64,000 nucleotides of DNA. It comes from an uncultured bacterium. Its GTDB lineage: Bacteria; Patescibacteriota; Minisyncoccia; Phycocordibacterales; Phycocordibacteraceae. This document shows positions 1 to 64,000 of the stretch, one piece after another (within the stretch, counting starts at the first letter, position 1; every line of letters starts with the position of its first letter). The position numbers were made by a program, and so were the translations under genes. The stretch is taken from positions 38,787-102,786 of the forward strand of contig CAVXAH010000001.1 in assembly GCA_963759775.1 (NCBI GenBank), written 5' to 3'. The notes under the pieces were generated by a model. The model worked only from the letters and a program-made list of their open reading frames with translations. It was not told the DNA's origin and searched no databases.

Positions 1-139
1 AACCATCACGATTTATAATACTCAGCCAAAAACCCAACCGCTTGTCGCAAGCACGCGCTTTGCTACCAAAAGCGGGCTCGTCTTCCGTATAAAAACGGCA
101 ATAAATGTCCCCAAAGGTAGCCCGCAAAGTCCGGGGAGT

Positions 140-862
140 GTGCAAACAACGGTATATGCCGACCGTCCTGGCGAGACCTATAACGTAGGCCCAACGACCT
201 TTGTTCTTCCTGGGCTTTCAGGGACACCGCAATACGCGCAAGTGACCGCTGTTTCAAGCGCCCCTATGCAAGGAGGAGCTTCCGGTACCGTACCTGTCGT
301 GCTTCCCGACGCGGAAGCAACTGCGCGTGCGTCCCTCAAGACCGCTCTCGCTCCGCAACTTGAGGCAGCACTTCGTGAGTCAGTCCCGGAGGGATACGTA
401 CTTCTTCCTGGTGCTGCTACAACCGTGTATACAAAGGAGTCGTCTGTTCCTTCTGAGACGACGGGAATGGTTGAAATACGAGAGAAGGGAACGATTACAG
501 GTGCGATATTCCCCGTACAGGCTCTTGCCTCTGCAATTGCAAAAAATAGCCTCTCGGGAAGATATGCCGGTGAACCGGTAACTCTCAAAACGATTGAGGG
601 ACTTGTGCTTACGGCAGAAGTGGCGCCGCACGCGACTCTCCCAAGCTACAGTTTCTCACTTGCAGGCAGCGCCACCCTCGTCTATGTGATTGATCCAGGT
701 CGTATCACCGCCGCCATTTCTGGAAAAACACGTGCCGCCGCTGAAGTAGCGCTCACCAACTACCCAGAGATAAAAAAAGCAAAACTTATCCTGCGTCCAT
801 TTTGGCGACAGAGTTTTCCCGAGGATCCCGCTTCAATTGACGTTGAAGTTGGAAAGCCTTAA
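140..862 (+). CDS. hypothetical protein (possibly C-terminal part of a larger secreted protein; may start upstream of the window)
   Basis: 240-aa ORF, no recognisable motifs, Ala/Thr/Ser/Gly-rich; followed by a hairpin terminator. Confidence 0.4.
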   Translation: MQTTVYADRPGETYNVGPTTFVLPGLSGTPQYAQVTAVSSAPMQGGASGTVPVVLPDAEATARASLKTALAPQLEAALRESVPEGYVLLPGAATTVYTKESSVPSETTGMVEIREKGTITGAIFPVQALASAIAKNSLSGRYAGEPVTLKTIEGLVLTAEVAPHATLPSYSFSLAGSATLVYVIDPGRITAAISGKTRAAAEVALTNYPEIKKAKLILRPFWRQSFPEDPASIDVEVGKP

Positions 863-887
863 GCGGTAGGGAGGGCTCAGAATTTGA

Positions 888-920
888 CCCGCCACACTTC
901 TGCAGTGTGGCGGGTTTGAC
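888..920 (+). terminator. rho-independent terminator
   Basis: cccgccacac-ttctgca-gtgtggcggg followed by tttgac. Confidence 0.6.
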
Positions 921-959
921 TCCTTTTAAAGTTTCTGCTACATTCATCTCTACATCCAC

Positions 960-1175
960 ATGGCGGAAGAAGCGGATAAAAAAACGGCAACCGGTACCGT
1001 TGAGGAGGTGTTGCCGAACTCCCTTTTTCGAGTTCGCGTCGGTGAGGAACTTATCCTCGCATATCTTGCGGGGAAGATGCGTTTAAACCGCATCAGGGTC
1101 CTCGTCGGCGATCAGGTGGAAATGGTTCTCGACCCGTATGGCGGACGAGCACGTATTGTGCGAAGACTCACATAA
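960..1175 (+). CDS. infA: translation initiation factor IF-1
   Basis: 71 aa; [14 protein letters not shown]...[13 protein letters not shown] motif typical of the IF-1 S1-like fold; position upstream of rpmJ-rpsM. Confidence 0.9.
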
Positions 1176-1194
1176 AAATATTTACAAAATCAAG

Positions 1195-1311
1195 ATGAAA
1201 GTCCGCGCGTCAGTAAAAAAACAACAGCCAGGAGACATCATCGTCCGCCGCCACGGACGCTTGTATCGTATTAATAAGAAGAATCCGCGCCGTAAGATGC
1301 GTCAGGGTTAG
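1195..1311 (+). CDS. rpmJ: 50S ribosomal protein L36 (Cys-less C-minus form)
   Basis: 38-aa [12 protein letters not shown]...RRKMRQG not in the ORF track (<60 aa); canonical position between infA and rpsM; lacks the Zn-ribbon cysteines. Confidence 0.8.
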
Positions 1312-1340
1312 TTTTTATATTTGAATTTTACTTCTTCTCT

Positions 1341-1721
1341 ATGCGTATTGCTGGTGTAACCATTCCCGATAACAAACAACTCGCGTATTCGCTGCCGCTT
1401 ATTTATGGCATCGGTCCAACTCGTGCACGTGAGATTTTGGTCAAAGCAGAGATTCCTTTCACCGCGATGGGTAAGGACCTTTCTGCAGAAAAAGAGCAGA
1501 AGCTCCGCTTGCTTGCGGAAGCGTTTACCATTGAAGGCGAACTACGTCGTGAAATCGGTCAGAATATCAAACGCCTCAAAGACATTCGCTCAGCACGAGG
1601 CATTCGCCACGAACGCGGGCTACCGGTTCGAAACCAGCGCACCAAGACCAACTCCCGTACGCGTCGCGGAAACGTCCGTAAGACTATGGGTAGCGGTCGC
1701 CGTACGCTTGAAAAGACATAA
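1341..1721 (+). CDS. rpsM: 30S ribosomal protein S13
   Basis: 126 aa, MRIAGV.IP....L..IYGIG motif, basic C-terminus. Confidence 0.95.
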   Translation: MRIAGVTIPDNKQLAYSLPLIYGIGPTRAREILVKAEIPFTAMGKDLSAEKEQKLRLLAEAFTIEGELRREIGQNIKRLKDIRSARGIRHERGLPVRNQRTKTNSRTRRGNVRKTMGSGRRTLEKT

Positions 1722-1724
1722 AAT

Positions 1725-2159
1725 ATGGGAAAAAAACGCATCATTAAGAAGAGCGGACGCGGTCTTGACCAAGGACGCAAAGAACGCGCACTCGCAAAGG
1801 TTTCTAAAAAGCATCTTGAAAAGGGCGTGCTTCACATTGAAGCAACGTTTAACAATACAAAGGCTGTGCTCACCGATGAGACGGGAAACGCAATCGTCTC
1901 GTCTTCCGCAGGAGCTCTCGGCTTCTCAGGCGCTCGTAAGTCAACTCCCTACGCGGCTGCGAAAGTAGGTGAACTTATCGGTGAGAAGGGCGCAATGATT
2001 GGTCTTAAAGAAGCGGTTGTCATCATCCGCGGAGTCGGTGCTGGCCGCGAGTCTGCTCTTCGCGCGTTTGCCAGCAAGGGTATACAGATTAAAAGCATCA
2101 AGGATGCGACCCCTGTGCCACACAATGGTCCGCGCCCACCTAAACCCCGCCGTATATAA
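1725..2159 (+). CDS. rpsK: 30S ribosomal protein S11
   Basis: HIEATFNNT...SSAG..GF.GARKSTP...TPVPHNGPRPPK motifs. Confidence 0.95.
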   Translation: MGKKRIIKKSGRGLDQGRKERALAKVSKKHLEKGVLHIEATFNNTKAVLTDETGNAIVSSSAGALGFSGARKSTPYAAAKVGELIGEKGAMIGLKEAVVIIRGVGAGRESALRAFASKGIQIKSIKDATPVPHNGPRPPKPRRI

Positions 2160-2162
2160 CCT

Positions 2163-2777
2163 ATGAAAACTGGACCTCGATATAAAATTGCAAAGCGACT
2201 TGGTGTAAGTGTCTTTGAAAAGGCACAGACACAGAAGTTTGCTGTTTCTGAAGCCAGGAGCGCTAAGAATAAGAAGGGTGGCGGACGCCGTGGCCGAAGC
2301 GAGTTCGGTCGCCAAATGCTTGAGAAGCAGAAGGTACGCGTGACTTACGGCGTTACCGAGCGTCAGTTCAGAAACTACGTCCGTGAAGCTCTTACCGCTG
2401 CCGGCACAAACCCAACCGACAGGCTTCATGAGTTCCTTGAACTTCGTTTCGATAACGTGGCGTATCGCCTCGGTCTTGCGCCAACGCGCCGAGCGGCACG
2501 CCAGATGGTTGCGCACGGACACCTCATGGTAAATGGAAAGAAGGTACGCGTTCCAAGCCATCGTGTGTACGTCGCGGACCGCATTGCGATCCGTGAGGGA
2601 AGCAGACCGCATGCATTTTTGACGAATTTCAACGAGAAGTTCCTAGAGCGGCCATTGCCGTCTTGGCTCTCGTGGAATCCGAAAGATATGGAAGGCGGGG
2701 TTGCTGAGCGTCCTACCCAAGCCGTGGTAGGGACCGCAGGGGATCTTTCGGCAGTGCTGTCTTTTTACACACGTTAA
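2163..2777 (+). CDS. rpsD: 30S ribosomal protein S4
   Basis: 204 aa, PRYKIAKRLG N-terminus, S4 domain; operon position. Confidence 0.95.
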   Translation: MKTGPRYKIAKRLGVSVFEKAQTQKFAVSEARSAKNKKGGGRRGRSEFGRQMLEKQKVRVTYGVTERQFRNYVREALTAAGTNPTDRLHEFLELRFDNVAYRLGLAPTRRAARQMVAHGHLMVNGKKVRVPSHRVYVADRIAIREGSRPHAFLTNFNEKFLERPLPSWLSWNPKDMEGGVAERPTQAVVGTAGDLSAVLSFYTR

Positions 2778-2799
2778 TAATTAGGTAACTGATTGAGTT

Positions 2800-3744
2800 A
2801 TGGAATACCACATCACACTTCCGAGTAAGCCGCGCGTTGTTTCAGAGGAAAATGTTTCAGGAACATACGAAATTGATTCACTGTATCCGGGCTACGGCCA
2901 TACACTTGGCAACTCGCTTCGCCGCATTATCCTCTCTTCGCTTCCAGGCGCCGCAGTAACCCAGGTCAAAATTGAAGGTGTTTCGCACGAATTTGCCACC
3001 ATGGAAGGCGTTCGTGAGAGCGTCATGGAGCTTTTGCTTAACCTGAAGCGTGTCCACTTCGTCCTACACGGAGATGAGCCACAAACCATTCGCCTCACCG
3101 CGAAGGGTTCAAAGGAAGTAACCGCAAAAGATTTTACGCTCCCAAGCCAAGTAGAAATCACCAATCCCGATCAGCACGTCGCTGATCTCTCAGGAAAGGT
3201 AGCGCTTGAGCTTGAGGCAACTATTGAGCGCGGCATTGGCTACGTGCCACGCGAAGTGCTCACGAAAGATAAGGTAGACATTGGCACGATTGCACTGGAC
3301 GCCGCTTTTACACCTATCAGGCGCTGTAACTACGAAGTAGAAAACATGCGCGTCGGAGACCGCACCGACTTTAACCGTTTGCGCATTCTTATTGAGACCA
3401 ACGGAACCATCGCACCACGTGTGGCACTTGAGCGCGCTATTGAGACAATGATTCACCAGCTCTCAGCCGTCATCGGTTTCCAGGAACTTGCCGCGGTGTC
3501 GGAAGAGGAGGGTGCTGATTCAGCTATGGGAGGCGAGAAGGATGGAGCGAAGATGAAAATCTCTGACCTCGGCCTCTCAACTCGCGTTACTACTTCTCTT
3601 GAGGAAGCAGGCATCAAGTCTGCAGCTGGTCTCGCACGCAAAACCGCAAGCTCGCTCAAGGAGCTTGATGGCATTGGCGACAAAGCAATTACTGAGATTG
3701 GAACCGCGCTCGCCAAAGTGGGTCTTGCGCTCAAGGGCGAATAA
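2800..3744 (+). CDS. rpoA: DNA-directed RNA polymerase subunit alpha
   Basis: 314 aa; N-terminal GHTLGNSLRR motif, C-terminal alpha-CTD; follows rpsD. Confidence 0.95.
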   Translation: MEYHITLPSKPRVVSEENVSGTYEIDSLYPGYGHTLGNSLRRIILSSLPGAAVTQVKIEGVSHEFATMEGVRESVMELLLNLKRVHFVLHGDEPQTIRLTAKGSKEVTAKDFTLPSQVEITNPDQHVADLSGKVALELEATIERGIGYVPREVLTKDKVDIGTIALDAAFTPIRRCNYEVENMRVGDRTDFNRLRILIETNGTIAPRVALERAIETMIHQLSAVIGFQELAAVSEEEGADSAMGGEKDGAKMKISDLGLSTRVTTSLEEAGIKSAAGLARKTASSLKELDGIGDKAITEIGTALAKVGLALKGE

Positions 3745-3749
3745 TCACC

Positions 3750-4104
3750 ATGAGTTCCCGAAACAAAACACGCTCATTCAACCGCCCCGCAAACCAACGC
3801 CGGGCACTCATCCGCTCCTTGGCGCGCTCTCTTATCATGCACGAGCGTATCTCAACCACGGAAATGAAGGCCAAAGAGCTTCGTCCGTATATTGAACGTC
3901 TCGTCACCTACGGCAAAAAGGGCACCCTCGCATCACGCCGTCTTGCTATCGCGAGCCTCCATGACGCCAGCTGCGGTTAAGAAGCTTTTCGGAGCAATCG
4001 CGCCTCGCTATAAGGAGCGCGCGGGTGGGTACACGCGCGTTGTGAAGCGTGCTCATCGCGGCTCAAACGACGCCCGCAAGCTTGCCTACATCCTGTTCGT
4101 ATAA
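3750..4104 (+). CDS. rplQ: 50S ribosomal protein L17, interrupted by an apparent single-nt frameshift near 3961-3975
   Basis: N-terminal 76 aa in frame 0 (to a stop at 3980) and C-terminal ...[26 protein letters not shown]... in frame +1 (to 4104); together a full-length L17. Confidence 0.8.
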
Positions 4105-4118
4105 TAACTAGCTACTTG

Positions 4119-4131
4119 CCCCGTTAGAGGC
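4119..4131. repeat. solo copy of the CCCCGTTAGAGGC terminal-repeat motif (family A) between rplQ and rplM
   Basis: 13-nt identity with the left end of the 55758-55876 element; no partner within 150 bp. Confidence 0.4.
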
Positions 4132-4147
4132 TCCACGATATAACCCT

Positions 4148-4549
4148 ATGACATCAACCATGACATCAACCCCAAAAACCAAAGCCTCTAATGGGGTGCA
4201 AGAAACGAGCTTCACCATTGACGCAACGAACCGCACACTTGGCCGTGTGGCAAGCGAGGCGGCGCATGCGCTTCTTGGGAAGCGTTCCGTGCACTTCGCA
4301 AAGCATATTCCACTTCCCGTGAACGTCACAATAGAAAACGTCGCCAAGCTCCACCTCCCCGAGCGCCGCACAAAAGGAAAGGTGTACCTCTACTACACCG
4401 GTTATCCAGGCGGCCAGAGGGCAGTACGCATGGACGAATTCATCGCTAAGAAGGGCATTGAAGAAGCTGTTCGTAAAACGGTAGATGGCATGATTCCTCG
4501 TAACAAGCTCCGCCGCGAGCGCATGAAGCGCCTTACGGTCACCAAATAA
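4148..4549 (+). CDS. rplM: 50S ribosomal protein L13
   Basis: 133 aa, L13 core similarity (NRTLGRVASE..., RMIPRNKL). Confidence 0.9.
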   Translation: MTSTMTSTPKTKASNGVQETSFTIDATNRTLGRVASEAAHALLGKRSVHFAKHIPLPVNVTIENVAKLHLPERRTKGKVYLYYTGYPGGQRAVRMDEFIAKKGIEEAVRKTVDGMIPRNKLRRERMKRLTVTK

Positions 4550-4550
4550 T

Positions 4551-4949
4551 ATGTCTACTTCTCATTTCATTACTGCCGTTGGTCGCCGCAAAACTGCGGT
4601 TGCAACGGTCCGTGTCACCAAGGCCGCCAAAGCTAGCGTGGTAGTAAACGGCAAGACTCCGAAGGAATATTTCAAGACTGATGAGCGTGCAAAAGTTGCT
4701 GAGGAAGCACTTGGAGGTGCAGAGAGTGCTGAACACTATGCAGTCGTTGCCCGTGTTCACGGTGGCGGTATCGCCGCTCAGGCAGGCGCACTTCGTCACG
4801 CTATTGCTCGAGCAATCATTGAGGCAGAGCCAAACACTCGCGCAAAACTGAAAAGCATTGGTTTCCTTACCCGCGACTCACGCGCAAAGGAGCGCAAGAA
4901 GCCAGGTCTCAAGAAGGCGAGAAAAGCCCCTCAGTGGTCAAAGCGATAG
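4551..4949 (+). CDS. rpsI: 30S ribosomal protein S9
   Basis: 132 aa, GRRKTAVA N-terminus, basic KKPGLKKARKAPQ.SKR C-terminus. Confidence 0.95.
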   Translation: MSTSHFITAVGRRKTAVATVRVTKAAKASVVVNGKTPKEYFKTDERAKVAEEALGGAESAEHYAVVARVHGGGIAAQAGALRHAIARAIIEAEPNTRAKLKSIGFLTRDSRAKERKKPGLKKARKAPQWSKR

Positions 4950-4958
4950 AAAAACCAA

Positions 4959-4990
4959 AAGAACGTCCGCAAAATGCGGACGTTCTTTAT
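4959..4990 (+). terminator. rho-independent terminator after rpsI
   Basis: gaacgtccgc-aaaat-gcggacgttc followed by tttat. Confidence 0.7.
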
Positions 4991-4992
4991 AA

Positions 4993-5022
4993 TTGACAGC
5001 GCGCTTGTGGCGCGTTTATAGT
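4993..5022 (+). promoter_or_regulatory. sigma70-like promoter (TTGACA-17-TATAGT) with a GC palindrome in the spacer
   Basis: ttgaca gcgcgcttgtggcgcgt ttatagt, then the RBS aaaggag ahead of the 5082 ORF. Confidence 0.5.
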
Positions 5023-5081
5023 GCAGACAGAGGTAGAGCACATTTTGTGGTAAACCAACCCAAACCAAAAGGAGCCCGACA

Positions 5082-5741
5082 ATGCACAAGCAGATAGGTA
5101 TGGCCTTCATGGCCATGTTTTTTGTTTCGGGGGTGGCATTTGCGGAGGACGAACAGTCCAAAGCACCTACCCTAAAGTCCTGCCAGGTTGCCAACAAGGA
5201 CAGTCGGTTGTGCCTGTTGCACGTTGACTATGGCCGGCCGCTTCAGCAGATGGTGATTGACGGCATGTTCAAGACTGTGGAAGAGCAAATCGACCTACAG
5301 AAATGGTCGGTCGTGCTGGAACCGGAAGCTCCAAGATTGGTTGCTGTCGGGATTCTTCGGCTTACGGCGAAGGGTATGGAGTCACTTTCCATCGATGGGC
5401 AAGGCATCTCCTCCACGATAGTGAGGGACTGGATGGCCGCCCATCGCTTACGTCCGGCAAATTTGCACGAACTGCTTGCTTTCCGTCTCGCCGGATCGGC
5501 ATGGGACCCTGAGCCATATTCGTGGCTTGTGGCACTTGGATTTGTCGCCACCCTAAATGGCGCCGACTACGTGCCACTGATTGATCTTGCTGAGGGTGGT
5601 TGGCAGCTCATTTTGTCGGAAGATGATTATTGGGACCCCGATACTCGGTTCCTCGCCGTTCTTGAAGATCAGCGGACGCCAGGCGACGTGATTCGTGAAC
5701 AGCTCCGGAAAACGCTGGACTCAGAAGTTTCTACGAGGTAA
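5082..5741 (+). CDS. hypothetical secreted protein (signal peptide)
   Basis: 219 aa; N-terminal hydrophobic signal-like segment MAFMAMFFVSGVAFA; strong RBS; no known domain recognised. Confidence 0.5.
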   Translation: MHKQIGMAFMAMFFVSGVAFAEDEQSKAPTLKSCQVANKDSRLCLLHVDYGRPLQQMVIDGMFKTVEEQIDLQKWSVVLEPEAPRLVAVGILRLTAKGMESLSIDGQGISSTIVRDWMAAHRLRPANLHELLAFRLAGSAWDPEPYSWLVALGFVATLNGADYVPLIDLAEGGWQLILSEDDYWDPDTRFLAVLEDQRTPGDVIREQLRKTLDSEVSTR

Positions 5742-5765
5742 TTTCGTTCTTCGTTTCATCCCAAA

Positions 5766-5798
5766 GACCCAGCACTTACGCTGGGTCTTTTATTTTTG
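5766..5798 (+). terminator. rho-independent terminator
   Basis: agacccagc-acttac-gctgggtct followed by tttattttt. Confidence 0.7.
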
Positions 5799-5822
5799 AC
5801 TCCAGACTTTCTTTCAGGCATA

Positions 5823-5871
5823 CCCCGTATAAGAACTTTCTATAAAACTTGAAAAAAGTTTCTATACGGGG
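5823..5871. promoter_or_regulatory. inverted repeat CCCCGTATA-N31-TATACGGGG with nested AT-rich hairpin, 15 nt upstream of grpE; candidate heat-shock operator
   Basis: 9-bp perfect arms; internal aaactt-gaaaa-aagttt hairpin and a TTTCTATA direct repeat; not CIRCE or HAIR consensus. Confidence 0.4.
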
Positions 5872-5885
5872 CATAGTGGAGACCA

Positions 5886-6444
5886 ATGAGTGATAATGAT
5901 GATGTACATATTGAATCCGATGACGCTGAAAGCGGTGCGAGCGAGTCTGAAATAGCCGAGAATGAGTCGCGTGCCGAAACAAAGCTCGGGAAGCTCCACG
6001 CAGAACTTGATGCGTGCAAGAAAGAGAAACAGGAGTACCTGGACGGCTGGCAGCGCTCAAAGGCAGACTATGTAAATGCGTTGAAACGTTCTGAGGGCGA
6101 TTTAAAAACGGCCCGGTCAGTGGGGCTTATGAAGGCTGTAGAAGCCCTTCTCCCTGCGTATGACGCTCTTGGGCGCGCGACCGGGCACGGCGAAGTACCT
6201 GCTGGTTTTCAGGCTATTGCTAAGCAACTAGAAAGTTCCTTCGCTACGCTCTGGGCTCACGGAGGTGGGGAAGGTCGGTGAGAAGTTTGACCCTCTGATT
6301 CACGAGGCCCTGGGACAGGATCCCGTAGACTCAGAAAACAAGGATGACACGGTCACGGCAGTTCTTGAGACAGGTTGGAAGATTCAAGATACAATCATCC
6401 GACCAGCAAAAGTGCGCGTCGGGCGTTTTCAGGAAAATAAATAG
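5886..6444 (+). CDS. grpE: nucleotide exchange factor GrpE, with apparent +1 frameshift near 6273
   Basis: N-terminal 131 aa in frame 0, GrpE C-terminus (GEKFDPLIHEAL...VRVGRF) in frame +1; an extra g in the aagg run restores one ORF. Confidence 0.85.
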
Positions 6445-6490
6445 TTGCATTTGTTTTCCTTTTTTTGTATTTTTTATTATCTTACTATAA

Positions 6491-8388
<1,898 letters not shown>

Positions 8389-8396
8389 AAGTTTAA

Positions 8397-8432
8397 ACCG
8401 CGCGAGAGCTATCTCGCGCGGTTTCTTTTTGC
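8397..8432 (+). terminator. rho-independent terminator after dnaK
   Basis: ccgcgcgag-agctat-ctcgcgcgg followed by tttcttttt. Confidence 0.7.
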
Positions 8433-8459
8433 ATTGCTAAAAGCACAGGAGTATAATCG
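8431..8459 (+). promoter_or_regulatory. sigma70-like promoter for dnaJ (TTGCAT-17-TATAAT)
   Basis: ttgcat tgctaaaagcacaggag tataat, immediately upstream of dnaJ. Confidence 0.5.
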
Positions 8460-8465
8460 GTTCCA

Positions 8466-9554
8466 ATGGCTAAGGACTACTACTCAGTGCTGGGAGTTGA
8501 TAAGAAGGCAAGTACGGACGATATTAAGAAGGCGTTCCGCAAACTTGCTCACAAATACCATCCGGACAAGGGCGACGGGGACGAAGCGAAATTTAAAGAA
8601 GTAACGGAGGCGTACAGCGTCCTTGCGGACGAAAAGAAGCGTCGCGAATACGACACGTACGGTCAGGCATTTGCGGGTGGAGGAAGACGCGGTGGCGCTC
8701 CCGATTTTGGTGGTTTTGATTTTAGCCAGTTCCAACAGGGGTTCGGTAACGGTGGCGTGGAGTTTGACTTCGGAGACGTGTTTGAAGGATTTGGGGACAT
8801 TTTTGGTGGCGGGCGCCGCAGCAACCGCGCGAAGCGCGGTCGTGATATTTCTATTGACCTTGAAGTCACCTTCAAAGAATCCATTTACGGTACGAAGCGC
8901 ACTGTTTTGATAGCGAAAATTGCGACTTGCACCTCCTGCGCAGGCACCGGAGCCAAGTCTGAAACAGAAATGGAGACCTGCAAAACTTGCAATGGTTCAG
9001 GTCGTGTCCACGAGGCAAGGAATTCTATTCTCGGCCAGTTCACGAGCGTGCGCACCTGCGTTATGTGCGACGGGCTCGGAAAGATACCGAAAGAGAAATG
9101 CGCGGAGTGCAAAGGTCATGGCGTTCATCGCAAAGAAGAGGAAATTCAGGTGATGATCCCCGCTGGTCTTGAAAACGGCGAAATGATTCGTCTGCCTGCG
9201 CAAGGCGAAGCAGTGAAGGGCGGTTCTGCCGGTGACCTTTATGTAAAAGTGCATGTTGCGCCACACCCTACGTTTAGAAAGGACGGCAGCAACCTCGTTA
9301 TGGAGCTTCCCGTGAAGCTTACCGACGCGCTCCTTGGGAGCACGGTCTCTATTGAGACACTTGAAGGTAAAACACTTGAGGTGAAGATTCCACAAATGCA
9401 GCGCGCCGAAGAAATACTCCGTGTGAAAGGGAAGGGTGTGTCGTATGAAAACGGACGCGGCGACTTGCTTATCCACGTGCACGCTGCACTCCCGCACAAG
9501 CTCTCCGGTAAAGCGAAGAAGGCGGTAGAGGACCTGAAAGCAGAAGGACTCTAG
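8466..9554 (+). CDS. dnaJ: chaperone DnaJ
   Basis: J-domain with HPD (KYHPDK), G/F-rich linker, four CxxCxGxG zinc-finger repeats, C-terminal domains. Confidence 0.95.
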
Positions 9555-9701
9555 AACCCATTTCAAAATTTCGACACGAGCGGGGCACTGTCTCCGAGGG
9601 GGTCGCGAAGTACGACGGTGCGAGCGTTTCAGGCGTTTTTTGAGCACAAAAATGCCGTACCCGAGAAGGCAGTATCCCGTGAGTGGGTTTTGAAATGGGT
9701 T
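9555..9701. repeat. about 147-bp intergenic element with 14-bp terminal inverted repeat AACCCATTTCAAAA (family D, copy 1)
   Basis: about 85% identical to 51107-51246; internal conserved hairpin ggcgtttttt-gagcac-aaaaa(a)cgcc with a G-U compatible substitution. Confidence 0.7.
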
Positions 9702-9737
9702 CTAAAAGCCGCACCCGCGGTGAGTTAGAATATATGC

Positions 9738-10259
9738 ATGACCGCAGCTGATGGTTTGGCAGAAGTAAACACACTTGCCACCGAAACGGCACTTTCCGCA
9801 TGGGCCTGGGCCGGCGATTTTTTGATAGTCATTATTGTCTTCTCGCTCTTTTTCGTGTTTGCGTGGTACGCCGGGAGAGGACCCTTTGTTGCGCTTCTCT
9901 TGTCCTTGTACGGCGCGTACGCGGTGTACGTCGTATTTCCTTATATGTCGCTCTTACCAAGCGCGCCAGCCTCCACCGCGCTTGCGGCAAATATCGGACT
10001 CTATGCGGCATTTACGCTCGTGATCTACCTCATTTTGCGTCGCGTCATCGTATCTGATTTTCTTTTTATCGGAGTCATCGGAATTATTATCCTTGCCTTG
10101 CTTGGTGCCTGCTTCGTACTCGCACTCGCGCACCATGTATTTCCCGTAGAGAGTGTATACACGTTCACCCCTGCCGTTGATGCCTTGTTCGCGGCAAAAG
10201 AGTGGTTCTTCTGGTGGTTCATTGCTCCACTCGTCGGCCTTCTTTTCCTCGCTCATTAG
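9738..10259 (+). CDS. hypothetical integral membrane protein
   Basis: 173 aa, 4-5 hydrophobic helices, no known motif. Confidence 0.5.
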   Translation: MTAADGLAEVNTLATETALSAWAWAGDFLIVIIVFSLFFVFAWYAGRGPFVALLLSLYGAYAVYVVFPYMSLLPSAPASTALAANIGLYAAFTLVIYLILRRVIVSDFLFIGVIGIIILALLGACFVLALAHHVFPVESVYTFTPAVDALFAAKEWFFWWFIAPLVGLLFLAH

Positions 10260-10302
10260 TCAGCCCGCCTCTTGTGCTCCGTGGTATATTTTTGTCATGA
10301 AT

Positions 10303-10417
10303 CCCGTTAGAAATCGCGGACGCCGTCGAAGCCGTAAAGCGGGTTTTTTTACTAACCTTAATCGGATAGGGTTCGGTCGTGCAGTTACCTGCGTGTCCGC
10401 GTCCTATTTCTAACGGG
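10303..10417. repeat. MITE-like element (family A), TIR CCCGTTAGAAAT / ATTTCTAACGGG, abutting the tyrS ATG
   Basis: 12-bp perfect TIR extended by a covarying stem (atcgcggacgc / gcgtgtccgcg); internal TAATCGGATAGGG core shared, in inverted orientation, with 49096-49198. Confidence 0.7.
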
Positions 10418-11670
10418 ATGAACATCGCTGAGGATTTGAAGGCGCGAGGGCTCGTGGAGCACTCATCTGCTGATGTCGCCACCATTCTTGGCACCCCGCG
10501 TACGGTGTACCTCGGCATAGACCCCACTGCCGACTCACTCCACGTCGGGCACTTAGTTCCCATTCTTTTTATGAAGCGGCTTGCCGCGGCAGGTCATAAG
10601 CTTGTCTTTTTGGTTGGGGGCGGTACCGGCATGATTGGCGATCCGAAAGAGAAAGGGGAGCGCGTACTGCTTGATGAGAAAACCATAAGTAAAAATACGG
10701 AGGCTCTCAAAAAACAACTTGAAGACATTTTGGGACGCTTGCCATTCAAAATGGTAGACAACGCCACATGGCTCTCTAAGGTCCGTCTTGTGCCATTCCT
10801 TCGCGACATAGGAAAACACTTCACCGTAAACGACCTCGTAAAGCGCGACCTCATAGCAAAACGCCTTGCAACTCCGGATGAGAGTATTTCGTACACTGAA
10901 TTCACCTACTCACTTCTCCAGGCCTATGATTATTTGGAATTAAATACTAAATACCACTGCGATCTTCAGGTTGGGGCTTCGGACCAATGGACGAACATTC
11001 TTTCGGGTGTTGACCTTATCCGCAAGAAAAAGGAAAAGAAGCGTTCGCGCTCACGGTTCCTTTGGTTACTGACGCGAGCGGCAAAAAGTTTGGGAAATCC
11101 GAAGGAAATGCAGTATGGCTTGACCCTGAGAAGACATCTCCGTACCAGTTCTATCAGTTTTGGCTTGGCTTACCGGACGAAGGCATAGAAAAGTATCTCA
11201 AGATTTATACTACTCTTCCGCTTGGAGACATTGAGGCACTTATGGAGAAGCATCGCGCGGCTCCACAAGAGCGCGAGGCGCAAGAGGTGCTTGCGCGTTT
11301 CGCGACTGAGTCGTTGCATGGCCCAGCAAATACCGCAGAAGCGGCGGCGGCAACCGATGCGCTTTTTGGCGGACGCTCTCTTGAAAGCCTTAGTCGCGAC
11401 GAGCGTGAGGCGGTCATACGAGAAGTCCCATCCCTCGCACTTTCAAAGAAAGAACTTGAGGCAGGGTATCCACTTACTGAAGCACTAGTGGGAGGTAAGC
11501 TTGCTTCCTCAAAGTCCGATGCGCGCCGACTTATAGAAGGGAAGGCGGTTACTCTAAGCGGGCTGTTAATCGAAAATGCAGATCAAAAACTCTATCCGGG
11601 CGACCTCAGTGGCGGCCTCGCACTCATTCGCAAAGGCAAGCGCGATGTGCTCGTTTTGGTTTTGAAATAA
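10418..11670 (+). CDS. tyrS: tyrosyl-tRNA synthetase, apparent frameshift near 11030-11040 (A-run)
   Basis: class I HIGH motif (LHVGHL), KFGKSEGN (KMSKS-like), C-terminal S4 domain; pieces 10418-11188 and 11062-11670 colinear with TyrRS; start taken as MNIAEDLKARGLVE at 10418. Confidence 0.9.
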
Positions 11671-11699
11671 ATTCCGTCTTCGCGTATACTCAAAAAACT

Positions 11700-11783
11700 G
11701 CGTCGGTAGGTAAGTGGTCAAAACACGCACGCTGTAAACGTGCTGCCCTCGCGGCTTCGGAGGTTCGAATCCTCCCCGGCGCA
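11700..11783 (+). tRNA. tRNA-Tyr (anticodon GTA), type II with long variable arm; CCA not encoded
   Basis: acceptor stem GCGTCGG/CCGGCGC (one G-U), anticodon stem GCACG/CGTGC with loop CTGTAAA, T-arm GGAGG-TTCGAAT-CCTCC; D-arm pairing weak. Confidence 0.7.
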
Positions 11784-11798
11784 CACAAAAAAGGACGT

Positions 11799-11828
11799 CC
11801 CGAGCGTGAGCTCGGGCGTTTCTTTTTG
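11799..11828 (+). terminator. rho-independent terminator after tRNA-Tyr
   Basis: cccgagc-gtga-gctcggg followed by cgtttcttttt. Confidence 0.6.
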
Positions 11829-11833
11829 TGGCA

Positions 11834-11850
11834 GCCGGGGAGGATTCGAA
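11834..11850. repeat. inverted 17-nt copy of the tRNA-Tyr T-arm/acceptor 3' segment
   Basis: gccggggaggattcgaa is the exact reverse complement of ttcgaatcctccccggc at 11764-11780. Confidence 0.8.
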
Positions 11851-12198
11851 GAGACGGAGCGGGGTACCCATTCAGCAGAATGGGTCGCGAGGCGCGGACA
11901 CGACCAAACCCAAGCGACGGCGAGGGTTTGAGTTGCGGAAGAAAAGTGTACTCACGGTCCAATCCCGGCGCTCCGCCCGCGCGGTTACGCGTCGGGCGCT
12001 GGAGCCTATGCCGCTCTCTATGCACGGTTTTGTTGGCGGGGGGTTGCGGAGCGAGGGCACGTAGCTTCGCAAGGTCGGAGCCTGACGAGGCGAGACGGGG
12101 TCGCGGAATCCGCCAGCAGGCGGATATCTGTGACAGAAGCTTGAAAAAGGAATGGAGCGGCAGGGCGAGGGTCGATTTTGGGTTATACTGAAAACTAT

Positions 12199-12996
12199 AT
12201 GGCCACGGCTACACTTACAAAAAACCTTAAACGACCTGCTCCAAAAAATACGGATTCTTTTGATAACTTTTTAAACGAAATAATTTGTGGTGATGTTATG
12301 GATGTGCTGAAAAAGATCCCTGACGGATCAATTGATATTGTCGTCACATCACCTCCCTATAATCTCAAAAACTCTACTGGCAACGGAATGAAAGATGGTC
12401 GTGGCGGTAAATGGGCAAACGCGGCACTTCAAAAAGGATATTCACATCATCATGACTGTATGCCTCACGGTGAGTATGTTCAATGGCAGAGAAATTGTTT
12501 GGCAGAAATGTTAAGAATCGTCCCGGACGATGGTGCAATCTTTTATAATCACAAATGGCGTGTACAAAACGGATTACTACAGGACCGTCAAGATATTGTG
12601 GAGGGTTTACCTGTACGCCAAATCATAATCTGGCGCAGAAAAGGCGGCTTCAATTTTAATCCCGGATATTTCGTGCCCACCTATGAAGTTATCTATCTCA
12701 TCGCCAAAAAAGATTTTAGACTTGCCCCCAAAGCAAATGGTCATGGTGATGTGTGGGAGTTCACGCAAGAAATGAATAATGATCATCCAGCAGCTTTCCC
12801 CATTGATTTGATCGATAGAATTATTGCTTCTACAAACGCGAAGACCGTTTTAGATCCTTTCATGGGTTCTGGCACCACTGCCATTTCAGCCATAAATAAT
12901 GGTCGTCACTATGTTGGTATCGAAATCTCGCCTGAATACTGCGAAATGGCAGAGAAGAGAATAAAAGACCACAAATCCCAAATTAAACTTTGGTAA
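12199..12996 (+). CDS. DNA methyltransferase, beta-class (motif IV SPPY precedes motif I FxGxG); N4-cytosine or N6-adenine
   Basis: VVTSPPYNL then DPFMGSGTT; about 40% GC versus about 55% for flanks; ATG at 12199 preferred over the TTG at 12178 used by the ORF track. Confidence 0.85.
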   Translation: MATATLTKNLKRPAPKNTDSFDNFLNEIICGDVMDVLKKIPDGSIDIVVTSPPYNLKNSTGNGMKDGRGGKWANAALQKGYSHHHDCMPHGEYVQWQRNCLAEMLRIVPDDGAIFYNHKWRVQNGLLQDRQDIVEGLPVRQIIIWRRKGGFNFNPGYFVPTYEVIYLIAKKDFRLAPKANGHGDVWEFTQEMNNDHPAAFPIDLIDRIIASTNAKTVLDPFMGSGTTAISAINNGRHYVGIEISPEYCEMAEKRIKDHKSQIKLW

Positions 12997-13000
12997 TACT

Positions 13001-13798
13001 ATGAAAAAGAAATCGGTTATCTATACCAAACCATCTCTTATCGCAAAACTAAAAGAAATTTCAGCGACGGGATGGATTCCAAATGCTCGTCACGGCAATG
13101 CTGGCGGTATTGGTAATACACTTGAGGATTTGCTCGGTATCAAAGAAAACAATTTGCCAATCCCAAATGCCGCAGAATGGGAACTAAAAACACAAAGAGC
13201 AAACACGACTTCACTCACTACTCTTTTTCACATAGAACCGTCGCCGAGAGCCATTGGCTTTGTGCCAAAAGTGCTTCTGCCGATGTACGGTTGGGCTCAT
13301 CAAGAGGATGGAAAGAAATATCCAAAAGGAGAAAAGAGTTTCCGGCAGACGATACATGGACAATCACCGAGCGACCGAGGATTTAAGGTCGTTATAGATC
13401 GCAAGGAAGAAAAGGTCCTTATCTCTTTTGACGCAGGAGGCGTGGATATAAGACACAAGAAATGGCTAACGACAGTTAAAAAGCGCATAGGGCTTACGGA
13501 ATTAAATCCACAGCCTTATTGGGGCTTTGATGATCTTGAGCATAAGGCAGGAACAAAACTACTCAATTCTTTTTACGTGCAGGCGGAAGTGAAAATTGAA
13601 GAGAAAAAAGAATTCTATCACTACACGAAAGTGATGATGCTTCAGAAGTTCAGCTTTGAGGGATTTCTCAAAGCACTTGAAGAAGGCAAGGTTCTCGTAG
13701 ATTTTGATGCTCGAACGGGACACAACCATGGAACCAAGTTTCGCCTACGCCAGGATTGTTTACCCATGTTGTACGAGAAAATAACGAAAATCCTATGA
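13001..13798 (+). CDS. Type II restriction endonuclease, MutH/MvaI-BcnI-like PD-(D/E)XK fold
   Basis: 265 aa, 5 bp downstream of the MTase; ...IPNAAEWELKT resembles the MutH catalytic (D/E)-X-K segment; size matches MvaI/BcnI family; AT-rich like the MTase. Confidence 0.55.
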   Translation: MKKKSVIYTKPSLIAKLKEISATGWIPNARHGNAGGIGNTLEDLLGIKENNLPIPNAAEWELKTQRANTTSLTTLFHIEPSPRAIGFVPKVLLPMYGWAHQEDGKKYPKGEKSFRQTIHGQSPSDRGFKVVIDRKEEKVLISFDAGGVDIRHKKWLTTVKKRIGLTELNPQPYWGFDDLEHKAGTKLLNSFYVQAEVKIEEKKEFYHYTKVMMLQKFSFEGFLKALEEGKVLVDFDARTGHNHGTKFRLRQDCLPMLYEKITKIL

Positions 13799-13925
13799 GC
13801 GACACAGATGCGCTGTATGTGATCTGGAAGCACTTGAAAGAGATAACGGGTTAACCTATCAGAGCCACCACAAAATAAAGACCGCTCTCGTGAGAGAGCG
13901 GTGAAGGTAGATGAAAGAGCGACTG

Positions 13926-14111
13926 TCAGTTTGGATTGAAGTTCGGATCCTCGGCCTCGTCACCCTCGAACATTTCGAGTTGCGGCCGATCAATCAAGTC
14001 AAACTGTCCCGCGCCCGCCAAAGGGTCACGCGGCGTGTGCGTGTCGGCTGGCCACTCCGCCCTAAACCCTTCCGCGAGCGCGTTGCTACGCGGTCCAGAT
14101 TGTGCACTCAT
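13926..14111 (-). CDS. hypothetical small acidic protein
   Basis: 61-aa ORF, GC-rich, no RBS; weak. Confidence 0.2.
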   Translation of the reverse strand: MSAQSGPRSNALAEGFRAEWPADTHTPRDPLAGAGQFDLIDRPQLEMFEGDEAEDPNFNPN

Positions 14112-14257
14112 AAATTTCCCCCGTATCTGATTCCCTGAACCCCAGGGAGATAAGACCGTCAGTTCTGTAAAGCAACCGACGATACCTCAATGGTATTCCT
14201 GGTATGAGTGATGTCAACGAATAGAGCGTGCATATCTTTATGCGACATATAAAATCT

Positions 14258-14287
14258 TGCATCAAATGCAGGAAGTGGTATAATGTA
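14258..14287 (+). promoter_or_regulatory. sigma70-like promoter (TTGCAT-16-TATAAT)
   Basis: ttgcat caaatgcaggaagtgg tataat, upstream of the 14335 ORF. Confidence 0.45.
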
Positions 14288-14334
14288 TGCAGATTTTAAG
14301 GAGTTCCCACAACACCTATCAACAAGGAGATGTC

Positions 14335-14583
14335 ATGCCCGTAAACGATATTGAGGTACCGATCATTAGTCGGCAGGCGCCTCCAGGAATGGTCCGACTC
14401 ATGCTTGGTCCAAAGGAAGAGACGTCTCGTAACAACGACGAAGAAATGCACATCCTCGATCGTCCGGCTTCGCAGCTCCCATATGTTATCGGCCGAGCGG
14501 AAGCACTTACCACGGAGACTAAGACCGGTCGGATATTTAACGACAAAAAAGTACAGCTCCATCCGAAACGTCCACGACCATGA
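14335..14583 (+). CDS. hypothetical protein
   Basis: 82 aa starting at MPVNDIEV with RBS aaggaga 5 nt upstream; no known domain. Confidence 0.35.
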   Translation: MPVNDIEVPIISRQAPPGMVRLMLGPKEETSRNNDEEMHILDRPASQLPYVIGRAEALTTETKTGRIFNDKKVQLHPKRPRP

Positions 14584-14616
14584 TGCGCCCACAAAACCTC
14601 GCGAACAACACACTGT

Positions 14617-15141
14617 TTGCGAGGTTTTTTATTTCTGCGTTTGTATGGAAGTATGTCGTCGTCAAAGCCGGAATTGGATATTCCCACCTCCTATCGAGCA
14701 ATGATAGAGAGCTCGGTTGGGGCGAATCTCTTCCGCCATCTCTATTTTCGTATAAACGGTAAAACGATTGACGTGCTTGAGGACGGCGATCTCTCCTGCG
14801 CGATGTTTGTTACTACTATTCTTCTCACATTCGGGCTGATTAAAGAATTGCACACTACTGTAAACGAAACCCTCAAAGATATTCAAGAGTCAGGTTGGTA
14901 TGAAATTCCTGAACCGCGGGCAGGAGCTCTTATCTTGTGGGGGTTCAAAAAGAAAGATGGCGGTACGCAGGGGAAACATCGTCATGTTGGATTTTTCATA
15001 GATACCGAAACTGCGATCAGCAATGATTCCGATACTCGAGTGATTCTGCGTCATCATCCAACTTACGGGACATTCCCAAACGGGGAAGCGCGACGCGATA
15101 TTCTTGCGTACTACTGGAACGACAAGTTGAACACAAAATAA
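14617..15141 (+). CDS. putative NlpC/P60- or CHAP-like cysteine hydrolase
   Basis: Cys in DLSCAMFV and His in HRHVGFF spaced about 60 aa apart as in papain-like NlpC/P60 amidases; start may be at the internal Met (14653). Confidence 0.35.
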   Translation: MRGFLFLRLYGSMSSSKPELDIPTSYRAMIESSVGANLFRHLYFRINGKTIDVLEDGDLSCAMFVTTILLTFGLIKELHTTVNETLKDIQESGWYEIPEPRAGALILWGFKKKDGGTQGKHRHVGFFIDTETAISNDSDTRVILRHHPTYGTFPNGEARRDILAYYWNDKLNTK

Positions 15142-15227
15142 AGATATCCCCCAATGAAGCTTGTGTGAATATTCTGTCGCGGTACCGTTACTAGCAGAAC
15201 CCCCGCCACCAACCGAAGGAGAAATCC

Positions 15228-15650
15228 ATGACTAACCTCATACTCCTCTTTCGGCATTGCATCGAAAGGGGTGAAGAACGACCGTACATTGACCGGTTAA
15301 TTGCAGATGCGCAAAAGCGTTTCAAAGGCCTCTACATGAAAGACGCAATGTGGTGGGAGACGAAAGAAGAATTTCACTTCAAGTACCTCATTCCACCCGC
15401 TTCGATCGTGGTTGCCGCACGGCAGTTCGCGATTCCCGTTTCGGAGATGCTCATTGCACGCCTCGTCCCAAACGGCGTTGATGTTTGCGGAAAGATGTTT
15501 CTGCTCCCCCAACGAGTTCGTCTGGAAGTGGAGCATACTTCGCTCCGCAGACCACTTGACCTCATTGCTCGTCCTCTTATTAAGGGCAGGACCAAGGCGG
15601 AAATCGTGCAAATGGCGCGTGCACTGAAACTTGAAGTCACGGCGGAGTAA
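15228..15650 (+). CDS. hypothetical protein
   Basis: 140 aa with good RBS (aaggagaaatcc ATG); no known domain. Confidence 0.5.
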   Translation: MTNLILLFRHCIERGEERPYIDRLIADAQKRFKGLYMKDAMWWETKEEFHFKYLIPPASIVVAARQFAIPVSEMLIARLVPNGVDVCGKMFLLPQRVRLEVEHTSLRRPLDLIARPLIKGRTKAEIVQMARALKLEVTAE

Positions 15651-15668
15651 CCCTCCGCCGTTTTTATT

Positions 15669-16646
15669 TTGTGGTATCTTTTTTACATGATGGGAGCGAA
15701 ACCAGTCCTTGTCTCCGGCGTAAAACCGAGCGGAGTACTCCATATTGGCAACTACTTTGGCGCAATGCGTCAGCAAGTTGAACTCTTTAAGTCGGGGAAA
15801 TACCGCTGTTTCATCTTCGTTGCGGACTATCACGCCCTGAATACAACCCAAGACGCAGCGACGATGCGCGAGCAAATACGCGACCTGGTGATGGCGTATA
15901 TTGCTGTTGGCCTAGACCCAAAAGAGGTAGTGCTCTTTAAGCAATCCGATGTGCCTGCACACACCGAACTCGCGTGGATCTTTGACACCATCACTACCAT
16001 GCCGTATCTGCAGCGCGCACACGCCTACAAAGACGCAACTGCAAAAAACAAAGAAATCAGTGTCGGCACGTTCAACTACCCCATGCTCATGGCATCTGAC
16101 ATTTTGCTCTACGACGCAAAAATTGTACCGGTGGGGCAAGACCAGAAACAGCATGTTGAGTACGCGCGCGATACGGCGGAGAAATTTAACCGTACTTTCA
16201 AAGAAGAAGTTTTCCAACTACCTGAAGCGCACATCATGGCAGACGTTGCGGTAGTGCCAGGCACTGATGGGCAAAAGATGAGCAAGAGCTACGGAAACAT
16301 CATCCCGCTCTTTGCTTCGCACGACGAACTTACGAAGCGCGTCATGAGCATCGTGACCGACTCTTCCGGAAGCCGACCAGAAAACGTATACGCCATCCAC
16401 AAACTCCTCCGCAACGAGAGTGAGCTTACTACCATATATGGTAGTAATGAAGGGAATTATAAAGCGCTTAAAGAGGCGCTTGTCGCTGACCTGGATCGTT
16501 ACCTTGCTCCCATGCGCGCAACGTACGAAGAATTGCAAAACAATCCTGACGTTATTGACGAAGTTCTTGTTGCAGGGAAGAGGGAGGCGCGTGCCGTTTC
16601 GGAGGCGAAGATGGAAAGTGTTCGGAAGGCAATAGGCGTATCATAA
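15669..16646 (+). CDS. trpS: tryptophanyl-tRNA synthetase
   Basis: class I HIGH (LHIGNYFGA) and KMSKS (KMSKSYGN) motifs, about 325 aa; true start may be the internal MMGAKP. Confidence 0.9.
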   Translation: MWYLFYMMGAKPVLVSGVKPSGVLHIGNYFGAMRQQVELFKSGKYRCFIFVADYHALNTTQDAATMREQIRDLVMAYIAVGLDPKEVVLFKQSDVPAHTELAWIFDTITTMPYLQRAHAYKDATAKNKEISVGTFNYPMLMASDILLYDAKIVPVGQDQKQHVEYARDTAEKFNRTFKEEVFQLPEAHIMADVAVVPGTDGQKMSKSYGNIIPLFASHDELTKRVMSIVTDSSGSRPENVYAIHKLLRNESELTTIYGSNEGNYKALKEALVADLDRYLAPMRATYEELQNNPDVIDEVLVAGKREARAVSEAKMESVRKAIGVS

Positions 16647-16654
16647 TTATATAT

Positions 16655-18004
16655 ATGGAACGAACACTCATAGGAGAACTTGGAAAACATACGGGAGAAA
16701 CGATTTCTATCTCAGGGTGGGTAGATGTTCGTCGCGACCAGGGAAAGCTCGTCTTTTTTGATTTCCGCGACCGAACAGGAATCGTCCAGGGCGTAGTGCT
16801 TCCAAAAAGTGAGGCCCTAGAAGCGGCGAAAGGTATCCGCAATGAATACGTCGTCCGCGTCGAGGGGGTCGTCAACAAGCGCCCAGAAAAAAATATCCAG
16901 ACGGACAAAGTAAACGGAGATATTGAACTAGAAATCAAAGCCATTGAGGTTCTCGCGCAAGCGGAAACACTTCCGTTTGACAGTGCCGCTGACCTTAACC
17001 TCGACACCCTTCTTGATTATCGCCCTCTCACCGTGCGCCGTAAGCGCGAACGCGCCCTTTTTAGAATCCAGCATGAACTGATTTCCGCATTTCGAACTTA
17101 CCTGAACGAGCAGGGCTTTACTGAATTCCAAGCTCCCAAAATAGTTGGTCCTGACGCTGAGGGTGGAGCCGGGGTCTTTAAACTTGAATACTTTAAAGAT
17201 AAGAGTGCGTACCTCGCCACCTCACCACAACTCTACAAACAACTCATGGTTGGCGCATTTGAACGCGTGTATGCCACGGGCCCACAATTTCGTGCAGAAA
17301 AACATTCAACCACCCGCCACCTGAATGAAATCTCAATGCTCGATTTTGAAATGGGATTCATCAAAGACTACACGGACGTGATGGATATGGTCGCTGGCTT
17401 TCTTCGGTATGCAACGAAACGTGTGGGAGAACGCCATGCCGAAGAACTCAAGGAATTTGGAACCCCGCTACCTCTTGCTCCAGATGCATTTCCAACGATG
17501 AAGCTTCGCGAGGCGCAGGAAATCATCTTTGCGGAAACAGGAAAAGATAAACGAGAGGAGCCTGATCTTGAGCCAGAAGATGAACGCTGGCTTTCTGAAT
17601 ACGCGCACAAGAAGTTTGGGAGCGATTTCTTGTTTGTGACACACTACCCGGTTTCCAAGCGGCCGTTTTACACGATGGAAGACCCCGAGGATCCTGGTTT
17701 TACAAAAAGCTTCGATCTTTTGTTCCGTGGCGTTGAAATTCTTTCCGGTAGTCAACGCGTTCATGAGTACCATACGCTTGTTGAAAAGATTAAGTCCAAG
17801 GGGCTTAACCCTGACAATTTTGCGTTCTATCTCATGGCCTTCAAGTATGGCCTTCCTCCACACGGTGGCATTGGCTTGGGACTCGAGCGTCTCACACAAA
17901 AATTCGCGGGTATTGAAAACGTAAAAGAGGCAACTCTCTTCCCGCGCGATATGAATCGTATTGACGTGCTTTTGTCAGCTGAAATTCCTGACGAAAAAGC
18001 ATGA
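16655..18004 (+). CDS. aspS: aspartyl-tRNA synthetase, archaeal/eukaryotic type
   Basis: N-terminal OB fold, class II motifs FRAE...HL.E and GIGLGLERL...FPRD; 449 aa without the bacterial insertion domain. Confidence 0.85.
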   Translation: MERTLIGELGKHTGETISISGWVDVRRDQGKLVFFDFRDRTGIVQGVVLPKSEALEAAKGIRNEYVVRVEGVVNKRPEKNIQTDKVNGDIELEIKAIEVLAQAETLPFDSAADLNLDTLLDYRPLTVRRKRERALFRIQHELISAFRTYLNEQGFTEFQAPKIVGPDAEGGAGVFKLEYFKDKSAYLATSPQLYKQLMVGAFERVYATGPQFRAEKHSTTRHLNEISMLDFEMGFIKDYTDVMDMVAGFLRYATKRVGERHAEELKEFGTPLPLAPDAFPTMKLREAQEIIFAETGKDKREEPDLEPEDERWLSEYAHKKFGSDFLFVTHYPVSKRPFYTMEDPEDPGFTKSFDLLFRGVEILSGSQRVHEYHTLVEKIKSKGLNPDNFAFYLMAFKYGLPPHGGIGLGLERLTQKFAGIENVKEATLFPRDMNRIDVLLSAEIPDEKA

Positions 18005-19425
18005 GGCTTGTTTTTACAAAAGGAACGATAGACGCCGCCCCCAAGGGTTATGTACGCGTGCGGATCACTCACGAACCAAAAGGAACGAGGAAGTTTGTTC
18101 GCGAGGGCGCCGTTGAGTGGCTTGAGCTCGGTGCAGGAAAACCAACGGACATGAACTACCGTAAGTTTATGGTGCTGTGCCGATCTGTTGTTCAAACCGC
18201 TAAAGGAAATAAAGCAAGAAAAATTGCTATTCAGTTTGACCGTACTCCTGAATTTTTTGAAAATTTGCAGAACCATACGCCTGAAGAAATTTCACGTGTC
18301 GCGGCAGAGAATTTTGAGATGGCGAACTTTGACTGGAATGTCTTTAAAACGAAACCAAAAGAGGGGTGGAATACGGTAGAAGAAATCCTCCTCTACGGCG
18401 GGTCTTCAAAGTCAATTGAGAAGGCTGCGCAAGTGGGTCAGATGGTGGGGCAGGGCGTAAATGCCTGCCGGGCACTTGCAAACACCCCAGGGGGCGACAT
18501 GACTCCCCTGAAGCTCGCCAAAGCCGCAAAAGAGGCTGTAAAAGGGCTTGCCGGTCAAGGTAACTACCCTTGGGCAAGAAAGAGATGGAAAAGCTTGGTA
18601 TGGGGGCTCTTTTGGGGGTCGCAAAAGGGTCGTCCGAGGAGCCTACATTTACCGTCATGGAGTACCGAGCTGGCGGCAAAGAAAAGCCCAGTCGTGCTTG
18701 CCGGTAAGGGAGTTACGTTTGATAGCGGCGGACTCAATTTGAAACCCTCCGGAAGCATTTATGAAATGCATATGGATATGTCGGGTGCCGCTTCTGTCAT
18801 ACACGCCGTTGCGCTCGCCGCTCGTCTCAAACTCAAAAAGAATGTCATCGGACTTCTTCCGTCCGTTGAAAACATGCCGGGCAATAGCGCGTATCGCCCC
18901 GGAGATGTGCTCAAATCTCTTTCTGGAAAAACTATTGAGGTCTTGAATACGGATGCAGAGGGTCGCCTGATTCTTGCCGATGCACTTACGTATGCAAAAC
19001 GTTTCAATCCGTCAGTTGTATTTGATGTAGCGACACTCACTGGTGCAGCAGTCTCTGCGCTTGGTCTTCATGCAAGCGGACTCATGACGCGCGACGACAA
19101 AGTCGCGAAAAAAGTGGAGGAAGCGGGCGAGGAGTCGGGAGATTATGTGTGGCGTCTCCCGCTTTGGGATGAATACGAAGAAGCGATAAAGGGAACGTTC
19201 GCTGATATCACTAATTCCGCAACGGGCCCGTACGCGCGTTCTGGCGGCGCAATAGAGGGCGGCATGTTCCTCTGGCAATTTGCAAAAGAACTCGGAGTGC
19301 CCGTGGGTGCATCTTGATATTGCGCCACGGATGACTGCGGCGCCGGGAGACGAGCTTGCGAAGGGTGCGGCCGGAGCCCCCGTGCGACTCCTGGTAAAAT
19401 TTATAGAACAATGGCCGTCACACTA
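18001..19425 (+). CDS. pepA: leucyl aminopeptidase (M17 family), with clustered apparent frameshifts (near 18550, 18575, 18690, 19300)
   Basis: NTDAEGRL signature and VLAGKGVTFDSGG; alternative frames encode KKEMEKLGMGALLGVAKGS and the true C-terminus WVHLDIAPRM...VRLLVKFIEQW ending at 19425. Confidence 0.85.
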
Positions 19426-19548
19426 AACAGTGTTGCCGCACGCACGATTACGAGAGTGGTACTATTTAAAAATGACTTTCCCTACACGAAAATCCCCAAG
19501 TCCTAATGACGGTGCGGCCAAAGCCGCGACACCGTTTTAGTGTGTCGG
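19415..19548. repeat. MITE-like element (family B), TIR CCGTCACACTAAAC / GTTTTAGTGTGTCGG, filling the pepA-scpA junction
   Basis: each TIR is the exact reverse complement of the opposite TIR of the GIY-YIG element at 22259-22542; the left TIR contains the pepA stop codon. Confidence 0.75.
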
Positions 19549-19551
19549 CCA

Positions 19552-20289
19552 ATGGAAACCCTAGTTCATCGCACTGGATTTTCTATTAAAACTGCCTCGT
19601 ATGAGGGACCCTTTGAGGTTGTGCTTGACCTTATAGAGGCACGTAAACTTTTGATAAATGAATTTGCGCTCGCAACCATAACTGACGACTACATTCAGCA
19701 TGTTCGAAAGCAGGAAACATTTCCGGTTGAGCAAACGGCAAATTTCATTCAAATCGCTGCAACTCTCCTCCTCATAAAATCAAAGTCGCTTATTCCGGAC
19801 CTTGAGCTCACCGAAGATGAGCAGGGGGATGTGGAGGATTTGAAGAGACGACTTGCTACGTACGAGCGTGTACGAGACGCGGCGCGCGAGCTTGCTCGTG
19901 TGTTTGGAAAAGAAGTGATGCTCCCGGCAGGGGAGAAGAAGCCTGAGGTCATGTTTGCGCCTGCGGCAGATATGACGAGCTTGGCGCTTTCCGAAGCGCT
20001 CGCGCGTGTACTTGCCGCACGCGAAGCAGTGGAAGAACTCCCCGAAGCGCGCGTAAAGCCGATGATTACTATTGAAGAGATGATGGATCGTCTCGCAAAA
20101 CGTGTGCAGTCGGCCATGACGCTTTCTTTCAAGGAATTCTCCGGAACCGCAAAAGAAAAAGTGGAAGTGATTGTTTCTTTCCTCGCTCTCCTTGAGCTTG
20201 TGAAGCAGGGTGCCGTTGGTGCGGAGCAGTTTGAAAACCACGGCGATATTCGTATTTCTCATACCGGCACAGGCGTCCCGAGCTATTGA
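19552..20289 (+). CDS. scpA: segregation and condensation protein A
   Basis: ScpA family N-terminus (FEGPFEVVLDLIEARKL..I.E..LA.ITDDY) and C-terminal winged helix; start taken at METLV. Confidence 0.8.
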   Translation: METLVHRTGFSIKTASYEGPFEVVLDLIEARKLLINEFALATITDDYIQHVRKQETFPVEQTANFIQIAATLLLIKSKSLIPDLELTEDEQGDVEDLKRRLATYERVRDAARELARVFGKEVMLPAGEKKPEVMFAPAADMTSLALSEALARVLAAREAVEELPEARVKPMITIEEMMDRLAKRVQSAMTLSFKEFSGTAKEKVEVIVSFLALLELVKQGAVGAEQFENHGDIRISHTGTGVPSY

Positions 20290-20360
20290 GGTCAGTCATC
20301 GGGTTTGGTACAATCACGCATCTGCGAACATCAGTTCGTAAACAACAAGGAGCGAGGCCA

Positions 20361-20543
20361 ATGTCTTCGGTTCACAAAGTGGTTTTCAAAAATTTGTGTG
20401 ACGTTCGTATGGGCAAGCGAGTTTCTTTGTCAGTTACCGCCGGGCAAGTACGCCAGGCAAAGGAAGTACAAAAACTCGCGCAACAATCAGGAAGAGAAGT
20501 GCGCGATCTGATTGACGGAAAAAAACAGTTCCTTGATCAGTAG
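20361..20543 (+). CDS. hypothetical small protein
   Basis: 61 aa from MSSVHKVVF with RBS aaggag; followed by a strong terminator. Confidence 0.4.
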   Translation: MSSVHKVVFKNLCDVRMGKRVSLSVTAGQVRQAKEVQKLAQQSGREVRDLIDGKKQFLDQ

Positions 20544-20554
20544 ACCAACATCTA

Positions 20555-20597
20555 CAAGCCCCCGCTGCAAAACCTAGGTTTTGCAGCGGGGGCTTTA
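20555..20597 (+). terminator. rho-independent terminator
   Basis: agcccccgctgcaaaacc-tag-ggttttgcagcgggggcttt. Confidence 0.7.
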
Positions 20598-20742
20598 TCG
20601 TTTAGTATATAGAGAACATGTCGAAAAGCTCCCAGATGCGAGGCGCGGGAAGACGAGCGACTGAGGCGTACGTCATGGTACGACAAAGGAGCTCGGCGGG
20701 ACCCGCAACAAAGCAGATGGGGCTTTTAGGCTTGTTCTCACT

Positions 20743-21303
20743 ATGTTGACACCTCCGGCGGCGCTTCTAGCTCTCCTTTTCGCTCATGGGGAACCCATGT
20801 CGAAAAAGGATGCGGTAAAGGTGTTGGAATGCTCGCCGAACGACCTTGTGAAAGCGATTTCTGTACTTCACGAATCCCTCAACTCCACGGGACTTTCTGT
20901 TATTGAAACCGAAGAGGACTTAGAGCTCCGAACGGCTCCCGAAGCAGCGCAGATCGTAAAAGACCTTCGCGAAAGTGAACTTTCAAAGGATCTCGGAAAA
21001 GCTAGTCTTGAAACACTGGCGACTATTGCATACCGTGCGGGCTCCACGCGCGGCGAGGTTGATTGGGTTCGTGGCGTAAATTCTTCTACTTCGCTCCGTA
21101 CACTTCTCATCCGCGGACTTATAGAAGGGAAGGAGGATCCCGCGGACAAACGCCGCATTCGGTACTCGGTGACGACTGAAGCGCTTGCACATCTCGGTGC
21201 AAAACGCCTTGAAGATCTTCCACGCTTTGAAGAGCTCTCCAAAGAAGCTGAGAAAACGGTAGAGGCAGTAGCCGCAGCGGAGAAATCCGAAGTCACGCAG
21301 TAG
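20743..21303 (+). CDS. scpB: segregation and condensation protein B
   Basis: ScpB tandem winged-helix signature (ALLFAHGEP....L, TLATIAYR....R.E...VRGV). Confidence 0.8.
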   Translation: MLTPPAALLALLFAHGEPMSKKDAVKVLECSPNDLVKAISVLHESLNSTGLSVIETEEDLELRTAPEAAQIVKDLRESELSKDLGKASLETLATIAYRAGSTRGEVDWVRGVNSSTSLRTLLIRGLIEGKEDPADKRRIRYSVTTEALAHLGAKRLEDLPRFEELSKEAEKTVEAVAAAEKSEVTQ

Positions 21304-21309
21304 TTCAAT

Positions 21310-22257
21310 ATGGACACTCCAGAACTCCAGGCACTCGCGAAACATGCGCGCTTTATGAAAGAAGCCGGTATCGCGCTCCTCCTCTCTTGTGTGGTTCTTG
21401 CGGCATTTCTTTTTATTCCGCTTACTTCACGCTCAGAAGATACGAACGATGTGCTGATCACAAAACCCGTTGCAATAAACGCATATGCGGACATTCCGCT
21501 TCAAGCGGAAGCCGCGATTGTGTACGACTTGGTAAGCGAGGAAACCCTTTTTGATAAAAACGCAGATGCGCAGTTGCCACTCGCTTCGCTCACAAAACTC
21601 CTCACGGTGTACGCGGCGCTTGCAGAAATTGCACCCGGAACACCAATCACTATTTCAAAAAGCGCCTCGGCAAGTGAGTACCCGCGCCTTTTTGCTTCCG
21701 GCGAAACGCTCTCGCTCGCTGACCTCTCGCGTCTCACGCTTACCGGTTCTCTAAACGATGGTGCCGCCGCAATAGCGGAAACCATAGCCGCGCGCAAACA
21801 AATATCCATGCACGCGATGCTCGCGAGTGCTGCGACGGCGCTCGGTCTTTCACAAACGTACGCCGTAAACGGAAGCGGACTTGATGAGAGCCTGACTGTT
21901 TCTGGCGCATATGGCTCGGCACACGACGTGGCGCTTCTCGCAGGTGCGCTCGTCAAGCGTGCTCCCACCATTGCTTCTGCAACCACCGAATCCTCCGCAA
22001 CTGCTGCCAATGAGTCCGGAAAAACTTATACCGTAAACAATACAAATCCGACTGTTATTTATACGGCACGACTTCTCCTTTCAAAGACCGGATTCACCGA
22101 CCTCGCCGGCGGAAACTTGGTGCTTGTCTTTGATGCCGGAATTGACCATCCTGTTGCGGTTGTCGTGCTCGGCTCCACCGAAAAAGACCGCTTCACCGAT
22201 GCAACTGCACTTGTTGCCGCTACCCTTGCGCACTTCTCAGGAGTTTCTTCTCTATGA
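21310..22257 (+). CDS. D-alanyl-D-alanine carboxypeptidase (S11 serine peptidase, PBP5-like)
   Basis: SxxK (ASLTKLLT), SGN-like (NGSGL) and KTG (KTGFT) motifs; N-terminal membrane anchor. Confidence 0.8.
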   Translation: MDTPELQALAKHARFMKEAGIALLLSCVVLAAFLFIPLTSRSEDTNDVLITKPVAINAYADIPLQAEAAIVYDLVSEETLFDKNADAQLPLASLTKLLTVYAALAEIAPGTPITISKSASASEYPRLFASGETLSLADLSRLTLTGSLNDGAAAIAETIAARKQISMHAMLASAATALGLSQTYAVNGSGLDESLTVSGAYGSAHDVALLAGALVKRAPTIASATTESSATAANESGKTYTVNNTNPTVIYTARLLLSKTGFTDLAGGNLVLVFDAGIDHPVAVVVLGSTEKDRFTDATALVAATLAHFSGVSSL

Positions 22258-22258
22258 C

Positions 22259-22542
22259 CCGACACACTAAAACAACCTTGCGAGACGACTATGTATTACG
22301 TATATATTTTGCAAAGTAAGAAAGACGGGAAGTTTTACACGGGATACACCACTGATTTACGACGTCGTCTCGCAGAACACACGACAAGAGCCTCAATCTC
22401 AACGCGCTCGCGACTTCCTCTGCAACTGTTATATTACGAAGCATATATGTCGCAGGCCGACGCAAAATCTAGAGAGTATCGCCTTAAGACTTCTCAAGGC
22501 GCGCGCACTGCATTAAAGCGACGAGGTCGTTTAGTGTGACGG
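22259..22542 (+). mobile_element. TIR-flanked GIY-YIG gene unit (family B putative autonomous copy)
   Basis: imperfect 15-18 bp TIRs CCGACACACTAAAAC / GTTTAGTGTGACGG immediately flank the ORF; right TIR overlaps the ORF stop and the mraY start; same TIR family as 19415-19548. Confidence 0.55.
22291..22539 (+). CDS. GIY-YIG nuclease superfamily protein (YhbQ/UPF0213-like)
   Basis: 82 aa, YVYIL..K.GK.YTGYT.DL.RRL.EH then Y.E motifs. Confidence 0.8.
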   Translation: MYYVYILQSKKDGKFYTGYTTDLRRRLAEHTTRASISTRSRLPLQLLYYEAYMSQADAKSREYRLKTSQGARTALKRRGRLV

Positions 22543-23606
22543 GTATGATTAGTCTCGCCGCTCAAGTTTTCATCCCATCTGCAATCGCGTTCGCGCTTGG
22601 CATCGTCTTTGCGCCACTTCTCGCTGGAATTTTATATGAAAAGAAAGCGTGGAAAAAGAAAGCGGGGAAGGGTAATGGTATGGGCGGCGGTGGCACTCCT
22701 ATTTTTGATGAACTTCATAAGATACGGGAGGTTTCAACGCCACGCATGGGCGGCATTTTAATCTGGGCATCGGTTTTAGCGACCGCATTTGGAATCTGGC
22801 TCCTCGCTCGAACCGTGGGTGGTGTTTTTCTTGACCTCAACTTCATAGACCGAAGCGAAACGTGGCTCCCCATTTTTGCACTGTTTGTTGGGGCCATTGC
22901 GGGACTCTTTGATGACCTTCTAGAGATATCTTCAGGCACGGGAGGTCTCTCTCTTCGCGGAAGACTCGCCATTGTAGCGGTAATGGGGCTTGCTGCGGGA
23001 TGGTGGTTTTATACAAAACTCGGCGTTACGGCTCTCGGCATTCCTTTCGGGAATCCGCTTGAACTGGGCGCTCTTATCATTCCATTTTTTGCTCTGGTAA
23101 CCCTCGCTATTTATGCGGGCGGGACAATTGATGGAATTGACGGACTTGCGGGGGGAGTTTTTGCAATTATTTTCATGACGTACGCCGGCATCGCCTTTGG
23201 AGAGAGCCAGTTCGCACTCGCAACCTTCGCTGCAACGTGTGCAGGCGCGACACTGGCTTTTCTTTGGTTCAACATCCCACCCGCGCGCTTCTATATGTCG
23301 GAAACCGGCAGTATGGCTCTTACGCTTGCGCTTGCCATGACCGCGTTTGCGGCCGATAACCTTGCAAAGGGCGTGGGGGTGTTCGTGCTTCCTCTCGTCG
23401 CGCTTCCACTCACCGCAACGGTCATTACGACCCTGCTTCAGGTGTTTTGGAAAAAGTCCTTTCATACCAAACTTTTCATGGTCGCGCCTATTCACCATCA
23501 TTTTGAAGCTCTTGGTTGGCCACCCTATAAAGTCACGATGCGCTACTGGGTGATTACGATCATTGCCGGTGTTTTGGGCCTTTCAATCGCGCTCATTTCC
23601 GCGTAG
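22536..23606 (+). CDS. mraY: phospho-N-acetylmuramoyl-pentapeptide transferase
   Basis: DD motif, DGIDGLAGG, HHHFE motif (PIHHHFE), 10 TM helices. Confidence 0.9.
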   Translation: MTGMISLAAQVFIPSAIAFALGIVFAPLLAGILYEKKAWKKKAGKGNGMGGGGTPIFDELHKIREVSTPRMGGILIWASVLATAFGIWLLARTVGGVFLDLNFIDRSETWLPIFALFVGAIAGLFDDLLEISSGTGGLSLRGRLAIVAVMGLAAGWWFYTKLGVTALGIPFGNPLELGALIIPFFALVTLAIYAGGTIDGIDGLAGGVFAIIFMTYAGIAFGESQFALATFAATCAGATLAFLWFNIPPARFYMSETGSMALTLALAMTAFAADNLAKGVGVFVLPLVALPLTATVITTLLQVFWKKSFHTKLFMVAPIHHHFEALGWPPYKVTMRYWVITIIAGVLGLSIALISA

Positions 23607-23611
23607 TAGCT

Positions 23612-24715
23612 ATGATAAAAGGATTCTCCGGCGATCGACCCTTTTTCGCGATCGCGGTTACGCTTGCACTCACGGGCATAGCTATTTTCGCTTCTGCAAC
23701 ACTCGGACTTCTCGCTCGCGAGGGATCCTCTATCTCTCACAACATTCTCGTTCAAACGACACTCGGACTTGGGCTTGGCGTCCTTGCGCTCGCGTTTATG
23801 CGCTCCATTTCTATCGCCTTTATACGAAGCGTGGCGCCGTGGGTATACTTCGCAACTCTCGGCCTCACCGCTCTCGTTTTTATTCCCGGCATTGGAACCT
23901 TCGCAAATGGCGCGACACGCTGGATTGACCTCGGCTTCATTACCCTCCAACCTGCTGAGTTCTTAAAAATTGGCATCGTACTTATGCTCGCCTGGTGGCT
24001 CGCTCCAAGAGCACGAATGCTCAGTGAGCCACGGCGCGGCCTTATCCCTTTTCTTGCGATCCTCTCGCCGGCCGTACTACTTCTTCTCCTCCAGCCAAAC
24101 ACCTCCACCACTATTTTAGTCGTCGCGACAGGCGTGGTGATGTATTTTGTCGCCGGGGCACCATGGAGAGATTTGGGGATTCTTCTCTTACTTAGTGTTG
24201 CGGCAATCGGACTCATTCTCATTGCGCGCCCCTATACGCTTGAGCGTGTAAAAACATTTCTTGACCCATCTCAAGACGCGCTCGGCGCGAGCTATCAAAT
24301 CCAGCAATCGTTGATTGCGGTTGGGTCAGGCGAGCTTTTTGGACGTGGTTTCGGACAGGGAATAGAGAAGTTCAATTATTTACCGGAGCCTTCCGGTGAT
24401 TCCGTATTTGCCGTCTTTGCTGAAGAAACGGGGTTTGTGGGAAGCATATTCCTTCTCTTTCTCTTTGTGCTCCTTGGCGCACGTGGAATTGTGATAGCGG
24501 GGGACTCCCGGGACCTGTTTGGTGGACTGGTCGCGCTTGGATTCTCTTTTTTGATTGTGTTTCAAGCATTCATAAATATCTGCGCCATGATCGGCATTAT
24601 TCCCCTCACGGGACTCCCGCTCCCATTCGTCTCCCACGGCGGCACCGCACTCCTCGCTGTCCTTGCAATGTGCGGACTTATCTTGAACGTCGCCGCGCAT
24701 CGGAAAAGTAGTTAA
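23612..24715 (+). CDS. ftsW: SEDS-family peptidoglycan glycosyltransferase FtsW
   Basis: FtsW/RodA family membrane protein, PE.SGDSVF and HGGTA motifs; dcw position between mraY and murG. Confidence 0.9.
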   Translation: MIKGFSGDRPFFAIAVTLALTGIAIFASATLGLLAREGSSISHNILVQTTLGLGLGVLALAFMRSISIAFIRSVAPWVYFATLGLTALVFIPGIGTFANGATRWIDLGFITLQPAEFLKIGIVLMLAWWLAPRARMLSEPRRGLIPFLAILSPAVLLLLLQPNTSTTILVVATGVVMYFVAGAPWRDLGILLLLSVAAIGLILIARPYTLERVKTFLDPSQDALGASYQIQQSLIAVGSGELFGRGFGQGIEKFNYLPEPSGDSVFAVFAEETGFVGSIFLLFLFVLLGARGIVIAGDSRDLFGGLVALGFSFLIVFQAFINICAMIGIIPLTGLPLPFVSHGGTALLAVLAMCGLILNVAAHRKSS

Positions 24716-24733
24716 AGCTGTTATACTTTCCGT

Positions 24734-25876
24734 ATGACTATCGTGTTTACTGGGGGCGGGACTGGCGGACATTTCTACCCCCTCATTGCTATCGCAGAAT
24801 CTCTGAAAGACATCGCGCGGGAGCGACGTCTTCTTGACCCCAAACTTTACTTCCTTGCGCCCGCACCCTTTGATGAAAACGCGCTCTTTGAAAACGGCAT
24901 TACTTTCGTGAAAATTCCTGCAGGAAAGCGTCGTCGGTACTTTTCTATTGAAAACTTCACGGGCACGTTTACTTCATTTTTTGGTCTCATACAAGCTCTT
25001 TTTACTCTCTTCAGGCTTTATCCGGACGTCGTCGTGTCAAAAGGCGGGTACGGCAGTGTGCCTACCACCGTCGCGGCACGTATCCTTAACATCCCCGTCA
25101 TTATCCATGAGTCGGATGCAAAGCCGGGTCGTGCAAACCTTTTTGCATCAAAATGGGCAAAACGAGTTGCGATTTCCTTTGACAGCGCTGCGCAGTATTT
25201 TCCGGAGAAGGTGCGTAGCAAAATCGCACGCACGGGTATTCCTGTTCGTAAAGCACTGATGCGTATTGAAGCCGAAGGCGCAAGACAATATTTGGGTCTT
25301 GAGCAGGGTATTCCGACCGTGCTGGTGCTTGGCGGCTCACTGGGGTCACTACGCATCAACGAAGCAATCCTCGGTTCACTTCCTGACCTCGTGTCGTTTG
25401 GAAATGTGATTCATCAAACAGGACGCGACCATCTCGTCCAAGTAAAAAGCCTTGCGAGTGTCGTCCTTGGGGGCAATCCGCACGCTGACCGCTACCACCC
25501 ATTTGATTATCTTTCTGAACTCTCCATGCAGAGGGCAGGCGGCGTTGCCGATGTCATTATTTCCCGTGCAGGCTCTGGCACCATTACTGAAATCGGTCTC
25601 TGGAAAAAACCCGCAATCTTGATTCCCATTCCAGAGGAGGTAAGCCATGATCAGCGCACCAACGCCTACGCATTTGCACAGACGGGCGCAGCCATTGTTA
25701 TTGAAGAGCAGAACTTGTCTTCACACATCCTTAGTTCCGAAGCAAAACGTATTGCGGGGAACAAAGAACTTTCGCGAAGCATGGGGGAGCGCGCGGCGCA
25801 GTTTTCTGACCCAAATGCGGCCCGTGTTCTTGCTGAAGAAATTGTCTCAATGGCGCTCGCCCACGAAGCCCAATGA
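24734..25876 (+). CDS. murG: undecaprenyldiphospho-muramoylpentapeptide beta-N-acetylglucosaminyltransferase
   Basis: TGGGTGGHFYP N-terminus, GT28 C-terminal domain. Confidence 0.9.
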   Translation: MTIVFTGGGTGGHFYPLIAIAESLKDIARERRLLDPKLYFLAPAPFDENALFENGITFVKIPAGKRRRYFSIENFTGTFTSFFGLIQALFTLFRLYPDVVVSKGGYGSVPTTVAARILNIPVIIHESDAKPGRANLFASKWAKRVAISFDSAAQYFPEKVRSKIARTGIPVRKALMRIEAEGARQYLGLEQGIPTVLVLGGSLGSLRINEAILGSLPDLVSFGNVIHQTGRDHLVQVKSLASVVLGGNPHADRYHPFDYLSELSMQRAGGVADVIISRAGSGTITEIGLWKKPAILIPIPEEVSHDQRTNAYAFAQTGAAIVIEEQNLSSHILSSEAKRIAGNKELSRSMGERAAQFSDPNAARVLAEEIVSMALAHEAQ

Positions 25877-27210
25877 AAGACTCTAAGGTCGTCACTCGAT
25901 TTGCACCGAGTCCCACAGGTTTTTTACATGCGGGGAATTACCGCACCGCAGTATTTGCCTATCTCTTTGCAAAAAAACATGGCGGCGAATTTATCGTGCG
26001 CATTGAGGATACGGATCGAGAGCGTTCAAAAAAAGAATACGAGGATAATATTTTTGAAGCGCTCTCATGGCTTGGCTTGCCCTACGACAAAAAGTTTCGC
26101 CAAAGCGAGCACGCCGCACGACATCGAACGCTTCTTGAAGAGCTTATAGCGAAAGACAAGGCGTACATTTCAAAAGAAGCGCCAAAGAACCCTGCAGACC
26201 GTGATGAGGTGGTTCGATTCCGAAACCCGGGTGGAACGGTGTCTTTGACTGACGAAATCCGTGGAGAAATTACAATGGATGTGTCTGACCTTGGTGATTT
26301 TGTTATTGCGAAATCGCTTGATGAACCGATATTCCACTTTGCAGTGGTTGCGGACGACGCTGACGAGGGTGTGACACATGTGATTCGCGGCGAGGATCAT
26401 ATCTCTAACACGCCACGGCAGATTTTGATTCAACGCGCACTCGGTGTTCCAACTCCTTTCTATGCACATTTGCCGCTCATCCTTGGGGCGGATCGTTCAA
26501 AGCTCTCAAAGCGCCGAGGTGCGAAAGCGATTACAGAATACCGCGATGCGGGTGTTCTCTCGGAGGCGATGCGTAATTATCTGTCACTTCTTGGTTGGAA
26601 TCCTGGAGATGACCGAGAGTATTTCACACGTGAAGAGCTCGTTGCCTCATTTGAAATTTCACGTGTCCAAAAGGGAAGTGCTATTTTCGACGAGACCAAG
26701 CTTTTTTCGGTGAACCAACATTGGATGCGTCTGCTTTCCGACGACGAATTCATTTTGCGCGGAAATCTCTCTGCGTCCGAGCACAGCTTACTGCGAAAAG
26801 TAGTACCACTCCTTAAGGAACGCGCGCATACTTTTGGCCAGGCACGAGAAATACTCGCAGGCGAACTTGCCTGCATTTTTACACTGCCGACGCTCGCAAC
26901 CAACCAGCTTGTCGCAAAAGAGCCTTCTGGAGCGCCTGCATCAGCCGGTACGCGCCTCGCCCAGATAGCGAAGGTCATTTCATCAGGCCTAGAAGATCCA
27001 TCTTCGGCCGAAAGCGTAAAAGCTCTCGTTATGCCGTATGCCGACCAGAACCTAAAAGAAAATGGTGGCCGTGGCGCTGTTTTATGGCCACTCCGCTACG
27101 CACTTTCCGGGCAAGAGAAATCTCCTGACCCTTTTACCCTCATCTCTATACTTGGCAAAGAGGAGTCTCTTTCGCGTATTCAAAAAGCAATTGATATACT
27201 GAGCCAATGA
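25873..27210 (+). CDS. gltX: glutamyl-tRNA synthetase
   Basis: RFAPSPTGFLHAGN (HIGH-like) and KLSKRRG (KMSKS) motifs. Confidence 0.9.
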   Translation: MKDSKVVTRFAPSPTGFLHAGNYRTAVFAYLFAKKHGGEFIVRIEDTDRERSKKEYEDNIFEALSWLGLPYDKKFRQSEHAARHRTLLEELIAKDKAYISKEAPKNPADRDEVVRFRNPGGTVSLTDEIRGEITMDVSDLGDFVIAKSLDEPIFHFAVVADDADEGVTHVIRGEDHISNTPRQILIQRALGVPTPFYAHLPLILGADRSKLSKRRGAKAITEYRDAGVLSEAMRNYLSLLGWNPGDDREYFTREELVASFEISRVQKGSAIFDETKLFSVNQHWMRLLSDDEFILRGNLSASEHSLLRKVVPLLKERAHTFGQAREILAGELACIFTLPTLATNQLVAKEPSGAPASAGTRLAQIAKVISSGLEDPSSAESVKALVMPYADQNLKENGGRGAVLWPLRYALSGQEKSPDPFTLISILGKEESLSRIQKAIDILSQ

Positions 27211-28458
27211 AGCTCTGGCTGGCCGCTTTTTTTCTTCTCCTTTCTTGGTCATTTTTGCCTCATATAGTCTACGCGCAGTCGGCAAGCGAGCTCCAGGCAC
27301 AAATCGCGGAGCACAACAAGCAAATATCGGCTCTGCAGGCGGAAATTGCGAAATACCAGAAGGAGCTTGATACGCTTGGCAAAGCAGAAAAATACGCTCC
27401 AAGGGACGGTTAATACGCTCGCACTTCAGCAGAAACAGCTGGCGACGCAAATACAGGTGACTCAAAATAAAATTAGTTCGGCAAACTTGAAAATCTCCGA
27501 ACTCAGTCTTTCCATTGGAGACAAGGAGAAAACTATTAAAAATCAGCAGGCAACGATCGGCAAAATGTTTCGCGATGCCGCACAAAACGAGTCGGTACCG
27601 CTAGTCGCGCGCATGCTCGGGGCCGGATCGCTTGGCGACGCGTGGGTTGCGGTGGACGAAACGGTGCAACTGAACCGCGCACTTCAGGAAAATATAAAAA
27701 TTCTTGAGACCGTGCGCGAGGAGCTCACGGACAATCGCGACGCCGTCTCAAAGACGAAAGCGACTCTCGTTGCGCTCCAAAACCAACTCGCAACTGAAAA
27801 GCGCTCCGTAGACATTAGTAAGGCGGCACAACAAAAACTTTTGACCGACACGAAAAACCAGGAAGGTGCATATCAAAAACTGCTCGCTGACAAACGTGCA
27901 GAAGAAGTTGCGTTTGAGGCCGCGTTGTTCAATCTTGAATCACAACTCCAATATATTGTTGACCCGAAGCATATTCCGCCAGCAGGAAAGGGAATACTGC
28001 GCTGGCCACTCGCTGAGGTGTATATAACCCAGCAGTTTGGAAAAACGTCTTCATCAGGTCGTCTCTATGCCTCTGGTACCCATAACGGCATAGACTTCCG
28101 CGCCTCCATTGGCACACCGGTTCGCGCGGCGCTCTCGGGAACGGTGGTTGAAATCAATCAGGGGGCCGTACAAAACTGCCAATACGGAAAATGGGTTCTT
28201 ATTAGGCACAACAATGGCTTGGGAACGCTGTACGCCCACCTCTCGGATATCGGCGTGAGAAAAGGTGGGGAAGTTACGACAGGGCAGGTGATTGGCTATT
28301 CGGGGAATACGGGCTACGCAACGGGACCGCACCTTCATTTCGGTGCGTACCTCGCTGAAGCAGTTTCCTTTAAACAGTACGCGTGTAAGAGCGGCTACGT
28401 AGTGACTATCCCTGTAGCGCCTATAACTGCATATTTAGATCCATTGTCCTATCTTTAA
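27207..28458 (+). CDS. M23 family metallopeptidase with signal peptide and coiled coil (EnvC/LytM-like), apparent frameshift near 27381 (A-run)
   Basis: pieces 27207-27413 and 27346-28458 are both open through the overlap; HNGIDF...HLHFG LytM motifs at the C-terminus. Confidence 0.8.
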
Positions 28459-28485
28459 ATCTCGGCAAGACCAGAATAGGGTAGA

Positions 28486-28671
28486 ATGGGGGACATGTTG
28501 CGACTTATCTTTTGGGTTGTGGTTGGTGTTCTCGCCCTTTCGTTTTTCGGCATTTCACTCCAGTCAATCATAAGTTCACCTGCGGGACAGGAGAATTTCG
28601 CCTACGTATGGCACCTCGTCGTTTCTCTTTGGAACTGGCTGTTCCAGTTCTTTACTAATCTCATTCCCTAA
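28486..28671 (+). CDS. hypothetical small membrane protein
   Basis: 61 aa, two hydrophobic segments; weak RBS. Confidence 0.3.
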   Translation: MGDMLRLIFWVVVGVLALSFFGISLQSIISSPAGQENFAYVWHLVVSLWNWLFQFFTNLIP

Positions 28672-28673
28672 CT

Positions 28674-28928
28674 ATGGAGCCACAAAAGCCTGTTTCGGTG
28701 GTCATTCCGGCAGATGCGAAGCCTACGTTCTCAAATACGACCCAAATCACTGTTTCAGACGACTCTGTGGTCATGCAGTTTGCCTATGTGCGCCCAAATA
28801 CGCCTACCGGCCAGCTTATTGCCGAGATTATTATGTCTCCCAAACACGCGATTGACTTTAGTAGAGCGCTTGACGCCACCATCAAAAAACACTTTACGCG
28901 GCATCTAGACTCGGGAGAAATTAAATAG
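28674..28928 (+). CDS. hypothetical protein
   Basis: 84-aa ORF tightly following the previous one. Confidence 0.4.
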   Translation: MEPQKPVSVVIPADAKPTFSNTTQITVSDDSVVMQFAYVRPNTPTGQLIAEIIMSPKHAIDFSRALDATIKKHFTRHLDSGEIK

Positions 28929-28935
28929 GGATGCC

Positions 28936-29019
28936 GCGGAAGATTGTACGGTGCGCAAGTAGCATCGATACAATCTTGCGTATCTTTTACGACGTTCAGG
29001 AACAACGTCGTAAAAGATA
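28936..29019. promoter_or_regulatory. tandem strong hairpins (9-bp and 16-bp perfect stems); likely bidirectional terminator region
   Basis: aagattgta...tacaatctt and tatcttttacgacgtt-caggaac-aacgtcgtaaaagata. Confidence 0.5.
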
Positions 29020-29073
29020 TATTGTGCGACGTATGGCTATTCTGCCAAGAAGGCAGGAAAACCTCCTCCCTAT

Positions 29074-29219
29074 CACTTAAAGGCCTGAATAAGGACTCCG
29101 GCGAATGAGATGAGTGTGCTTGCAAGTCCGGTAACGAACGCATAAATCTGAAGACTGTCTCTGCGTCGTCGGTGTTTATGAAGCGGTGCGTTGATAAGCT
29201 GTTTTTGTGCGTAGTCCAT
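29074..29219 (-). CDS. hypothetical tail-anchored small membrane protein (48 aa)
   Basis: own translation MDYAQKQLINAPLHKHRRRRDSLQIYAFVTGLASTLISFAGVLIQAFK; basic N-terminus plus one TM; no clear SD. Confidence 0.25.
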
Positions 29220-29228
29220 GGTTAAAAG

Positions 29229-29996
29229 TTAACACGACACATTCGCTGAAATGTACTCCACCGCCTCGTCTACAGTGTCCACCACCCGGTAAAGCTCCAT
29301 ATCGGCCTTATCAACCGCTTTACGGTTCTCGTACATCTCTTTTTCGATAAAGGTGAGGAGGGGTGTCCAGTATTCCCTATCAAAGAGCACGATGGGTACT
29401 TTTCTGATTTTCTTGGTTTGCACCAACGTTACGATTTCAAAAAATTCATCAAGGGTGCCGAAGCCACCAGGAAAATAGACATACACTTCCGAAGCGTAGG
29501 TGAGCATCACTTTGCGCACAAAGAAGTGATCAAAGCTAAAACGTTCGGTAAGATACGGGTTGTACTGCTGTATGGCCGGAAGATTAATGTTGAGACCGAC
29601 CGAGGTGCCGCCCGCCTCAAAGGCACCCTTGTTCCCTGCTTGCATGATGCCGGAACTTCCGCCCGTGACGATTGCAAATCCTTTTTTTGCAAGTTTACCG
29701 GCAAGCTCCGATGCAATTGCATACATGGGACTGTCTGCTGGAACACGCGCGCTACCAAAAAAAGTGGCAGAAAGGCCGTGGCGACCAATGATGTCGAATC
29801 CTTCCACAAATTCCGACATGATTTTGAACACTCTCCACGACTCAACACGGTTTGGTTTACACACAAGGAGCGGCTGGTCTTCCGGCATCGTCGCGTGACC
29901 TTCTCGTACCATGTCTGCGAGATGTGCTCCGCTCTTGGCGACCGATGGAAGGTTTTCCCGAGTTAAATCTTCATTCATTCCTATAAATTCTAACAT
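29229..29996 (-). CDS. LOG family protein (TIGR00730 / cytokinin riboside 5'-monophosphate phosphoribohydrolase-like)
   Basis: GGSSGIMQAGNKGA and PGGFGTLDEFFE motifs. Confidence 0.85.
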   Translation of the reverse strand: MLEFIGMNEDLTRENLPSVAKSGAHLADMVREGHATMPEDQPLLVCKPNRVESWRVFKIMSEFVEGFDIIGRHGLSATFFGSARVPADSPMYAIASELAGKLAKKGFAIVTGGSSGIMQAGNKGAFEAGGTSVGLNINLPAIQQYNPYLTERFSFDHFFVRKVMLTYASEVYVYFPGGFGTLDEFFEIVTLVQTKKIRKVPIVLFDREYWTPLLTFIEKEMYENRKAVDKADMELYRVVDTVDEAVEYISANVSC

Positions 29997-30013
29997 GAGT
30001 AAACCAACCTTTG

Positions 30014-30442
30014 TTATGGAGCTTTGCAGGTACTTGAGCGTGTATATCCCTTGGTTTCAGCTGCAGTCGCTGAGGTGAACTTCACAAGGTTTGCGGGGCT
30101 AATACGCGAGATACCGGAGCACCAAGAATAGTAATATTTGGTGCCATTTTTTGAGGCCACGACTTCCCCACTCTCTGTAGGAAGTGTCATAGGCGCGGGT
30201 GTGACCCCCTGCACGACTGCAGCACTCAAATTCTCAAAGGGAACCTCTTGTATGGTGAAAGCATCCCGCTCTCCGAGGTCGCGCTCAACAAGCATCCCAA
30301 GCCAAAAGGTTGTGGAGCAACACAACACAAGGATTCCAACCGCAAAAACATCTTTGGGGATGGTCTCAAAGCGGGCTCGCAACCGATCCAAAAGTCCTGA
30401 CCAAAAGGTCTTGCTTCGTTCAATAAGTCCTGCTATAGTCAT
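30014..30442 (-). CDS. hypothetical membrane-anchored protein
   Basis: 142 aa with one TM; Cys-containing C-terminal domain (YYYSWCSG...C). Confidence 0.4.
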   Translation of the reverse strand: MTIAGLIERSKTFWSGLLDRLRARFETIPKDVFAVGILVLCCSTTFWLGMLVERDLGERDAFTIQEVPFENLSAAVVQGVTPAPMTLPTESGEVVASKNGTKYYYSWCSGISRISPANLVKFTSATAAETKGYTRSSTCKAP

Positions 30443-30462
30443 GCGACATTTAGCTTAGCACT

Positions 30463-30735
30463 ATGGCATCAACCAAAGCCGGCGGATCAACAAGTAACCT
30501 ACGCGACTCAAACCCGAAGTATTTGGGTGTGAAGCTCGGCGACGGCGCAAAAGCTCGTCCAGGCATGATTATCGTCCGCCAGCGCGGCACAAAGATTGAG
30601 GCCGGAAAGAACGTAAGAGTTGGCAAAGACCATACCCTTTTCTCAATGACCGAGGGCACTGTTACCTTTAAACAAAAGCGTTTTACCCGCTACGACGGCC
30701 AGATCGTCTCAAAGAAAGTCGCGCACGTAGTTTAG
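30463..30735 (+). CDS. rpmA: 50S ribosomal protein L27
   Basis: [19 protein letters not shown]...IIVRQRGTK...G.NVG.GKDHTLF signature. Confidence 0.95.
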
Positions 30736-30760
30736 AGTTTTTAGTTTGCAGTTTTGAATA

Positions 30761-30794
30761 AGAAAACCCGGCGCTTTGCGCCGGGTTTTCTAAA
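30761..30794. terminator. bidirectional rho-independent terminator between rpmA (+) and rplI (-)
   Basis: aaaacccggcgc-tttg-cgccgggtttt with T/A runs on both sides. Confidence 0.75.
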
Positions 30795-30823
30795 AACTAA
30801 AAACTTGAAACTGAAAACTTCTT

Positions 30824-31267
30824 CTATTCTGCCTCAACGATTATTTGGAACTTGCCGAAACTCTCTCCTGCAGAGACTGGGACATCAAACGTGCCGACTT
30901 CTTTGATTGGCTTTTCAAGGCGAACTACGTCTTCTGGGAGTTCAATGTGAGCCTGCTCACGAACTGCATCGAGAATCTCTGTCTCCCCCACTGCGTCGTA
31001 GAGGTGCCCTTTCTCGTTCACCTTCATCTTGATTACAATGCGCTTCTCGCCAAGCGTCTCCAAGCTCTGGGCTACCAAGGTTCCCTGCATTTTGCGCTGT
31101 ACGTCCATCTGCTTCTTCCTGAGCTCTGCGTTCTTGCTAGCCGCCGGAGTAGCAGGAATGGCCATTTTCTTAGGGATAAGGAAGTTCAGGCCATGCCCGT
31201 CCGACACCGTGATGGTGTCGTGCATTCGGCCTGTGTCCTTCACATCTTTCGTCAATATAACTTTCAT
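30824..31267 (-). CDS. rplI: 50S ribosomal protein L9
   Basis: MKVILTKDVK..G..GD...V..G...NFL N-terminal domain, 147 aa. Confidence 0.9.
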   Translation of the reverse strand: MKVILTKDVKDTGRMHDTITVSDGHGLNFLIPKKMAIPATPAASKNAELRKKQMDVQRKMQGTLVAQSLETLGEKRIVIKMKVNEKGHLYDAVGETEILDAVREQAHIELPEDVVRLEKPIKEVGTFDVPVSAGESFGKFQIIVEAE

Positions 31268-31268
31268 A

Positions 31269-31404
31269 CCCTGGGGTACAGCATGGCATTGCTCCTAAGT
31301 GGCTAGCCGTGACGTAGAAATATAGAGATTATTAAATCAATACCGCACGAGGAGCAGAGCGGACATCGGAGCAAAAAGCCACGATGCCATGCTGTCCCAC
31401 GGGG
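31269..31404. repeat. MITE-like element (family C), 21-bp TIR CCCTGGGGTACAGCATGGCAT, directly upstream of the rplI start
   Basis: right end ATGCCATGCTGTCCCACGGGG is a near-perfect reverse complement; second copy at 53369-53500. Confidence 0.7.
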
Positions 31405-31446
31405 CATAGTCAGGCTATCCTAACCGTTTAAACGCCAAAAGGCAAC

Positions 31447-33345
31447 TTATTTGGACTCGTGATCGTAGACGCCGTCCCAGGCAGTGGGCGGGTCTTTTTT
31501 GAGGTCTTCGCAACGTTCAATAAACATTTCACTTGTCGCGTCGGGTCCGTATGAGAGCACCTTCTTGAAATGACTTATCGCTTCGTCCCACTTCCCTGCC
31601 GCATACGCTTTGCGGCCGAGCTCAAACTCGGCAACTGACTCTTTCGCGACAGGTGCAGTAATAAGTTCGTAAATCTTTTTTGGTTCTCGCTTTCCTTTCA
31701 CGCGCACCGTGTCTATTTCGCGGGTCGTAAACTGTTTATCAGCCTTAATCTTTTCATACGTGCTCTCGCTTATAAGGCAGGTGACGCCATACTTCTTGGT
31801 AAGACTTTCCACTCGCGAAGCGAAGTTCACCTCGTCGCCCATGATCGTGTAATTAAAGCGCTTTGTGGAGCCCATATTGCCCACAATGACCTCGCCCGTG
31901 TTGAGACCGACGCCAATTTTGATTTCCGGAATGCCGCGTTTCTTCCATTCCACGTTGAGCTCCTTGAGCTTCTTAGTCATATCTTGCACCGCGCTTGCTG
32001 CACGCTTTTCTTGTAGAGAATCCTCTATTGGTGCGCCCCAAAACGCCATAATTGCGTCGCCAATGTATTTGTCCACAAGTCCGCCATGTTCCATGATGAT
32101 GTCCGTCATCGCGGTCAGATACTCGTTCATCAGGTGCGTCAGATTTTCAGGTGTTAGGCCCTCCGAAATGGTAGTGAAGCCTCGGATGTCTGAGAAAAGA
32201 ACCGTCACCCGTTTCCTTTCGCCTCCAAGTGAAAGCTTCTTTGGGTCTTTCATGAGCTCAACGACGACTGCAGGAGAAAGGTACTGCTGGAAACTCTTTT
32301 TAATAAACTGTTTTTCTTTGGACTCGGATACGTATTCAAATGCAAGCATCGCCGCGCTTCCTAGAAACAGAGCAATCAGTACATACAAAAGAGGGATAAC
32401 GATGCCAAACGAAAAGAGAACCAACGCTTTCACCGAGAGCGTGACCACAAACACGGCGAGGATGGCCGTGAGTGCAAGGAAATTCCTAAAGTACGTTACC
32501 GCAAGTCCCGCGAACGTTGCGACCACAAGGAGCAATGGCCACACAAGAAATGGGGGTAGATCGTACATAAAGCGCTTTTCAACAAGAGTATTGAGTGCGT
32601 TTGCATGCACCTCGACCCCCGGCATGAGCCCAAATGGCGTCTTGAAATTATCTCGCAGGCTTTCAGCGGTTGCACCAATGAGTACATACGAGTCTTTGAA
32701 AACAGCGGGCGGAATAGTCCCGTCCACGACGTCTCTCATGGAGACCGTGAGGATGGTCTCTGCTGGTCCGGAATATGCTATACGCAAACGCTCGGGGGTT
32801 CCTTCGACTATCTCCCCGAAAAGCGCGGCCGAGAAGCTGTGGACTGTTTCTCCCGAACGGAGAGTCAAGGATGTGTCCGTTGCGCGCAAAATGCCGTCAG
32901 GACTAAAACTAACGTTTACGAACCCTGTCTGGCTCAACGCTTCAATCACCCCGAGCGGTTTGGTTATGATATTCCCTTTTGCCACTTCAATAGGCAAGAC
33001 AATCGGGACATTTGACTCTTGAATGGCGCGCGCAAGCGCGGCATCGTCGCTTGCACCCGCGCGCGAAGGCTCTGCAAAATGAATATCGATGCCGATTGTC
33101 TTCGCGCTTTGGAGATTCCGAATAGCCTTCGCAAACTCTTCGCGCGCCCATGGCCACTGGCCAAGTGCGGCAAGGCTTGCTTCGTCCGCGGCAACAATAA
33201 CGATGTGGCGTGGTTGCTCGGATTTGATGAACAGTCGGTCGGTGAGCTGTTCCTGCCATGAGTTAAAAAAACCATAGTGAAAACACAAAATCACGAAACC
33301 GGCCGTTCCACACACAATGCTCGCGCGGTAAAAAGTCCGCGACAT
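31447..33345 (-). CDS. CHASE2-sensor class III adenylate/guanylate cyclase with C-terminal TPR-like region
   Basis: N-terminal CHASE2-like periplasmic domain, multi-TM block, cyclase core VTVLFSDIRGFT...KYIGDAIMAFWGAP, 632 aa. Confidence 0.85.
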   Translation of the reverse strand: MSRTFYRASIVCGTAGFVILCFHYGFFNSWQEQLTDRLFIKSEQPRHIVIVAADEASLAALGQWPWAREEFAKAIRNLQSAKTIGIDIHFAEPSRAGASDDAALARAIQESNVPIVLPIEVAKGNIITKPLGVIEALSQTGFVNVSFSPDGILRATDTSLTLRSGETVHSFSAALFGEIVEGTPERLRIAYSGPAETILTVSMRDVVDGTIPPAVFKDSYVLIGATAESLRDNFKTPFGLMPGVEVHANALNTLVEKRFMYDLPPFLVWPLLLVVATFAGLAVTYFRNFLALTAILAVFVVTLSVKALVLFSFGIVIPLLYVLIALFLGSAAMLAFEYVSESKEKQFIKKSFQQYLSPAVVVELMKDPKKLSLGGERKRVTVLFSDIRGFTTISEGLTPENLTHLMNEYLTAMTDIIMEHGGLVDKYIGDAIMAFWGAPIEDSLQEKRAASAVQDMTKKLKELNVEWKKRGIPEIKIGVGLNTGEVIVGNMGSTKRFNYTIMGDEVNFASRVESLTKKYGVTCLISESTYEKIKADKQFTTREIDTVRVKGKREPKKIYELITAPVAKESVAEFELGRKAYAAGKWDEAISHFKKVLSYGPDATSEMFIERCEDLKKDPPTAWDGVYDHESK

Positions 33346-33349
33346 GGGG

Positions 33350-34702
33350 CTAGAAAATAGTGAGCGCCTCTTTCAGGCTCGCACCCTGCTCTTGATCATT
33401 TGCGACCACCACCGTATATACATCGGGTTTAATAGCGCCAGAAAGGAGGAACGTAATCGTTGTGTCATCAACAATTTTAAAACGGAGGGAGATGGAAGAT
33501 TCAAGACCTTTTCGGGTTAAGAAAACGCCCACGGTACGAGAAAGTCCTTGCCCCTGAAGCGTAAGGGTCTCCGATGACTTCTCAGAGATTTTTGATGGTG
33601 AGATATCTTTAAGCTCAACTTTGTCCAGGCGGGAATCTGACTTTTCTTTCTCTTCCTGCTCTTCCTCCGACTTATTATCGTCGTTTTTCTTTTTCCTCTT
33701 GCTCGTTTCTGATTCTGAAGAAGACGTTGCTTGGATTTTCTGTTCTTCACCTTGGAGCACTTCCTTCTCTTTCTTTTCCTTTCCCTTCTTTTCTTCTTGC
33801 TTTTTCGTTTCTGTTTCTGTCTCTGTCTTACTTTGGAGAAGTTTTGCTTTCTCGTTCGCCTTTTCTCTCAGTGATTCTTTTAAAGATTCGTTCGCTTCAT
33901 TAAGACGTTTTTTGGCTGCTTCCACAGAATCCTTCTTGTTTTCGCTGTCGCCCTTATCACGCTTATCTTCTCTCTCTTCTTTCTCTTTTACTTCTTTTAT
34001 TCTTTTTTCCTCAAGCTGTTTATTAAACTTAAACCACGCCCTCTCGGTGTCGTCCTTTGTCATTTTTGAGACGAGCATCTTCTCGGCGCGGTGCTTCATA
34101 ACCGCCTTCTCTCCGACAGAGGTCACAACCATTTTGTCTAACTCTGGCTCTCCCGACGTCTCGTCAATTGGGGTAACCGCAACAGCGCTCTCCTCAACTT
34201 CAACGGTGGTGATGCCATCTTGGTAGGTAACATTGAAGGATGTTCCGCGAACGGCAGCGACCGTGTTCTGGGTTTTGATTTCAAAGTACTCGCCTCTCTC
34301 AAATATTTTCTCAACTCGCGACCAAATGGAACCGCCGAGGAGAACTATCGTGCTAACTTTTTCGTTGTTCTCTGCTGGAATTGTGATCTGCGTGTCGCTG
34401 TCAAGCACCATGCGCTTATCCAAAGAAGTGATAAGAGCGCGCCCCGTGGAAGAAGTGCGTATTGTGGCACCCACACTCGTCGTCGCCTGCTTGTTAACCT
34501 TCACCACGTCAAGCGAGCCTTTCTGGCTTATGAAAACGTCGTCTGCGAGGACGGTGACCATAATGCTGCCTGCGGTATCTACAACCACTCCTTCGCTCGG
34601 TGCCTCGCTCTTGGACCCGTTCTCCACATACACGTAGCTTCCTCCACCAACCGCAAGAAGAACGAGCGCCCCGACAATAAGTTTTATGTGCATAGTAAAC
34701 AT
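33350..34702 (-). CDS. FecR-domain protein with K/E-rich low-complexity linker; start placed at MFTMHIK
   Basis: signal anchor, FecR-like beta domain (GGSIW...AAVRGTSF), long KE-rich repeat region; immediately upstream of the cyclase in the same orientation. Confidence 0.65.
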   Translation of the reverse strand: MFTMHIKLIVGALVLLAVGGGSYVYVENGSKSEAPSEGVVVDTAGSIMVTVLADDVFISQKGSLDVVKVNKQATTSVGATIRTSSTGRALITSLDKRMVLDSDTQITIPAENNEKVSTIVLLGGSIWSRVEKIFERGEYFEIKTQNTVAAVRGTSFNVTYQDGITTVEVEESAVAVTPIDETSGEPELDKMVVTSVGEKAVMKHRAEKMLVSKMTKDDTERAWFKFNKQLEEKRIKEVKEKEEREDKRDKGDSENKKDSVEAAKKRLNEANESLKESLREKANEKAKLLQSKTETETETKKQEEKKGKEKKEKEVLQGEEQKIQATSSSESETSKRKKKNDDNKSEEEQEEKEKSDSRLDKVELKDISPSKISEKSSETLTLQGQGLSRTVGVFLTRKGLESSISLRFKIVDDTTITFLLSGAIKPDVYTVVVANDQEQGASLKEALTIF

Positions 34703-34704
34703 AC

Positions 34705-35943
34705 CTATTTTCCTGTAGTTAGAAACTGCACGGCGCGTTCCATCTGCGGATCTTTTTTCGCCTCTACATCTGCCCGTGTACGCTCTACTTTGATGTCGGG
34801 AGTAACTCCGCTCTCTGCTATCCAATGTCCTGCCGGAGTAACCCAGCGCGCAACGGTTATTTTAAGGGACCCTTCGCCAAGGTCAGTAAGCTGTTGTACC
34901 GAACCTTTGCCAAATGAATGCGTGCCGATAATCGTGGCTTTTTTCGTGTCCTGGAGCGCGCCTGCAAAAATCTCTGAGGCAGAAGCAGAGCCTCCGTCAA
35001 TAAGCACCACGATTTTCGTGCCCTTCGGCACATCGTTGTACCCAACACTTGTGTGAACTTCGTTTTCTGTTTTGCCACCGAAATCTTCGGTTACTACGGG
35101 AGCGCCTTTTGGAAGGAAGTGGCTTGCGATGCGTACGGCGCTTTCAAGATACCCGCCCGGGTTGCCGCGAAGATCAATGACAAGATTCTTGGAGCCTGAA
35201 TTTTTAAACCTGACAAATGCTTGATTAAAAAGCTGACTTGAATTTGCCGTAAAGGCATAGAGCGCGATGTGGTACACACCACTTTTTGCATCAAGCCCAT
35301 CTTCTGTTTCGATCATTTGGATAATCGCTCGCGTAACCGTAACCGTGAGCTTCTTACCGTCTCGGAGAATGATAAGCGTCACCGTGGTTCCTGCGGGACC
35401 ACGAATCTTACCGACCGCATGGTCGGTTGAAATACCGTCCGTGCTTTCTCCATCAATGCCTATAATCTGGTCCCCCGCAAGAATACCGGCCGCCTCAGCG
35501 GGCGTACCCTTGAGTGGCGCAATGACTGTCAAAACGCCGTCCTTTACGTCTATTTCCATTCCCACGCCTGCAAATGTTCCTGAAATCGTTTCTGCGAATT
35601 CCTGCGCTTCTTCAGGAGGAAAATATACGGTGTAGGGGTCACCATAGGAAGCGGCGAGGCCTTCAATGGCACCCCACATACGCTCCTTTACGGAAGGCAG
35701 CGTAGAAGAGGCGTGCGTAATCACGTAGTTTGAATTAAGGGTATTCCATGCCTTCCAAAAATCAGTGAAGTCCGCCGTCTCGTCCGGAGTTGCATCAAGC
35801 CTGTCGCCCACAAGGGGTAAGTGCGCGGCAACGGAAGCGGGAGTAATGCCTGCTCCGCCAACGGTAATGCCAGCGGAGAAAGCCGCCGCCGCCACGAGCG
35901 CGAAAGAAATAGCGCGAAGGGTAAGTGAAGCTCCGGAGCGCAT
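34705..35943 (-). CDS. ctpA: carboxyl-terminal processing protease (S41 family) with PDZ domain
   Basis: PDZ then S41 catalytic segment NPGGYLESAV and ...GKGS.Q; start placed at the internal Met before the signal peptide. Confidence 0.85.
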   Translation of the reverse strand: MRSGASLTLRAISFALVAAAAFSAGITVGGAGITPASVAAHLPLVGDRLDATPDETADFTDFWKAWNTLNSNYVITHASSTLPSVKERMWGAIEGLAASYGDPYTVYFPPEEAQEFAETISGTFAGVGMEIDVKDGVLTVIAPLKGTPAEAAGILAGDQIIGIDGESTDGISTDHAVGKIRGPAGTTVTLIILRDGKKLTVTVTRAIIQMIETEDGLDAKSGVYHIALYAFTANSSQLFNQAFVRFKNSGSKNLVIDLRGNPGGYLESAVRIASHFLPKGAPVVTEDFGGKTENEVHTSVGYNDVPKGTKIVVLIDGGSASASEIFAGALQDTKKATIIGTHSFGKGSVQQLTDLGEGSLKITVARWVTPAGHWIAESGVTPDIKVERTRADVEAKKDPQMERAVQFLTTGK

Positions 35944-35981
35944 ACGATTTCCCGTAGTATACCACGTGCTATTATTTTTAT

Positions 35982-36899
35982 ATGATCTTCCGGCATGAAA
36001 GCGCGGGAATGTTTTGGATCGATGTGGAGCATCCATCGCCGGGAGAAATTCGCACCATCGCGCGCGAATTCTCTATCGGAGAACGCATTGAGACAGAACT
36101 TCTCTCCCCTACCCCACTCCCGCTCGTCGCTAGTGATAATGAGCACGTTCTTCTTGTTCTCCATGTACCAAGCCATGCAGGCGAGGATCAATATTTTAAA
36201 AATCAGGAGGTGGATTTTGTGGTGGGAAAGAACTTCATTTTAACCGTGCGCTATGAAGTCGTTGCTCCTTTTCACCGTCTTCGTAAAATCCTTGAAACGA
36301 CCGGTATGGTAGGTGACACTCCTGAGCTCGGTACTGATGTTCTTCTTGAAATACTCTTTGCACACCTTTTTTCATCTATTCGCGATCATGCAAATCATGT
36401 TTCCGGCCGCTTAGAAAGAATTGAGCATCAAGTCCGTGAAGGTAACGAACGGGAGGCTGTGCTTCGCATTTCAGAAACCAGTCGTGAGTTCCTCCATCTT
36501 TCTTCAGTCACGAGAAATAATGAAGAACCTTTGTCTCGCTTTCTTGACGCACTTCATAGGCGGCATTTCTTTGGAGTTGGTTTTGTAGAGCGTGCGCAGC
36601 GCCTGCGTGCGGAACACGAGCAACTTTCGCGCCTCATAGATACCCATCGCGCAATTGCAACCGAACTTAGAGAGACCAATGACGCTCTTCTTTCGGCAAA
36701 ACAGAATGACGTTATGAAGAAACTAACCGTTATTATCTTTTTGATCCTTCCCGCAGAGCTTACTATTTTCATTTTTGATATGGCATTGCCTGGAGCTCCT
36801 CTTGCGGGAAATCCAAATGCATTTTGGATTGTCATAGGAGTTATTGTGGCGGTTGTTGGTTGCTTATCTTTGTTTGTTGCTCATAAGCGCTGGTTTTAG
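35982..36899 (+). CDS. CorA-family divalent cation transporter with non-canonical DMA in place of the GMN motif
   Basis: CorA-like cytoplasmic domain and two C-terminal TM helices; loop reads IFDMALPG where CorA has YGMNF. Confidence 0.7.
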   Translation: MIFRHESAGMFWIDVEHPSPGEIRTIAREFSIGERIETELLSPTPLPLVASDNEHVLLVLHVPSHAGEDQYFKNQEVDFVVGKNFILTVRYEVVAPFHRLRKILETTGMVGDTPELGTDVLLEILFAHLFSSIRDHANHVSGRLERIEHQVREGNEREAVLRISETSREFLHLSSVTRNNEEPLSRFLDALHRRHFFGVGFVERAQRLRAEHEQLSRLIDTHRAIATELRETNDALLSAKQNDVMKKLTVIIFLILPAELTIFIFDMALPGAPLAGNPNAFWIVIGVIVAVVGCLSLFVAHKRWF

Positions 36900-36901
36900 C
36901 T

Positions 36902-38362
36902 ATGGCATTACTTGATCGAATCTTTGGTGCATTTCAGAAGAAAAGTAAGGCGGTACCGGCATCGCTCTTCTTTACCAACACCTTGTCGGGAAAAAAGGAG
37001 CGCTTCATGCCAACTAAACCTGGCGTTGTCACCATGTATTCCTGCGGACCGACCGTGTATGGTCCCCAGCATGTGGGAAACTTGCGCGCCGCTGTCTTTG
37101 CCGACACCCTAGCGCGCGTGCTCCTTGATGCAGGGTTTCATGTGCGCAGAGTCATCAACATCACTGACGTTGGTCACATGGTCGGAGATGGCGACCAAGG
37201 AGAGGACAAGATGGCTTTTGGCGCTGCGCGCGAAAAGAAATCTCCAAAAGAAATAGCAGACCTTTATACGAAGCGTTACTTAGATGACATTCGCGCGCTT
37301 AACATTGATACCGACCATATTGTCTTCCCGCGCGCGACCGAGTACATCAAGGAGCAAATAGCGCTCGCAAAAACACTTGAAGAAAAAGGCTTTGCGTATA
37401 AAACATCAGACGGGCTTTATTTTGATACGGCAAAATTCCCCAGTTACGGAAAATTGGGCGGCGCCGTGCATGCCGAACTTGAAGCGGGAAAGCGTGTGGA
37501 GGTTGGCGGCAAGCACCGTGCCGCCGACTTCGCCCTCTGGCGCCTCGCAAAGCCACATGACCTCCAGCAATGGGATTCTCCCTGGGGCCGTGGGAACCCC
37601 GGCTGGCACATTGAGTGCTCGGCGATGAGCCGGGCGCTTCTGGGGCAAGATATAGACATTCACACCGGAGGCGAAGACCATATTGCGGTTCACCACAACA
37701 ACGAGATCGCGCAGTCGGAGGCGGCGACCGGCCGTCCCTACGTGCGCTACTGGATGCACAACGCCTTTCTCACCATGCAAGGAGAAAAAATCGCAAAGTC
37801 GGTCGGGAACGTAGCGTACCTTTCCGACCTTGCCGAACATGGTCTCCATCCGCTCGCGCTTCGTTATTTTTTCATACAGGCCCACTACCGCACTCCCCTT
37901 TCTTTTTCGTGGGCTGCGCTTGAAGGTGCAAATGAAGCACTCATGCGCCTCTGGAAAATTGCAAAAGAAATCAAGACTGAATCGGGAAAGCGCGGTGCGC
38001 CCTCGGACGTGCTTGACCGTTTCAATGCGTCCGTGAGGGATGACCTCGGCACATCCCAGGCGCTCGCTATGGTTTGGGAGAATGTGAAAAGTGAGGAATA
38101 CACCTGGAACCAGAAGTGGGCTCTGTTGGAGCGTGCAGACCACGTACTCGGCCTTTCGCTCATTGAGCCGCCGATAGAAAATGCGGAAATTGCGAAAGAG
38201 AACATTCCAAAAGAGGTGGAGGAACTACTCGCAAAACGCGAAGCGGCGCGTGCGGCGAAGGATTTTGGAGCTGCAGATGCACTCCGAAGCGAAATTGAAA
38301 ACCGTGGATATCGTGTGGAAGACGGCCTGAAAGGACCAGGATTGACCAGAAGCACGCAGTAA
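36902..38362 (+). CDS. cysS: cysteinyl-tRNA synthetase
   Basis: MYSCGPTVY..QHVGN (HIGH-like), KIAKSVGN (KMSKS-like), Zn-binding Cys. Confidence 0.95.
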   Translation: MALLDRIFGAFQKKSKAVPASLFFTNTLSGKKERFMPTKPGVVTMYSCGPTVYGPQHVGNLRAAVFADTLARVLLDAGFHVRRVINITDVGHMVGDGDQGEDKMAFGAAREKKSPKEIADLYTKRYLDDIRALNIDTDHIVFPRATEYIKEQIALAKTLEEKGFAYKTSDGLYFDTAKFPSYGKLGGAVHAELEAGKRVEVGGKHRAADFALWRLAKPHDLQQWDSPWGRGNPGWHIECSAMSRALLGQDIDIHTGGEDHIAVHHNNEIAQSEAATGRPYVRYWMHNAFLTMQGEKIAKSVGNVAYLSDLAEHGLHPLALRYFFIQAHYRTPLSFSWAALEGANEALMRLWKIAKEIKTESGKRGAPSDVLDRFNASVRDDLGTSQALAMVWENVKSEEYTWNQKWALLERADHVLGLSLIEPPIENAEIAKENIPKEVEELLAKREAARAAKDFGAADALRSEIENRGYRVEDGLKGPGLTRSTQ

Positions 38363-38377
38363 GGGAAAATTGCCTGA

Positions 38378-39733
38378 ATGGCAACCGATCGCATTCCTCC
38401 ACAAAGTCTTGAGTCCGAACGCGCACTCCTCGGCGCACTCCTCTTAAAGCCAGACGCTATCCACGACGTCGGCGACCTTATTAAGCCGGATTCTTTTTAC
38501 GCAGAGAAACACCGCCTCATTTTTGCCGCGATGCGCGACCTCTCCGATCGCGGAGAGCCCCTTGACCAGCTCACCCTTTCCGAGCGACTCACTGGCCAGG
38601 GACTTCTTGAGCGCGCGGGCGGCCGTGCCTATCTCGCAGAGCTTGCGGCTGCGGCACCCGCGCCAGGTAACTACGCCCACTACGCTGACCTCGTCTCCCG
38701 CAAACACTTGATGCGCGGTTTGATAGACGCTTCCTACGAAATAACGGAGGCGGCGTACGATGAAGCCCGCGACACTCCCGAAGTGCTTGATGAAGCTGAA
38801 AAGAAAATCTACGCCATTGGGAATGCGTCGGCGATGCACAAGTTCGTCGCTATTGGCGACAAGGTGCACGACGCGTGGGAACGTCTTGAGTTGCTTTCAA
38901 AAAAAGAAGACGGTATTCGTGGTGTTTCTTCTGGCTTCCCCGACCTTGATGCTCTGCTTTCAGGCTTTCATCCTTCCGATCTCGTCATTCTCGCGGCGAG
39001 ACCTTCCATGGGTAAGACGTCGCTTGCACTTGATATCGCCCGGAACGCCGCTGTCCAGCACAAAGTGCCAGTGGGAATCTTCTCCCTTGAAATGAGCTCC
39101 GAACAACTCGTTGACCGCATGCTTGCCGCCGAGTCCTATGTGAATGCGTGGAAAATCCGCACCGGCGCCATCAAGGCGGAAGAGGACTTTGACAAAATTC
39201 GCGATGCGCTTGAAAGCCTCTCAAAGGCACCTATTTATATTGACGACAAGCCGGGCAACAACATCCTCGCCATGCGCGCGGTGGCGCGTCGCCTGAAGCG
39301 TGAGCGTGGTATTGGCCTCTTGGTAGTGGACTACCTCCAGCTTATGGCTCCCACTTCAACCAAGTCGTCCGACTCTCTGGTTCAGCAGGTCACCGAAATA
39401 TCGCGCTCTCTGAAAGGCCTTGCGCGCGAGCTTGAAGTGCCGGTCATTGCCCTCTCCCAGCTCTCGCGCGCAGTTGAACAGCGCGGTGGCAAGCCGCGGC
39501 TCTCCGACCTCCGCGACTCAGGTTCTATTGAGCAAGACGCCGACGTGGTGATGTTCATTCACCGTGACGATAAATCAAATAAAGACAGCGACAAGCCAGG
39601 TGTTGCTGAAATTTTGATTGAAAAGCACCGCAACGGTCCGACCGGAAAGATTGAACTCTATTTTGATGAGAAACGCGCGACCTTCATGCCGATTGACAAA
39701 TCTGGCTACGGCGACCTCGCAAAAGAATTTTAA
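38378..39733 (+). CDS. dnaB: replicative DNA helicase
   Basis: DnaB N-terminal domain (PQSLESERALLGALL), Walker A GARPSMGKTS, RecA-like C-terminal domain. Confidence 0.95.
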   Translation: MATDRIPPQSLESERALLGALLLKPDAIHDVGDLIKPDSFYAEKHRLIFAAMRDLSDRGEPLDQLTLSERLTGQGLLERAGGRAYLAELAAAAPAPGNYAHYADLVSRKHLMRGLIDASYEITEAAYDEARDTPEVLDEAEKKIYAIGNASAMHKFVAIGDKVHDAWERLELLSKKEDGIRGVSSGFPDLDALLSGFHPSDLVILAARPSMGKTSLALDIARNAAVQHKVPVGIFSLEMSSEQLVDRMLAAESYVNAWKIRTGAIKAEEDFDKIRDALESLSKAPIYIDDKPGNNILAMRAVARRLKRERGIGLLVVDYLQLMAPTSTKSSDSLVQQVTEISRSLKGLARELEVPVIALSQLSRAVEQRGGKPRLSDLRDSGSIEQDADVVMFIHRDDKSNKDSDKPGVAEILIEKHRNGPTGKIELYFDEKRATFMPIDKSGYGDLAKEF

Positions 39734-39735
39734 AT

Positions 39736-40335
39736 ATGGACCGCATTGAGGAGCTGGCGCAAGCATTCACTCGGTTCCCCGGCATCGGACCACGACAGGC
39801 AAAGAGGTTTGTGTTTCATCTTCTTTCTGTTGCTCAAAGTGAACGACTAAAACTTTCTGAACTCATCGGTGCGCTTGGAAAAGACGTGCACCAGTGTCCC
39901 GAATGTCTCCGCTACGCAACTGGTTCAAGTGCTGTGTGTAATTATTGCGTCGACAAGTCGCGCGACGATTCCCTGCTCATGCTTATAGAGAAGGATCAAG
40001 ACCTTGCCGCCGTTGAACGCGCCGGCACCTACAAGGGCCGCTATTTCGTACTTGGTGGCGTGCTCACCCTCTCTGGGAAAGGATCTATCCGCGAGAAAGA
40101 GCTTGGAAAAGCTATTGAAAAACGTCTTGCAAAGGGTCTAAAAGAAATCGTACTTGCCCTTTCAGCAACGAGTGAGGGGGAGCATACTGCCGACCACCTT
40201 CGTGAACTCCTCGCTTCCTACCGCGACAAGGTTCACTTTTCAGAACTAGGCCGAGGGCTCGCGACCGGCAGTGAGCTTGAGTACTCTGACGGCGAGACGC
40301 TGCGCGCTGCCCTCTCAAACCGCAAGGATGCATAA
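39736..40335 (+). CDS. recR: recombination protein RecR
   Basis: HhH (FPGIGPRQAKR), C4 zinc finger (CPEC..C..C), Toprim domain. Confidence 0.95.
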   Translation: MDRIEELAQAFTRFPGIGPRQAKRFVFHLLSVAQSERLKLSELIGALGKDVHQCPECLRYATGSSAVCNYCVDKSRDDSLLMLIEKDQDLAAVERAGTYKGRYFVLGGVLTLSGKGSIREKELGKAIEKRLAKGLKEIVLALSATSEGEHTADHLRELLASYRDKVHFSELGRGLATGSELEYSDGETLRAALSNRKDA

Positions 40336-40342
40336 CAAAGAT

Positions 40343-40371
40343 TGACTTTTACTGTGGTATGGTGTATAATA
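40343..40371 (+). promoter_or_regulatory. consensus sigma70 promoter (TTGACT-17-TATAAT)
   Basis: ttgact tttactgtggtatggtg tataat, then RBS aggagag and a TTG start. Confidence 0.55.
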
Positions 40372-40401
40372 AGGTTTGGCCTTTAGTTATAGGAGAGAAC
40401 C

Positions 40402-40728
40402 TTGAGAGACCGCAACGAGTACTACGGAGTTGATTGGAGCGATAAGTCTCCTCCACTTTCATTTTTCGCAAAGATCATGGTGGCGTTGGGCACTCTCGCG
40501 TTCGTTGTATTCTTGTTGTCGTTTTTTTACAACCGTCTTTATGAGGTTGCAACGGCGCCAACAATGTTTGCGAACCAAGACACCTGCCTGTGCGTTCACG
40601 GTAAGAACGCGGACGGCAGTCCGGCCGCGTGCAGTAGCATGCGCGGGCACTACGCTGTCTCGTGGGTGCCACGCGAAGCGGCTCCCACGGAAACTGTCCG
40701 CGCCGAGCCCTGCTGGCTCGATGGATAG
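40402..40728 (+). CDS. hypothetical membrane protein (TTG start)
   Basis: 108 aa, one TM, Cys-rich C-terminal part; own promoter and terminator. Confidence 0.4.
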   Translation: MRDRNEYYGVDWSDKSPPLSFFAKIMVALGTLAFVVFLLSFFYNRLYEVATAPTMFANQDTCLCVHGKNADGSPAACSSMRGHYAVSWVPREAAPTETVRAEPCWLDG

Positions 40729-40740
40729 AAAACTCTAAAA

Positions 40741-40785
40741 GCGCTGTTGTTCTTCGGAACACAGCGCTTTTTTCTTTTTTTACTG
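40741..40785 (+). terminator. rho-independent terminator
   Basis: agcgctgtt-gttcttcggaac-acagcgct followed by tttttc. Confidence 0.7.
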
Positions 40786-40798
40786 CAAGAAGTTTAGT

Positions 40799-42142
40799 TT
40801 AACGTTCCTCCACGAAGGTAAGAGCCTTACCTTTCATAGATGCGCGGCCGGTGCGGCCAATGCGGTGCACATAATCTTCATACGTTCCCGGGAGGTCGTA
40901 GTTGATGACGTGTGAGACGGCGGGGATATCAAGGCCGCGTGCCGCAACGTCGGTTGCGACGAGTGCTTGCACCTGACCGTTCTTAAATGCCTGGAGCGCC
41001 TTCATGCGTGCATTGTGGCTTTTGTTGCCGTGGATAGATTCCGCGTGAATATGTGCGCGTGAGAGCATCTTGGCGAGGCGCTCAACACCATGCTTGGTGC
41101 GACCGAAAATGAGTACGCGACTGAATTCTGATGTTGAAAGGAGTTCGGTAAGAACCACAAACTTGTCCTTGCCGCGCGGGATGCGCACGACGTCTTGGTC
41201 AACGTTTTTTGAGGTATCGCGCGTCTTTACGGAAATACGAACCGGGTTTTTAAGAAAATCGCCAATCAACTTCTCAATATCCCGCGACATGGTCGCTGAA
41301 AAGAAAAGCGTGTGGCGCTCGGTACGCATCTTCGCCAAGATAAAACGCATGTCATCAATGAAACCCATATCAAGCATGCGATCTGCCTCATCAAGCACCA
41401 CGCTTCCAAAACCAGAAAGCTCAAGCGCACGGCGCTCCATGAGGTCCTTCAGGCGACCTGGGGTACCAATAACAAACGCGGGGTTGTAGCGAAGTTGTGA
41501 GATCTGCGGACCGATGTTTGCCCCGCCCACCGCGACCATGCCGCGAAAACCAAGTCCCTTTGCAAACCCCGCAAGCTCACGCTCAATTTGAACCGCGAGT
41601 TCGCGCGTTGGCGCCATGATAAGCACACGCTCGTTCTCTTTCGTTATTACTTTGTTGATGAGCGGAATAAGAAAAGCGGCGGTTTTGCCGGTCCCCGTCT
41701 CTGCGAGCCCAACAACGTCTTCGCCGCGCAAAATGTGCGGAATAGTCTTGTCTTGAATCGGGGTGGGGAGCTCATAGCCCTTCGCAATGACATTCTTTTT
41801 CAAACGCTCATCAATCAGGAAATCGCTAAATTTGTGCTCGGGTACGAAATGTTCTGCTACCTCGGTGATGACCGCTTTGTTGATGAGCTTTGCGAGGTCC
41901 GCTTCGGTGCGTCCGAAAGAACCGCCCATGTTCCCGCGTCCGCCGCCTCTGCCTCCGCCACCACGATAGCCTCCACGGCCTCCGCTGTAGCCACCTCGGC
42001 TCGGGTAACCACCTCCACGACTAGGACGAGAACCACCGTCGCGGCTAGGCCGTGACGGACCATGTGCAGAACGACCCTCGCCTCCGCGCGAGTGCCCTCC
42101 TCCCCCTCCCACGCCCTGATGAATCCAACGCCCGTGTTGCAT
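40799..42142 (-). CDS. DEAD-box ATP-dependent RNA helicase with N-terminal RGG/GR-rich extension
   Basis: Q motif, Walker A AETGTGKT, DEAD (VLDEADRM), SAT, HRIGRTGR motifs; first about 70 aa are Gly/Arg repeats (start uncertain). Confidence 0.9.
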   Translation of the reverse strand: MQHGRWIHQGVGGGGGHSRGGEGRSAHGPSRPSRDGGSRPSRGGGYPSRGGYSGGRGGYRGGGGRGGGRGNMGGSFGRTEADLAKLINKAVITEVAEHFVPEHKFSDFLIDERLKKNVIAKGYELPTPIQDKTIPHILRGEDVVGLAETGTGKTAAFLIPLINKVITKENERVLIMAPTRELAVQIERELAGFAKGLGFRGMVAVGGANIGPQISQLRYNPAFVIGTPGRLKDLMERRALELSGFGSVVLDEADRMLDMGFIDDMRFILAKMRTERHTLFFSATMSRDIEKLIGDFLKNPVRISVKTRDTSKNVDQDVVRIPRGKDKFVVLTELLSTSEFSRVLIFGRTKHGVERLAKMLSRAHIHAESIHGNKSHNARMKALQAFKNGQVQALVATDVAARGLDIPAVSHVINYDLPGTYEDYVHRIGRTGRASMKGKALTFVEER

Positions 42143-42191
42143 ACTAAAAAACTATAAATAGAAAGGTTTACGAAACCCTTCGTTGATTAAA

Positions 42192-42509
42192 TTAGGAGAT
42201 CGAATCGATCTTTACCTTCAGGAATGGCTGGCGATGTCCGCGACGCTTGTGGTATCGGCTCTTTGCCTTGTACTTCACCACGTCAATTTTCGGCGCTCTG
42301 CCTGCCATCACTACCGTACCCTTGACCTCTGCGCCCTTGATAGTGGGAGCGCCGATAGTCGTATCTGATCCATTATCAACCAATAGGACCTCATCAAAAA
42401 CAACCGAGTCACCAGCTTTCTTTTCGCCTGGGAGTTTCTCAATAAAAAGCGTGTCGCCTTTCGAGACGACATACTGCTTTCCGCCAGTCTTAATAACGGC
42501 AATTTCCAT
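42192..42509 (-). CDS. rplU: 50S ribosomal protein L21
   Basis: MEIAVIKTGGKQY.VS.GD...EKL signature; internal Met chosen as start. Confidence 0.9.
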   Translation of the reverse strand: MEIAVIKTGGKQYVVSKGDTLFIEKLPGEKKAGDSVVFDEVLLVDNGSDTTIGAPTIKGAEVKGTVVMAGRAPKIDVVKYKAKSRYHKRRGHRQPFLKVKIDSIS

Positions 42510-42662
42510 GTCCTCGCAATGTACCGTTTTTAGGCTGAAAAGGCAATAGCGACGGGTTATGCACCCCCTCTCTTCCCTTCTTGTCTCCAAAAGTTATAAA
42601 CTTACACGTGGGGGATACCGTGCGGACACTTCTGTCCGCGACAACTGTGGAGAATCTGTGCC

Positions 42663-43031
42663 GTGAACATAATAAGAGTGTTGTTCTTTGTGGGCATTAT
42701 CGGTATAAGCCCTACTGCATATGCCGATGTGCCGCGCTGTGATGAGGTTCGGAAAGTATCGCTTTCGGTTGGTGCTGAGGCCGAGCAGCAACGGCAACTC
42801 GATTCCAACAAATTGCAGGATGATGTTCGTATATGGGTTTGTCGTGCGATTCATCTCAACCAAGTACCGGTTTCGGTTAAATACCAACCCAGTATGCGGG
42901 CGCTTCGTGTGCTCGAGTACCGCTGGTTTTCTCCGACACGATACGAAGGAGATGTGCCTGCGTTTGAGTTTCGGGTTTCTCTCACTATCCTCGACGTACC
43001 CCGTCCGCCTCTTTGGTTTTTGTTTAAGTGA
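42663..43031 (+). CDS. hypothetical secreted protein
   Basis: 122 aa with signal peptide; followed by terminator. Confidence 0.45.
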   Translation: MNIIRVLFFVGIIGISPTAYADVPRCDEVRKVSLSVGAEAEQQRQLDSNKLQDDVRIWVCRAIHLNQVPVSVKYQPSMRALRVLEYRWFSPTRYEGDVPAFEFRVSLTILDVPRPPLWFLFK

Positions 43032-43067
43032 GCGGGGCGAACCTTTGGTTCGCCCCGTTTTTTATTC
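43032..43067 (+). terminator. rho-independent terminator
   Basis: ggggcgaacc-tttg-gttcgcccc followed by gtttttt. Confidence 0.75.
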
Positions 43068-43309
43068 CTCAACTGTTGGTTTATCAAGTGGATGGTCGAT
43101 AGACGCATGTGAAGACAACATCACTTCGTGTAAGTGGCTCGAGGCTGTATCACATAATTTCCTTCCCCTCTTTTCAAAAAGACGCTTTGCTTGAGCTTCA
43201 GGTGCCAAGAGGCGTACGCTTAAACGCATTTACGTTTGGGAGTTAGTTTTGTTGCAAAACGGACAAGCCAGGCGTAGGGTATGCCCGGAATCCACAAAGG
43301 AGAATTGTA

Positions 43310-43843
43310 GTGAACATTGACGAAACAGTTGCCCTTGCAGACGAGTTGAGATTGTCTTATGTCGAAAAGAAAACTCCGCCACAGGAGATGATCGACAAAC
43401 TCACTGAAGGCATAGCGAAGTGTCTCGCACATCAAAAGGTTTCTGAACTTAAGCGCGTTACAGAAGCCCTGGGTCCGCTCATTATGGTGTGTGAAGCACG
43501 TGATATTCGAGAGGAGGGACGCTGGCGCGGACTCGCCTATGTCGGAGGATTGTTCCGCGACTACCCGCAACAGCTTGAGATCGAGCGCTGGCTTCACCCA
43601 ACTAACGTGAAGCGCAAGATCCTCGACAGAATTATTGGTGAACCTGGCATTTCGTTTGAAACACTTCGACATCTTTTCAAAGACGAAGATGCTCCGCAAG
43701 AACTTGCTTTGCTCTACGGTGCCGGACTGCTGACGGAAATGCCCGGGAAACATTCCAAAGCACATTTCTTCGTCAGCAGCGTTTCAAAACGACGTATCAA
43801 GCAATATGACGAGGAGCGATGTACGCCCGAACCACCTCCATGA
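43310..43843 (+). CDS. hypothetical protein (GTG start)
   Basis: 177 aa; RBS aggagaa upstream of GTG; no known domain recognised. Confidence 0.4.
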   Translation: MNIDETVALADELRLSYVEKKTPPQEMIDKLTEGIAKCLAHQKVSELKRVTEALGPLIMVCEARDIREEGRWRGLAYVGGLFRDYPQQLEIERWLHPTNVKRKILDRIIGEPGISFETLRHLFKDEDAPQELALLYGAGLLTEMPGKHSKAHFFVSSVSKRRIKQYDEERCTPEPPP

Positions 43844-43881
43844 GAACTGTTCTCTTAAGACCGCGAATACTTCGCGGTTTT

Positions 43882-44943
43882 TTATTCAGGTTCTATTGAA
43901 GGTTTCTCAAGAACAAGTGCGTCGACTCCAATCTTCGTACCTTCAATGCGGAATACGTCTTTTTCTATTTTTCCGAGTTCTTTATAGCCCGCGTTGTAGT
44001 GAGAGACGGCGGTGCCAAGCGTCGTGCCGAGTTTTCGATAATACTCTTCATAGGTGCCAATGTGCTTTCCCAGCTCCCCCACCCTTTTCTTTATTTCTTC
44101 CGCCTGTTCTTCAATTTGAAGCGCTTTGAGGCCCTGGAGCACGGTCTGTAGATACGCAAGGAAAGAGGTCGGTGAGACGATAATCACTTTCTTTTGAAAT
44201 GCGTATTCAATAAGATCGCGGGTTTGGGTTTTCATTGCTCCCACCTGATTCGTCAAAAGGTCGTAGTAAATGCCTTCCGAAGGAATAAACATAAACGCAA
44301 ATTCCATGGTGTTTTCTTCCGGTCGCACGTATTTGGAAGTCTCATCAATACGAAGTTTGAGGTCGCCCTTAAACGCTTTTTCATACCCTTCGCGCTCCGC
44401 GGCGTCGCGCGCGCCAACTGCGCGATTATAGTTTTCAAGCGAAAACTTGGAGTCTATCGGGATGATGCGTTCTTTCACGAATACCACCGCGTCTACGATT
44501 TCTCCGTTTTTGAATGGGTACTGCATTTGGAACTGCCCGGGCGCAAGCACGTTCTTGAGAACCGTCTCAAGGTAGTACTCGCCGAGAATTCCCCGCTGTT
44601 TCGGGTTCTGCAGTACGTCCTGAAGGTTCTGAAGCTGGTCGGCAAAGGAGACGACTTGGCGGTTTGTTTCATCTAGCTTTGCAAGGCGATCCGTGACGTC
44701 CCGCACAATCTTTGTGGATTCTGAGATTTGCCGATGTGCGCTGTCTTGCATGGCCTTAGTGGACTCTGAAACACGCGCATCAAGTGTGCGCGTGAGCTCC
44801 TGCATCTGCTGTTGGATAAGCATGAGGCCGCCTTCCTCCGGCGCCGCATTTTTCTTCTTTAACCATCCAAATACAATAGAAAGTCCGATAATTTGAACGA
44901 GTACAAGGACAATAACGATAATGGCGATTTCAAGGGGACTCAT
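43882..44943 (-). CDS. rmuC: DNA recombination protein RmuC
   Basis: N-terminal TM plus coiled coil, RmuC nuclease-like C-terminal domain. Confidence 0.85.
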   Translation of the reverse strand: MSPLEIAIIVIVLVLVQIIGLSIVFGWLKKKNAAPEEGGLMLIQQQMQELTRTLDARVSESTKAMQDSAHRQISESTKIVRDVTDRLAKLDETNRQVVSFADQLQNLQDVLQNPKQRGILGEYYLETVLKNVLAPGQFQMQYPFKNGEIVDAVVFVKERIIPIDSKFSLENYNRAVGARDAAEREGYEKAFKGDLKLRIDETSKYVRPEENTMEFAFMFIPSEGIYYDLLTNQVGAMKTQTRDLIEYAFQKKVIIVSPTSFLAYLQTVLQGLKALQIEEQAEEIKKRVGELGKHIGTYEEYYRKLGTTLGTAVSHYNAGYKELGKIEKDVFRIEGTKIGVDALVLEKPSIEPE

Positions 44944-44996
44944 AGGTTTTATGATATTCTACTACACACTACTCACTACCAACTACCCACTGTTTT

Positions 44997-45449
44997 ATGA
45001 TTCACGAAAACATTAAATCTTCTATCCCGGCCGCTATGCGTGCGAAAGACGAGGTAGAGCTTCGTACGCTACGCTCTCTCGTAACCGCTATGACAAACGA
45101 GGTGGTCGCAAAAAAGCGTAAACCGGATGAGTTCCTTACCGACGAAGAGGCACTTGCAGTCTTGAAGCGCGCCGCGAGCCAACGAAAGGATTCTATTGAG
45201 CAATTTGAAAAAGCAGGACGAAATGAGCTTGCGGTGCCGGAGAAAGCGGAGCTCGCAATTATTGAAGTCCTCCTCCCTGCCCAAATGCCGAAAAGCGAAA
45301 TTGAGGCATTCGTAAAGAAAAAGATGACTGAAATGGGAGTCACGAACCGAGCAGATGCGGGCAAGTTTGTCGGTACCCTTATGAAAGAGCTCAAGGGTAA
45401 GGCAGATGGCGCTGATGTAAAAGCCGTTGTGGATTCACTGCTTCTTTAG
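44997..45449 (+). CDS. GatB/YqeY domain protein
   Basis: 150 aa, YqeY family pattern throughout. Confidence 0.85.
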   Translation: MIHENIKSSIPAAMRAKDEVELRTLRSLVTAMTNEVVAKKRKPDEFLTDEEALAVLKRAASQRKDSIEQFEKAGRNELAVPEKAELAIIEVLLPAQMPKSEIEAFVKKKMTEMGVTNRADAGKFVGTLMKELKGKADGADVKAVVDSLLL

Positions 45450-45505
45450 AAAATCGTGGTATAATGCAGGTTGGTATGGAAAATCAGCCAACTGGAGGTA
45501 AAAAG

Positions 45506-45727
45506 ATGGCAAGAACACCGGAAGAGATGCGGTTGCTCTGGGTTAAAGATCCTGAGAAAGCTCGAGCATTGTCCGACTTTGGACGCCAAAAAGCACAAGT
45601 CCTTCGTGGAGTGAAAAAGGTTGAAGTGGAAAAAGAAAAACCCTCAATCAATCACTTCGTTTCAGATGAGGTGCTCAGAAAAATGGAGAAGCACTTTCGA
45701 CCAGACACTCGAGTCAAGGACGACTAG
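45506..45727 (+). CDS. hypothetical small protein
   Basis: 73 aa from MARTPEEM with RBS ggaggt; extended -10 (tggtataat) upstream; terminator downstream. Confidence 0.4.
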   Translation: MARTPEEMRLLWVKDPEKARALSDFGRQKAQVLRGVKKVEVEKEKPSINHFVSDEVLRKMEKHFRPDTRVKDD

Positions 45728-45741
45728 CTCCCACCAACCAC

Positions 45742-45790
45742 CCCGCAGTGCCACAAGCACTGCGGGGGTTTGTTTTGTTTTTATGAGTTT
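45742..45790 (+). terminator. rho-independent terminator
   Basis: ccccgcagtgc-cacaa-gcactgcgggg followed by gtttgttttgttttt. Confidence 0.75.
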
Positions 45791-45810
45791 TCTTGTTATA
45801 AAAGCCACAC

Positions 45811-45882
45811 GGCCCTATCGTCTAACGGTTAGGACGGAGCCTTCTCAAGGCTTAAATCGGGGTTCGATTCCCCGTAGGGTCA
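45811..45882 (+). tRNA. tRNA-Glu (anticodon CTC); CCA not encoded
   Basis: acceptor GGCCCTA/TAGGGTC, D-arm GTC-TAACGGTTA-GAC, anticodon stem GAGCC/GGCTT with loop TTCTCAA, T-arm CGGGG-TTCGATT-CCCCG; close to the E. coli tRNA-Glu layout. Confidence 0.8.
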
Positions 45883-45955
45883 TGACGCACCGCACGGCCG
45901 CCGAAAGGCGGCTTTGTGCGTCATGATCCTAAGCAAAGCCTGGGAGGCTTTGCGT

Positions 45956-45971
45956 CGGGGAATCGAAAACC
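45956..45971. repeat. inverted partial copy of the tRNA-Glu T-loop
   Basis: ggggaatcgaa is the reverse complement of ttcgattcccc. Confidence 0.5.
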
Positions 45972-46054
45972 TTGCGAGCATATTTTGCAATTTCCTGAAG
46001 CAAAATATCCGCAAGGTGTACTGAAACTGTAAGTTTCGATAAGCGTACTCGCGG

Positions 46055-46068
46055 TCCCCGTAGGGTCA
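46055..46068 (+). repeat. 14-nt direct repeat of the tRNA-Glu 3' end (TCCCCGTAGGGTCA)
   Basis: exact match to 45869-45882, 173 bp downstream; att-site-like. Confidence 0.8.
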
Positions 46069-46072
46069 CAAA

Positions 46073-47362
46073 TTATCTCCGTTTCCACTCCTTCTCTTGC
46101 CTTACCAATTTAGAGACGTTTGCGGGGTCGGCAAGAAGTGCCTCCACAATGCGTTCGGTCCGGATAGACTGCGAACCTTTTATAAGTACTACGTCCCCTT
46201 CTTTCACAAAGGTAGGCAGGGTGGCGGCCGCGGCATGAGAATCTTCAAGAGCAAATGCACGCTCGGCCGACATGCCCGCAAGACGTGCCGCCTCTACCAT
46301 TTGCTTTGAGCGAATCCCTACCCCCACCACCACGTCTGCCGCATCTGCCGCAGAAGCGCCGATGCGGGAGTGTTCAGTCACGGAGTAGCGACCAAGCTCA
46401 AGCATGTCTCCCAGCACGGCGATACGACGACCGCGACAAGGAAACTCTTTCAAATTCCACAACGCTTCTTCAACTGCAGCAGGAGAAGAATTATAGGATT
46501 CATCAATAAGATACGAGCCATGTTTCCCCAAAAGGAGCCGACCGCGTCCGGGCGGAGGAACAAAAGCAGCGAGTGCCTCTATCGCCTCTTTGAGTGAGAT
46601 ACCAAATACGCTTGCCGCGGCGATGGCCGACCCCACAGAAAGCATCTGTGTGCGACCTATAGAACCCCTCACTATAGCGGGAACCTTTTTACCCGCGAAA
46701 GTTACGATGGCTTGCATGCCGGAGGCCATGCCGCTCTCTTCGTACAATTCAATTTGATCCAATCGCACATTTGATTCCGGCTCAACGCCGTACGTGACCA
46801 GACGCACCGGAAGACGCTTTGCCATTTCTTTCGCAAACGAATCGCTTTCCGAAATGATGAGTGGCGCGGCAGACGGAAGTGCATACGCCGGTGAGAATTC
46901 TTCTTCTCTGACCGCCTGTGGGGTTGCGTACGCCTCTACGTGCACAGGGACGTCCGGCAAGCGCGTAATGACGACCGCGTCTGGGGTTGCGATTTTGAGT
47001 ATTTTCGCGAGGTCGCCTGGTCGGTCCGCTCCCACTTCAAGCACCAAGAGGTTTGGGTAATGGTTCGGGAGAAAGAGAAGCGAGAAAATCTGCTTTATAA
47101 TTTTTGTCCACGCAAGCGGGTTTCCCCATGGGTTGGGAACTCCAAAAACAGTAAAAGGAACTCCAAACTCTGTGTTGTAGCTCTTCTCACTTTTGCGGAC
47201 AAAGAAACGCGAAGAAAGTGCGGCAGCTACCGCATCTTTCGTTGAGGTCTTCCCCACCGAGCCACTAATCATCACTACCTTGGGGCGATAGCGCCGCACC
47301 ACCTGGTGCGCCGCTATGGCGAGAACGCGCGCAACACACGATTTGAGAAAATCCCTAATCAT
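46073..47362 (-). CDS. murF: UDP-N-acetylmuramoyl-tripeptide--D-alanyl-D-alanine ligase
   Basis: Mur ligase P-loop GSVGKTSTKD, GDMLELG motif characteristic of MurF. Confidence 0.9.
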   Translation of the reverse strand: MIRDFLKSCVARVLAIAAHQVVRRYRPKVVMISGSVGKTSTKDAVAAALSSRFFVRKSEKSYNTEFGVPFTVFGVPNPWGNPLAWTKIIKQIFSLLFLPNHYPNLLVLEVGADRPGDLAKILKIATPDAVVITRLPDVPVHVEAYATPQAVREEEFSPAYALPSAAPLIISESDSFAKEMAKRLPVRLVTYGVEPESNVRLDQIELYEESGMASGMQAIVTFAGKKVPAIVRGSIGRTQMLSVGSAIAAASVFGISLKEAIEALAAFVPPPGRGRLLLGKHGSYLIDESYNSSPAAVEEALWNLKEFPCRGRRIAVLGDMLELGRYSVTEHSRIGASAADAADVVVGVGIRSKQMVEAARLAGMSAERAFALEDSHAAAATLPTFVKEGDVVLIKGSQSIRTERIVEALLADPANVSKLVRQEKEWKRR

Positions 47363-49095
47363 AGTGAGGAGGGCGTAGTGGCACGGTCGGGCGGTACGTC
47401 GTAGTAATTAATCAGGAAGTGAGTCAGGTTCATGAAGGTAGAAGTGAGTGTTTCGGATGCGTAGCGAACCCCTTGCGGATCGTTGGTGTAAAGGAGAATG
47501 ATAAACCGCGGCGCGTACGAAGGAAAGTAGCCGAAGAAGGAGTGGAAGTACCTATCTTTGTAGTACCCGCCTCCGGGCATGGTGAGCTGGGCAGTTCCGG
47601 TCTTTGCCGCAACAGACATAGACGCTATTTTTTCCTTTCCCTGCGCAAGGTCAAAGTCAACGACGTGAGTAAGCATTCCCGCGACCGTGCGCACTGCCTC
47701 CGGAGAAAACACCTCCACTGTCTCCGGTGGCTCAAGAGTCCGCGTGATGCCGGTATCAAGCTTAATGGCGCGCGTGAGGTAGGGCCGAGCCATTGCCCCG
47801 TCGTTTGCGAGCGCACTTAAGGCACTTATCATTTGCACCGGTGTTACCGCGATACCTTGGCCAAATGAGGCGGTGTCGTAACCTACCTGCTGCGGCCTTG
47901 AGATGTTTTGGAGAAGACTTCCCGTTTCACTTGGAAGGTCAATGTGTGTCTTCTCGCCAAAGAGGGTCGTGAAGTACGTTCGGAGTCGCTCTTTGCCGAG
48001 TTGTCGCCCAACCCAGGAGGCGCCGAGGTTCAAAGATTCCGACAAAATTTGCTGTACCGCTACCCTTCCGCGCGCCTTGAGGTCAAAGTTGCAAATAGTG
48101 TAGGTATCCACGTCCATACAACCCGTATCGTTATAGGTTGAGTCGGCGGTTATCGCATCCGCATCAAGGCCAGCGGCCACAGTGAGTGGCTTCACTATGG
48201 AGCCAAATTCATACACATGCTCCACAAGCGGATTCCCGAGAACCGCCGGGTCAACACTTGAGAGATCGTTCGGGTTGTAGGTCGGGACCGTGAGAAGAGC
48301 GAGAACGGCTCCTGTGCGCGGGTCCATAATGATTCCGCCTGTTTCTTTGCTCTTAAATTTCGCGTGCACTGCTTTAATTTCACTCTCAAGCCGAGTCGCA
48401 ACCGCGGGCTCAATGGTGGTTACCACATTGCCCTCACGTACGTTTTTTGTATCAATGAGTAAATCCCCCGCGCCTGAGAAAAGGGTTGCGAAGAAATTTT
48501 TATAAAGAGAGTCACCGCTGCGCGCGAGTGTGTGGTCATAGTACGACTCAAGACCTGTTCGTCCGGAAAGACTGTCGCCGCTACCATAGGAAACGATGCC
48601 AACTGACTGTGCCGCAAGCGTCCCTCCAGGATACTCTCTCCAGCGCTCACGAAGCACTATGACGCCGGGTATTTTAAGCGCGGCGAGCGCGCGACCTTCC
48701 TCTTCCAAAAGATGATGCGCTATCTCAACATACACACGCTCGGACCGTAGAGATGCGGCGAGGAATACCTCACGGTCAATGGTAGAGGTGGCGAGTGCGG
48801 TCGTAAGGGAGTTGTAAGCGGCTTCGGGGTCTTTAAGGGTCTGGGGATTCATTGCGAGCAAAAACCCCGTTTGAAGGGTCGCGGCTGAAATGAGTGCTCC
48901 GTCCTTGCGAGTGAAATAAATAGACCCGCGATCAAAAAGTCCACTTATGCCGCCGGAAAACTGCCGCTCGGCCTTGAGCGCATACGTTTCTCCCTGCACG
49001 ATTTGGACAATGTAGAGGCGTCCGGCGATAAGGATCGCGATGATAAGAATTCCGAGAAATACAAGTCGGATACGGAGTCTAAACTGCGCGCGCAT
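47359..49095 (-). CDS. ftsI: penicillin-binding protein (transpeptidase; FtsI/PBP3-like)
   Basis: SxxK (SIVK), KTGTA motifs, N-terminal TM; dcw position before murF. Confidence 0.9.
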   Translation of the reverse strand: MRAQFRLRIRLVFLGILIIAILIAGRLYIVQIVQGETYALKAERQFSGGISGLFDRGSIYFTRKDGALISAATLQTGFLLAMNPQTLKDPEAAYNSLTTALATSTIDREVFLAASLRSERVYVEIAHHLLEEEGRALAALKIPGVIVLRERWREYPGGTLAAQSVGIVSYGSGDSLSGRTGLESYYDHTLARSGDSLYKNFFATLFSGAGDLLIDTKNVREGNVVTTIEPAVATRLESEIKAVHAKFKSKETGGIIMDPRTGAVLALLTVPTYNPNDLSSVDPAVLGNPLVEHVYEFGSIVKPLTVAAGLDADAITADSTYNDTGCMDVDTYTICNFDLKARGRVAVQQILSESLNLGASWVGRQLGKERLRTYFTTLFGEKTHIDLPSETGSLLQNISRPQQVGYDTASFGQGIAVTPVQMISALSALANDGAMARPYLTRAIKLDTGITRTLEPPETVEVFSPEAVRTVAGMLTHVVDFDLAQGKEKIASMSVAAKTGTAQLTMPGGGYYKDRYFHSFFGYFPSYAPRFIILLYTNDPQGVRYASETLTSTFMNLTHFLINYYDVPPDRATTPSSL

Positions 49096-49198
49096 CCCGT
49101 TAGAAATAGAACACGAACACTCTCGAAGTGTTGTGCCCTATCCGATTAGGTCCAATAATCATATGCCTCATCATATCGTGTTCGTGATTTCTAACGGG
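49096..49198. repeat. MITE-like element (family A), TIR CCCGTTAGAAAT / ATTTCTAACGGG, abutting the ftsI start codon
   Basis: 12-bp perfect TIRs, covarying sub-terminal stem (agaacacgaaca / tgttcgtgat), internal CCCTATCCGATTAGG core inverted relative to 10303-10417. Confidence 0.7.
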
Positions 49199-49213
49199 AC
49201 GCATTGTACAAGA

Positions 49214-49510
49214 CTAACGCAAAGCAGTCGTCGGTGCACCGGTCACAAATACTTGTGCGACGGGTTTGCTGTACCCGGCGGCGCTGTAGTTGGTCGCTGT
49301 TACGGACTGAAGCATAGAAAAATAGGAGGATTCAAGAGATGCTACTGCCGCTTCCCCATCGCGCACCGACTCGGCAAACCCTACGGTGAGAGTCGCGTAG
49401 TTCATGACAACCGCAATAAGCGCGACATAGGTGAGTGCGAGTGTGGCGGCGAGCACAGCAAGAGCTCTTACCGGTGAAATATTAAAACGAACGGCAGCAA
49501 CTCTAGACAT
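49214..49510 (-). CDS. putative cell division protein FtsL-like (single TM)
   Basis: small bitopic protein between rsmH and ftsI; internal Met chosen. Confidence 0.45.
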   Translation of the reverse strand: MSRVAAVRFNISPVRALAVLAATLALTYVALIAVVMNYATLTVGFAESVRDGEAAVASLESSYFSMLQSVTATNYSAAGYSKPVAQVFVTGAPTTALR

Positions 49511-50435
49511 AGGCAGGAATACGGGCTTCACGCGCAACCGGTGCGCGCTCAAAGACGCGAAGCTTCGCGCTCCTGGCCCTGCGGTTTTGGAGTACCTCCG
49601 CCCGTGACGGAACGATTGGTTTTTTGTCGACCAAGGTGCCAAGCCCCTCGTGCACCGCATCACGGAACGTACTTTTAACGATGCGGTCCTCTATTGAATG
49701 AAAAGAGATCACCGCTAGACGACCGGAAGGACTGAGATGTTTTAGTGCAGCGGCAAGACCTTCACGAAGTGCATCCAGCTCGTCGTTCGCCGCGATGCGA
49801 AGCGCCTGAAAGGTCTTCGTTGCCGGGTTCATCTTGCCGCGTTGGTACCAATGCGGTGTGCCGTCTTTCACTGCCTCTACGAGTTCCACCGTGGAGAGGA
49901 TGCGGCCCGAACCCCGCTTTGCCACTATCGCGCGCGCAATGCCGCGCGCGAAGCGCTCTTCGCCGTATGCGTAGAAAATATCCGAGAGTTCTTCTTCGGT
50001 TGCGCTGTTCACGATTTCTGCTGCACTTTTTCCATCCGTGCCGTAGGTCATCAAAAGCGGTTCGTCACCCTGGAATGAGAAACCGCGCGGTGAGGCAATT
50101 TGATAACCGCTCCACCCGAGATCAAAAAGGGCTTTATCAATCGTTGGTATACCCAGGCGTTCAAGGACGGTGTCCAACCGACGGAAGTTGTCGTTTACCA
50201 CGTGTGCGACGGGCCGATCTGCACGACGGTCTGCGGCGTATGCCTCTCGCGCACGCTCTACCGCGTCAGCATCGGCATCAATGCCAATAAGCTTTCCGTC
50301 TGCACCAAGGCGCGAAAGGAGTTCTTTGAAATGCCCTGCCCCGCCAAGCGTTGCATCAACTACCACATCGCTCGACTCTACCGCGAGCGCCTCAATCACT
50401 TCTTGTACCAAAACGCTGTCGTGTTTTGCTTCCAT
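49503..50435 (-). CDS. rsmH: 16S rRNA (cytosine1402-N4)-methyltransferase RsmH
   Basis: MraW family: DATLGGAGH, SFHSIEDRIVK motifs; internal Met chosen as start. Confidence 0.9.
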   Translation of the reverse strand: MEAKHDSVLVQEVIEALAVESSDVVVDATLGGAGHFKELLSRLGADGKLIGIDADADAVERAREAYAADRRADRPVAHVVNDNFRRLDTVLERLGIPTIDKALFDLGWSGYQIASPRGFSFQGDEPLLMTYGTDGKSAAEIVNSATEEELSDIFYAYGEERFARGIARAIVAKRGSGRILSTVELVEAVKDGTPHWYQRGKMNPATKTFQALRIAANDELDALREGLAAALKHLSPSGRLAVISFHSIEDRIVKSTFRDAVHEGLGTLVDKKPIVPSRAEVLQNRRARSAKLRVFERAPVAREARIPAYV

Positions 50436-50436
50436 A

Positions 50437-50865
50437 CTATTTTGAGTTGCCGAGCGCCTCAGCGTAAGAATCAGCATTACGCTCAATAGCTGCGGTGTAT
50501 CTCTTCCACGCCGTTTCGTCCCAAAGTTCAACGCGGCCGGCAACGCCGGCAACGACCGCTTTCGCGTTCAGTTTTGCAAATGATTTCAAATGGTCAGGCA
50601 CGAGGATACGGCCCGCGGAGTCCACTTCGGCTTCCATTGCCCCTGCAAGAAAAAGGCGCGCGAGTCCGCGGCCAGCAGTATTTCCTGTTGCGTGGCGGGC
50701 ATAGCCCTCTGCCTCCTTGTCCCACGCCTTCTTGGGGTAAATAAAAAGACAGCGGTCGAGCCCACGAGTGAGCACGACCGAGCTTCCAAGCTCCTTGCGA
50801 AACTTCGCTGGAAGTGAGATGCGATTCTTAGGATCAAGCGTGTGTGTATATTCTCCGATGAACAT
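50437..50865 (-). CDS. mraZ: transcriptional regulator MraZ
   Basis: two MraZ repeats (DPKNRISLPAKFR / DSAGRILVPDHL). Confidence 0.9.
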   Translation of the reverse strand: MFIGEYTHTLDPKNRISLPAKFRKELGSSVVLTRGLDRCLFIYPKKAWDKEAEGYARHATGNTAGRGLARLFLAGAMEAEVDSAGRILVPDHLKSFAKLNAKAVVAGVAGRVELWDETAWKRYTAAIERNADSYAEALGNSK

Positions 50866-50877
50866 AAAGATTTTGTT

Positions 50878-50973
50878 GGGAGCGAAGCGACTTAGAAAAT
50901 CTTTACCCTGTTAAATCTTTCGCCTCTGGCGAAAGGCCGGCGGAGCCGGATTTAACAGGGTGGGACTCGCTCC
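50878..50973. promoter_or_regulatory. about 96-nt nested hairpin in the mraZ upstream/leader region (candidate structured RNA or MITE-like palindrome)
   Basis: outer GGAGCGA/TCGCTCC, perfect 12-bp CCCTGTTAAATC/GATTTAACAGGG, two internal GC hairpins (tttcgcc-tctg-gcgaaa, ggccggc-gga-gccgg). Confidence 0.4.
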
Positions 50974-51069
50974 AAATCCAGCTCGTCCCACTTTCTCCCA
51001 CTAGCAGTGAAGTATATGACACTCTATCCCACCTGACGAATGAGGTTATCCCCACCCCAACATGCAACG

Positions 51070-51096
51070 AAAAACCGCGCCTTTGACGCGGTTTTT
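51070..51096. terminator. bidirectional terminator (serves lysK on the minus strand)
   Basis: aaaaaccgcg-cctttga-cgcggttttt. Confidence 0.65.
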
Positions 51097-51106
51097 CGTC
51101 AAAATC

Positions 51107-51246
51107 TATTTCAAAACCTCAACACGAGCGGGGCACTGCATCCGAGGGGGTCGCGAAGTTGGGCGGTGCGAGCGTTTCAGGCGTTTTTTGAGCACAAAAA
51201 ACGCCGTACCTGAGGAGGTAGTGGCCCGTGAGTGGGTTTTGAAATA
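51107..51246. repeat. about 140-bp element with 12-bp TIR TATTTCAAAACC (family D, copy 2), ending 4 nt from the lysK stop
   Basis: about 85% identity with 9555-9701 including the perfect hairpin ggcgtttttt-gagcac-aaaaaacgcc. Confidence 0.7.
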
Positions 51247-51250
51247 AGCA

Positions 51251-52816
51251 TTAGGCGGAAGCCTCTTTGAGACGTTTTAAAACAAAATCTCGCGGAAGGA
51301 CCGAAAGAAACCACCCGGCTTTCGGCCCGGAGTCGCGCGCAAGGAAAAGCTGATAGAGCGCGACAAATAAATCTTTGGGCGCAATCGGTACTTCTGTCTT
51401 TAATTCATGGAGTCGCGCGTGGACTTCTTCTCCGGTTTTCTTCCCTCCTTCAAAAAACTCTGCAAGCAAAGAGCTCGCTTTCTTCTGCGCATCCGAAAGT
51501 GTAATCTCGGGCATTGTCTCTTGCAGTTCGTAGCGGAATTCTCCCGGTGCGTACGTCGTGAGCCAAAACTTCGCATACCGGGCACGTTCCCGCAGATAAT
51601 GCTTTTCTGTCTCGGTAAGTTGGCTTCCTTTTACGCGCTCCGCTTCCACCACGAGGTCAAGGTGCGGCATTTGCACAATGAACGCGACCTCCTTGAAGCG
51701 AAGCTGCCACGGGGATGGAAGTTCCGCGCGGTCTTCGGGAAGTTCGCAGAGCGCGAAAAGCCGCGAGTAGTCATCGGCCTTCCCTTGTCGCACGCCTTCT
51801 CCCAGGTCGTCATACCAGTCGTACATGCGGGGCACCGAATCTCCTTGCGGATCTACATCAATTTGCTCGCGAATGTCTTTACCGATGAGCACAAGACGAA
51901 AAACTTGTGGGGGGAAAAGATCGGCCATTTCTTTTGCAGAAGAACCACGTCCCTTCGAGGAAGACATCTTTTTTCCTCCAACTAAAAAGAATTCATAGGG
52001 GGTGTCGAAGGGCGGTTCAACATTGAAGATCTCGCGACAAATATGGTTCGCCACATCTCGCGAACCACCTTTTGTTGAATGATCTTTGCCTCCACCTTCA
52101 ATATCAACACCCAGCGCGACCCACTTGGCTGCCCAGTCCACTTTCCAGAAAAACTTCGACCTTCCCCCATAAGGTGCAACACGGCCCGAATGCCCGCACG
52201 GAACACAGCCATCGGGAGAACGATCGCAGTTGTAGGCAACGGTCTTGCCATCAAAGTCAGATGCACGTGTCGTCATCATCTTTCCGCATTTTTCGCACAC
52301 AACTGAAATAGGGAGCCATGACTCTTCCTTTACCGAACCCGAAATTTCTTTCAAAATTCGGCGCACATCCGCAGCTTTTTCAAGCGCTGTTTTAATGAGA
52401 GAGTCCATCGCTCCGGAGCGGTAAAGCTCTGTCGCGCGATAGTATTCTGCTTTAAAACCAGCTTTTTGCTGAACCTGCAAGAATTCTGCCGCGAAAAATT
52501 CCGCGTAATTTGCATATCCATCCTCTGGGCTCGGCACACTGAACAAAGGTTTTCCTAGATGTTCTTTAAATTTTTCTTGATCGAGATATGCAGGAACGGT
52601 ATCTAGGGCATCGAAATCATTAAATTCGTATTTAAAGGTGTTCGCTATTCCATATTCAGATAAGACTTCCGAAACAAGCCCATGAACAGCCACACTTCTC
52701 ATTGAGCCCACATGGACTCGGCCCGACATCGTCTTTTCATCACGGATAAGCAGTTTTTTCCCGCCTTTTGCGCGCGTATTTTGTATTTCTTTTGCAATCC
52801 GATCAGCCCAAAACAT
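51251..52816 (-). CDS. lysK: lysyl-tRNA synthetase, class I
   Basis: HVGSMRSV (HIGH-like) and KMSSSKG (KMSKS) motifs; about 520 aa class I LysRS architecture. Confidence 0.9.
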   Translation of the reverse strand: MFWADRIAKEIQNTRAKGGKKLLIRDEKTMSGRVHVGSMRSVAVHGLVSEVLSEYGIANTFKYEFNDFDALDTVPAYLDQEKFKEHLGKPLFSVPSPEDGYANYAEFFAAEFLQVQQKAGFKAEYYRATELYRSGAMDSLIKTALEKAADVRRILKEISGSVKEESWLPISVVCEKCGKMMTTRASDFDGKTVAYNCDRSPDGCVPCGHSGRVAPYGGRSKFFWKVDWAAKWVALGVDIEGGGKDHSTKGGSRDVANHICREIFNVEPPFDTPYEFFLVGGKKMSSSKGRGSSAKEMADLFPPQVFRLVLIGKDIREQIDVDPQGDSVPRMYDWYDDLGEGVRQGKADDYSRLFALCELPEDRAELPSPWQLRFKEVAFIVQMPHLDLVVEAERVKGSQLTETEKHYLRERARYAKFWLTTYAPGEFRYELQETMPEITLSDAQKKASSLLAEFFEGGKKTGEEVHARLHELKTEVPIAPKDLFVALYQLFLARDSGPKAGWFLSVLPRDFVLKRLKEASA

Positions 52817-52840
52817 ATGGGAATCCTAGCACGTCCCTAC

Positions 52841-53320
52841 TTACGCCACCTTTTCTATCGTGTAGGTCTGTTTGCCGTTTGGAGTCTCAAACGTAAATTC
52901 GTCCCCTTTCTTCTTGCCCATGAGCGCAGCGCCTAGCGGCGAGACGTGCGAAAGCTTGTGGAGACGCATCTCTGCCTCCTCACTACCCACGATTTCGTAT
53001 TCGTGCATGTCTGTTCCCTTCTCTTTCTTAATGGAAACTTTTGAGCCGAAGCCAACGATGTCTTTTCTCTTTTTACCCTCCGTGACAATCTTCGCGTGCT
53101 TCACCAACTCCTCAAGCCTTCTGATACGCTCCTCGGTTGCGGCCTGAAGGTCGCGCGCTTCCTGGTACTCCGCGTTTTCGGAAAGGTCGCCAAGCGAGCG
53201 GGCGTACTCAAGGTTCTTTGCAATCTCGGTACGGCGAACGGTTTTCAAATGCTCGAGCTCCTTCACCATTTCATCAAACTTCTCTTGCGAGACCATCGTC
53301 TCTTGGGTGGCATCGGTCAT
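52841..53320 (-). CDS. greA: transcription elongation factor GreA
   Basis: GreA N-terminal coiled coil and C-terminal FKBP-like domain; start at MTDATQE. Confidence 0.9.
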   Translation of the reverse strand: MTDATQETMVSQEKFDEMVKELEHLKTVRRTEIAKNLEYARSLGDLSENAEYQEARDLQAATEERIRRLEELVKHAKIVTEGKKRKDIVGFGSKVSIKKEKGTDMHEYEIVGSEEAEMRLHKLSHVSPLGAALMGKKKGDEFTFETPNGKQTYTIEKVA

Positions 53321-53368
53321 ACGTGTGCTGTTTGCGGGCATTGTACGTGCTCTGCTCTGAAGCGCAAG

Positions 53369-53500
53369 CCCTGGGGTACAACATGGCATCGTGTCTTTAG
53401 CTCCAACGATCAAAAGCTATAAACCTTTTGTTTTTATGTGACGTCTGGCAACTGAAATAAACGTAGGACACGAAGAGTAATGCCATGTTGTCCCACGGGG
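53369..53500. repeat. MITE-like element (family C) copy 2, TIR CCCTGGGGTACAACATGGCAT / ATGCCATGTTGTCCCACGGGG, 48 nt upstream of greA
   Basis: TIRs match 31269-31404; internal sequence differs but keeps sub-terminal complementarity. Confidence 0.7.
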
Positions 53501-53524
53501 CAAGCCCATAAGGAAAAATCGATT

Positions 53525-55222
53525 TTATTTGAAGTAGTCCGAGGCAGTTTCGCGAAGTTCCGAAAACACCTGGCTCATGACGTAAATACCGCCAAGCGTA
53601 TTTGTTGAAGGACCACGTTCCATAACCACCACATACACATATTTCGGTTTTTCATACGGAAAAAAACCGACTGCCCAAGAGTTGTGGTACTCGTTCCGGA
53701 CGCCTGTCTGCGCCGTGCCTGTTTTTCCTGCAAGATGCGCGAGAGAGTCAAACGAAATAAGTCCGCTTGAAGTACCATCTCGTACTCCTTGCCGCATACC
53801 TTCGCGCACGATTTGAAGTGCCTCTTTAGTAATGGGAAGTTCTACGCCTTCTGACGGCGCGTCCGGAAGACGTGTCGTGGACTCCTTGAGGACGGTCGGG
53901 GTAACAAGCACTCCGTCATTTGCTACCGCCGCAATCGCACGCGCCATTTCAAGAGCTGTCACCTGCATCGCATATTGCCCGATCGCGGTGTGGTACGTGT
54001 TGCCGATATTCCACTTCTCACCATACGTTTCTTCTTTCCAGCTTGGAGTTGGCACAAAGCCGCTCGCTTCCCCGGGAAGCGCCACACCGGCCGGATCCGT
54101 AAGACCAAATGTGCGATACCAGTATGCGAGGCGTTCAATACCAAGTCCCTTCTGAGCGCCGAACCCTCCACCGACGATGTAGAAATAAATGTCGGAAGAC
54201 CATGCAATTGCCCTCCGTAGATCAACGGTCCCATGTATCTTCCAATCTTTAAATATATTGGGATTTTCTGGATTGTAAGGGTTCGGTATGGAAATAAAAC
54301 CTTTGCTGTCGTAAATGGTGTATTCCGGTGTAATGATGCCGTCAGTGAGCGCGCCGGCTGCGAGAAGTGGCTTCACGACAGAGCCTGGCGCATAGAGCCC
54401 CTGCACAGGCCGATTGAGGTACGGACGGCGCGCGTCCTTGCTATAGCCCTCAATAACACTTGAGGGTCCGCCCGAGGCAAGCACGTTCGGGTCGTATTCA
54501 GGATACGAAACGAGTGCGCGTAGTTCTCCCGTATCTACATCCATCAAAATGCCAGAGCCACCGGAAAACGAGACGTTGTCTGCGAGACCCTTGATAGCTT
54601 TATAAAATGCCTCTTGCACACGCGCATCTATGGAAAGCGTGAGGGAGTGCCCAGGCACGGCAGGCACCACAACACCTTGGGACTTCACTTCGCCAAGGGC
54701 ATCTGTTTCAACAAGGAGACGACCTCCCTCTCCGCGAAGTTCTGCATCATAGGAAGCCTCAATACCTGCGAGACCTTTTGTTTCCGTACTGTAGTAATTG
54801 CCCTTGGAATCTTTTTTGGGGTATGAAACGTACCCTAGGAGTGCTCCGAACCCTGGCGTTTTGTATACGCGGCGAACGAAGCCGCCCTCGGTTGCTTCGT
54901 TCGTGATGAGTGGGATGCCGTTAGTGTCAGAAATGATGCCGCGTTCTGCAAACAACACATGCTCCTCAAGCGAGTTTCGTTCGCTCGCCTCGGCATAGGT
55001 GCTCCCCTGTCGGACTTGTAAATTCCAAACCTGTGCAAGAAGGAGAAGCAGAATGAGACCGAGCGACCCACCGAGTAGGACGAACGCAGAGCGCGCGAGC
55101 GGGCGTTCAAGCCTGCCTTCAAAACGCGAGCGGTCAAACTCCGAGACGTTTGCATCATCAAGAAATATTTCGTCTGGATCTATCTCAAAACCTCGTGTTT
55201 TTCTTTTTCCCCACAATCTCAT
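53525..55222 (-). CDS. mrdA: penicillin-binding protein 2 (elongasome transpeptidase)
   Basis: SxxK (SVVKP), KTGTA motifs; upstream of mreD/mreC/mreB. Confidence 0.9.
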   Translation of the reverse strand: MRLWGKRKTRGFEIDPDEIFLDDANVSEFDRSRFEGRLERPLARSAFVLLGGSLGLILLLLLAQVWNLQVRQGSTYAEASERNSLEEHVLFAERGIISDTNGIPLITNEATEGGFVRRVYKTPGFGALLGYVSYPKKDSKGNYYSTETKGLAGIEASYDAELRGEGGRLLVETDALGEVKSQGVVVPAVPGHSLTLSIDARVQEAFYKAIKGLADNVSFSGGSGILMDVDTGELRALVSYPEYDPNVLASGGPSSVIEGYSKDARRPYLNRPVQGLYAPGSVVKPLLAAGALTDGIITPEYTIYDSKGFISIPNPYNPENPNIFKDWKIHGTVDLRRAIAWSSDIYFYIVGGGFGAQKGLGIERLAYWYRTFGLTDPAGVALPGEASGFVPTPSWKEETYGEKWNIGNTYHTAIGQYAMQVTALEMARAIAAVANDGVLVTPTVLKESTTRLPDAPSEGVELPITKEALQIVREGMRQGVRDGTSSGLISFDSLAHLAGKTGTAQTGVRNEYHNSWAVGFFPYEKPKYVYVVVMERGPSTNTLGGIYVMSQVFSELRETASDYFK

Positions 55223-55226
55223 GGAT

Positions 55227-55493
55227 TTATCCCGTTAGAGATAGGAAGCGCTTGAGCCGGTTTTTGAGATAACGCTTACCCATTCCCGTTTTGAGGTACT
55301 TTTCACGCGCAAAAGCATCTTCGGCCGTTTGAGATGCTTCGTAATATATGAGTGTGAATGGACCACGTCCTTTAGTGTACGCCACTCGATTTGAATTGTG
55401 CAGGGCCAAGCGCTTCCGAAGATCTTTCGTGCAGCCGGTATACCATCGACCGTCACTTTTAGCTTGGAGAACGTACACATACACAAACGACAT
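55227..55493 (-). CDS. GIY-YIG nuclease superfamily protein (YhbQ/UPF0213-like), paralog of 22291-22539
   Basis: 88 aa, VYVYVL....G.WYTGCT.DL.KRL..H and YYEA motifs. Confidence 0.8.
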   Translation of the reverse strand: MSFVYVYVLQAKSDGRWYTGCTKDLRKRLALHNSNRVAYTKGRGPFTLIYYEASQTAEDAFAREKYLKTGMGKRYLKNRLKRFLSLTG

Positions 55494-55506
55494 AATCTCT
55501 AACGGG
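55231..55506 (-). mobile_element. TIR-flanked GIY-YIG gene unit (family A putative autonomous copy)
   Basis: perfect 12-bp TIRs CCCGTTAGAGAT / ATCTCTAACGGG lie 1-3 nt outside the stop and start codons of the GIY-YIG ORF; same TIR family as three MITE-like copies. Confidence 0.6.
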
Positions 55507-55758
55507 ACGCGATAATACTCGTCTCAAAGAATCTGCGCACGGAATAGGAAAGCAGTGCGGCGAGTGCCCCAAGAGTGCTGTACAGAAAGGGTGGATGTAT
55601 ACCCGGGACATAGTAGAGAATGTCAGCGAAAAGCCCTATAGCAAGCACCGAAAGTGGCGAGACGATTCCCGCAAGTAGCGCGAGCAGTCCCGATACGACT
55701 GCTGGAAATACAAAAAGTGAGGCGATGGCAGACAAAATAATGGTCGCGCGGATGTTCA
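55499..55758 (-). CDS. mreD: putative rod shape-determining protein MreD (small polytopic membrane protein)
   Basis: position after mreC; hydrophobic 85-110 aa; annotated from the GTG at 55758 because the longer ATG start (55834) lies inside the repeat element. Confidence 0.45.
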
Positions 55759-55876
55759 CCCCGTTAGAGGCAGGTCGCGACCCAACATCAACTCGAGATC
55801 GTTGGGTGAAAAAGAGATTTTTACCGTAATTCATATTTAACTCTTAATCGAACGGGACCGCGGCCTCTAACGGGGG
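55758..55876. repeat. MITE-like element (family A), CCCCGTTAGAGGC / GCCTCTAACGGGG, overlapping the mreC 3' end and mreD 5' end
   Basis: imperfect about 20-bp TIRs including a covarying extension (aggtcgcgac / ggaccgcggc); internal ctcttaatcgaacggg resembles the family core. Confidence 0.6.
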
Positions 55877-56677
55877 TACTGGGAGTGTAAGGCCCGTGTC
55901 TTTCAGGACTACCCACGTTATTGAAAAAGGATTTTGGACAGGGGTAATCAAAAGCGTGGCGGAGGGAGACGCTGGATCTGTTTCCACGTGCGTGACGGTC
56001 CCAACGAAAAGTGCACCGGGACCTGGGGCGTATACGCCGTCGCCAACACCAATGGCGGCACTCTTTGAAACCTGCGCGGTGAATGTTCCCCCACCCGCTC
56101 CTAGAATTGAAAGTGCGGTTCTGTTTTTCCCTACCCACCCGGGCGTTCGCATGCCAGAGGAAGAAAAGAGAGTGATGCGGGCAAATGACGACGTGAGGGA
56201 CGTGACGAGGCCGAGCGGCGTGCCGCCACGGCCAAAGGCCTCCATGCCAAGGGTTACACCTGCGTCTTCACCCGCATTCACGACAAGCGTGTCATACGGA
56301 GCCTGTGGAGGTCGGGCGAGTACGCCCGCGGCAATCCCCGATGGAGACTCAGCCCCTTTCCCAATAAGCGCTTCCAAATCGCTTACTCTTTCTGAGAGGG
56401 TTCGGTTCTCCGTAGATCGCTCGGCATTTTGGAGCATGAGATGTTCATTTTCTGCCCTAAGCTTCTTTGCATCCACAAACCCAGACATCAATGAGTCCGC
56501 CTTTTCTGTTATAGAATCCCCTGCTCGAAAAAGCGGAGTCGCTATTTTAAGGAAAAAGTCCGGCAGAAGAAGCCGGATGGCAAATAAAGCAAGTACGAAC
56601 ACGAACACCACCGCTCCCGCGGTGACCCCCGAAGGAGAGAGTAATGCGTTACGCCTCAGGGAGTATCTCGTCTTCAT
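55844..56677 (-). CDS. mreC: rod shape-determining protein MreC
   Basis: N-terminal TM, coiled coil, MreC beta domains; internal Met start chosen. Confidence 0.85.
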   Translation of the reverse strand: MKTRYSLRRNALLSPSGVTAGAVVFVFVLALFAIRLLLPDFFLKIATPLFRAGDSITEKADSLMSGFVDAKKLRAENEHLMLQNAERSTENRTLSERVSDLEALIGKGAESPSGIAAGVLARPPQAPYDTLVVNAGEDAGVTLGMEAFGRGGTPLGLVTSLTSSFARITLFSSSGMRTPGWVGKNRTALSILGAGGGTFTAQVSKSAAIGVGDGVYAPGPGALFVGTVTHVETDPASPSATLLITPVQNPFSITWVVLKDTGLTLPVPPLEAAVPFD

Positions 56678-57701
56678 CGAGGAAAAAGTCAGCGTAGAGC
56701 TCTGGGTTCTCGGTTGCCATTCCGGTACCGCGCACGACCGCAGAAAGAGGATCCGCCGCAACCTTTACCGGAACACCAAGCATCTTCGCCAGGATTTCCG
56801 GAAGGCCTCGCAGGAGCGCTCCGCCGCCAAACACCGTAACACCACGTTCAAGCACGTCAGACAAAAGCTCAGGCGGCGTTTTCTCAATCACGTCTTTCAT
56901 GGCGTCCATAAGCGCATCAAGCGAGGGCGAAAGAGCTTCGCGCACATGCGCATCAGTGAGTGTAATTTCACGCGGAAGTCCGGTCGCAAGATCGCGGCCG
57001 CGTATTTGGCGCGAGAGTGTCTCTGAAAGCGGCGTCACCGCACCAATAGCAATTTTGGTTTCTTCCGCAGTACGCTCCCCAATGCCGAGTTTGAATTCAC
57101 TTCGTACAAAATCAATTATATTTTCATTGAAACGATCCCCCGCCACTTGTGAGCTTTTTGCAGAGACCGTACCGGAAAGTGAAATGACCGCAATATCAGT
57201 CGTGCCGCCACCAATATCAAGCACCATCGTGCCGATTGCCTCTCCTACAGGAAGCTTTGCACCAATCGCACCTGCAACCGGTTCCTCAAGTATGAATACT
57301 TCGCGCGCGCCGGCGTTTTTAGCAGCATCGCGCACCGCACGGCTTTGCACGTTCGTCACGCCAGTTGGAACTCCTATGACGATACGGGGACCAAAGAGTC
57401 GCGCATGGCCACCCTGTGCTTTATTAATAAGGTACGTGAGGAGTTCTTCAGTCACTTCAAAGTCGGAGATAACACCATGAGAGAGCGGACGTACGGCGCG
57501 GATATGCGGTGGCGTCTTCCCAAGCATACGCTTTGCGCCTGCACCCACAGCGACCACTTGTCCTGTTTTGTCGTTTATCGCCACCACCGATGGCTCGTTA
57601 ATAACAATGCCCCGCCCGCGCACGTAGACGAGAGTATTGGTCGTACCAAGGTCAATGCCAATATCACTTCCGAAAAATGAGTTTTTAGAAAATTTCGCCA
57701 T
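56649..57701 (-). CDS. mreB: rod shape-determining protein MreB
   Basis: actin-like ATPase motifs ([10 protein letters not shown], VxDIGGGTTD), 350 aa. Confidence 0.95.
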   Translation of the reverse strand: MAKFSKNSFFGSDIGIDLGTTNTLVYVRGRGIVINEPSVVAINDKTGQVVAVGAGAKRMLGKTPPHIRAVRPLSHGVISDFEVTEELLTYLINKAQGGHARLFGPRIVIGVPTGVTNVQSRAVRDAAKNAGAREVFILEEPVAGAIGAKLPVGEAIGTMVLDIGGGTTDIAVISLSGTVSAKSSQVAGDRFNENIIDFVRSEFKLGIGERTAEETKIAIGAVTPLSETLSRQIRGRDLATGLPREITLTDAHVREALSPSLDALMDAMKDVIEKTPPELLSDVLERGVTVFGGGALLRGLPEILAKMLGVPVKVAADPLSAVVRGTGMATENPELYADFFLDEDEILPEA

Positions 57702-57703
57702 AC

Positions 57704-58948
57704 CTAGAGCGCAAGTACTTCTTTTCGAGATTTCTTTGAGACCGCTCCACTTGCGCGATCAACCACCTCATACTCCCCGCCTTCAAGCGTCTTCTTCCCA
57801 ACCACAATACGTGTTGGGATACCAAGCAAATCGCTTTCTGCAAATTTCTCTCCCGCACGAAGATCGCGATCGTCGTAGAGCACTTCAACACCCGCCTTCA
57901 CGAGGTCTGCGTAAAGCGCATCCGCCATCTTCGTTGCCTCATCCCCTGCCTGTCCAAGCGAAACCAAGTGAAGGGCGAACGGCGCAACCGACTTTGGCCA
58001 TACCAGGCCCTTTTCGTCCGCAAGCAGCTCAACAATCGCCCCCACGAGTCGTGTGGGACCAATGCCATAACTTCCCATAAACACTGGATGATTGTTCCCT
58101 TCCTTGTCTTTGTAAGAAAGCCCGAGTGCTTCGGAGAAACGCGTACCGAGTGTGAAAATATTCCCAACCTCAATCGCTTTTTTCTCTACAAGATTTTCTC
58201 TATCAAGACCGAGCTTTTTGAGAGTTGCGTCCGTCATCACCTCTTTATTTACGGCTATGTGCTTCTTTTCGTCCACATATATGAGATCTTCACCTGCCTC
58301 CGAAACCATCTGAAATTCTTCGGAAAACTCCGAAAAAATACCACCTGAGGCGAAAGTGACATGGGTGCTTTCTCCAATTCCCAGAGCACTAAAAGAGCGT
58401 ACATACGCCTCGCGTACCTTGGCATAGACCTCCTCGTGCTCTTTTTGGTCCTTACAGAAGGAATACAAGTCTTTCATAAGGAATTCTTTGCCGCGCATAA
58501 CACCGGACTTGGCGCGAAGTTCGTTACGGAATTTGGTTTGAAATTGATATGCAAGAGCGGGAAGGTCGCGATACGAAGAAATATGTTCGCTCATAATCCG
58601 CGTCAGCGGCTCTTCGTGGGTAATCGCAAGCCCTGTTTCTCCACCAGATTTAAAATTGGTCTTGAACCAGTTATCAACTTTCTTATCATCCCAACGATCC
58701 GTGCGCGACCAAAGCTCTTTGTCTTGAAGCGCAGTCATAAGAAGCTCTTGTCCACCCACGGCATTCATTTCGGTGCGGATAATGCCGACTACTTTATTCA
58801 AAACCCGGATGCCAAGCGGAAGATAGGAATACACACCCGCCATTTCCTTGTGTACATATCCGGCACGAATGAGAAGCTGCGCATTCTTTGAAACTTCGTC
58901 CGCGGGTGCGTGTTTGCGGGTTTTGGTGAAAAGCGCGGATTGTCTCAT
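57704..58948 (-). CDS. proS: prolyl-tRNA synthetase (short form without editing insertion)
   Basis: class II motif 2 (YQFQTKFRNE...RGKEF.MKDLYSF), anticodon-binding C-terminal domain. Confidence 0.85.
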   Translation of the reverse strand: MRQSALFTKTRKHAPADEVSKNAQLLIRAGYVHKEMAGVYSYLPLGIRVLNKVVGIIRTEMNAVGGQELLMTALQDKELWSRTDRWDDKKVDNWFKTNFKSGGETGLAITHEEPLTRIMSEHISSYRDLPALAYQFQTKFRNELRAKSGVMRGKEFLMKDLYSFCKDQKEHEEVYAKVREAYVRSFSALGIGESTHVTFASGGIFSEFSEEFQMVSEAGEDLIYVDEKKHIAVNKEVMTDATLKKLGLDRENLVEKKAIEVGNIFTLGTRFSEALGLSYKDKEGNNHPVFMGSYGIGPTRLVGAIVELLADEKGLVWPKSVAPFALHLVSLGQAGDEATKMADALYADLVKAGVEVLYDDRDLRAGEKFAESDLLGIPTRIVVGKKTLEGGEYEVVDRASGAVSKKSRKEVLAL

Positions 58949-59078
58949 GCGGAAAGTATACCCAGTACTAAACTTTGTCGCAAAGTTTTAGTGCCGGGCG
59001 CAAAACGGACGGCGCAATGCTGTTGCGCTTTGAGAATATGTGTTATAATAAAGTTCGTTCAACCAAGGGAGTTAGCAG

Positions 59079-59471
59079 ATGAAAAAAGTGTGCCTACGGG
59101 CAGGCTTCATGCTGGGTTTGATCTTTGGAGTTGTTGGCTGTGCGTCGGAAGAGTGGAAGCCGACGCCGGAAAAGGAGTGGCGCATGGCAAACCTGACGGC
59201 GAGCGATGGCGAAGTCTGGTGCGAAGACATCGGCGCCGCACTCAAGTTTGCGGTGGCTTCTGACGAAGACTCCACGAGGTTTGCTCCCCTCGGGTATGCA
59301 TACGGGTGCGGGAAGTTCACGGTAGAAACCCCTCTTCAGGTCGTCTTCCACGACTGCAAAGCCGTTGATGGATTTCCCGATGATCCACGGGAAGTGTGTC
59401 CCGCAATGATCTTTCAAAGCATGGGCGCACCACGAAAGGCGTACATTGTGGTCTATCCTGAGCGGTATTGA
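59079..59471 (+). CDS. hypothetical lipoprotein
   Basis: lipobox-like LIFGVVGC signal peptide, RBS aagggag. Confidence 0.5.
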   Translation: MKKVCLRAGFMLGLIFGVVGCASEEWKPTPEKEWRMANLTASDGEVWCEDIGAALKFAVASDEDSTRFAPLGYAYGCGKFTVETPLQVVFHDCKAVDGFPDDPREVCPAMIFQSMGAPRKAYIVVYPERY

Positions 59472-59487
59472 TACGCGAGTATCGAAA

Positions 59488-59530
59488 AGGGCTGTCTTTC
59501 AAGATGAAAGACAGCCCTTATGTTTTTATA
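59488..59530 (+). terminator. rho-independent terminator
   Basis: aagggctgtctttc-aaga-tgaaagacagccctt followed by atgttttt. Confidence 0.75.
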
Positions 59531-59603
59531 GGCCGGTGTGATGCCTTGCCTTCTGCCCTAAAAATGGTACGATAATTCCTCGAACCAACCATAGGAGTGA
59601 GTC

Positions 59604-59951
59604 ATGCACAGAGTCTGTACGGTGATTTTCGTCCTTCTGTTCTTTTCGGTCGGAAGTGCGAATGCTCGAGAAGGGTTCAAGAGCACGTATGTGAACCCCG
59701 GCCAGCCTTGGTGTCTGAGCAAAGGCACCATGCAGGTGCTACCAAAAGAACCAAAAAATTCGGCACTGTTTAAAAAAGAGGAGACCGAAAGAGGTTGTGG
59801 AAGATTCAAAAAGAAAGCGCGCGCAACGGTTATTTCGAAAGCCAGCGCCGTGGCAGAACCGAATCCCGACGAGCGGTACGTGTATCAGGTTTTCGTCCAC
59901 GGTACTTCTTCCATCGTTTATATCCAAACGAAAGGGAAAATTCCCGACTGA
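59604..59951 (+). CDS. hypothetical secreted protein
   Basis: 115 aa with signal peptide (VGSANA), RBS taggagtg. Confidence 0.45.
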   Translation: MHRVCTVIFVLLFFSVGSANAREGFKSTYVNPGQPWCLSKGTMQVLPKEPKNSALFKKEETERGCGRFKKKARATVISKASAVAEPNPDERYVYQVFVHGTSSIVYIQTKGKIPD

Positions 59952-60006
59952 AATTCCTACCCAGACCGCCCCTATTATTTTAGGAGCGGTTATTTTTTTG
60001 TGCGTC

Positions 60007-61110
60007 CTACCCCACGATTCTGTAAATGTCGTGGAAGGTTACGACAACCATGAGCACTATAAGGAATACAAACCCAATCCCGTTGGCCGCCTGCGATACC
60101 GCCTTTTTAATAGGGCGCCGAGTGATTGACTCAACGATGACGAAGAGGAGGCGTCCGCCATCAAGCGCTGGTATCGGGATGAGGTTAATGAGGGCAAGAT
60201 TAATAGAAATGATTGCCGTAAGCGCTAAAAGATCGCCAAACCCAGAGGCACTGGCACTCCCAACAGCACCAGCGATGCCGACAGGTCCCGCTACTTGGGA
60301 AAGATCCGCGTTCCCGGTGAACACATTCCCGAAGAACTGGGCGAGTCCAATGGCAGTTGCAGTCGTTGCGCCCCATGTAATCACCCCTCCCTGATAGAGC
60401 GCTTCCCCGAAACCAAGCGGCACGATACCGACGACAGCGACTGAAATGCCGAGCGCGTAGCGCGAAGGCTCAGAGGTCACAAGACCCTGGAGAGGCGTGG
60501 CGCGAAGCGTGAGCATCTCGCTCCCTCGTTTTACGCCGAGCATCACCTCACCTCCTTTGCTTGCTGCAATAAATTTTGTAAAACTTTCCGGATCCACCGC
60601 GTTCCAGGAGCCCTCCGCGTGCGTGGCGACCAGGATTCCGTCTCCTCCCATAAGTCCCGCTTTCGCCGCCGGAGATTCTGGGAGAACGGCCGCTACCGCA
60701 AGCACGGTCTCTTTTGCAATAGAAATTTCTTCAGGAGCAAGGGCTCGGGGGGTTCCCGCAATAAGCGCACCGGTAATGAGCACGTACGCAAACAAAAGAT
60801 TCATCGCAATACCGGCGATAAGCACCATCGCCTGCGCAAAACGATTCTTGTCGGTAAACGCTCGTCCTCCTGTATTTACTTCCCCTTTTGCCTCGCTATT
60901 CTCCCCATATATTTTTACGAATCCGCCAAACGGAATCCAGTTGAGCGTATACAGAGTCTCTCCCTTCCTTGCAAGCAGTGCCGCGCGCGGTGGAAAACCA
61001 ATGCCAAATTCATCAACCCGCATGCCGACCAGCTTTGCAACGACAAAATGTCCAAATTCATGGACAAGAATGAGCAGAACGAGAACGCCAATAAATATCA
61101 GAATCCCCAT
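60007..61110 (-). CDS. rseP: RIP metalloprotease RseP (site-2 protease, M50)
   Basis: HEFGH zinc motif in TM1, PDZ domain. Confidence 0.9.
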   Translation of the reverse strand: MGILIFIGVLVLLILVHEFGHFVVAKLVGMRVDEFGIGFPPRAALLARKGETLYTLNWIPFGGFVKIYGENSEAKGEVNTGGRAFTDKNRFAQAMVLIAGIAMNLLFAYVLITGALIAGTPRALAPEEISIAKETVLAVAAVLPESPAAKAGLMGGDGILVATHAEGSWNAVDPESFTKFIAASKGGEVMLGVKRGSEMLTLRATPLQGLVTSEPSRYALGISVAVVGIVPLGFGEALYQGGVITWGATTATAIGLAQFFGNVFTGNADLSQVAGPVGIAGAVGSASASGFGDLLALTAIISINLALINLIPIPALDGGRLLFVIVESITRRPIKKAVSQAANGIGFVFLIVLMVVVTFHDIYRIVG

Positions 61111-61116
61111 GATGCC

Positions 61117-61668
61117 TTACTGGCTAATTTCCTGTTCCTTCTTTTCCAAATGTTTCAGGAGCGCTGCCGTTCCTGCATCAACCATTTTTTGCATCTCGGC
61201 TTTGAGACGCGCAAGCTCGTCTTTTCCCATCCCGCCTTCCTTTTCCGCCGCTTCAAGTGCATGCATGGTATCGGTCCGGTGCGAGCGGAGCGTCATTTTT
61301 GCCTGCTCAGCTTTCTCTCCCGCAAGTTTTTTGAGTTGGGTGCGGCGGTCTGCGGTGAGCTCCGGAAAAGAAACACGCAGTCCTTGGTCGTCAACAGCAA
61401 CACCAACTCCGAGATCTGCTTCCACAATTCCCTTCTCTATCGTTTTCGTAAGCGACTTATCCCACGGGACAACGCGAAGTGTTCGAGAGTCTTCTACTGA
61501 AATAGCCGCGAGTTCGCGAAGCGGTGTTTGCACGCCGTATGCTTCTGGCTTTACACCATCAAGAAGCGAGGGGCTTGCACGCCCCGTCCGCACGCCCCCA
61601 AGCTCGCGCGAAAGCCACTCTTCTGTTTCCTTAATACCTACTTTGAGTTTTGAAAAGTCGTATGCCAT
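61117..61668 (-). CDS. frr: ribosome recycling factor
   Basis: 183 aa RRF pattern (LRTGRASP.LLD...V..YG...PL). Confidence 0.95.
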   Translation of the reverse strand: MAYDFSKLKVGIKETEEWLSRELGGVRTGRASPSLLDGVKPEAYGVQTPLRELAAISVEDSRTLRVVPWDKSLTKTIEKGIVEADLGVGVAVDDQGLRVSFPELTADRRTQLKKLAGEKAEQAKMTLRSHRTDTMHALEAAEKEGGMGKDELARLKAEMQKMVDAGTAALLKHLEKKEQEISQ

Positions 61669-61680
61669 GCGCCAATTATA

Positions 61681-62397
61681 TCACTTGAGCTCTTTAGGTA
61701 GAACGAGCGAGAGGTGCTCTAAAATCATTCGCACTGGCGCGGCGCGGTCCTGGAGGTGCCCCCGCAACTCTTGAATATCCTCCAATAAGGGAATTATGGA
61801 CATCGTGAGTCCATAATTCCGCGCGGCTATCTCAACTCCATTTAGAATCGTAATCGCTGTGTCTCGATTTTCGCGTCGTTCGTCCTCATCTTTCCCGCTT
61901 ACAAGTCTCTTAATCATCGCGCTCCTTTTCTCTTTGTTTGCTTTCAAGAATTCAGCCACCGCCTCCGGTATTTTCGTTTGGTTCTTCGTGCTTCGTGTTT
62001 CGTGTTTCAAAACACTTACCCGAGACTTGAGTGTCGGAAGTAGCATACCGAGCGTCGGCAGTACCAAAAACAAATAAGTGTTTTGCGGTGGTTCTTCAAA
62101 GAGTTTAAGAAGCGCATTTTGCGCTTCTTGGTATGCACGACTCGCCGCAATGATCACGGCCTTTTTCTCGCCAACAATCGGCGCCTGCGAAGCGAAGCGT
62201 ACCACCTCACGCGCGTCATCTACTGAAAATAGCCCGTACCGAAGCACGACGACATCGGGATTGTTTTTAGTTTGTAGTTTTAAGTTTTGAGAAATCCACA
62301 TCTCTGCGTGCGCAATTCCCTCCTCCACCTCTGCCGGAATGACGAACGCGTGGTGTTGCATAAAGTAAGTATAATCTGTATATAATGGAGGTTCCAC
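61681..62397 (-). CDS. holB: DNA polymerase III delta' subunit-like clamp-loader protein (degenerate P-loop)
   Basis: AQNALLKLFEEPP (sensor-1 / LLKTLEEPP box) and LPTLKSR; lacks Walker A. Confidence 0.6.
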   Translation of the reverse strand: MEPPLYTDYTYFMQHHAFVIPAEVEEGIAHAEMWISQNLKLQTKNNPDVVVLRYGLFSVDDAREVVRFASQAPIVGEKKAVIIAASRAYQEAQNALLKLFEEPPQNTYLFLVLPTLGMLLPTLKSRVSVLKHETRSTKNQTKIPEAVAEFLKANKEKRSAMIKRLVSGKDEDERRENRDTAITILNGVEIAARNYGLTMSIIPLLEDIQELRGHLQDRAAPVRMILEHLSLVLPKELK

Positions 62398-62420
62398 TGG
62401 AACTGTATAAGGAGTCGTAC

Positions 62421-62570
62421 ATGGGAAAGCTGAAAGTGTCGACCGCCAAAAAGTCCCGCAGGCCCGAAGATGAGATCTTCCGCGAAGCGCGCGAAAATTT
62501 GATGTGCGCTCGGGAACTGGTCAAAGAAATGAGAGTTCTCCAGCGTTCTTGGAAGCCCCTACATCGGTAG
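62421..62570 (+). CDS. hypothetical small protein
   Basis: 49 aa from MGKLKV with RBS aaggag; terminator downstream. Confidence 0.3.
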   Translation: MGKLKVSTAKKSRRPEDEIFREARENLMCARELVKEMRVLQRSWKPLHR

Positions 62571-62595
62571 GGGCTTTGTTTTTGTTTTCTAAAAA

Positions 62596-62626
62596 AATAA
62601 CCCCCTCTTTGAGGGGGGTTATAACT
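62596..62626. terminator. bidirectional terminator
   Basis: aaccccctc-tttga-ggggggtt flanked by A and T runs. Confidence 0.7.
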
Positions 62627-62642
62627 GTCAAACTCTGGGCAG

Positions 62643-63737
62643 TTACGAAAGAAAAAGAACGGGTGGGTGCTTGAAAAGACCGCGCTCTTTTGCAATATTC
62701 CGCAGAATTTCGCTATACGGAATGATTGTTTCCGAGTAGAACTGCCAGTCCCGGGAACCTCCACCCAAATATTTTTGGAGCGAATCTTTTTGTGCCGCTG
62801 GGTCGTCCGGCTTCCATCCGCGGTTCACCAGATACTTCGCGACAATCATAATGGAGTCTTCTGGAGAAGACAAAGACGGAATTCCGTCCCCATCTGCATC
62901 CGTGTCCCACATCTGCTCCGCGAATGTATCGGGAACAAACTGTCCACACCCCATCGCCGCCCGGTGAGACCCGCGAATCTCATACGGATCCCATCGGTAC
63001 CGATATGCGAGCGCAAGGTGCGCACGCATCCTCTTGAAAGCATCTGCTGATCTCATCCGTCCATCGGGGATCATGAAGAAACTGTAGAGCATGTTTTGCA
63101 CGCTCCACGCCCCCGCAAACCGACAATGATTACTTTCCATCCGCAGGAGTGCCGCGATTTTGTAGCGGCTCACCTTGTGTTTCTTTTCGGCAAGCGCAAA
63201 CGCAGACTCATGAAGAATAAGGAACATGATTCCGCGTTCCACAGACCCAGGCAGAAGCACTGTCTCTTTGAGAAGAAATTTTCGACACGCGCTTGCAACA
63301 GGGTTTGACTTCTCTTCCTCGTACAACCGCAGTCGATGGTCACCCAGAACTTTTTCAATAAAGTCTTGTGGGAGCCGCGTATTGCCAGAAGAAGATACCG
63401 CCAGCAGTTTGCGAATGAACCATTCAGCCGGATTTTGAGAAAGCTGTCGGATGAGGTCTTTATGCCTTGGTGAGGATCGGCTTGGCATCCGCTCTGTTAT
63501 GGCACGGTACGGAGCAACTCCCTCGCACGTTGTATCAGGGAGTATCTCGCGTGCCGTAAAAGAACGAAACGACTGCTCAAGCTTGTTGCGCCACTTCTCT
63601 TTCGGCGAATACGTCGGCTCCACCTCATACACGTACTGCGTATAAAGCGGCGCTTCCGACTCGGCACAGCGAAGTGGTATCGAACAGACTTCAACATTGA
63701 ACAGCGTCAGCGTTGTGACAATGAGCATGGAAAACAT
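62643..63737 (-). CDS. lytic murein transglycosylase (MltB-like)
   Basis: MGCGQFVPDTF motif (GCGQFMP.TF) of MltB-family transglycosylases; N-terminal signal anchor. Confidence 0.75.
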   Translation of the reverse strand: MFSMLIVTTLTLFNVEVCSIPLRCAESEAPLYTQYVYEVEPTYSPKEKWRNKLEQSFRSFTAREILPDTTCEGVAPYRAITERMPSRSSPRHKDLIRQLSQNPAEWFIRKLLAVSSSGNTRLPQDFIEKVLGDHRLRLYEEEKSNPVASACRKFLLKETVLLPGSVERGIMFLILHESAFALAEKKHKVSRYKIAALLRMESNHCRFAGAWSVQNMLYSFFMIPDGRMRSADAFKRMRAHLALAYRYRWDPYEIRGSHRAAMGCGQFVPDTFAEQMWDTDADGDGIPSLSSPEDSIMIVAKYLVNRGWKPDDPAAQKDSLQKYLGGGSRDWQFYSETIIPYSEILRNIAKERGLFKHPPVLFLS

Positions 63738-64000
63738 GATGTTTCCCCCCGTGATTGGACCCACATAGATCCGCTAATAACTGTAGCGGAAAAATATCAA
63801 AAAGAAAATGGACAACTTTGATGCGAAACCTTGCTGTCTCTAAAACTCTTCAAATTCAGGGAGAATATTCACGATGACGGAATCAGAAACTGTTGATGGA
63901 GAAGTCGTGGTTTGGCAGGTGATGGTGTAGGTAGACTGCTTGGTGATGGTCGGGGTCTTTGGTGATCCTGTTGAGAAGCTACCACCTATGGCAGGTCCTG

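Follow-up and report, generated by a model that had tools for sequence, protein, structure and literature searches.

A GIY-YIG nuclease gene in the loop of its own terminal stem: a candidate very small mobile element with gene-less derivatives

Ssn proteins are single-domain GIY-YIG ssDNA nucleases whose genes are flanked by hairpin repeats that occur genome-wide (Chenal et al. 2025, Nat Commun; PMC11893778). The enzymes bind a ssDNA hairpin, cut a few nucleotides upstream of it and still cut when the hairpin halves are on separate oligonucleotides (PMC11893778). Each flanking repeat is a self-contained hairpin of 20-50 nt that follows the SRM consensus HGTCWYN(0-2)YYVSBRHN(0-5)WNVSBRGN(0-2)RNCYNB, and an Ssn protein is recognized by sequence as a member of CDD cd10448 or by a BLASTP E < 1e-10 to N. 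meningitidis SsnA (CAX49033.1) (PMC11893778). The SsnA/NTS system of Neisseria modulates natural transformation, and the NTS-ssnA-NTS layout was called IS-like, with transposition not demonstrated (PMC11893778).

The window analyzed here, meaning the whole 64-kb stretch of DNA, contains a gene with several features of these systems. Its product is a single-domain GIY-YIG protein of ~90 aa with the same catalytic spacing (Y7, Y18 and E64, compared with Y6, Y17 and E64 in SsnA), and the motif that flanks the gene on either side recurs elsewhere in the genome (64 kb contain five paired elements). Distinct protein subfamilies go with distinct motifs, and the stem base (T)CCCG...CGGG(A) is common to both systems. 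The layout differs in that each flank carries a single arm and the gene lies within the loop, whereas each Ssn flank is a complete hairpin; the SRM consensus, run as a regular expression over the two strands of the window, gave 0 matches. An earlier note on this DNA proposed a candidate novel mobile element and regarded GIY-YIG as not known for a bacterial TIR-transposon enzyme. The Ssn description weakens the claim of complete novelty (PMC11893778); clear insertion footprints, described below, are present here. The best explanation, with a probability of about 0.6, is a very small mobile element in which a ~86-aa GIY-YIG gene occupies the loop of its own terminal stem, together with gene-less derivatives of 30-120 bp.

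Gene-bearing and gene-less elements in the window

The elements of the two families found in the window, A and B, are as follows.

55230..55507, minus strand: gene-bearing family-A element, 278 bp stem to stem, inserted between mreD and mrdA
55495..55507, minus strand: its upstream (5') arm, TCCCGTTAGAGAT on the minus strand
55230..55242, minus strand: its downstream (3') arm, ATCTCTAACGGGA on the minus strand
55227..55493, minus strand: intact single-domain GIY-YIG nuclease gene, 88 aa, Pfam PF01541
10302..10418, plus strand: gene-less family-A copy, 117 bp, tyrS start, ssDNA fold z -5.0
49095..49199, minus strand: gene-less family-A copy, 105 bp, ftsI start, empty sites in L081 and L082
55759..55875, minus strand: gene-less family-A copy, 117 bp, mreC|mreD junction, fold z -6.3
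4119..4196, plus strand: gene-less family-A copy, 78 bp, ends at the rplM GTG start, fold z -4.2
22259..22544, plus strand: family-B GIY-YIG element with its own repeat, CCCGACACACTAAA / TTTAGTGTGACGGG
19409..19554, plus strand: gene-less family-B copy at a start codon, GGCCGTCACACTAAA ... TTTAGTGTGTCGGCC

The perfect 12-bp inverted repeat reported earlier around the GIY-YIG ORF is present (CCCGTTAGAGAT at 55231-55242 and ATCTCTAACGGG at 55495-55506), and an outer T/A pair extends it to 13 bp (55230-55242 / 55495-55507). Both arms had been placed 1-3 nt outside the start and stop codons. This holds for the 5' arm, which is 1 nt upstream of the ATG and contains the mreD TAG stop (55499-55501), but not for the 3' arm, which is inside the ORF, encodes the final residues (L)SLTG and is placed 7 nt upstream of the mrdA ATG (55222). 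A search of the window for CCCGTTAGARAT with ≤1 mismatch gave 6 matches compared with 0.49 expected (0/100 shuffles reached 6), and CCGTTAGA gave 10 compared with 1.47 expected. Nine of the 10 CCGTTAGA matches fall in the five paired elements. The tenth (45821) is inside tRNA-Glu and is a chance match.

The 88-aa protein matches PF01541 with an E of 3e-14, its sole Pfam match above cut-off, and the catalytic residues Y5/Y7, Y18, G20, R28, H32, E64 and N78 are intact at invariant alignment columns. The AlphaFold model (pLDDT 90) predicts a single compact GIY-YIG domain followed by a C-terminal helix. Foldseek returned UPF0213 BH0048 / 1zg2 and Slx1 as the best structural matches, and 1zg2 was the best sequence match (E 6e-13). 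NCBIfam has no specific family for the nuclease and gave a weak match to TIGR01453. The GIY-YIG domain was the only one detected in the element: no recognized transposase class (DDE, HUH, serine/tyrosine recombinase) was found there, and no separate DNA-binding domain was found in the 88 residues. The protein scored 51.6 bits against YazA (UPF0213) and 48.5 bits against a Sinorhizobium GIY-YIG protein flanked by NTS-like repeats, a weak proxy for SsnA that was thus no closer to the family-A protein than YazA. A plasmid search for SsnA-like proteins returned YazA-type and rhizobial relatives only, and an exhaustive search of representative sequences yielded close relatives alone.

Four gene-less hairpin elements of 78-117 bp are bounded by family-A ends in the window. 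The earlier note had three, correctly bounded by the same motif, with the limits of the third given as 55758-55876 instead of 55759-55875. Its solo end at 4119-4131 proved to pair with 4183-4196 (CCCCGTTAGAGGCT / AGCCTCTAATGGGG, with one G.T in the stem), which makes a full 78-bp element with an internal tandem duplication of 12 nt. The sub-terminal stems covary as the note had claimed, their sequence differing among copies while pairing is kept. Folding of the gene-less copies as ssDNA gave z-scores of -4.2 to -7.0. Ends are invariant and interiors are free to diverge, and the copies retain ~20 nt of the 3' end of the gene, TYCTATYTCTAACGGG, in the form of a stem with an asymmetric bulge of 4 nt. 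The gene-less copies appear to descend from the gene-bearing form because this gene end is kept and the 3' arm lies in a conserved frame. At the mreC|mreD junction the outer G of the copy provides the mreD GTG start (55759) and its body provides the last codons and the stop of mreC. A conserved uORF through the gene-less copies, which would couple translation, fit the tyrS and ftsI copies of the window, failed in L081 (early TAG) and in copies of other lengths, and was rejected as a general rule.

The stem variant of the family-A nuclease gene in the window is GAGAT, unlike the variants of the four gene-less copies there (GAAAT in two and GAGGC in two). This mismatch counts against the mobile-element reading.

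The ftsI-site copies of related contigs have perfectly conserved ends and diverging interiors, and the element at this site appears to be vertically inherited within a clade; a host-level role could be another meaning of this pattern. The same subfamily also occupies ATGNN sites in 18 contigs from metagenomes, and very short hairpin versions of 29-66 nt occur in other genomes.

The family-B gene (22291..22539) encodes 82 aa with 47.5% identity (BLASTP) to the family-A protein, and its element, placed where the stop of the upstream ORF meets the start of the downstream ORF, is flanked by the direct repeat TATGA. The window thus holds one nuclease gene per family. The same layout, with a distinct repeat each time, recurs in two further GIY-YIG subfamilies (family B and a second gene in L062) and in a more distant relative, L086. 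This recurrence bears on the proposal that a homing-endonuclease gene homed into the loop of an independent REP-like hairpin and that the gene-less copies are not derivatives. GIY-YIG is a classic homing-endonuclease fold and homing genes usually interrupt the site that their enzyme recognizes, and the weak TIGR01453 match and the resemblance of the 29-66 nt versions to plain hairpin repeats are consistent with such an origin. We consider it quite improbable, given the 3' arm in a conserved frame, the ~20 nt of gene end in the gene-less copies, the 88-aa protein without a DNA-binding domain, the same arrangement around several genes each with its own repeat, and the long flanking homology that homing requires and that is absent at the unrelated insertion sites.

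Terminal stem and codon constraint across homologs

The same ends surround nearly all of ~80 homologs, which come from Patescibacteria and some additional phyla. For alignment, 80 genome loci with a homologous gene and the copy in the window together yielded 76 distinct end pairs, and the repeat was present in all 76. The family-A terminal stem is 13-14 bp, YCCCGTTAGAGnn ... nnCTCTAACGGGR, and columns 6-18 of the alignment pair with columns 39-51. Pair 18/39 is UA in 32, CG in 25 and AU in 19 cases with 0 unpaired, and pair 6/51 is UA in 38, CG in 29, GC in 3 and AU in 1 with 5 unpaired. Changes on both sides of the stem occupy 107 cells compared with 39 in shuffles (0/500 reach 107), and slid-alignment controls were far lower. 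With perfect covariation of the variable positions, the ends act like the two sides of a base-paired stem and not like classical TIRs read by a protein. The earlier note had allowed for a motif lacking paired ends; the motif was always paired.

The last four codons of the nuclease, TCT CTA ACG GG, have frozen synonymous sites. Leu(-2) is CTA and Thr(-1) is ACG in 80/81 elements each, and Ser(-3) is TCT in 67/67, compared with up to six codons used for Leu, Ser and Thr elsewhere in the gene. Codon usage of this kind indicates that the constraint at the 3' end of the gene is on nucleotides, not protein.

Empty sites, direct repeats and shared start codons

Comparison of orthologous loci with related genomes, proposed in the earlier note, revealed presence/absence polymorphism in the form of empty sites. 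Relatives P0122, L081 and L082 retain proS-mreB-mreC-mreD-mrdA-greA, and L081 and L082 also retain ftsL-ftsI. The window's insertions are absent from these three genomes at every junction that each covers, giving empty sites at mreD|mrdA, mreC|mreD and ftsL|ftsI. In the relatives, mreD and mrdA overlap or are separated by 6 nt, no gene intervenes, and mreC|mreD is an ATGA stop/start overlap. At ftsI|murE, where an ATGA overlap is found in the window and in L082, L081 carries a copy of its own. The gene-bearing copy of the window has no recognizable target duplication at its flanks, and its exact insertion point is approximate because MrdA identity to the window is only 65-75% in the genomes that supply the empty sites for mreD|mrdA. 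A gene-bearing copy is located at grx|trxB in L077 and L059, and two relatives have a clean empty site; the empty site in L090 is CTGGGTTTATGATCTTCGAT, and the occupied site in L077 is CTGGGGTTATGA followed by the element and TTATGATGTTCGAT.

Direct repeats, usually ATGNN, surround about half of the copies, a highly significant excess, and are absent from about half; they are usually 4-5 nt long and 6-7 nt in L077. Perfect flanking 4-mer repeats were found at 32/81 gene-bearing copies compared with 14.0 in shuffles, at 7/56 compared with 1.6 when the left flank is not TGAA (P about 5e-5), and at 12/25 gene-less copies compared with 2.1. A 5-nt repeat (ATGCG, ATGAA, ATGTA or ATGTC) flanks 15/18 metagenome copies of one gene-less subfamily. 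Within the window, the tyrS-start copy has ATGAA at 10297-10301 and 10418-10422, and the ftsI-start copy has ATGCG on the minus strand, read as CGCAT on the plus strand at 49091-49095 and 49200-49204. Recurrent fixed flanks that are not duplicated also occur, TTCA|...|TAAAT at 9 independent loci and GGATTTA|...|TGAA at 7. These flanks, the copies that lack a repeat and the variable repeat length count against the mobile-element reading. An IS608-like model, in which the element brings its own right-hand ATGAA, is disfavored because the repeat varies with the host gene (ATGCG, ATGTA, ATGTC, ATGAG).

In this bacterium, whose genome is small, the insertions are at or just before the start codons of essential genes, and across the family the downstream gene is co-oriented with the element in 74/79 cases. 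The target is of the type (A)TGNN; ATGAA and the ATGA of overlapping host stop and start codons are the most common, and 4-5 nt usually appear to be duplicated on insertion. The nuclease ORF can start at the upstream copy of the host ATG and use the ribosome-binding site that belongs to it: 19 elements have an in-frame flanking ATG and 13 of these have no internal ATG, and an internal ATG is present in 59/62 elements without the flanking one. The downstream copy supplies the nuclease TGA stop and, with the last base of the element (A or G), rebuilds the host ATG/GTG. The nuclease ORF stops right after its last Gly in 63/81 elements, and in 32/81 the right boundary makes an ATG/GTG at the head of an ORF with 80 or more codons. 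Insertion leaves the host gene intact and probably translationally coupled. The use of ATGA overlaps as sites, with shared start and stop codons, accounts for persistence in essential operons (mreBCD-mrdA, the dcw cluster, a ribosomal protein gene) of genomes that are nearly devoid of intergenic space. These elements also yield false N- or C-terminal extensions in annotation, as in MreC and MreD, and MNPVRD- leaders in database entries.

Insertion events are evident from the direct repeats, the empty sites and the capture of start codons. The empty sites and the direct repeats largely refute a conserved, immobile cis-regulatory or terminator RNA hairpin before start codons, a reading with next to no chance of being correct. 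The elements are directly at start codons, their folds are stable, and the one G.T in a stem would be G.U in RNA, all as expected of such a hairpin. The elements are nevertheless absent from orthologous sites in relatives, host sequence is duplicated at their flanks, and the same ends enclose a protein gene. Stem mismatches (G.T compared with A.C) have no strand bias among the few cases. No element matched an Rfam family: the gathering scan of the whole window returned two tRNAs only, and a permissive scan of 55150-55950 returned a single chance-level match. A secondary, exapted effect on translation may accompany insertion.

No longer element (300-5000 bp) with family-A ends was found in 665 kb around 80 homologs except for one gene-less copy nested inside a gene-bearing copy, and no other transposase is bounded by these ends in the 665 kb. 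The only gene found between family-A ends is the GIY-YIG gene, one arm is within its coding sequence, and distinct GIY-YIG subfamilies go with distinct ends. These observations make it very improbable that an unrelated transposase (Y1/HUH of the IS200/IS605 type, or DDE) acts in trans with the GIY-YIG gene as passenger, even though mobilization of hairpin-ended repeats by Y1 transposases (REP/REPIN-RAYT, IS200/IS605) is well established and the window covers only 64 kb of the genome. IMG/VR contained 4 distant relatives only, none of family A; two are ordinary endonuclease genes within phage tRNA clusters.

A domesticated host system of the Ssn type would shape or restrict incoming ssDNA in transformation; its gene would not be a transposase, and its repeats would have spread slowly or by other means. 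Ssn genes are likewise single-domain GIY-YIG genes flanked by their own repeats, the conserved ends and diverging interior at the ftsI site fit selection in place, and one gene copy per family in the window is the pattern of REP/RAYT-like domesticated systems; the role of SsnA in transformation also fits. This explanation is unlikely. Genes ~70% identical are found in unrelated contexts across phyla (Patescibacteria, Omnitrophota-like contigs) with empty and occupied sites, several copies are present in some genomes (L018, L021, L038, L055), direct repeats and start-codon capture are hallmarks of insertion, and a host function leaves the place of the gene within the stem unexplained. Near-identical copies at different sites were not found, which gives no sign of recent activity and counts against the mobile-element reading. 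A mobile unit with miniature non-coding derivatives, as the earlier note had proposed, is supported by the empty sites, the direct repeats and the retained 3' end; the autonomy of that unit is the part that we infer.

Proposed mechanism and relation to known systems

The proposed mechanism for movement starts with a single-stranded DNA state in which the two element ends would pair. The nuclease, which would be specific for both structure and sequence in the manner of Ssn and Slx1, would then recognize the base of the stem and cut beside it. Cutting alone is insufficient for integration because GIY-YIG enzymes are hydrolytic and form no covalent intermediate, and host repair or ligation would finish the move. 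Mobilization by the nuclease itself, ssDNA as the substrate and this route to completed integration are the steps that we infer. That a ~86-residue GIY-YIG nuclease alone mobilizes a ~270-bp element, which to our knowledge would make it the smallest self-mobilizing DNA transposon, and a new enzymatic class, is possible at somewhat less than even odds. If the nuclease is sufficient, the 0.27-kb element would be smaller than known insertion sequences; we know of none as small as 0.27 kb. A new enzymatic class of prokaryotic transposition would then combine a structure-guided hydrolytic nuclease with host repair, and start-codon capture would be a life style in which the host ATG and ribosome-binding site are borrowed and a rebuilt start codon is returned.

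The Ssn work left open the mobility of minimal GIY-YIG genes and their hairpins, and the Patescibacteria copies are a testable model. The element ends are known to the single nucleotide, which makes oligonucleotides straightforward to design. Covarying stems and co-diverging proteins (families A, B and at least 2 more pairs) constitute a library of nuclease/hairpin specificities, and a use of Ssn enzymes as such ssDNA tools is already being proposed.

GIY-YIG homing endonucleases (I-TevI, Seg) share the fold, selfish behavior and non-disruptive insertion between genes. They are ~200-250 aa with separate DNA-binding domains, compared with 88 aa and a single domain here, and they home by recombination to one cognate site without inverted ends or miniatures, unlike the family-A insertions at many unrelated genes. 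The UPF0213/YhbQ/YazA proteins and Slx1 share the KYT+GRGPF motif with family A. B. subtilis yazA has the fixed context trmNF-yazA-rsmI without an inverted repeat, whereas family A has variable neighbors and conserved repeats. Slx1 is a structure-specific nuclease that cuts branched and stem-loop DNA, but it is a larger protein and works with Slx4.

Bacterial MITEs (Neisseria Correia, Rickettsia palindromic elements) are also gene-less, 80-120 bp long, with inverted ends and short target duplications, and are positioned at gene boundaries with host ORFs sometimes reading through them. The differences are that a cognate coding copy shares the ends of the gene-less ones here, a nuclease instead of a DDE transposase, and a target that is the start codon itself, rebuilt on insertion. 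REP/REPIN-RAYT and IS200/IS605 systems share hairpin ends with asymmetric bulges, gene-less hairpins far more numerous than the gene, insertion beside a short specific sequence and a likely single-strand substrate. Their enzyme is a Y1 HUH tyrosine transposase compared with a hydrolytic GIY-YIG nuclease here. IS200/IS605 elements are ~0.7 kb or more and have no direct repeats, compared with ~0.28 kb and 4-5 nt repeats at many copies here.

Direct repeats, empty sites and start-codon capture likewise set the family-A element apart from Ssn systems, for which they are not reported. The nearest solved relative of the family-A protein is UPF0213. By its architecture, the element has its closest known counterparts in the Ssn nuclease/hairpin-repeat systems.

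Family A elements in the window

Family A, the GIY-YIG nuclease gene with inverted-repeat ends and its gene-less copies, has five elements in the window, one gene-bearing and four gene-less.

55230-55242 and 55495-55507, minus strand: inverted-repeat arms of the gene-bearing element, perfect over 13 bp
55227..55493, minus strand: nuclease ORF, 88 aa, GIY-YIG the sole domain (Pfam E 3e-14)
4119-4196: gene-less copy ending exactly at the rplM GTG
10302-10418: gene-less copy ending exactly at the tyrS ATG
49095-49199: gene-less copy ending exactly at the ftsI ATG
55759-55875: gene-less copy ending exactly at the mreD GTG

The repeat that an earlier note placed at 55231-55506 is present and is perfect over 13 bp. 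The downstream arm, described there as lying outside the gene, in fact encodes the final nuclease residues SLTG, and the upstream arm holds the mreD stop codon. On the minus strand the element reads ...ATTATCGCG T CCCGTTAGAGAT T ATG TCG ... CTA TCT CTA ACG GGA TAA ATCC ATG AGA..., and the mrdA ATG lies 7 nt past its end. All catalytic positions are conserved in an alignment of relatives. The AlphaFold model of the protein is confident (pLDDT 90), and the top matches to this predicted structure are UPF0213 BH0048 and the Slx1 nuclease domain.

The core motif is enriched in the window in two motif searches (6 matches versus 0.49 expected, and 10 versus 1.47) and is always paired, save for one chance match in tRNA-Glu. 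The "solo end" previously noted at 4119 is part of a full gene-less copy. Folded as ssDNA, the four gene-less copies form long hairpins (z-scores -4.2 to -7.0), with an asymmetric 4-nt bulge on the 3' arm of the three longer ones. The bulge and adjoining stem (TYCTATTTCTAACGGG) correspond to the nuclease gene at its 3' end (TTCCTATCTCTAACGGG), so these copies look like internal-deletion derivatives of the gene-bearing form.

Three further local observations concern rplM, tyrS and tRNA-Tyr. A 12-nt tandem duplication at 4148-4171 (ATGACATCAACC twice) creates in-frame ATGs 5' of the native rplM GTG, and automatic annotation of L13 may therefore run into the element. tyrS (10418-11670) is split past a lysine-rich run into overlapping frames, 10418-11188 and 11062-11670, through a frameshift, a homopolymer sequencing error or pseudogene formation. 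Past tRNA-Tyr (11700-11784), after a gap of 13 nt, the tRNA's own 3' end recurs in inverted form (37 nt, 81% complementary; region 11700-11850), which may be an integration or excision scar.

Paired ends across the gene family

Relatives of the 88-aa protein number more than 2,500 at 90% clustering; they are mostly ~86 aa, 65-80% identical and mainly from Patescibacteria. A one-genome-per-species scan returned 475 relatives, and 80 loci were fetched for end analysis. Nearly all have NCCCGTTAGAGnnn upstream and nnnCTCTAACGGGN at the last codons, and several database proteins start M-N-P/T/H-V-R-D, which is the upstream arm translated. Base pairs were counted on A2, in which 76 end pairs are aligned without gaps and the 13-bp stem is retained. 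The variable stem pair 18/39 covaries (U-A 32, C-G 25, A-U 19, unpaired 0), the outermost pair is U-A 38, C-G 29, G-C 3 and A-U 1, and compensated changes extend into the core (ACCGTTAG/CTAACGGT, CACGTTAG/CTAACGTG and GTTAAAG/CTTTAAC). None of 500 shuffles reached the observed covariation, and slid controls were far lower. Codon usage in the arm is frozen, with CTA for Leu in 80/81, TCT for Ser in 67/67 and ACG for Thr in 80/81, while up to six codons are used for these residues elsewhere in the gene. The residue at the variable position (S, A, T, P, F, V or I) shifts to follow the other arm. Judged from these alignments, the constraint on the arm acts on nucleotides, and the ends, which behave as a stem, belong to the gene family as a whole.

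The same layout with different repeats occurs in other GIY-YIG subfamilies (three cases). No flanking repeat accompanies the housekeeping UPF0213 gene yazA of B. subtilis.

22259-22544, plus strand: family B element, the second GIY-YIG element in the window; 82-aa gene 22291..22539, repeat CCCGACACACTAAA / TTTAGTGTGACGGG, 47.5% identical to family A (BLASTP)
19409-19554: gene-less family B copy at another start codon
Viral contig: gene 52% identical, own repeat, same layout
Contig L062: second GIY-YIG gene, own repeat, same layout
31266-31407, 53357-53512; 9552-9704, 51107-51246; 5820-5874; 50905-50961: further inverted-repeat elements and hairpins, some abutting CAT/ATG

A TATGA direct repeat flanks the family B element at a site where an upstream ORF stop meets a downstream ORF start. 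The window is unusually rich in inverted-repeat elements for a compact genome. At least two further families of 110-155 bp (CCCTGGGGTACAGCATGGCAT... and ...ATTTCAAAA...TTTTGAAAT...) are present, plus smaller hairpins, and no cognate gene for any of them was found in the window.

Insertion sites and host start codons

Three comparison genomes, with MrdA 75%, 70% and 65% identical, all keep proS-mreB-mreC-mreD-mrdA-greA; L081 and L082, the two whose DNA was compared, also keep mraZ-rsmH-ftsL-ftsI-murE. In these relatives mreD either overlaps mrdA or is separated from it by 6 nt, an ATGA overlap joins mreC to mreD, and the ftsL-ftsI gap is 4-18 nt in L081 and L082, so the three insertion sites of the window are empty there wherever covered. 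The ftsI site gives a clean comparison: the empty site in L081 reads GGTAGCAC ATGCG CGCGCAA, and the occupied site in the window reads TTGTACA ATGCG T[CCCG...CGGG] ATGCG CGCGCAG. Reciprocally, ftsI|murE in L081 holds a gene-less copy of the subfamily seen at ftsI in the window, ATGAA T[CCTG...CAGG] ATGAA, with a compensated stem change (C>T/G>A), and is a plain, element-free ATGA overlap in the window and L082. In a different, Omnitrophota-like context, loci L077 and L059 have a gene-bearing element between glutaredoxin and thioredoxin-reductase genes, and contigs with 87-88% identical neighbors are element-free (empty in L090, CTGGGTTTATGATCTTCGAT; occupied in L077, CTGGGGTTATGA[CCCCG...CGGGG]TTATGATGTTCGAT). 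L077, L059, L090 and L091 represent an oxidative-stress cluster (FMN reductase, rubrerythrin, glutaredoxin, thioredoxin reductase); the family A gene there, ~70% identical to that of the window, indicates cross-phylum transfer rather than mis-binning alone.

Flanking direct repeats were counted as perfect matches of the four bases outside the outermost stem pair. They exceed shuffles in gene-bearing copies (32/81 versus 14.0; TGAA, TGAG, TCAA, CTGG, TTGA, TTTA), in those without a TGAA left flank (7/56 versus 1.6 expected, P about 5e-5) and in gene-less copies (12/25 versus 2.1). An exact search with the 21-nt left end of one gene-less subfamily returned 21 metagenome contigs with 18 complete copies, of which 15 have a 5-nt repeat (ATGCG, ATGAA, ATGTA or ATGTC). 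ATG is constant and the last two bases vary, so the repeat is duplicated host sequence and not part of the element. About 21-24 nt per end are essentially invariant, with two single-base variants in the right end, and the interiors are almost unalignable between groups. This ~115-nt subfamily, represented by metagenome contigs L092-L112, also occurs at window 49095-49199 and L027 3565-3680, and some copies share a short motif in the interior, TAATCRGATAGRG. The direct repeat is missing from about half of copies, and its length is not constant. Two recurrent subclasses with fixed flanks, TTCA...TAAAT and GGATTTA...TGAA, would fit duplication-free insertion that either splits a start codon between A and TG or falls directly 5' of TRAA.

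A larger element with the same ends, or another gene between them, was not found in 665 kb, with the one exception of L015 (3977-4359), where a gene-less copy lies within the 3' arm of a gene-bearing one. L055 (3230-6560) has three family A nuclease genes within 3.3 kb, with frames that run into long downstream ORFs; apparently swapped flanks suggest recombination between copies.

Element and downstream gene are on the same strand in 74/79 loci. The last base of the element (A or G) and the flanking TG form the start codon of a long ORF in 32/81, and the nuclease stop directly follows the final Gly in 63/81, mostly as a TGA overlapping the start codon (ATGA). An upstream host ATG copy (ATGAAT-CCC-GTT-AGA...) is in the nuclease frame in 19 elements, 13 of which lack an internal ATG; 59/62 elements without an in-frame flanking ATG have their own. 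Many copies are thus predicted to be expressed from a start codon and ribosome-binding site captured from the host. Such copies hand back a rebuilt start codon positioned for termination-reinitiation, and this sharing accounts for the presence of elements within the mre, dcw and ribosomal-protein clusters even though the genome is very compact.

Mobility and relation to known systems

The analysis shows paired ends selected for base pairing, a nuclease gene that is intact, duplicated flanking sequence, unoccupied sites in relatives and start and stop codons shared with host genes. The mobile-element reading of family A is well supported, and we put the probability of a mobile, hairpin-ended family with gene-less derivatives at roughly 0.85-0.9. 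A host-level role could also lie behind the conservation of the ends at the ftsI site, where the element appears to be inherited vertically. Of the autonomous transposon with MITE derivatives proposed earlier, the mobile element and its gene-less derivatives stand on the empty sites, the direct repeats and the 3' end of the gene kept in the gene-less copies. The role of the enzyme is a strong inference by analogy, at somewhat better than even odds that the GIY-YIG protein is the mobilizing enzyme. A single-stranded route is a more tentative proposal, at a little under even odds. Both ends would pair when the DNA is single-stranded, the nuclease would cut either strand at the base of the stem, and excision and integration would be completed by the host; a hydrolytic nuclease cannot join DNA by itself. 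This mechanism is proposed by analogy with Ssn, and the similarity to the Slx1 fold points the same way.

REP/RAYT and IS200/IS605 assignments were rejected since there is no HUH enzyme, and a homing endonuclease was rejected since there is no DNA-binding domain and the sites are many and unrelated. A separate observation concerns Sinorhizobium sp. K101 pK101a (L084, 1267715-1269136), where an unannotated GIY-YIG gene lies between ~110-bp direct repeats that contain an NTS-like hairpin (CTCATTCCTGTGCTTGTCACAGGAATCCAG), and its frame continues through the downstream repeat.

The closest described system is Ssn/NTS, published in 2025 (PMC11893778). Ssn enzymes bind a hairpin in ssDNA only and cut a few nt upstream; cutting needs structure and sequence and persists with the hairpin halves on separate strands. 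Its authors noted an IS-like layout and a REP/RAYT analogy, and the function they demonstrated lies in transformation rather than transposition; Patescibacteria are not discussed there (PMC11893778). Family A resembles Ssn/NTS in its ~90-aa single-domain protein, a gene flanked by a genome-wide repeat, and co-varying protein/repeat pairs, but it lacks the SRM motif consensus, for which the window gave no match, and the self-contained flanking hairpins. By sequence it is about equally close to UPF0213 YazA/BH0048 and to a rhizobial gene with NTS-like repeats. Literature searches turned up no bacterial GIY-YIG element described as having inverted ends, target duplications or gene-less derivatives. 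The novelty claimed in the earlier note therefore holds in part: a minimal GIY-YIG nuclease with hairpin repeats is a kind of system already published in 2025, whereas the gene-in-the-loop anatomy, insertion footprints, start-codon capture and gene-less derivatives appear new.

Follow-up and report, generated by a model that had tools for sequence, protein, structure and literature searches.

The palindrome at the junction of mreC and mreD in an uncultured member of the Patescibacteria, here called E5, is in our judgement probably a gene-less, non-autonomous copy (a 'mini') of a group of very small mobile elements that carry a GIY-YIG nuclease gene and inhabit Patescibacteria; that the nuclease drives their movement is an inference. 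When the palindrome was first noticed, as one of a 'Family A', the link to the nuclease was missed: that family is the gene-less form of the GIY-YIG nuclease element. The repeats and their family, insertion as judged by empty sites, target duplications, a preference for start codons and the decay of full copies into minis are established below. The role of the nuclease is inferred from its being the sole gene within the repeats, from two nuclease variants that go with two repeat types, and from the precedent of the Ssn nucleases.

The palindrome and the ends of mreC and mreD

In the 64-kb stretch of DNA that was analysed (the window), the minus strand encodes, in order, mreB, mreC, a small membrane protein at the mreD position, an 88-aa GIY-YIG gene and PBP2 (Table 1). 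The two arms of E5, CCCCGTTAGAGGC and GCCTCTAACGGGG, are complementary at 13/13 nt (100%), with 91 nt between them. Pairing of these terminal inverted repeats (TIRs) had been named as a test in the original prediction; folding as both RNA and DNA bears it out, giving one long hairpin on either strand. Energies on the two strands are -51.9 and -50.7 kcal/mol for RNA (z = -5.4 and -4.1, with 0/200 shuffles equally good) and -28.1 and -29.1 kcal/mol for DNA (z = -5.8 and -5.0). An Rfam search of the window yielded 2 tRNAs only, the match nearest to E5 having E = 0.41, under the gathering score, and the interior of E5 has no significant BLAST match either to the GIY-YIG gene or to minis of other genomes.

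Table 1. Positions of the features of the window discussed in the text
Feature	Position	Strand	Remarks
E1, mini, between rplQ and rplM	4119..4196	.	13-nt TIR identical to that of E5
E2, mini, before tyrS	10301..10419	.	right end gives AT of tyrS ATG
Gene-less mini with second repeat type	about 19413-19550		on scpA start codon; flanked by CAATG direct repeat
Second GIY-YIG element	22257-22544		carboxypeptidase-like gene to mraY, ATGA junctions
Second GIY-YIG gene, 82 aa, 51% identical to first	22291-22539		repeats ACCCGACACACTAAA / TTTAGTGTGACGGGT
E3, mini, before ftsI	49092..49202	.	adjoins ftsI ATG
GIY-YIG nuclease gene, 88 aa, intact	55227..55493	-	PF01541, E = 3.3e-14, residues 4-70
E4, gene-carrying, between mreD and PBP2	55230..55507	-	TIR TCCCGTTAGAGAT / ATCTCTAACGGGA; missing in relatives
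mreD-position small membrane protein, 86 aa from GTG 55759-55757	55499..55759	-	end-to-end alignment with 82-84 aa orthologues
E5, gene-less (mini) element of the CCCGTTAGA family	55759..55875	.	perfect 13-nt TIR, hairpin z-scores, missing from orthologous junctions
E5 left TIR arm CCCCGTTAGAGGC	55759..55771	+	reverse complement ends in G of mreD GTG
Alternative in-frame mreD ATG 55834-55832 with 25 extra element-encoded residues MNYGKNLFFTQRSRVDVGSRPASNG	55760..55834	-	
mreC, 277 aa from ATG	55844..56677	-	Pfam MreC domain stops 19 residues short of C-terminus
MreC C-terminal tail PPLEAAVPFD, element-encoded, TAA stop 55846-55844	55844..55875	-	homologues differ
E5 right TIR arm GCCTCTAACGGGG	55863..55875	+	reverse complement encodes (P)PLEA of MreC

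The mreC frame takes its final 10 codons and its stop from E5, where the minus strand reads ccc ccg tta gag gcc gcg gtc ccg ttc gat taa, and the reverse complement of the right TIR region does form the end of a reading frame closing in PPLEAAVPFD-stop, as had been claimed. In the alignment, MreC of the window matches its relatives as far as ...LPV and then switches to this tail; the suggested comparison of C-termini supports the claim, in that homologues end in A(S/T)STxP and not in PPLEAAVPFD. Since the Pfam domain ends before this region, the core of MreC is untouched.

The other arm was correctly described as meeting the GTG of mreD, whose first base is the last G of that arm, and the longer ATG-started frame (55834, 111 aa) does run through E5. 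Its ATG lies 9 nt past the mreC stop, and the 25-residue N-terminal extension has no counterpart in orthologues; the relatives' proteins of 82-84 aa align with the GTG-started form of 86 aa, as the proposed mreD comparison would have it. The TAG stop of mreD falls inside the TIR of the next element, E4. A Pfam search gave no MreD match for this protein, whose name rests on position only, and NCBIfam offered no useful name for it or for the nuclease. The earlier idea of a tolerated insertion that rewrote both termini is supported, with the refinement that for mreD the change is probably an ATG to GTG start, or a 25-aa element-encoded extension, and not a replacement.

Which mreD start is used is undecided. 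Placement of the ATG 9 nt after the mreC stop would favour re-initiation, and the GTG sits at the base of the stem, which ribosomes translating mreC would be expected to open. An argument from Shine-Dalgarno motifs was dropped: among all window ORFs of >= 200 aa, tetramers of this kind precede 4/44 gene starts, compared with 6/44 at an internal control position, and because they are not enriched, translation starts in the source genome seem not to rely on them.

Empty sites in relatives

Three syntenic relatives (L086, L087 and L088), with MreC 49-56% identical and the gene order proS-mreB-mreC-small ORF-PBP2-greA-lysS, have neither an element nor a GIY-YIG gene at the mre locus; their mreC ends in ccATGA, overlapping the start of an ORF of 82-84 aa. 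A metagenome pattern scan for the MreC C-terminus returned 27 loci, of which 20 (about 15 sequence types) have the same plain ccATGA junction and likewise no GIY-YIG gene, bringing the empty mreC|mreD junctions to about 18 syntenic relatives. The remaining seven, all of one type (for example L089), carry a different mini of the CCCGTTAGA family exactly at mreC|mreD, reading ccATGA|CCCCGTTAGAAAT...ATTTCTAACGGGG|TGAtgcgcgg, which relative to the empty sequence ccATGAtgcgcgg shows a TGA duplication. In the relatives mreD and PBP2 lie 0-6 nt apart and E4 is missing.

From the relatives' empty sites and the insertion of L089 at the same junction it follows that E5 is an insertion, and, on the strength of these alignments, the mreC|mreD junction has been hit at least twice, independently. 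The original prediction had left room for a conserved junction element that does not move; syntenic relatives with a plain ccATGA and no element refute it.

E5 has no target duplication: on the minus strand its flank towards mreC is GTAC and that towards mreD is TGAA. The mreD side carries TGAACATC, the sequence expected if insertion took place at A|TGAAC. Missing next to mreC are the duplicate and some 18-22 nt that the ancestral sequence had, which leads us to infer a flank deletion. The insertion history of E5 as inferred here thus includes a deletion that has not been observed.

A repeat family within the window

Nine exact copies of the core CCCGTTAGA stand in the 64-kb window, all within five convergent pairs, E1 to E5; the E5 repeat is not a product of chance, every core copy in the window being paired. 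One arm of each of E1, E2, E3 and E5, all four of which fold as hairpins, adjoins with its outer end the start codon of the next gene (TCTAAYGGG, then ATG or GTG), the right end of E1 adjoining a GTG in the rplM frame. E4 lies 250 nt from E5, and its arms bracket the GIY-YIG gene. E1 and E5 have in common the exact 13-nt repeat and the motif ACATCAAC, at unrelated loci, and E2 and E3 are homologous in their subterminal parts and have a common interior motif, TAATCGGATAGGG. ATGAA stands on both sides of E2 (a TGAA duplication); target duplications are missing at E5, E4 and E1. Essential genes with element-rewritten ends in the window are mreC, mreD, rplM, tyrS and ftsI.

The minis that rebuild a GTG (E1, E5 and those of L020 and L089) each hold an ATG in frame with the downstream gene. 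Possible N-terminal extensions of 15-25 residues result (at 4148-4199 in E1, 2437-2555 in L020 and 3114-3160 in L089), for which chance is not excluded. The tyrS gene (10379-11670) appears as two overlapping ORFs, one (269 aa) ending in an aberrant tail behind a KKKEKK run, the other (202 aa) beginning at 11062, which suggests a frameshift or an assembly error.

The GIY-YIG element in other genomes

The catalytic-type residues of the 88-aa nuclease are conserved and invariant in the alignment, where Y5, Y7, Y18, G20, R28, H32, E64 and N78 do not vary. The protein has > 2500 homologues at 70-80% identity, mostly in Patescibacteria, and matches 7089 cluster representatives (E <= 1e-3); its best PDB sequence match is UPF0213 BH0048 (1ZG2), with E = 4.6e-11. 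On a Kaiserbacteria contig the gene lies between pheS and pheT, and on another contig between a TraG-like gene and a glycosyltransferase; both elements are bounded by ATGA|AT(A/C)C(C/T)GTTAGAGAT ... ATCTCTAAC(G/A)G(T/G)AT|GA.

A survey of 80 genome loci together with the window (1.21 Mb, mostly Patescibacteria) found 117 and 122 core motifs that form 118 convergent pairs. Spacing is 260-300 nt in 73 of these pairs, which carry the gene; about 35-40 pairs are shorter and gene-less, with a mode of 100-120 nt, like E5. Gene-carrying copies in the 80 loci all have open frames (70/70), and no other ORF and no larger element was found inside the repeat pairs of the 1.21 Mb. The full element measures about 275 bp and holds a gene for a single-domain GIY-YIG nuclease of 86-95 aa between TIRs of 11-17 nt with the core CCCGTTAGAG ... 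CTCTAACGGG. These TIRs overlap the last codons of the nuclease (SLTG-stop) and, in long forms, also the first (MNPVRD), the repeats being held in the nuclease's own codons in 70/70 copies. Viral contigs, scanned with phage carriage in mind, gave no relatives.

Some loci come from bins labelled as Omnitrophota, Bdellovibrionales and others outside Patescibacteria, which may reflect binning errors or horizontal transfer. At L011 (5064 and 9701), L024 and L027 (10260) and L025 (2577) an element or mini stands directly upstream of a similar gene start (..gaactNNatgacacacac..), in L011 that of a 1413-codon ORF; L024 and L027 are 100% identical, flanks included. Either a larger unit that is itself repeated or a favoured target gene may lie behind this similar context.

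Target duplication and preference for start codons

With the 9-nt core and one further base at either end counted as the element, 43/114 have identical 4-nt flanks, compared with 11.6 expected under a permutation control that keeps the site preference. Among elements without TGAA the figure is 15/54 (1.5 expected), with duplications that include TGAG, CGAG, TTTA, TAAA, TCAA, CTGG and TTGA. At 27 of the 43 rebuilt empty sites the duplication coincides with bases 2-5 of an ORF of >= 70 codons, for which the random rate is about 1%, and this position implies a cut after the first base of the start codon. The left copy reads ATG AAT CCC GTT AGA GAT, the MNPVRD start of long nuclease forms, and the right end reads GGA TGA A, a nuclease stop that overlaps the rebuilt host ATG (or GTG). 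Judged by the flanks, insertion makes a 4-nt duplication and strongly prefers A|TGAA, often in the ATGA overlap of an operon.

Duplications of 2 nt (GA) or of 4 nt as ATGA were rejected: more elements fit a duplication of 4 nt that borders the core and one further base. E3 and a related mini at another locus (L034_3565) have the common flanks ATGCG...ATGCGCGC at non-orthologous genes. They were rejected as orthologous insertions, their downstream genes being unrelated; some of the flank identity may be element-borne or a target preference of a sub-lineage, and part of the counted duplication may therefore belong to some elements.

A second nuclease with its own repeats

The window holds a second GIY-YIG element, flanked by a stop codon (in ctATGA) and by the start codon of mraY (in GGGTATGA), and a mini with the same second repeat type (Table 1). 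Since this second nuclease has distinct repeats and a mini of its own, nuclease variant and repeat co-vary, as reported for Ssn.

Origin of minis and signs of recent activity

At the mreD|PBP2 junction of L089 stands an element of 61 nt, flanked by a CGAG duplication, in which the initial 30 nt of a full element (repeat plus ATGACGTTTGTGTAC) and its final 30 nt (CTCAAGCACTTTCTAATCTCTAACGGGG) survive; judged by these retained ends, it is a clear internal deletion of a gene-carrying element. Other minis have unrelated interiors, heterogeneous across genomes. The sequence common to E2 and E3 and the repeat common to E1 and E5 suggest that minis propagate. Some nuclease gene copies within a genome are 95-99% identical, compared with a median of 69% between genomes. 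At 6537-7756 of L017, at least 5 gene-less elements of the CCCGTTAGA family lie within 1.3 kb, some nested or sharing arms, like BIME-type REP arrays.

Relation to known systems

Of the systems already known, Ssn/NTS comes closest. The concept of a small GIY-YIG gene between cognate repeats dates from a publication of 2025 (Chenal et al. 2025, PMC11893778). Ssn proteins, defined by cd10448, are single-domain GIY-YIG nucleases that bind a hairpin and cut ssDNA next to it, cognate hairpins flanking their own genes; the NTS-ssnA-NTS arrangement of Neisseria is proposed to modulate transformation and recombination, and neither Patescibacteria nor the Candidate Phyla Radiation is named in the report (PMC11893778). 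Our elements resemble this system in a single-domain GIY-YIG protein of about 90 aa (here 88 aa), in a gene flanked on both sides by a cognate inverted-repeat sequence with gene-less copies elsewhere in the genome, and in the possession by each nuclease variant of its own cognate repeats. Unlike Ssn sites, their arms lie about 250 nt apart, pair across the gene and overlap its codons, and they show target duplications, empty sites and a preference for start codons. The SRM consensus HGTCWY..YYVSBRH..WNVSBRG..RNCYNB has 0 matches within 300 nt of 71 genes and 3 in the 1.21 Mb overall. Because it is unmatched, and because the best solved relative is UPF0213 (cd10456) and not a named Ssn, membership in Ssn is not shown. 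New with respect to the Ssn report are the arms in the gene's own termini, the evidence of insertion, the start-codon/ATGA target and the Patescibacteria hosts. Full-text literature searches found no description of these elements.

Pairs of insertion sequences and MITEs (for example Correia/NEMIS) are similar in their TIRs, short target duplications and gene-less derivatives that share the ends, and their insertions likewise alter gene ends and are co-transcribed. E5 shows three marks of a MITE, namely TIRs, a same-ended gene-carrying element (E4 and 70 elsewhere, with an internal-deletion intermediate in L089) and an orthologous site from which it is missing; it has no target duplication of its own (43/114 elements of the family have one), and its mobilisation in trans by the nuclease is an inference. 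The differences are that the sole protein is a GIY-YIG nuclease and not a DDE, serine or tyrosine transposase, that the full element is only about 275 bp, and that the target is a start codon. REP/BIME sequences with RAYT (REPtrons) and IS200/IS605 elements likewise place a nuclease gene between palindromic repeats dispersed among genes, with hairpin ends that suggest recognition of single-stranded DNA, and the mini arrays of L017 add to this likeness. However, RAYT and TnpA are HUH/Y1 enzymes, whereas the gene here is GIY-YIG with no Y1/HUH gene between the repeats, and IS200/IS605 elements lack terminal inverted repeats and make no duplications.

The free-standing GIY-YIG homing genes of T4-like phages (Seg, Mob) are also small GIY-YIG genes between operon genes, but those proteins have DNA-binding domains and long specific targets, without inverted repeats, duplications or minis. 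The criterion for a homing endonuclease is not met by a protein of only 88 aa found in contexts as varied as pheS|pheT, TraG-like|glycosyltransferase and mreD|PBP2. Rickettsia palindromic elements (RPEs) are comparable in that palindromic repeats become tolerated protein-coding sequence; they differ in inserting in frame inside genes, with no nuclease gene in the repeat and no start-codon preference.

A proposed mechanism and its rivals

In the mechanism that we propose, the GIY-YIG nuclease would move both full and mini copies, probably recognising the two-repeat stem; neither catalysis nor mobilisation in trans has been shown. An element would insert directly after the A of a start codon, at A|TGAA, with a 4-nt duplication. 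The left copy would then give the nuclease gene its start codon and the host's translation context, and the last base of the element (A or G) together with the right copy would rebuild the host ATG or GTG, overlapping the nuclease stop. In the lineage of the window, a mini, E5, would have landed on the mreD start and a full copy, E4, between mreD and PBP2. At E5 the duplicate next to mreC, together with some 18-22 nt from the 3' end of mreC, would later have been lost; MreC now reads 10 codons into E5, and mreD starts at the rebuilt GTG or at the in-frame ATG within the element. To our knowledge, GIY-YIG nucleases hydrolyse DNA; we know of none that joins strands, nor of any for which transposase activity has been shown. 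Typical enzymes of this kind leave overhangs of 1-2 nt and not of 4 nt, which counts against the nuclease as the mover.

There is some support for the idea, to which we give little credence, that a conventional transposase, so far unidentified and encoded at another place, moves the repeat pairs, with the GIY-YIG gene as cargo or addiction module: duplications of 4 nt are what DDE transposases, for example those of the IS5 group, typically leave, and GIY-YIG enzymes are without known strand-transfer activity. Yet in 1.2 Mb the repeat pairs enclose nothing larger and no other ORF, nuclease codons contain the repeats in 70/70 copies, and the second nuclease variant, with its own repeats and mini, points to cognate co-evolution. 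The repeats could also be host-domesticated nuclease target sites, as proposed for Ssn/NTS, their spread a by-product and the element no longer selfish. The architecture is analogous to NTS-ssnA-NTS, and the nuclease, which is intact, shows strong conservation, with 70-80% identity across classes; even so we regard this as quite improbable, since insertions truncate or alter essential genes (mreC in the window, mreD in L089), element positions are not kept among relatives, and target duplications with a start-codon preference fit a parasite better.

It is unlikely, though a real possibility, that a full GIY-YIG element at mreC|mreD lost its gene and left E5 behind in place, in which case E5 would not be a mini mobilised in trans. 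The 61-nt remnant of L089, which keeps both gene ends, is a case of this kind, and mini interiors are heterogeneous across genomes; against it, no gene remnant is detectable in the 91-nt interior of E5, and what E1 and E5 have in common (the repeat and ACATCAAC), like the sequence common to E2 and E3, suggests propagating minis. Neither the GIY-YIG gene nor any mini of another genome is similar to the E5 interior, so that E5 may either have transposed as a mini or have decayed in place. We attach almost no weight to a chance palindrome or to a cis-regulatory structure, RNA or DNA, conserved in the mre operon: the strong hairpin would lie within the mRNA, but the structure is missing from about 18 orthologous junctions, and these empty sites refute it; in addition it has no Rfam match, its interior is not conserved and all cores in the window are paired.

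Implications

Returning to the reading of E5 as a gene-less copy of a mobile GIY-YIG element, we suggest tentatively, with slightly more doubt than confidence, that these elements form an undescribed class of prokaryotic DNA transposons, including the smallest autonomous one (about 275 bp), with a GIY-YIG nuclease as sole protein, insertion at start codons or ATGA overlaps, and mobilisation of minis. If the nuclease does move them, this would be a new chemistry of bacterial transposition, hydrolytic GIY-YIG instead of DDE, HUH, serine or tyrosine, and an extreme lower limit for the size of an autonomous element. Targeting of start codons and ATGA overlaps would let a parasite inhabit the packed, Shine-Dalgarno-poor operons of reduced genomes without breaking them. 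Since the elements rewrite the ends of essential genes, calls of start sites will be misled in thousands of Patescibacteria genomes, and cognate pairs of nuclease and repeat could widen the toolbox proposed for Ssn enzymes.

Other repeats in the window

A repeat of about 150 nt with inverted ends of 17-23 nt (TAGAACCCATTTCAAAA...) occurs at 9552-9704, after dnaJ, and at 51103-51246, between mraZ and lysS; the two copies are 88-90% identical and have no Rfam match. A palindromic family CCCTGGGGTACARCATGGCAT ... ATGCCATGYTGTCCCACGGGG, about 140-155 nt in length, has copies at 31266-31407 and 53357-53512, the latter filling the gap between PBP2 and greA, for which the relative L086 has only about 65 nt.
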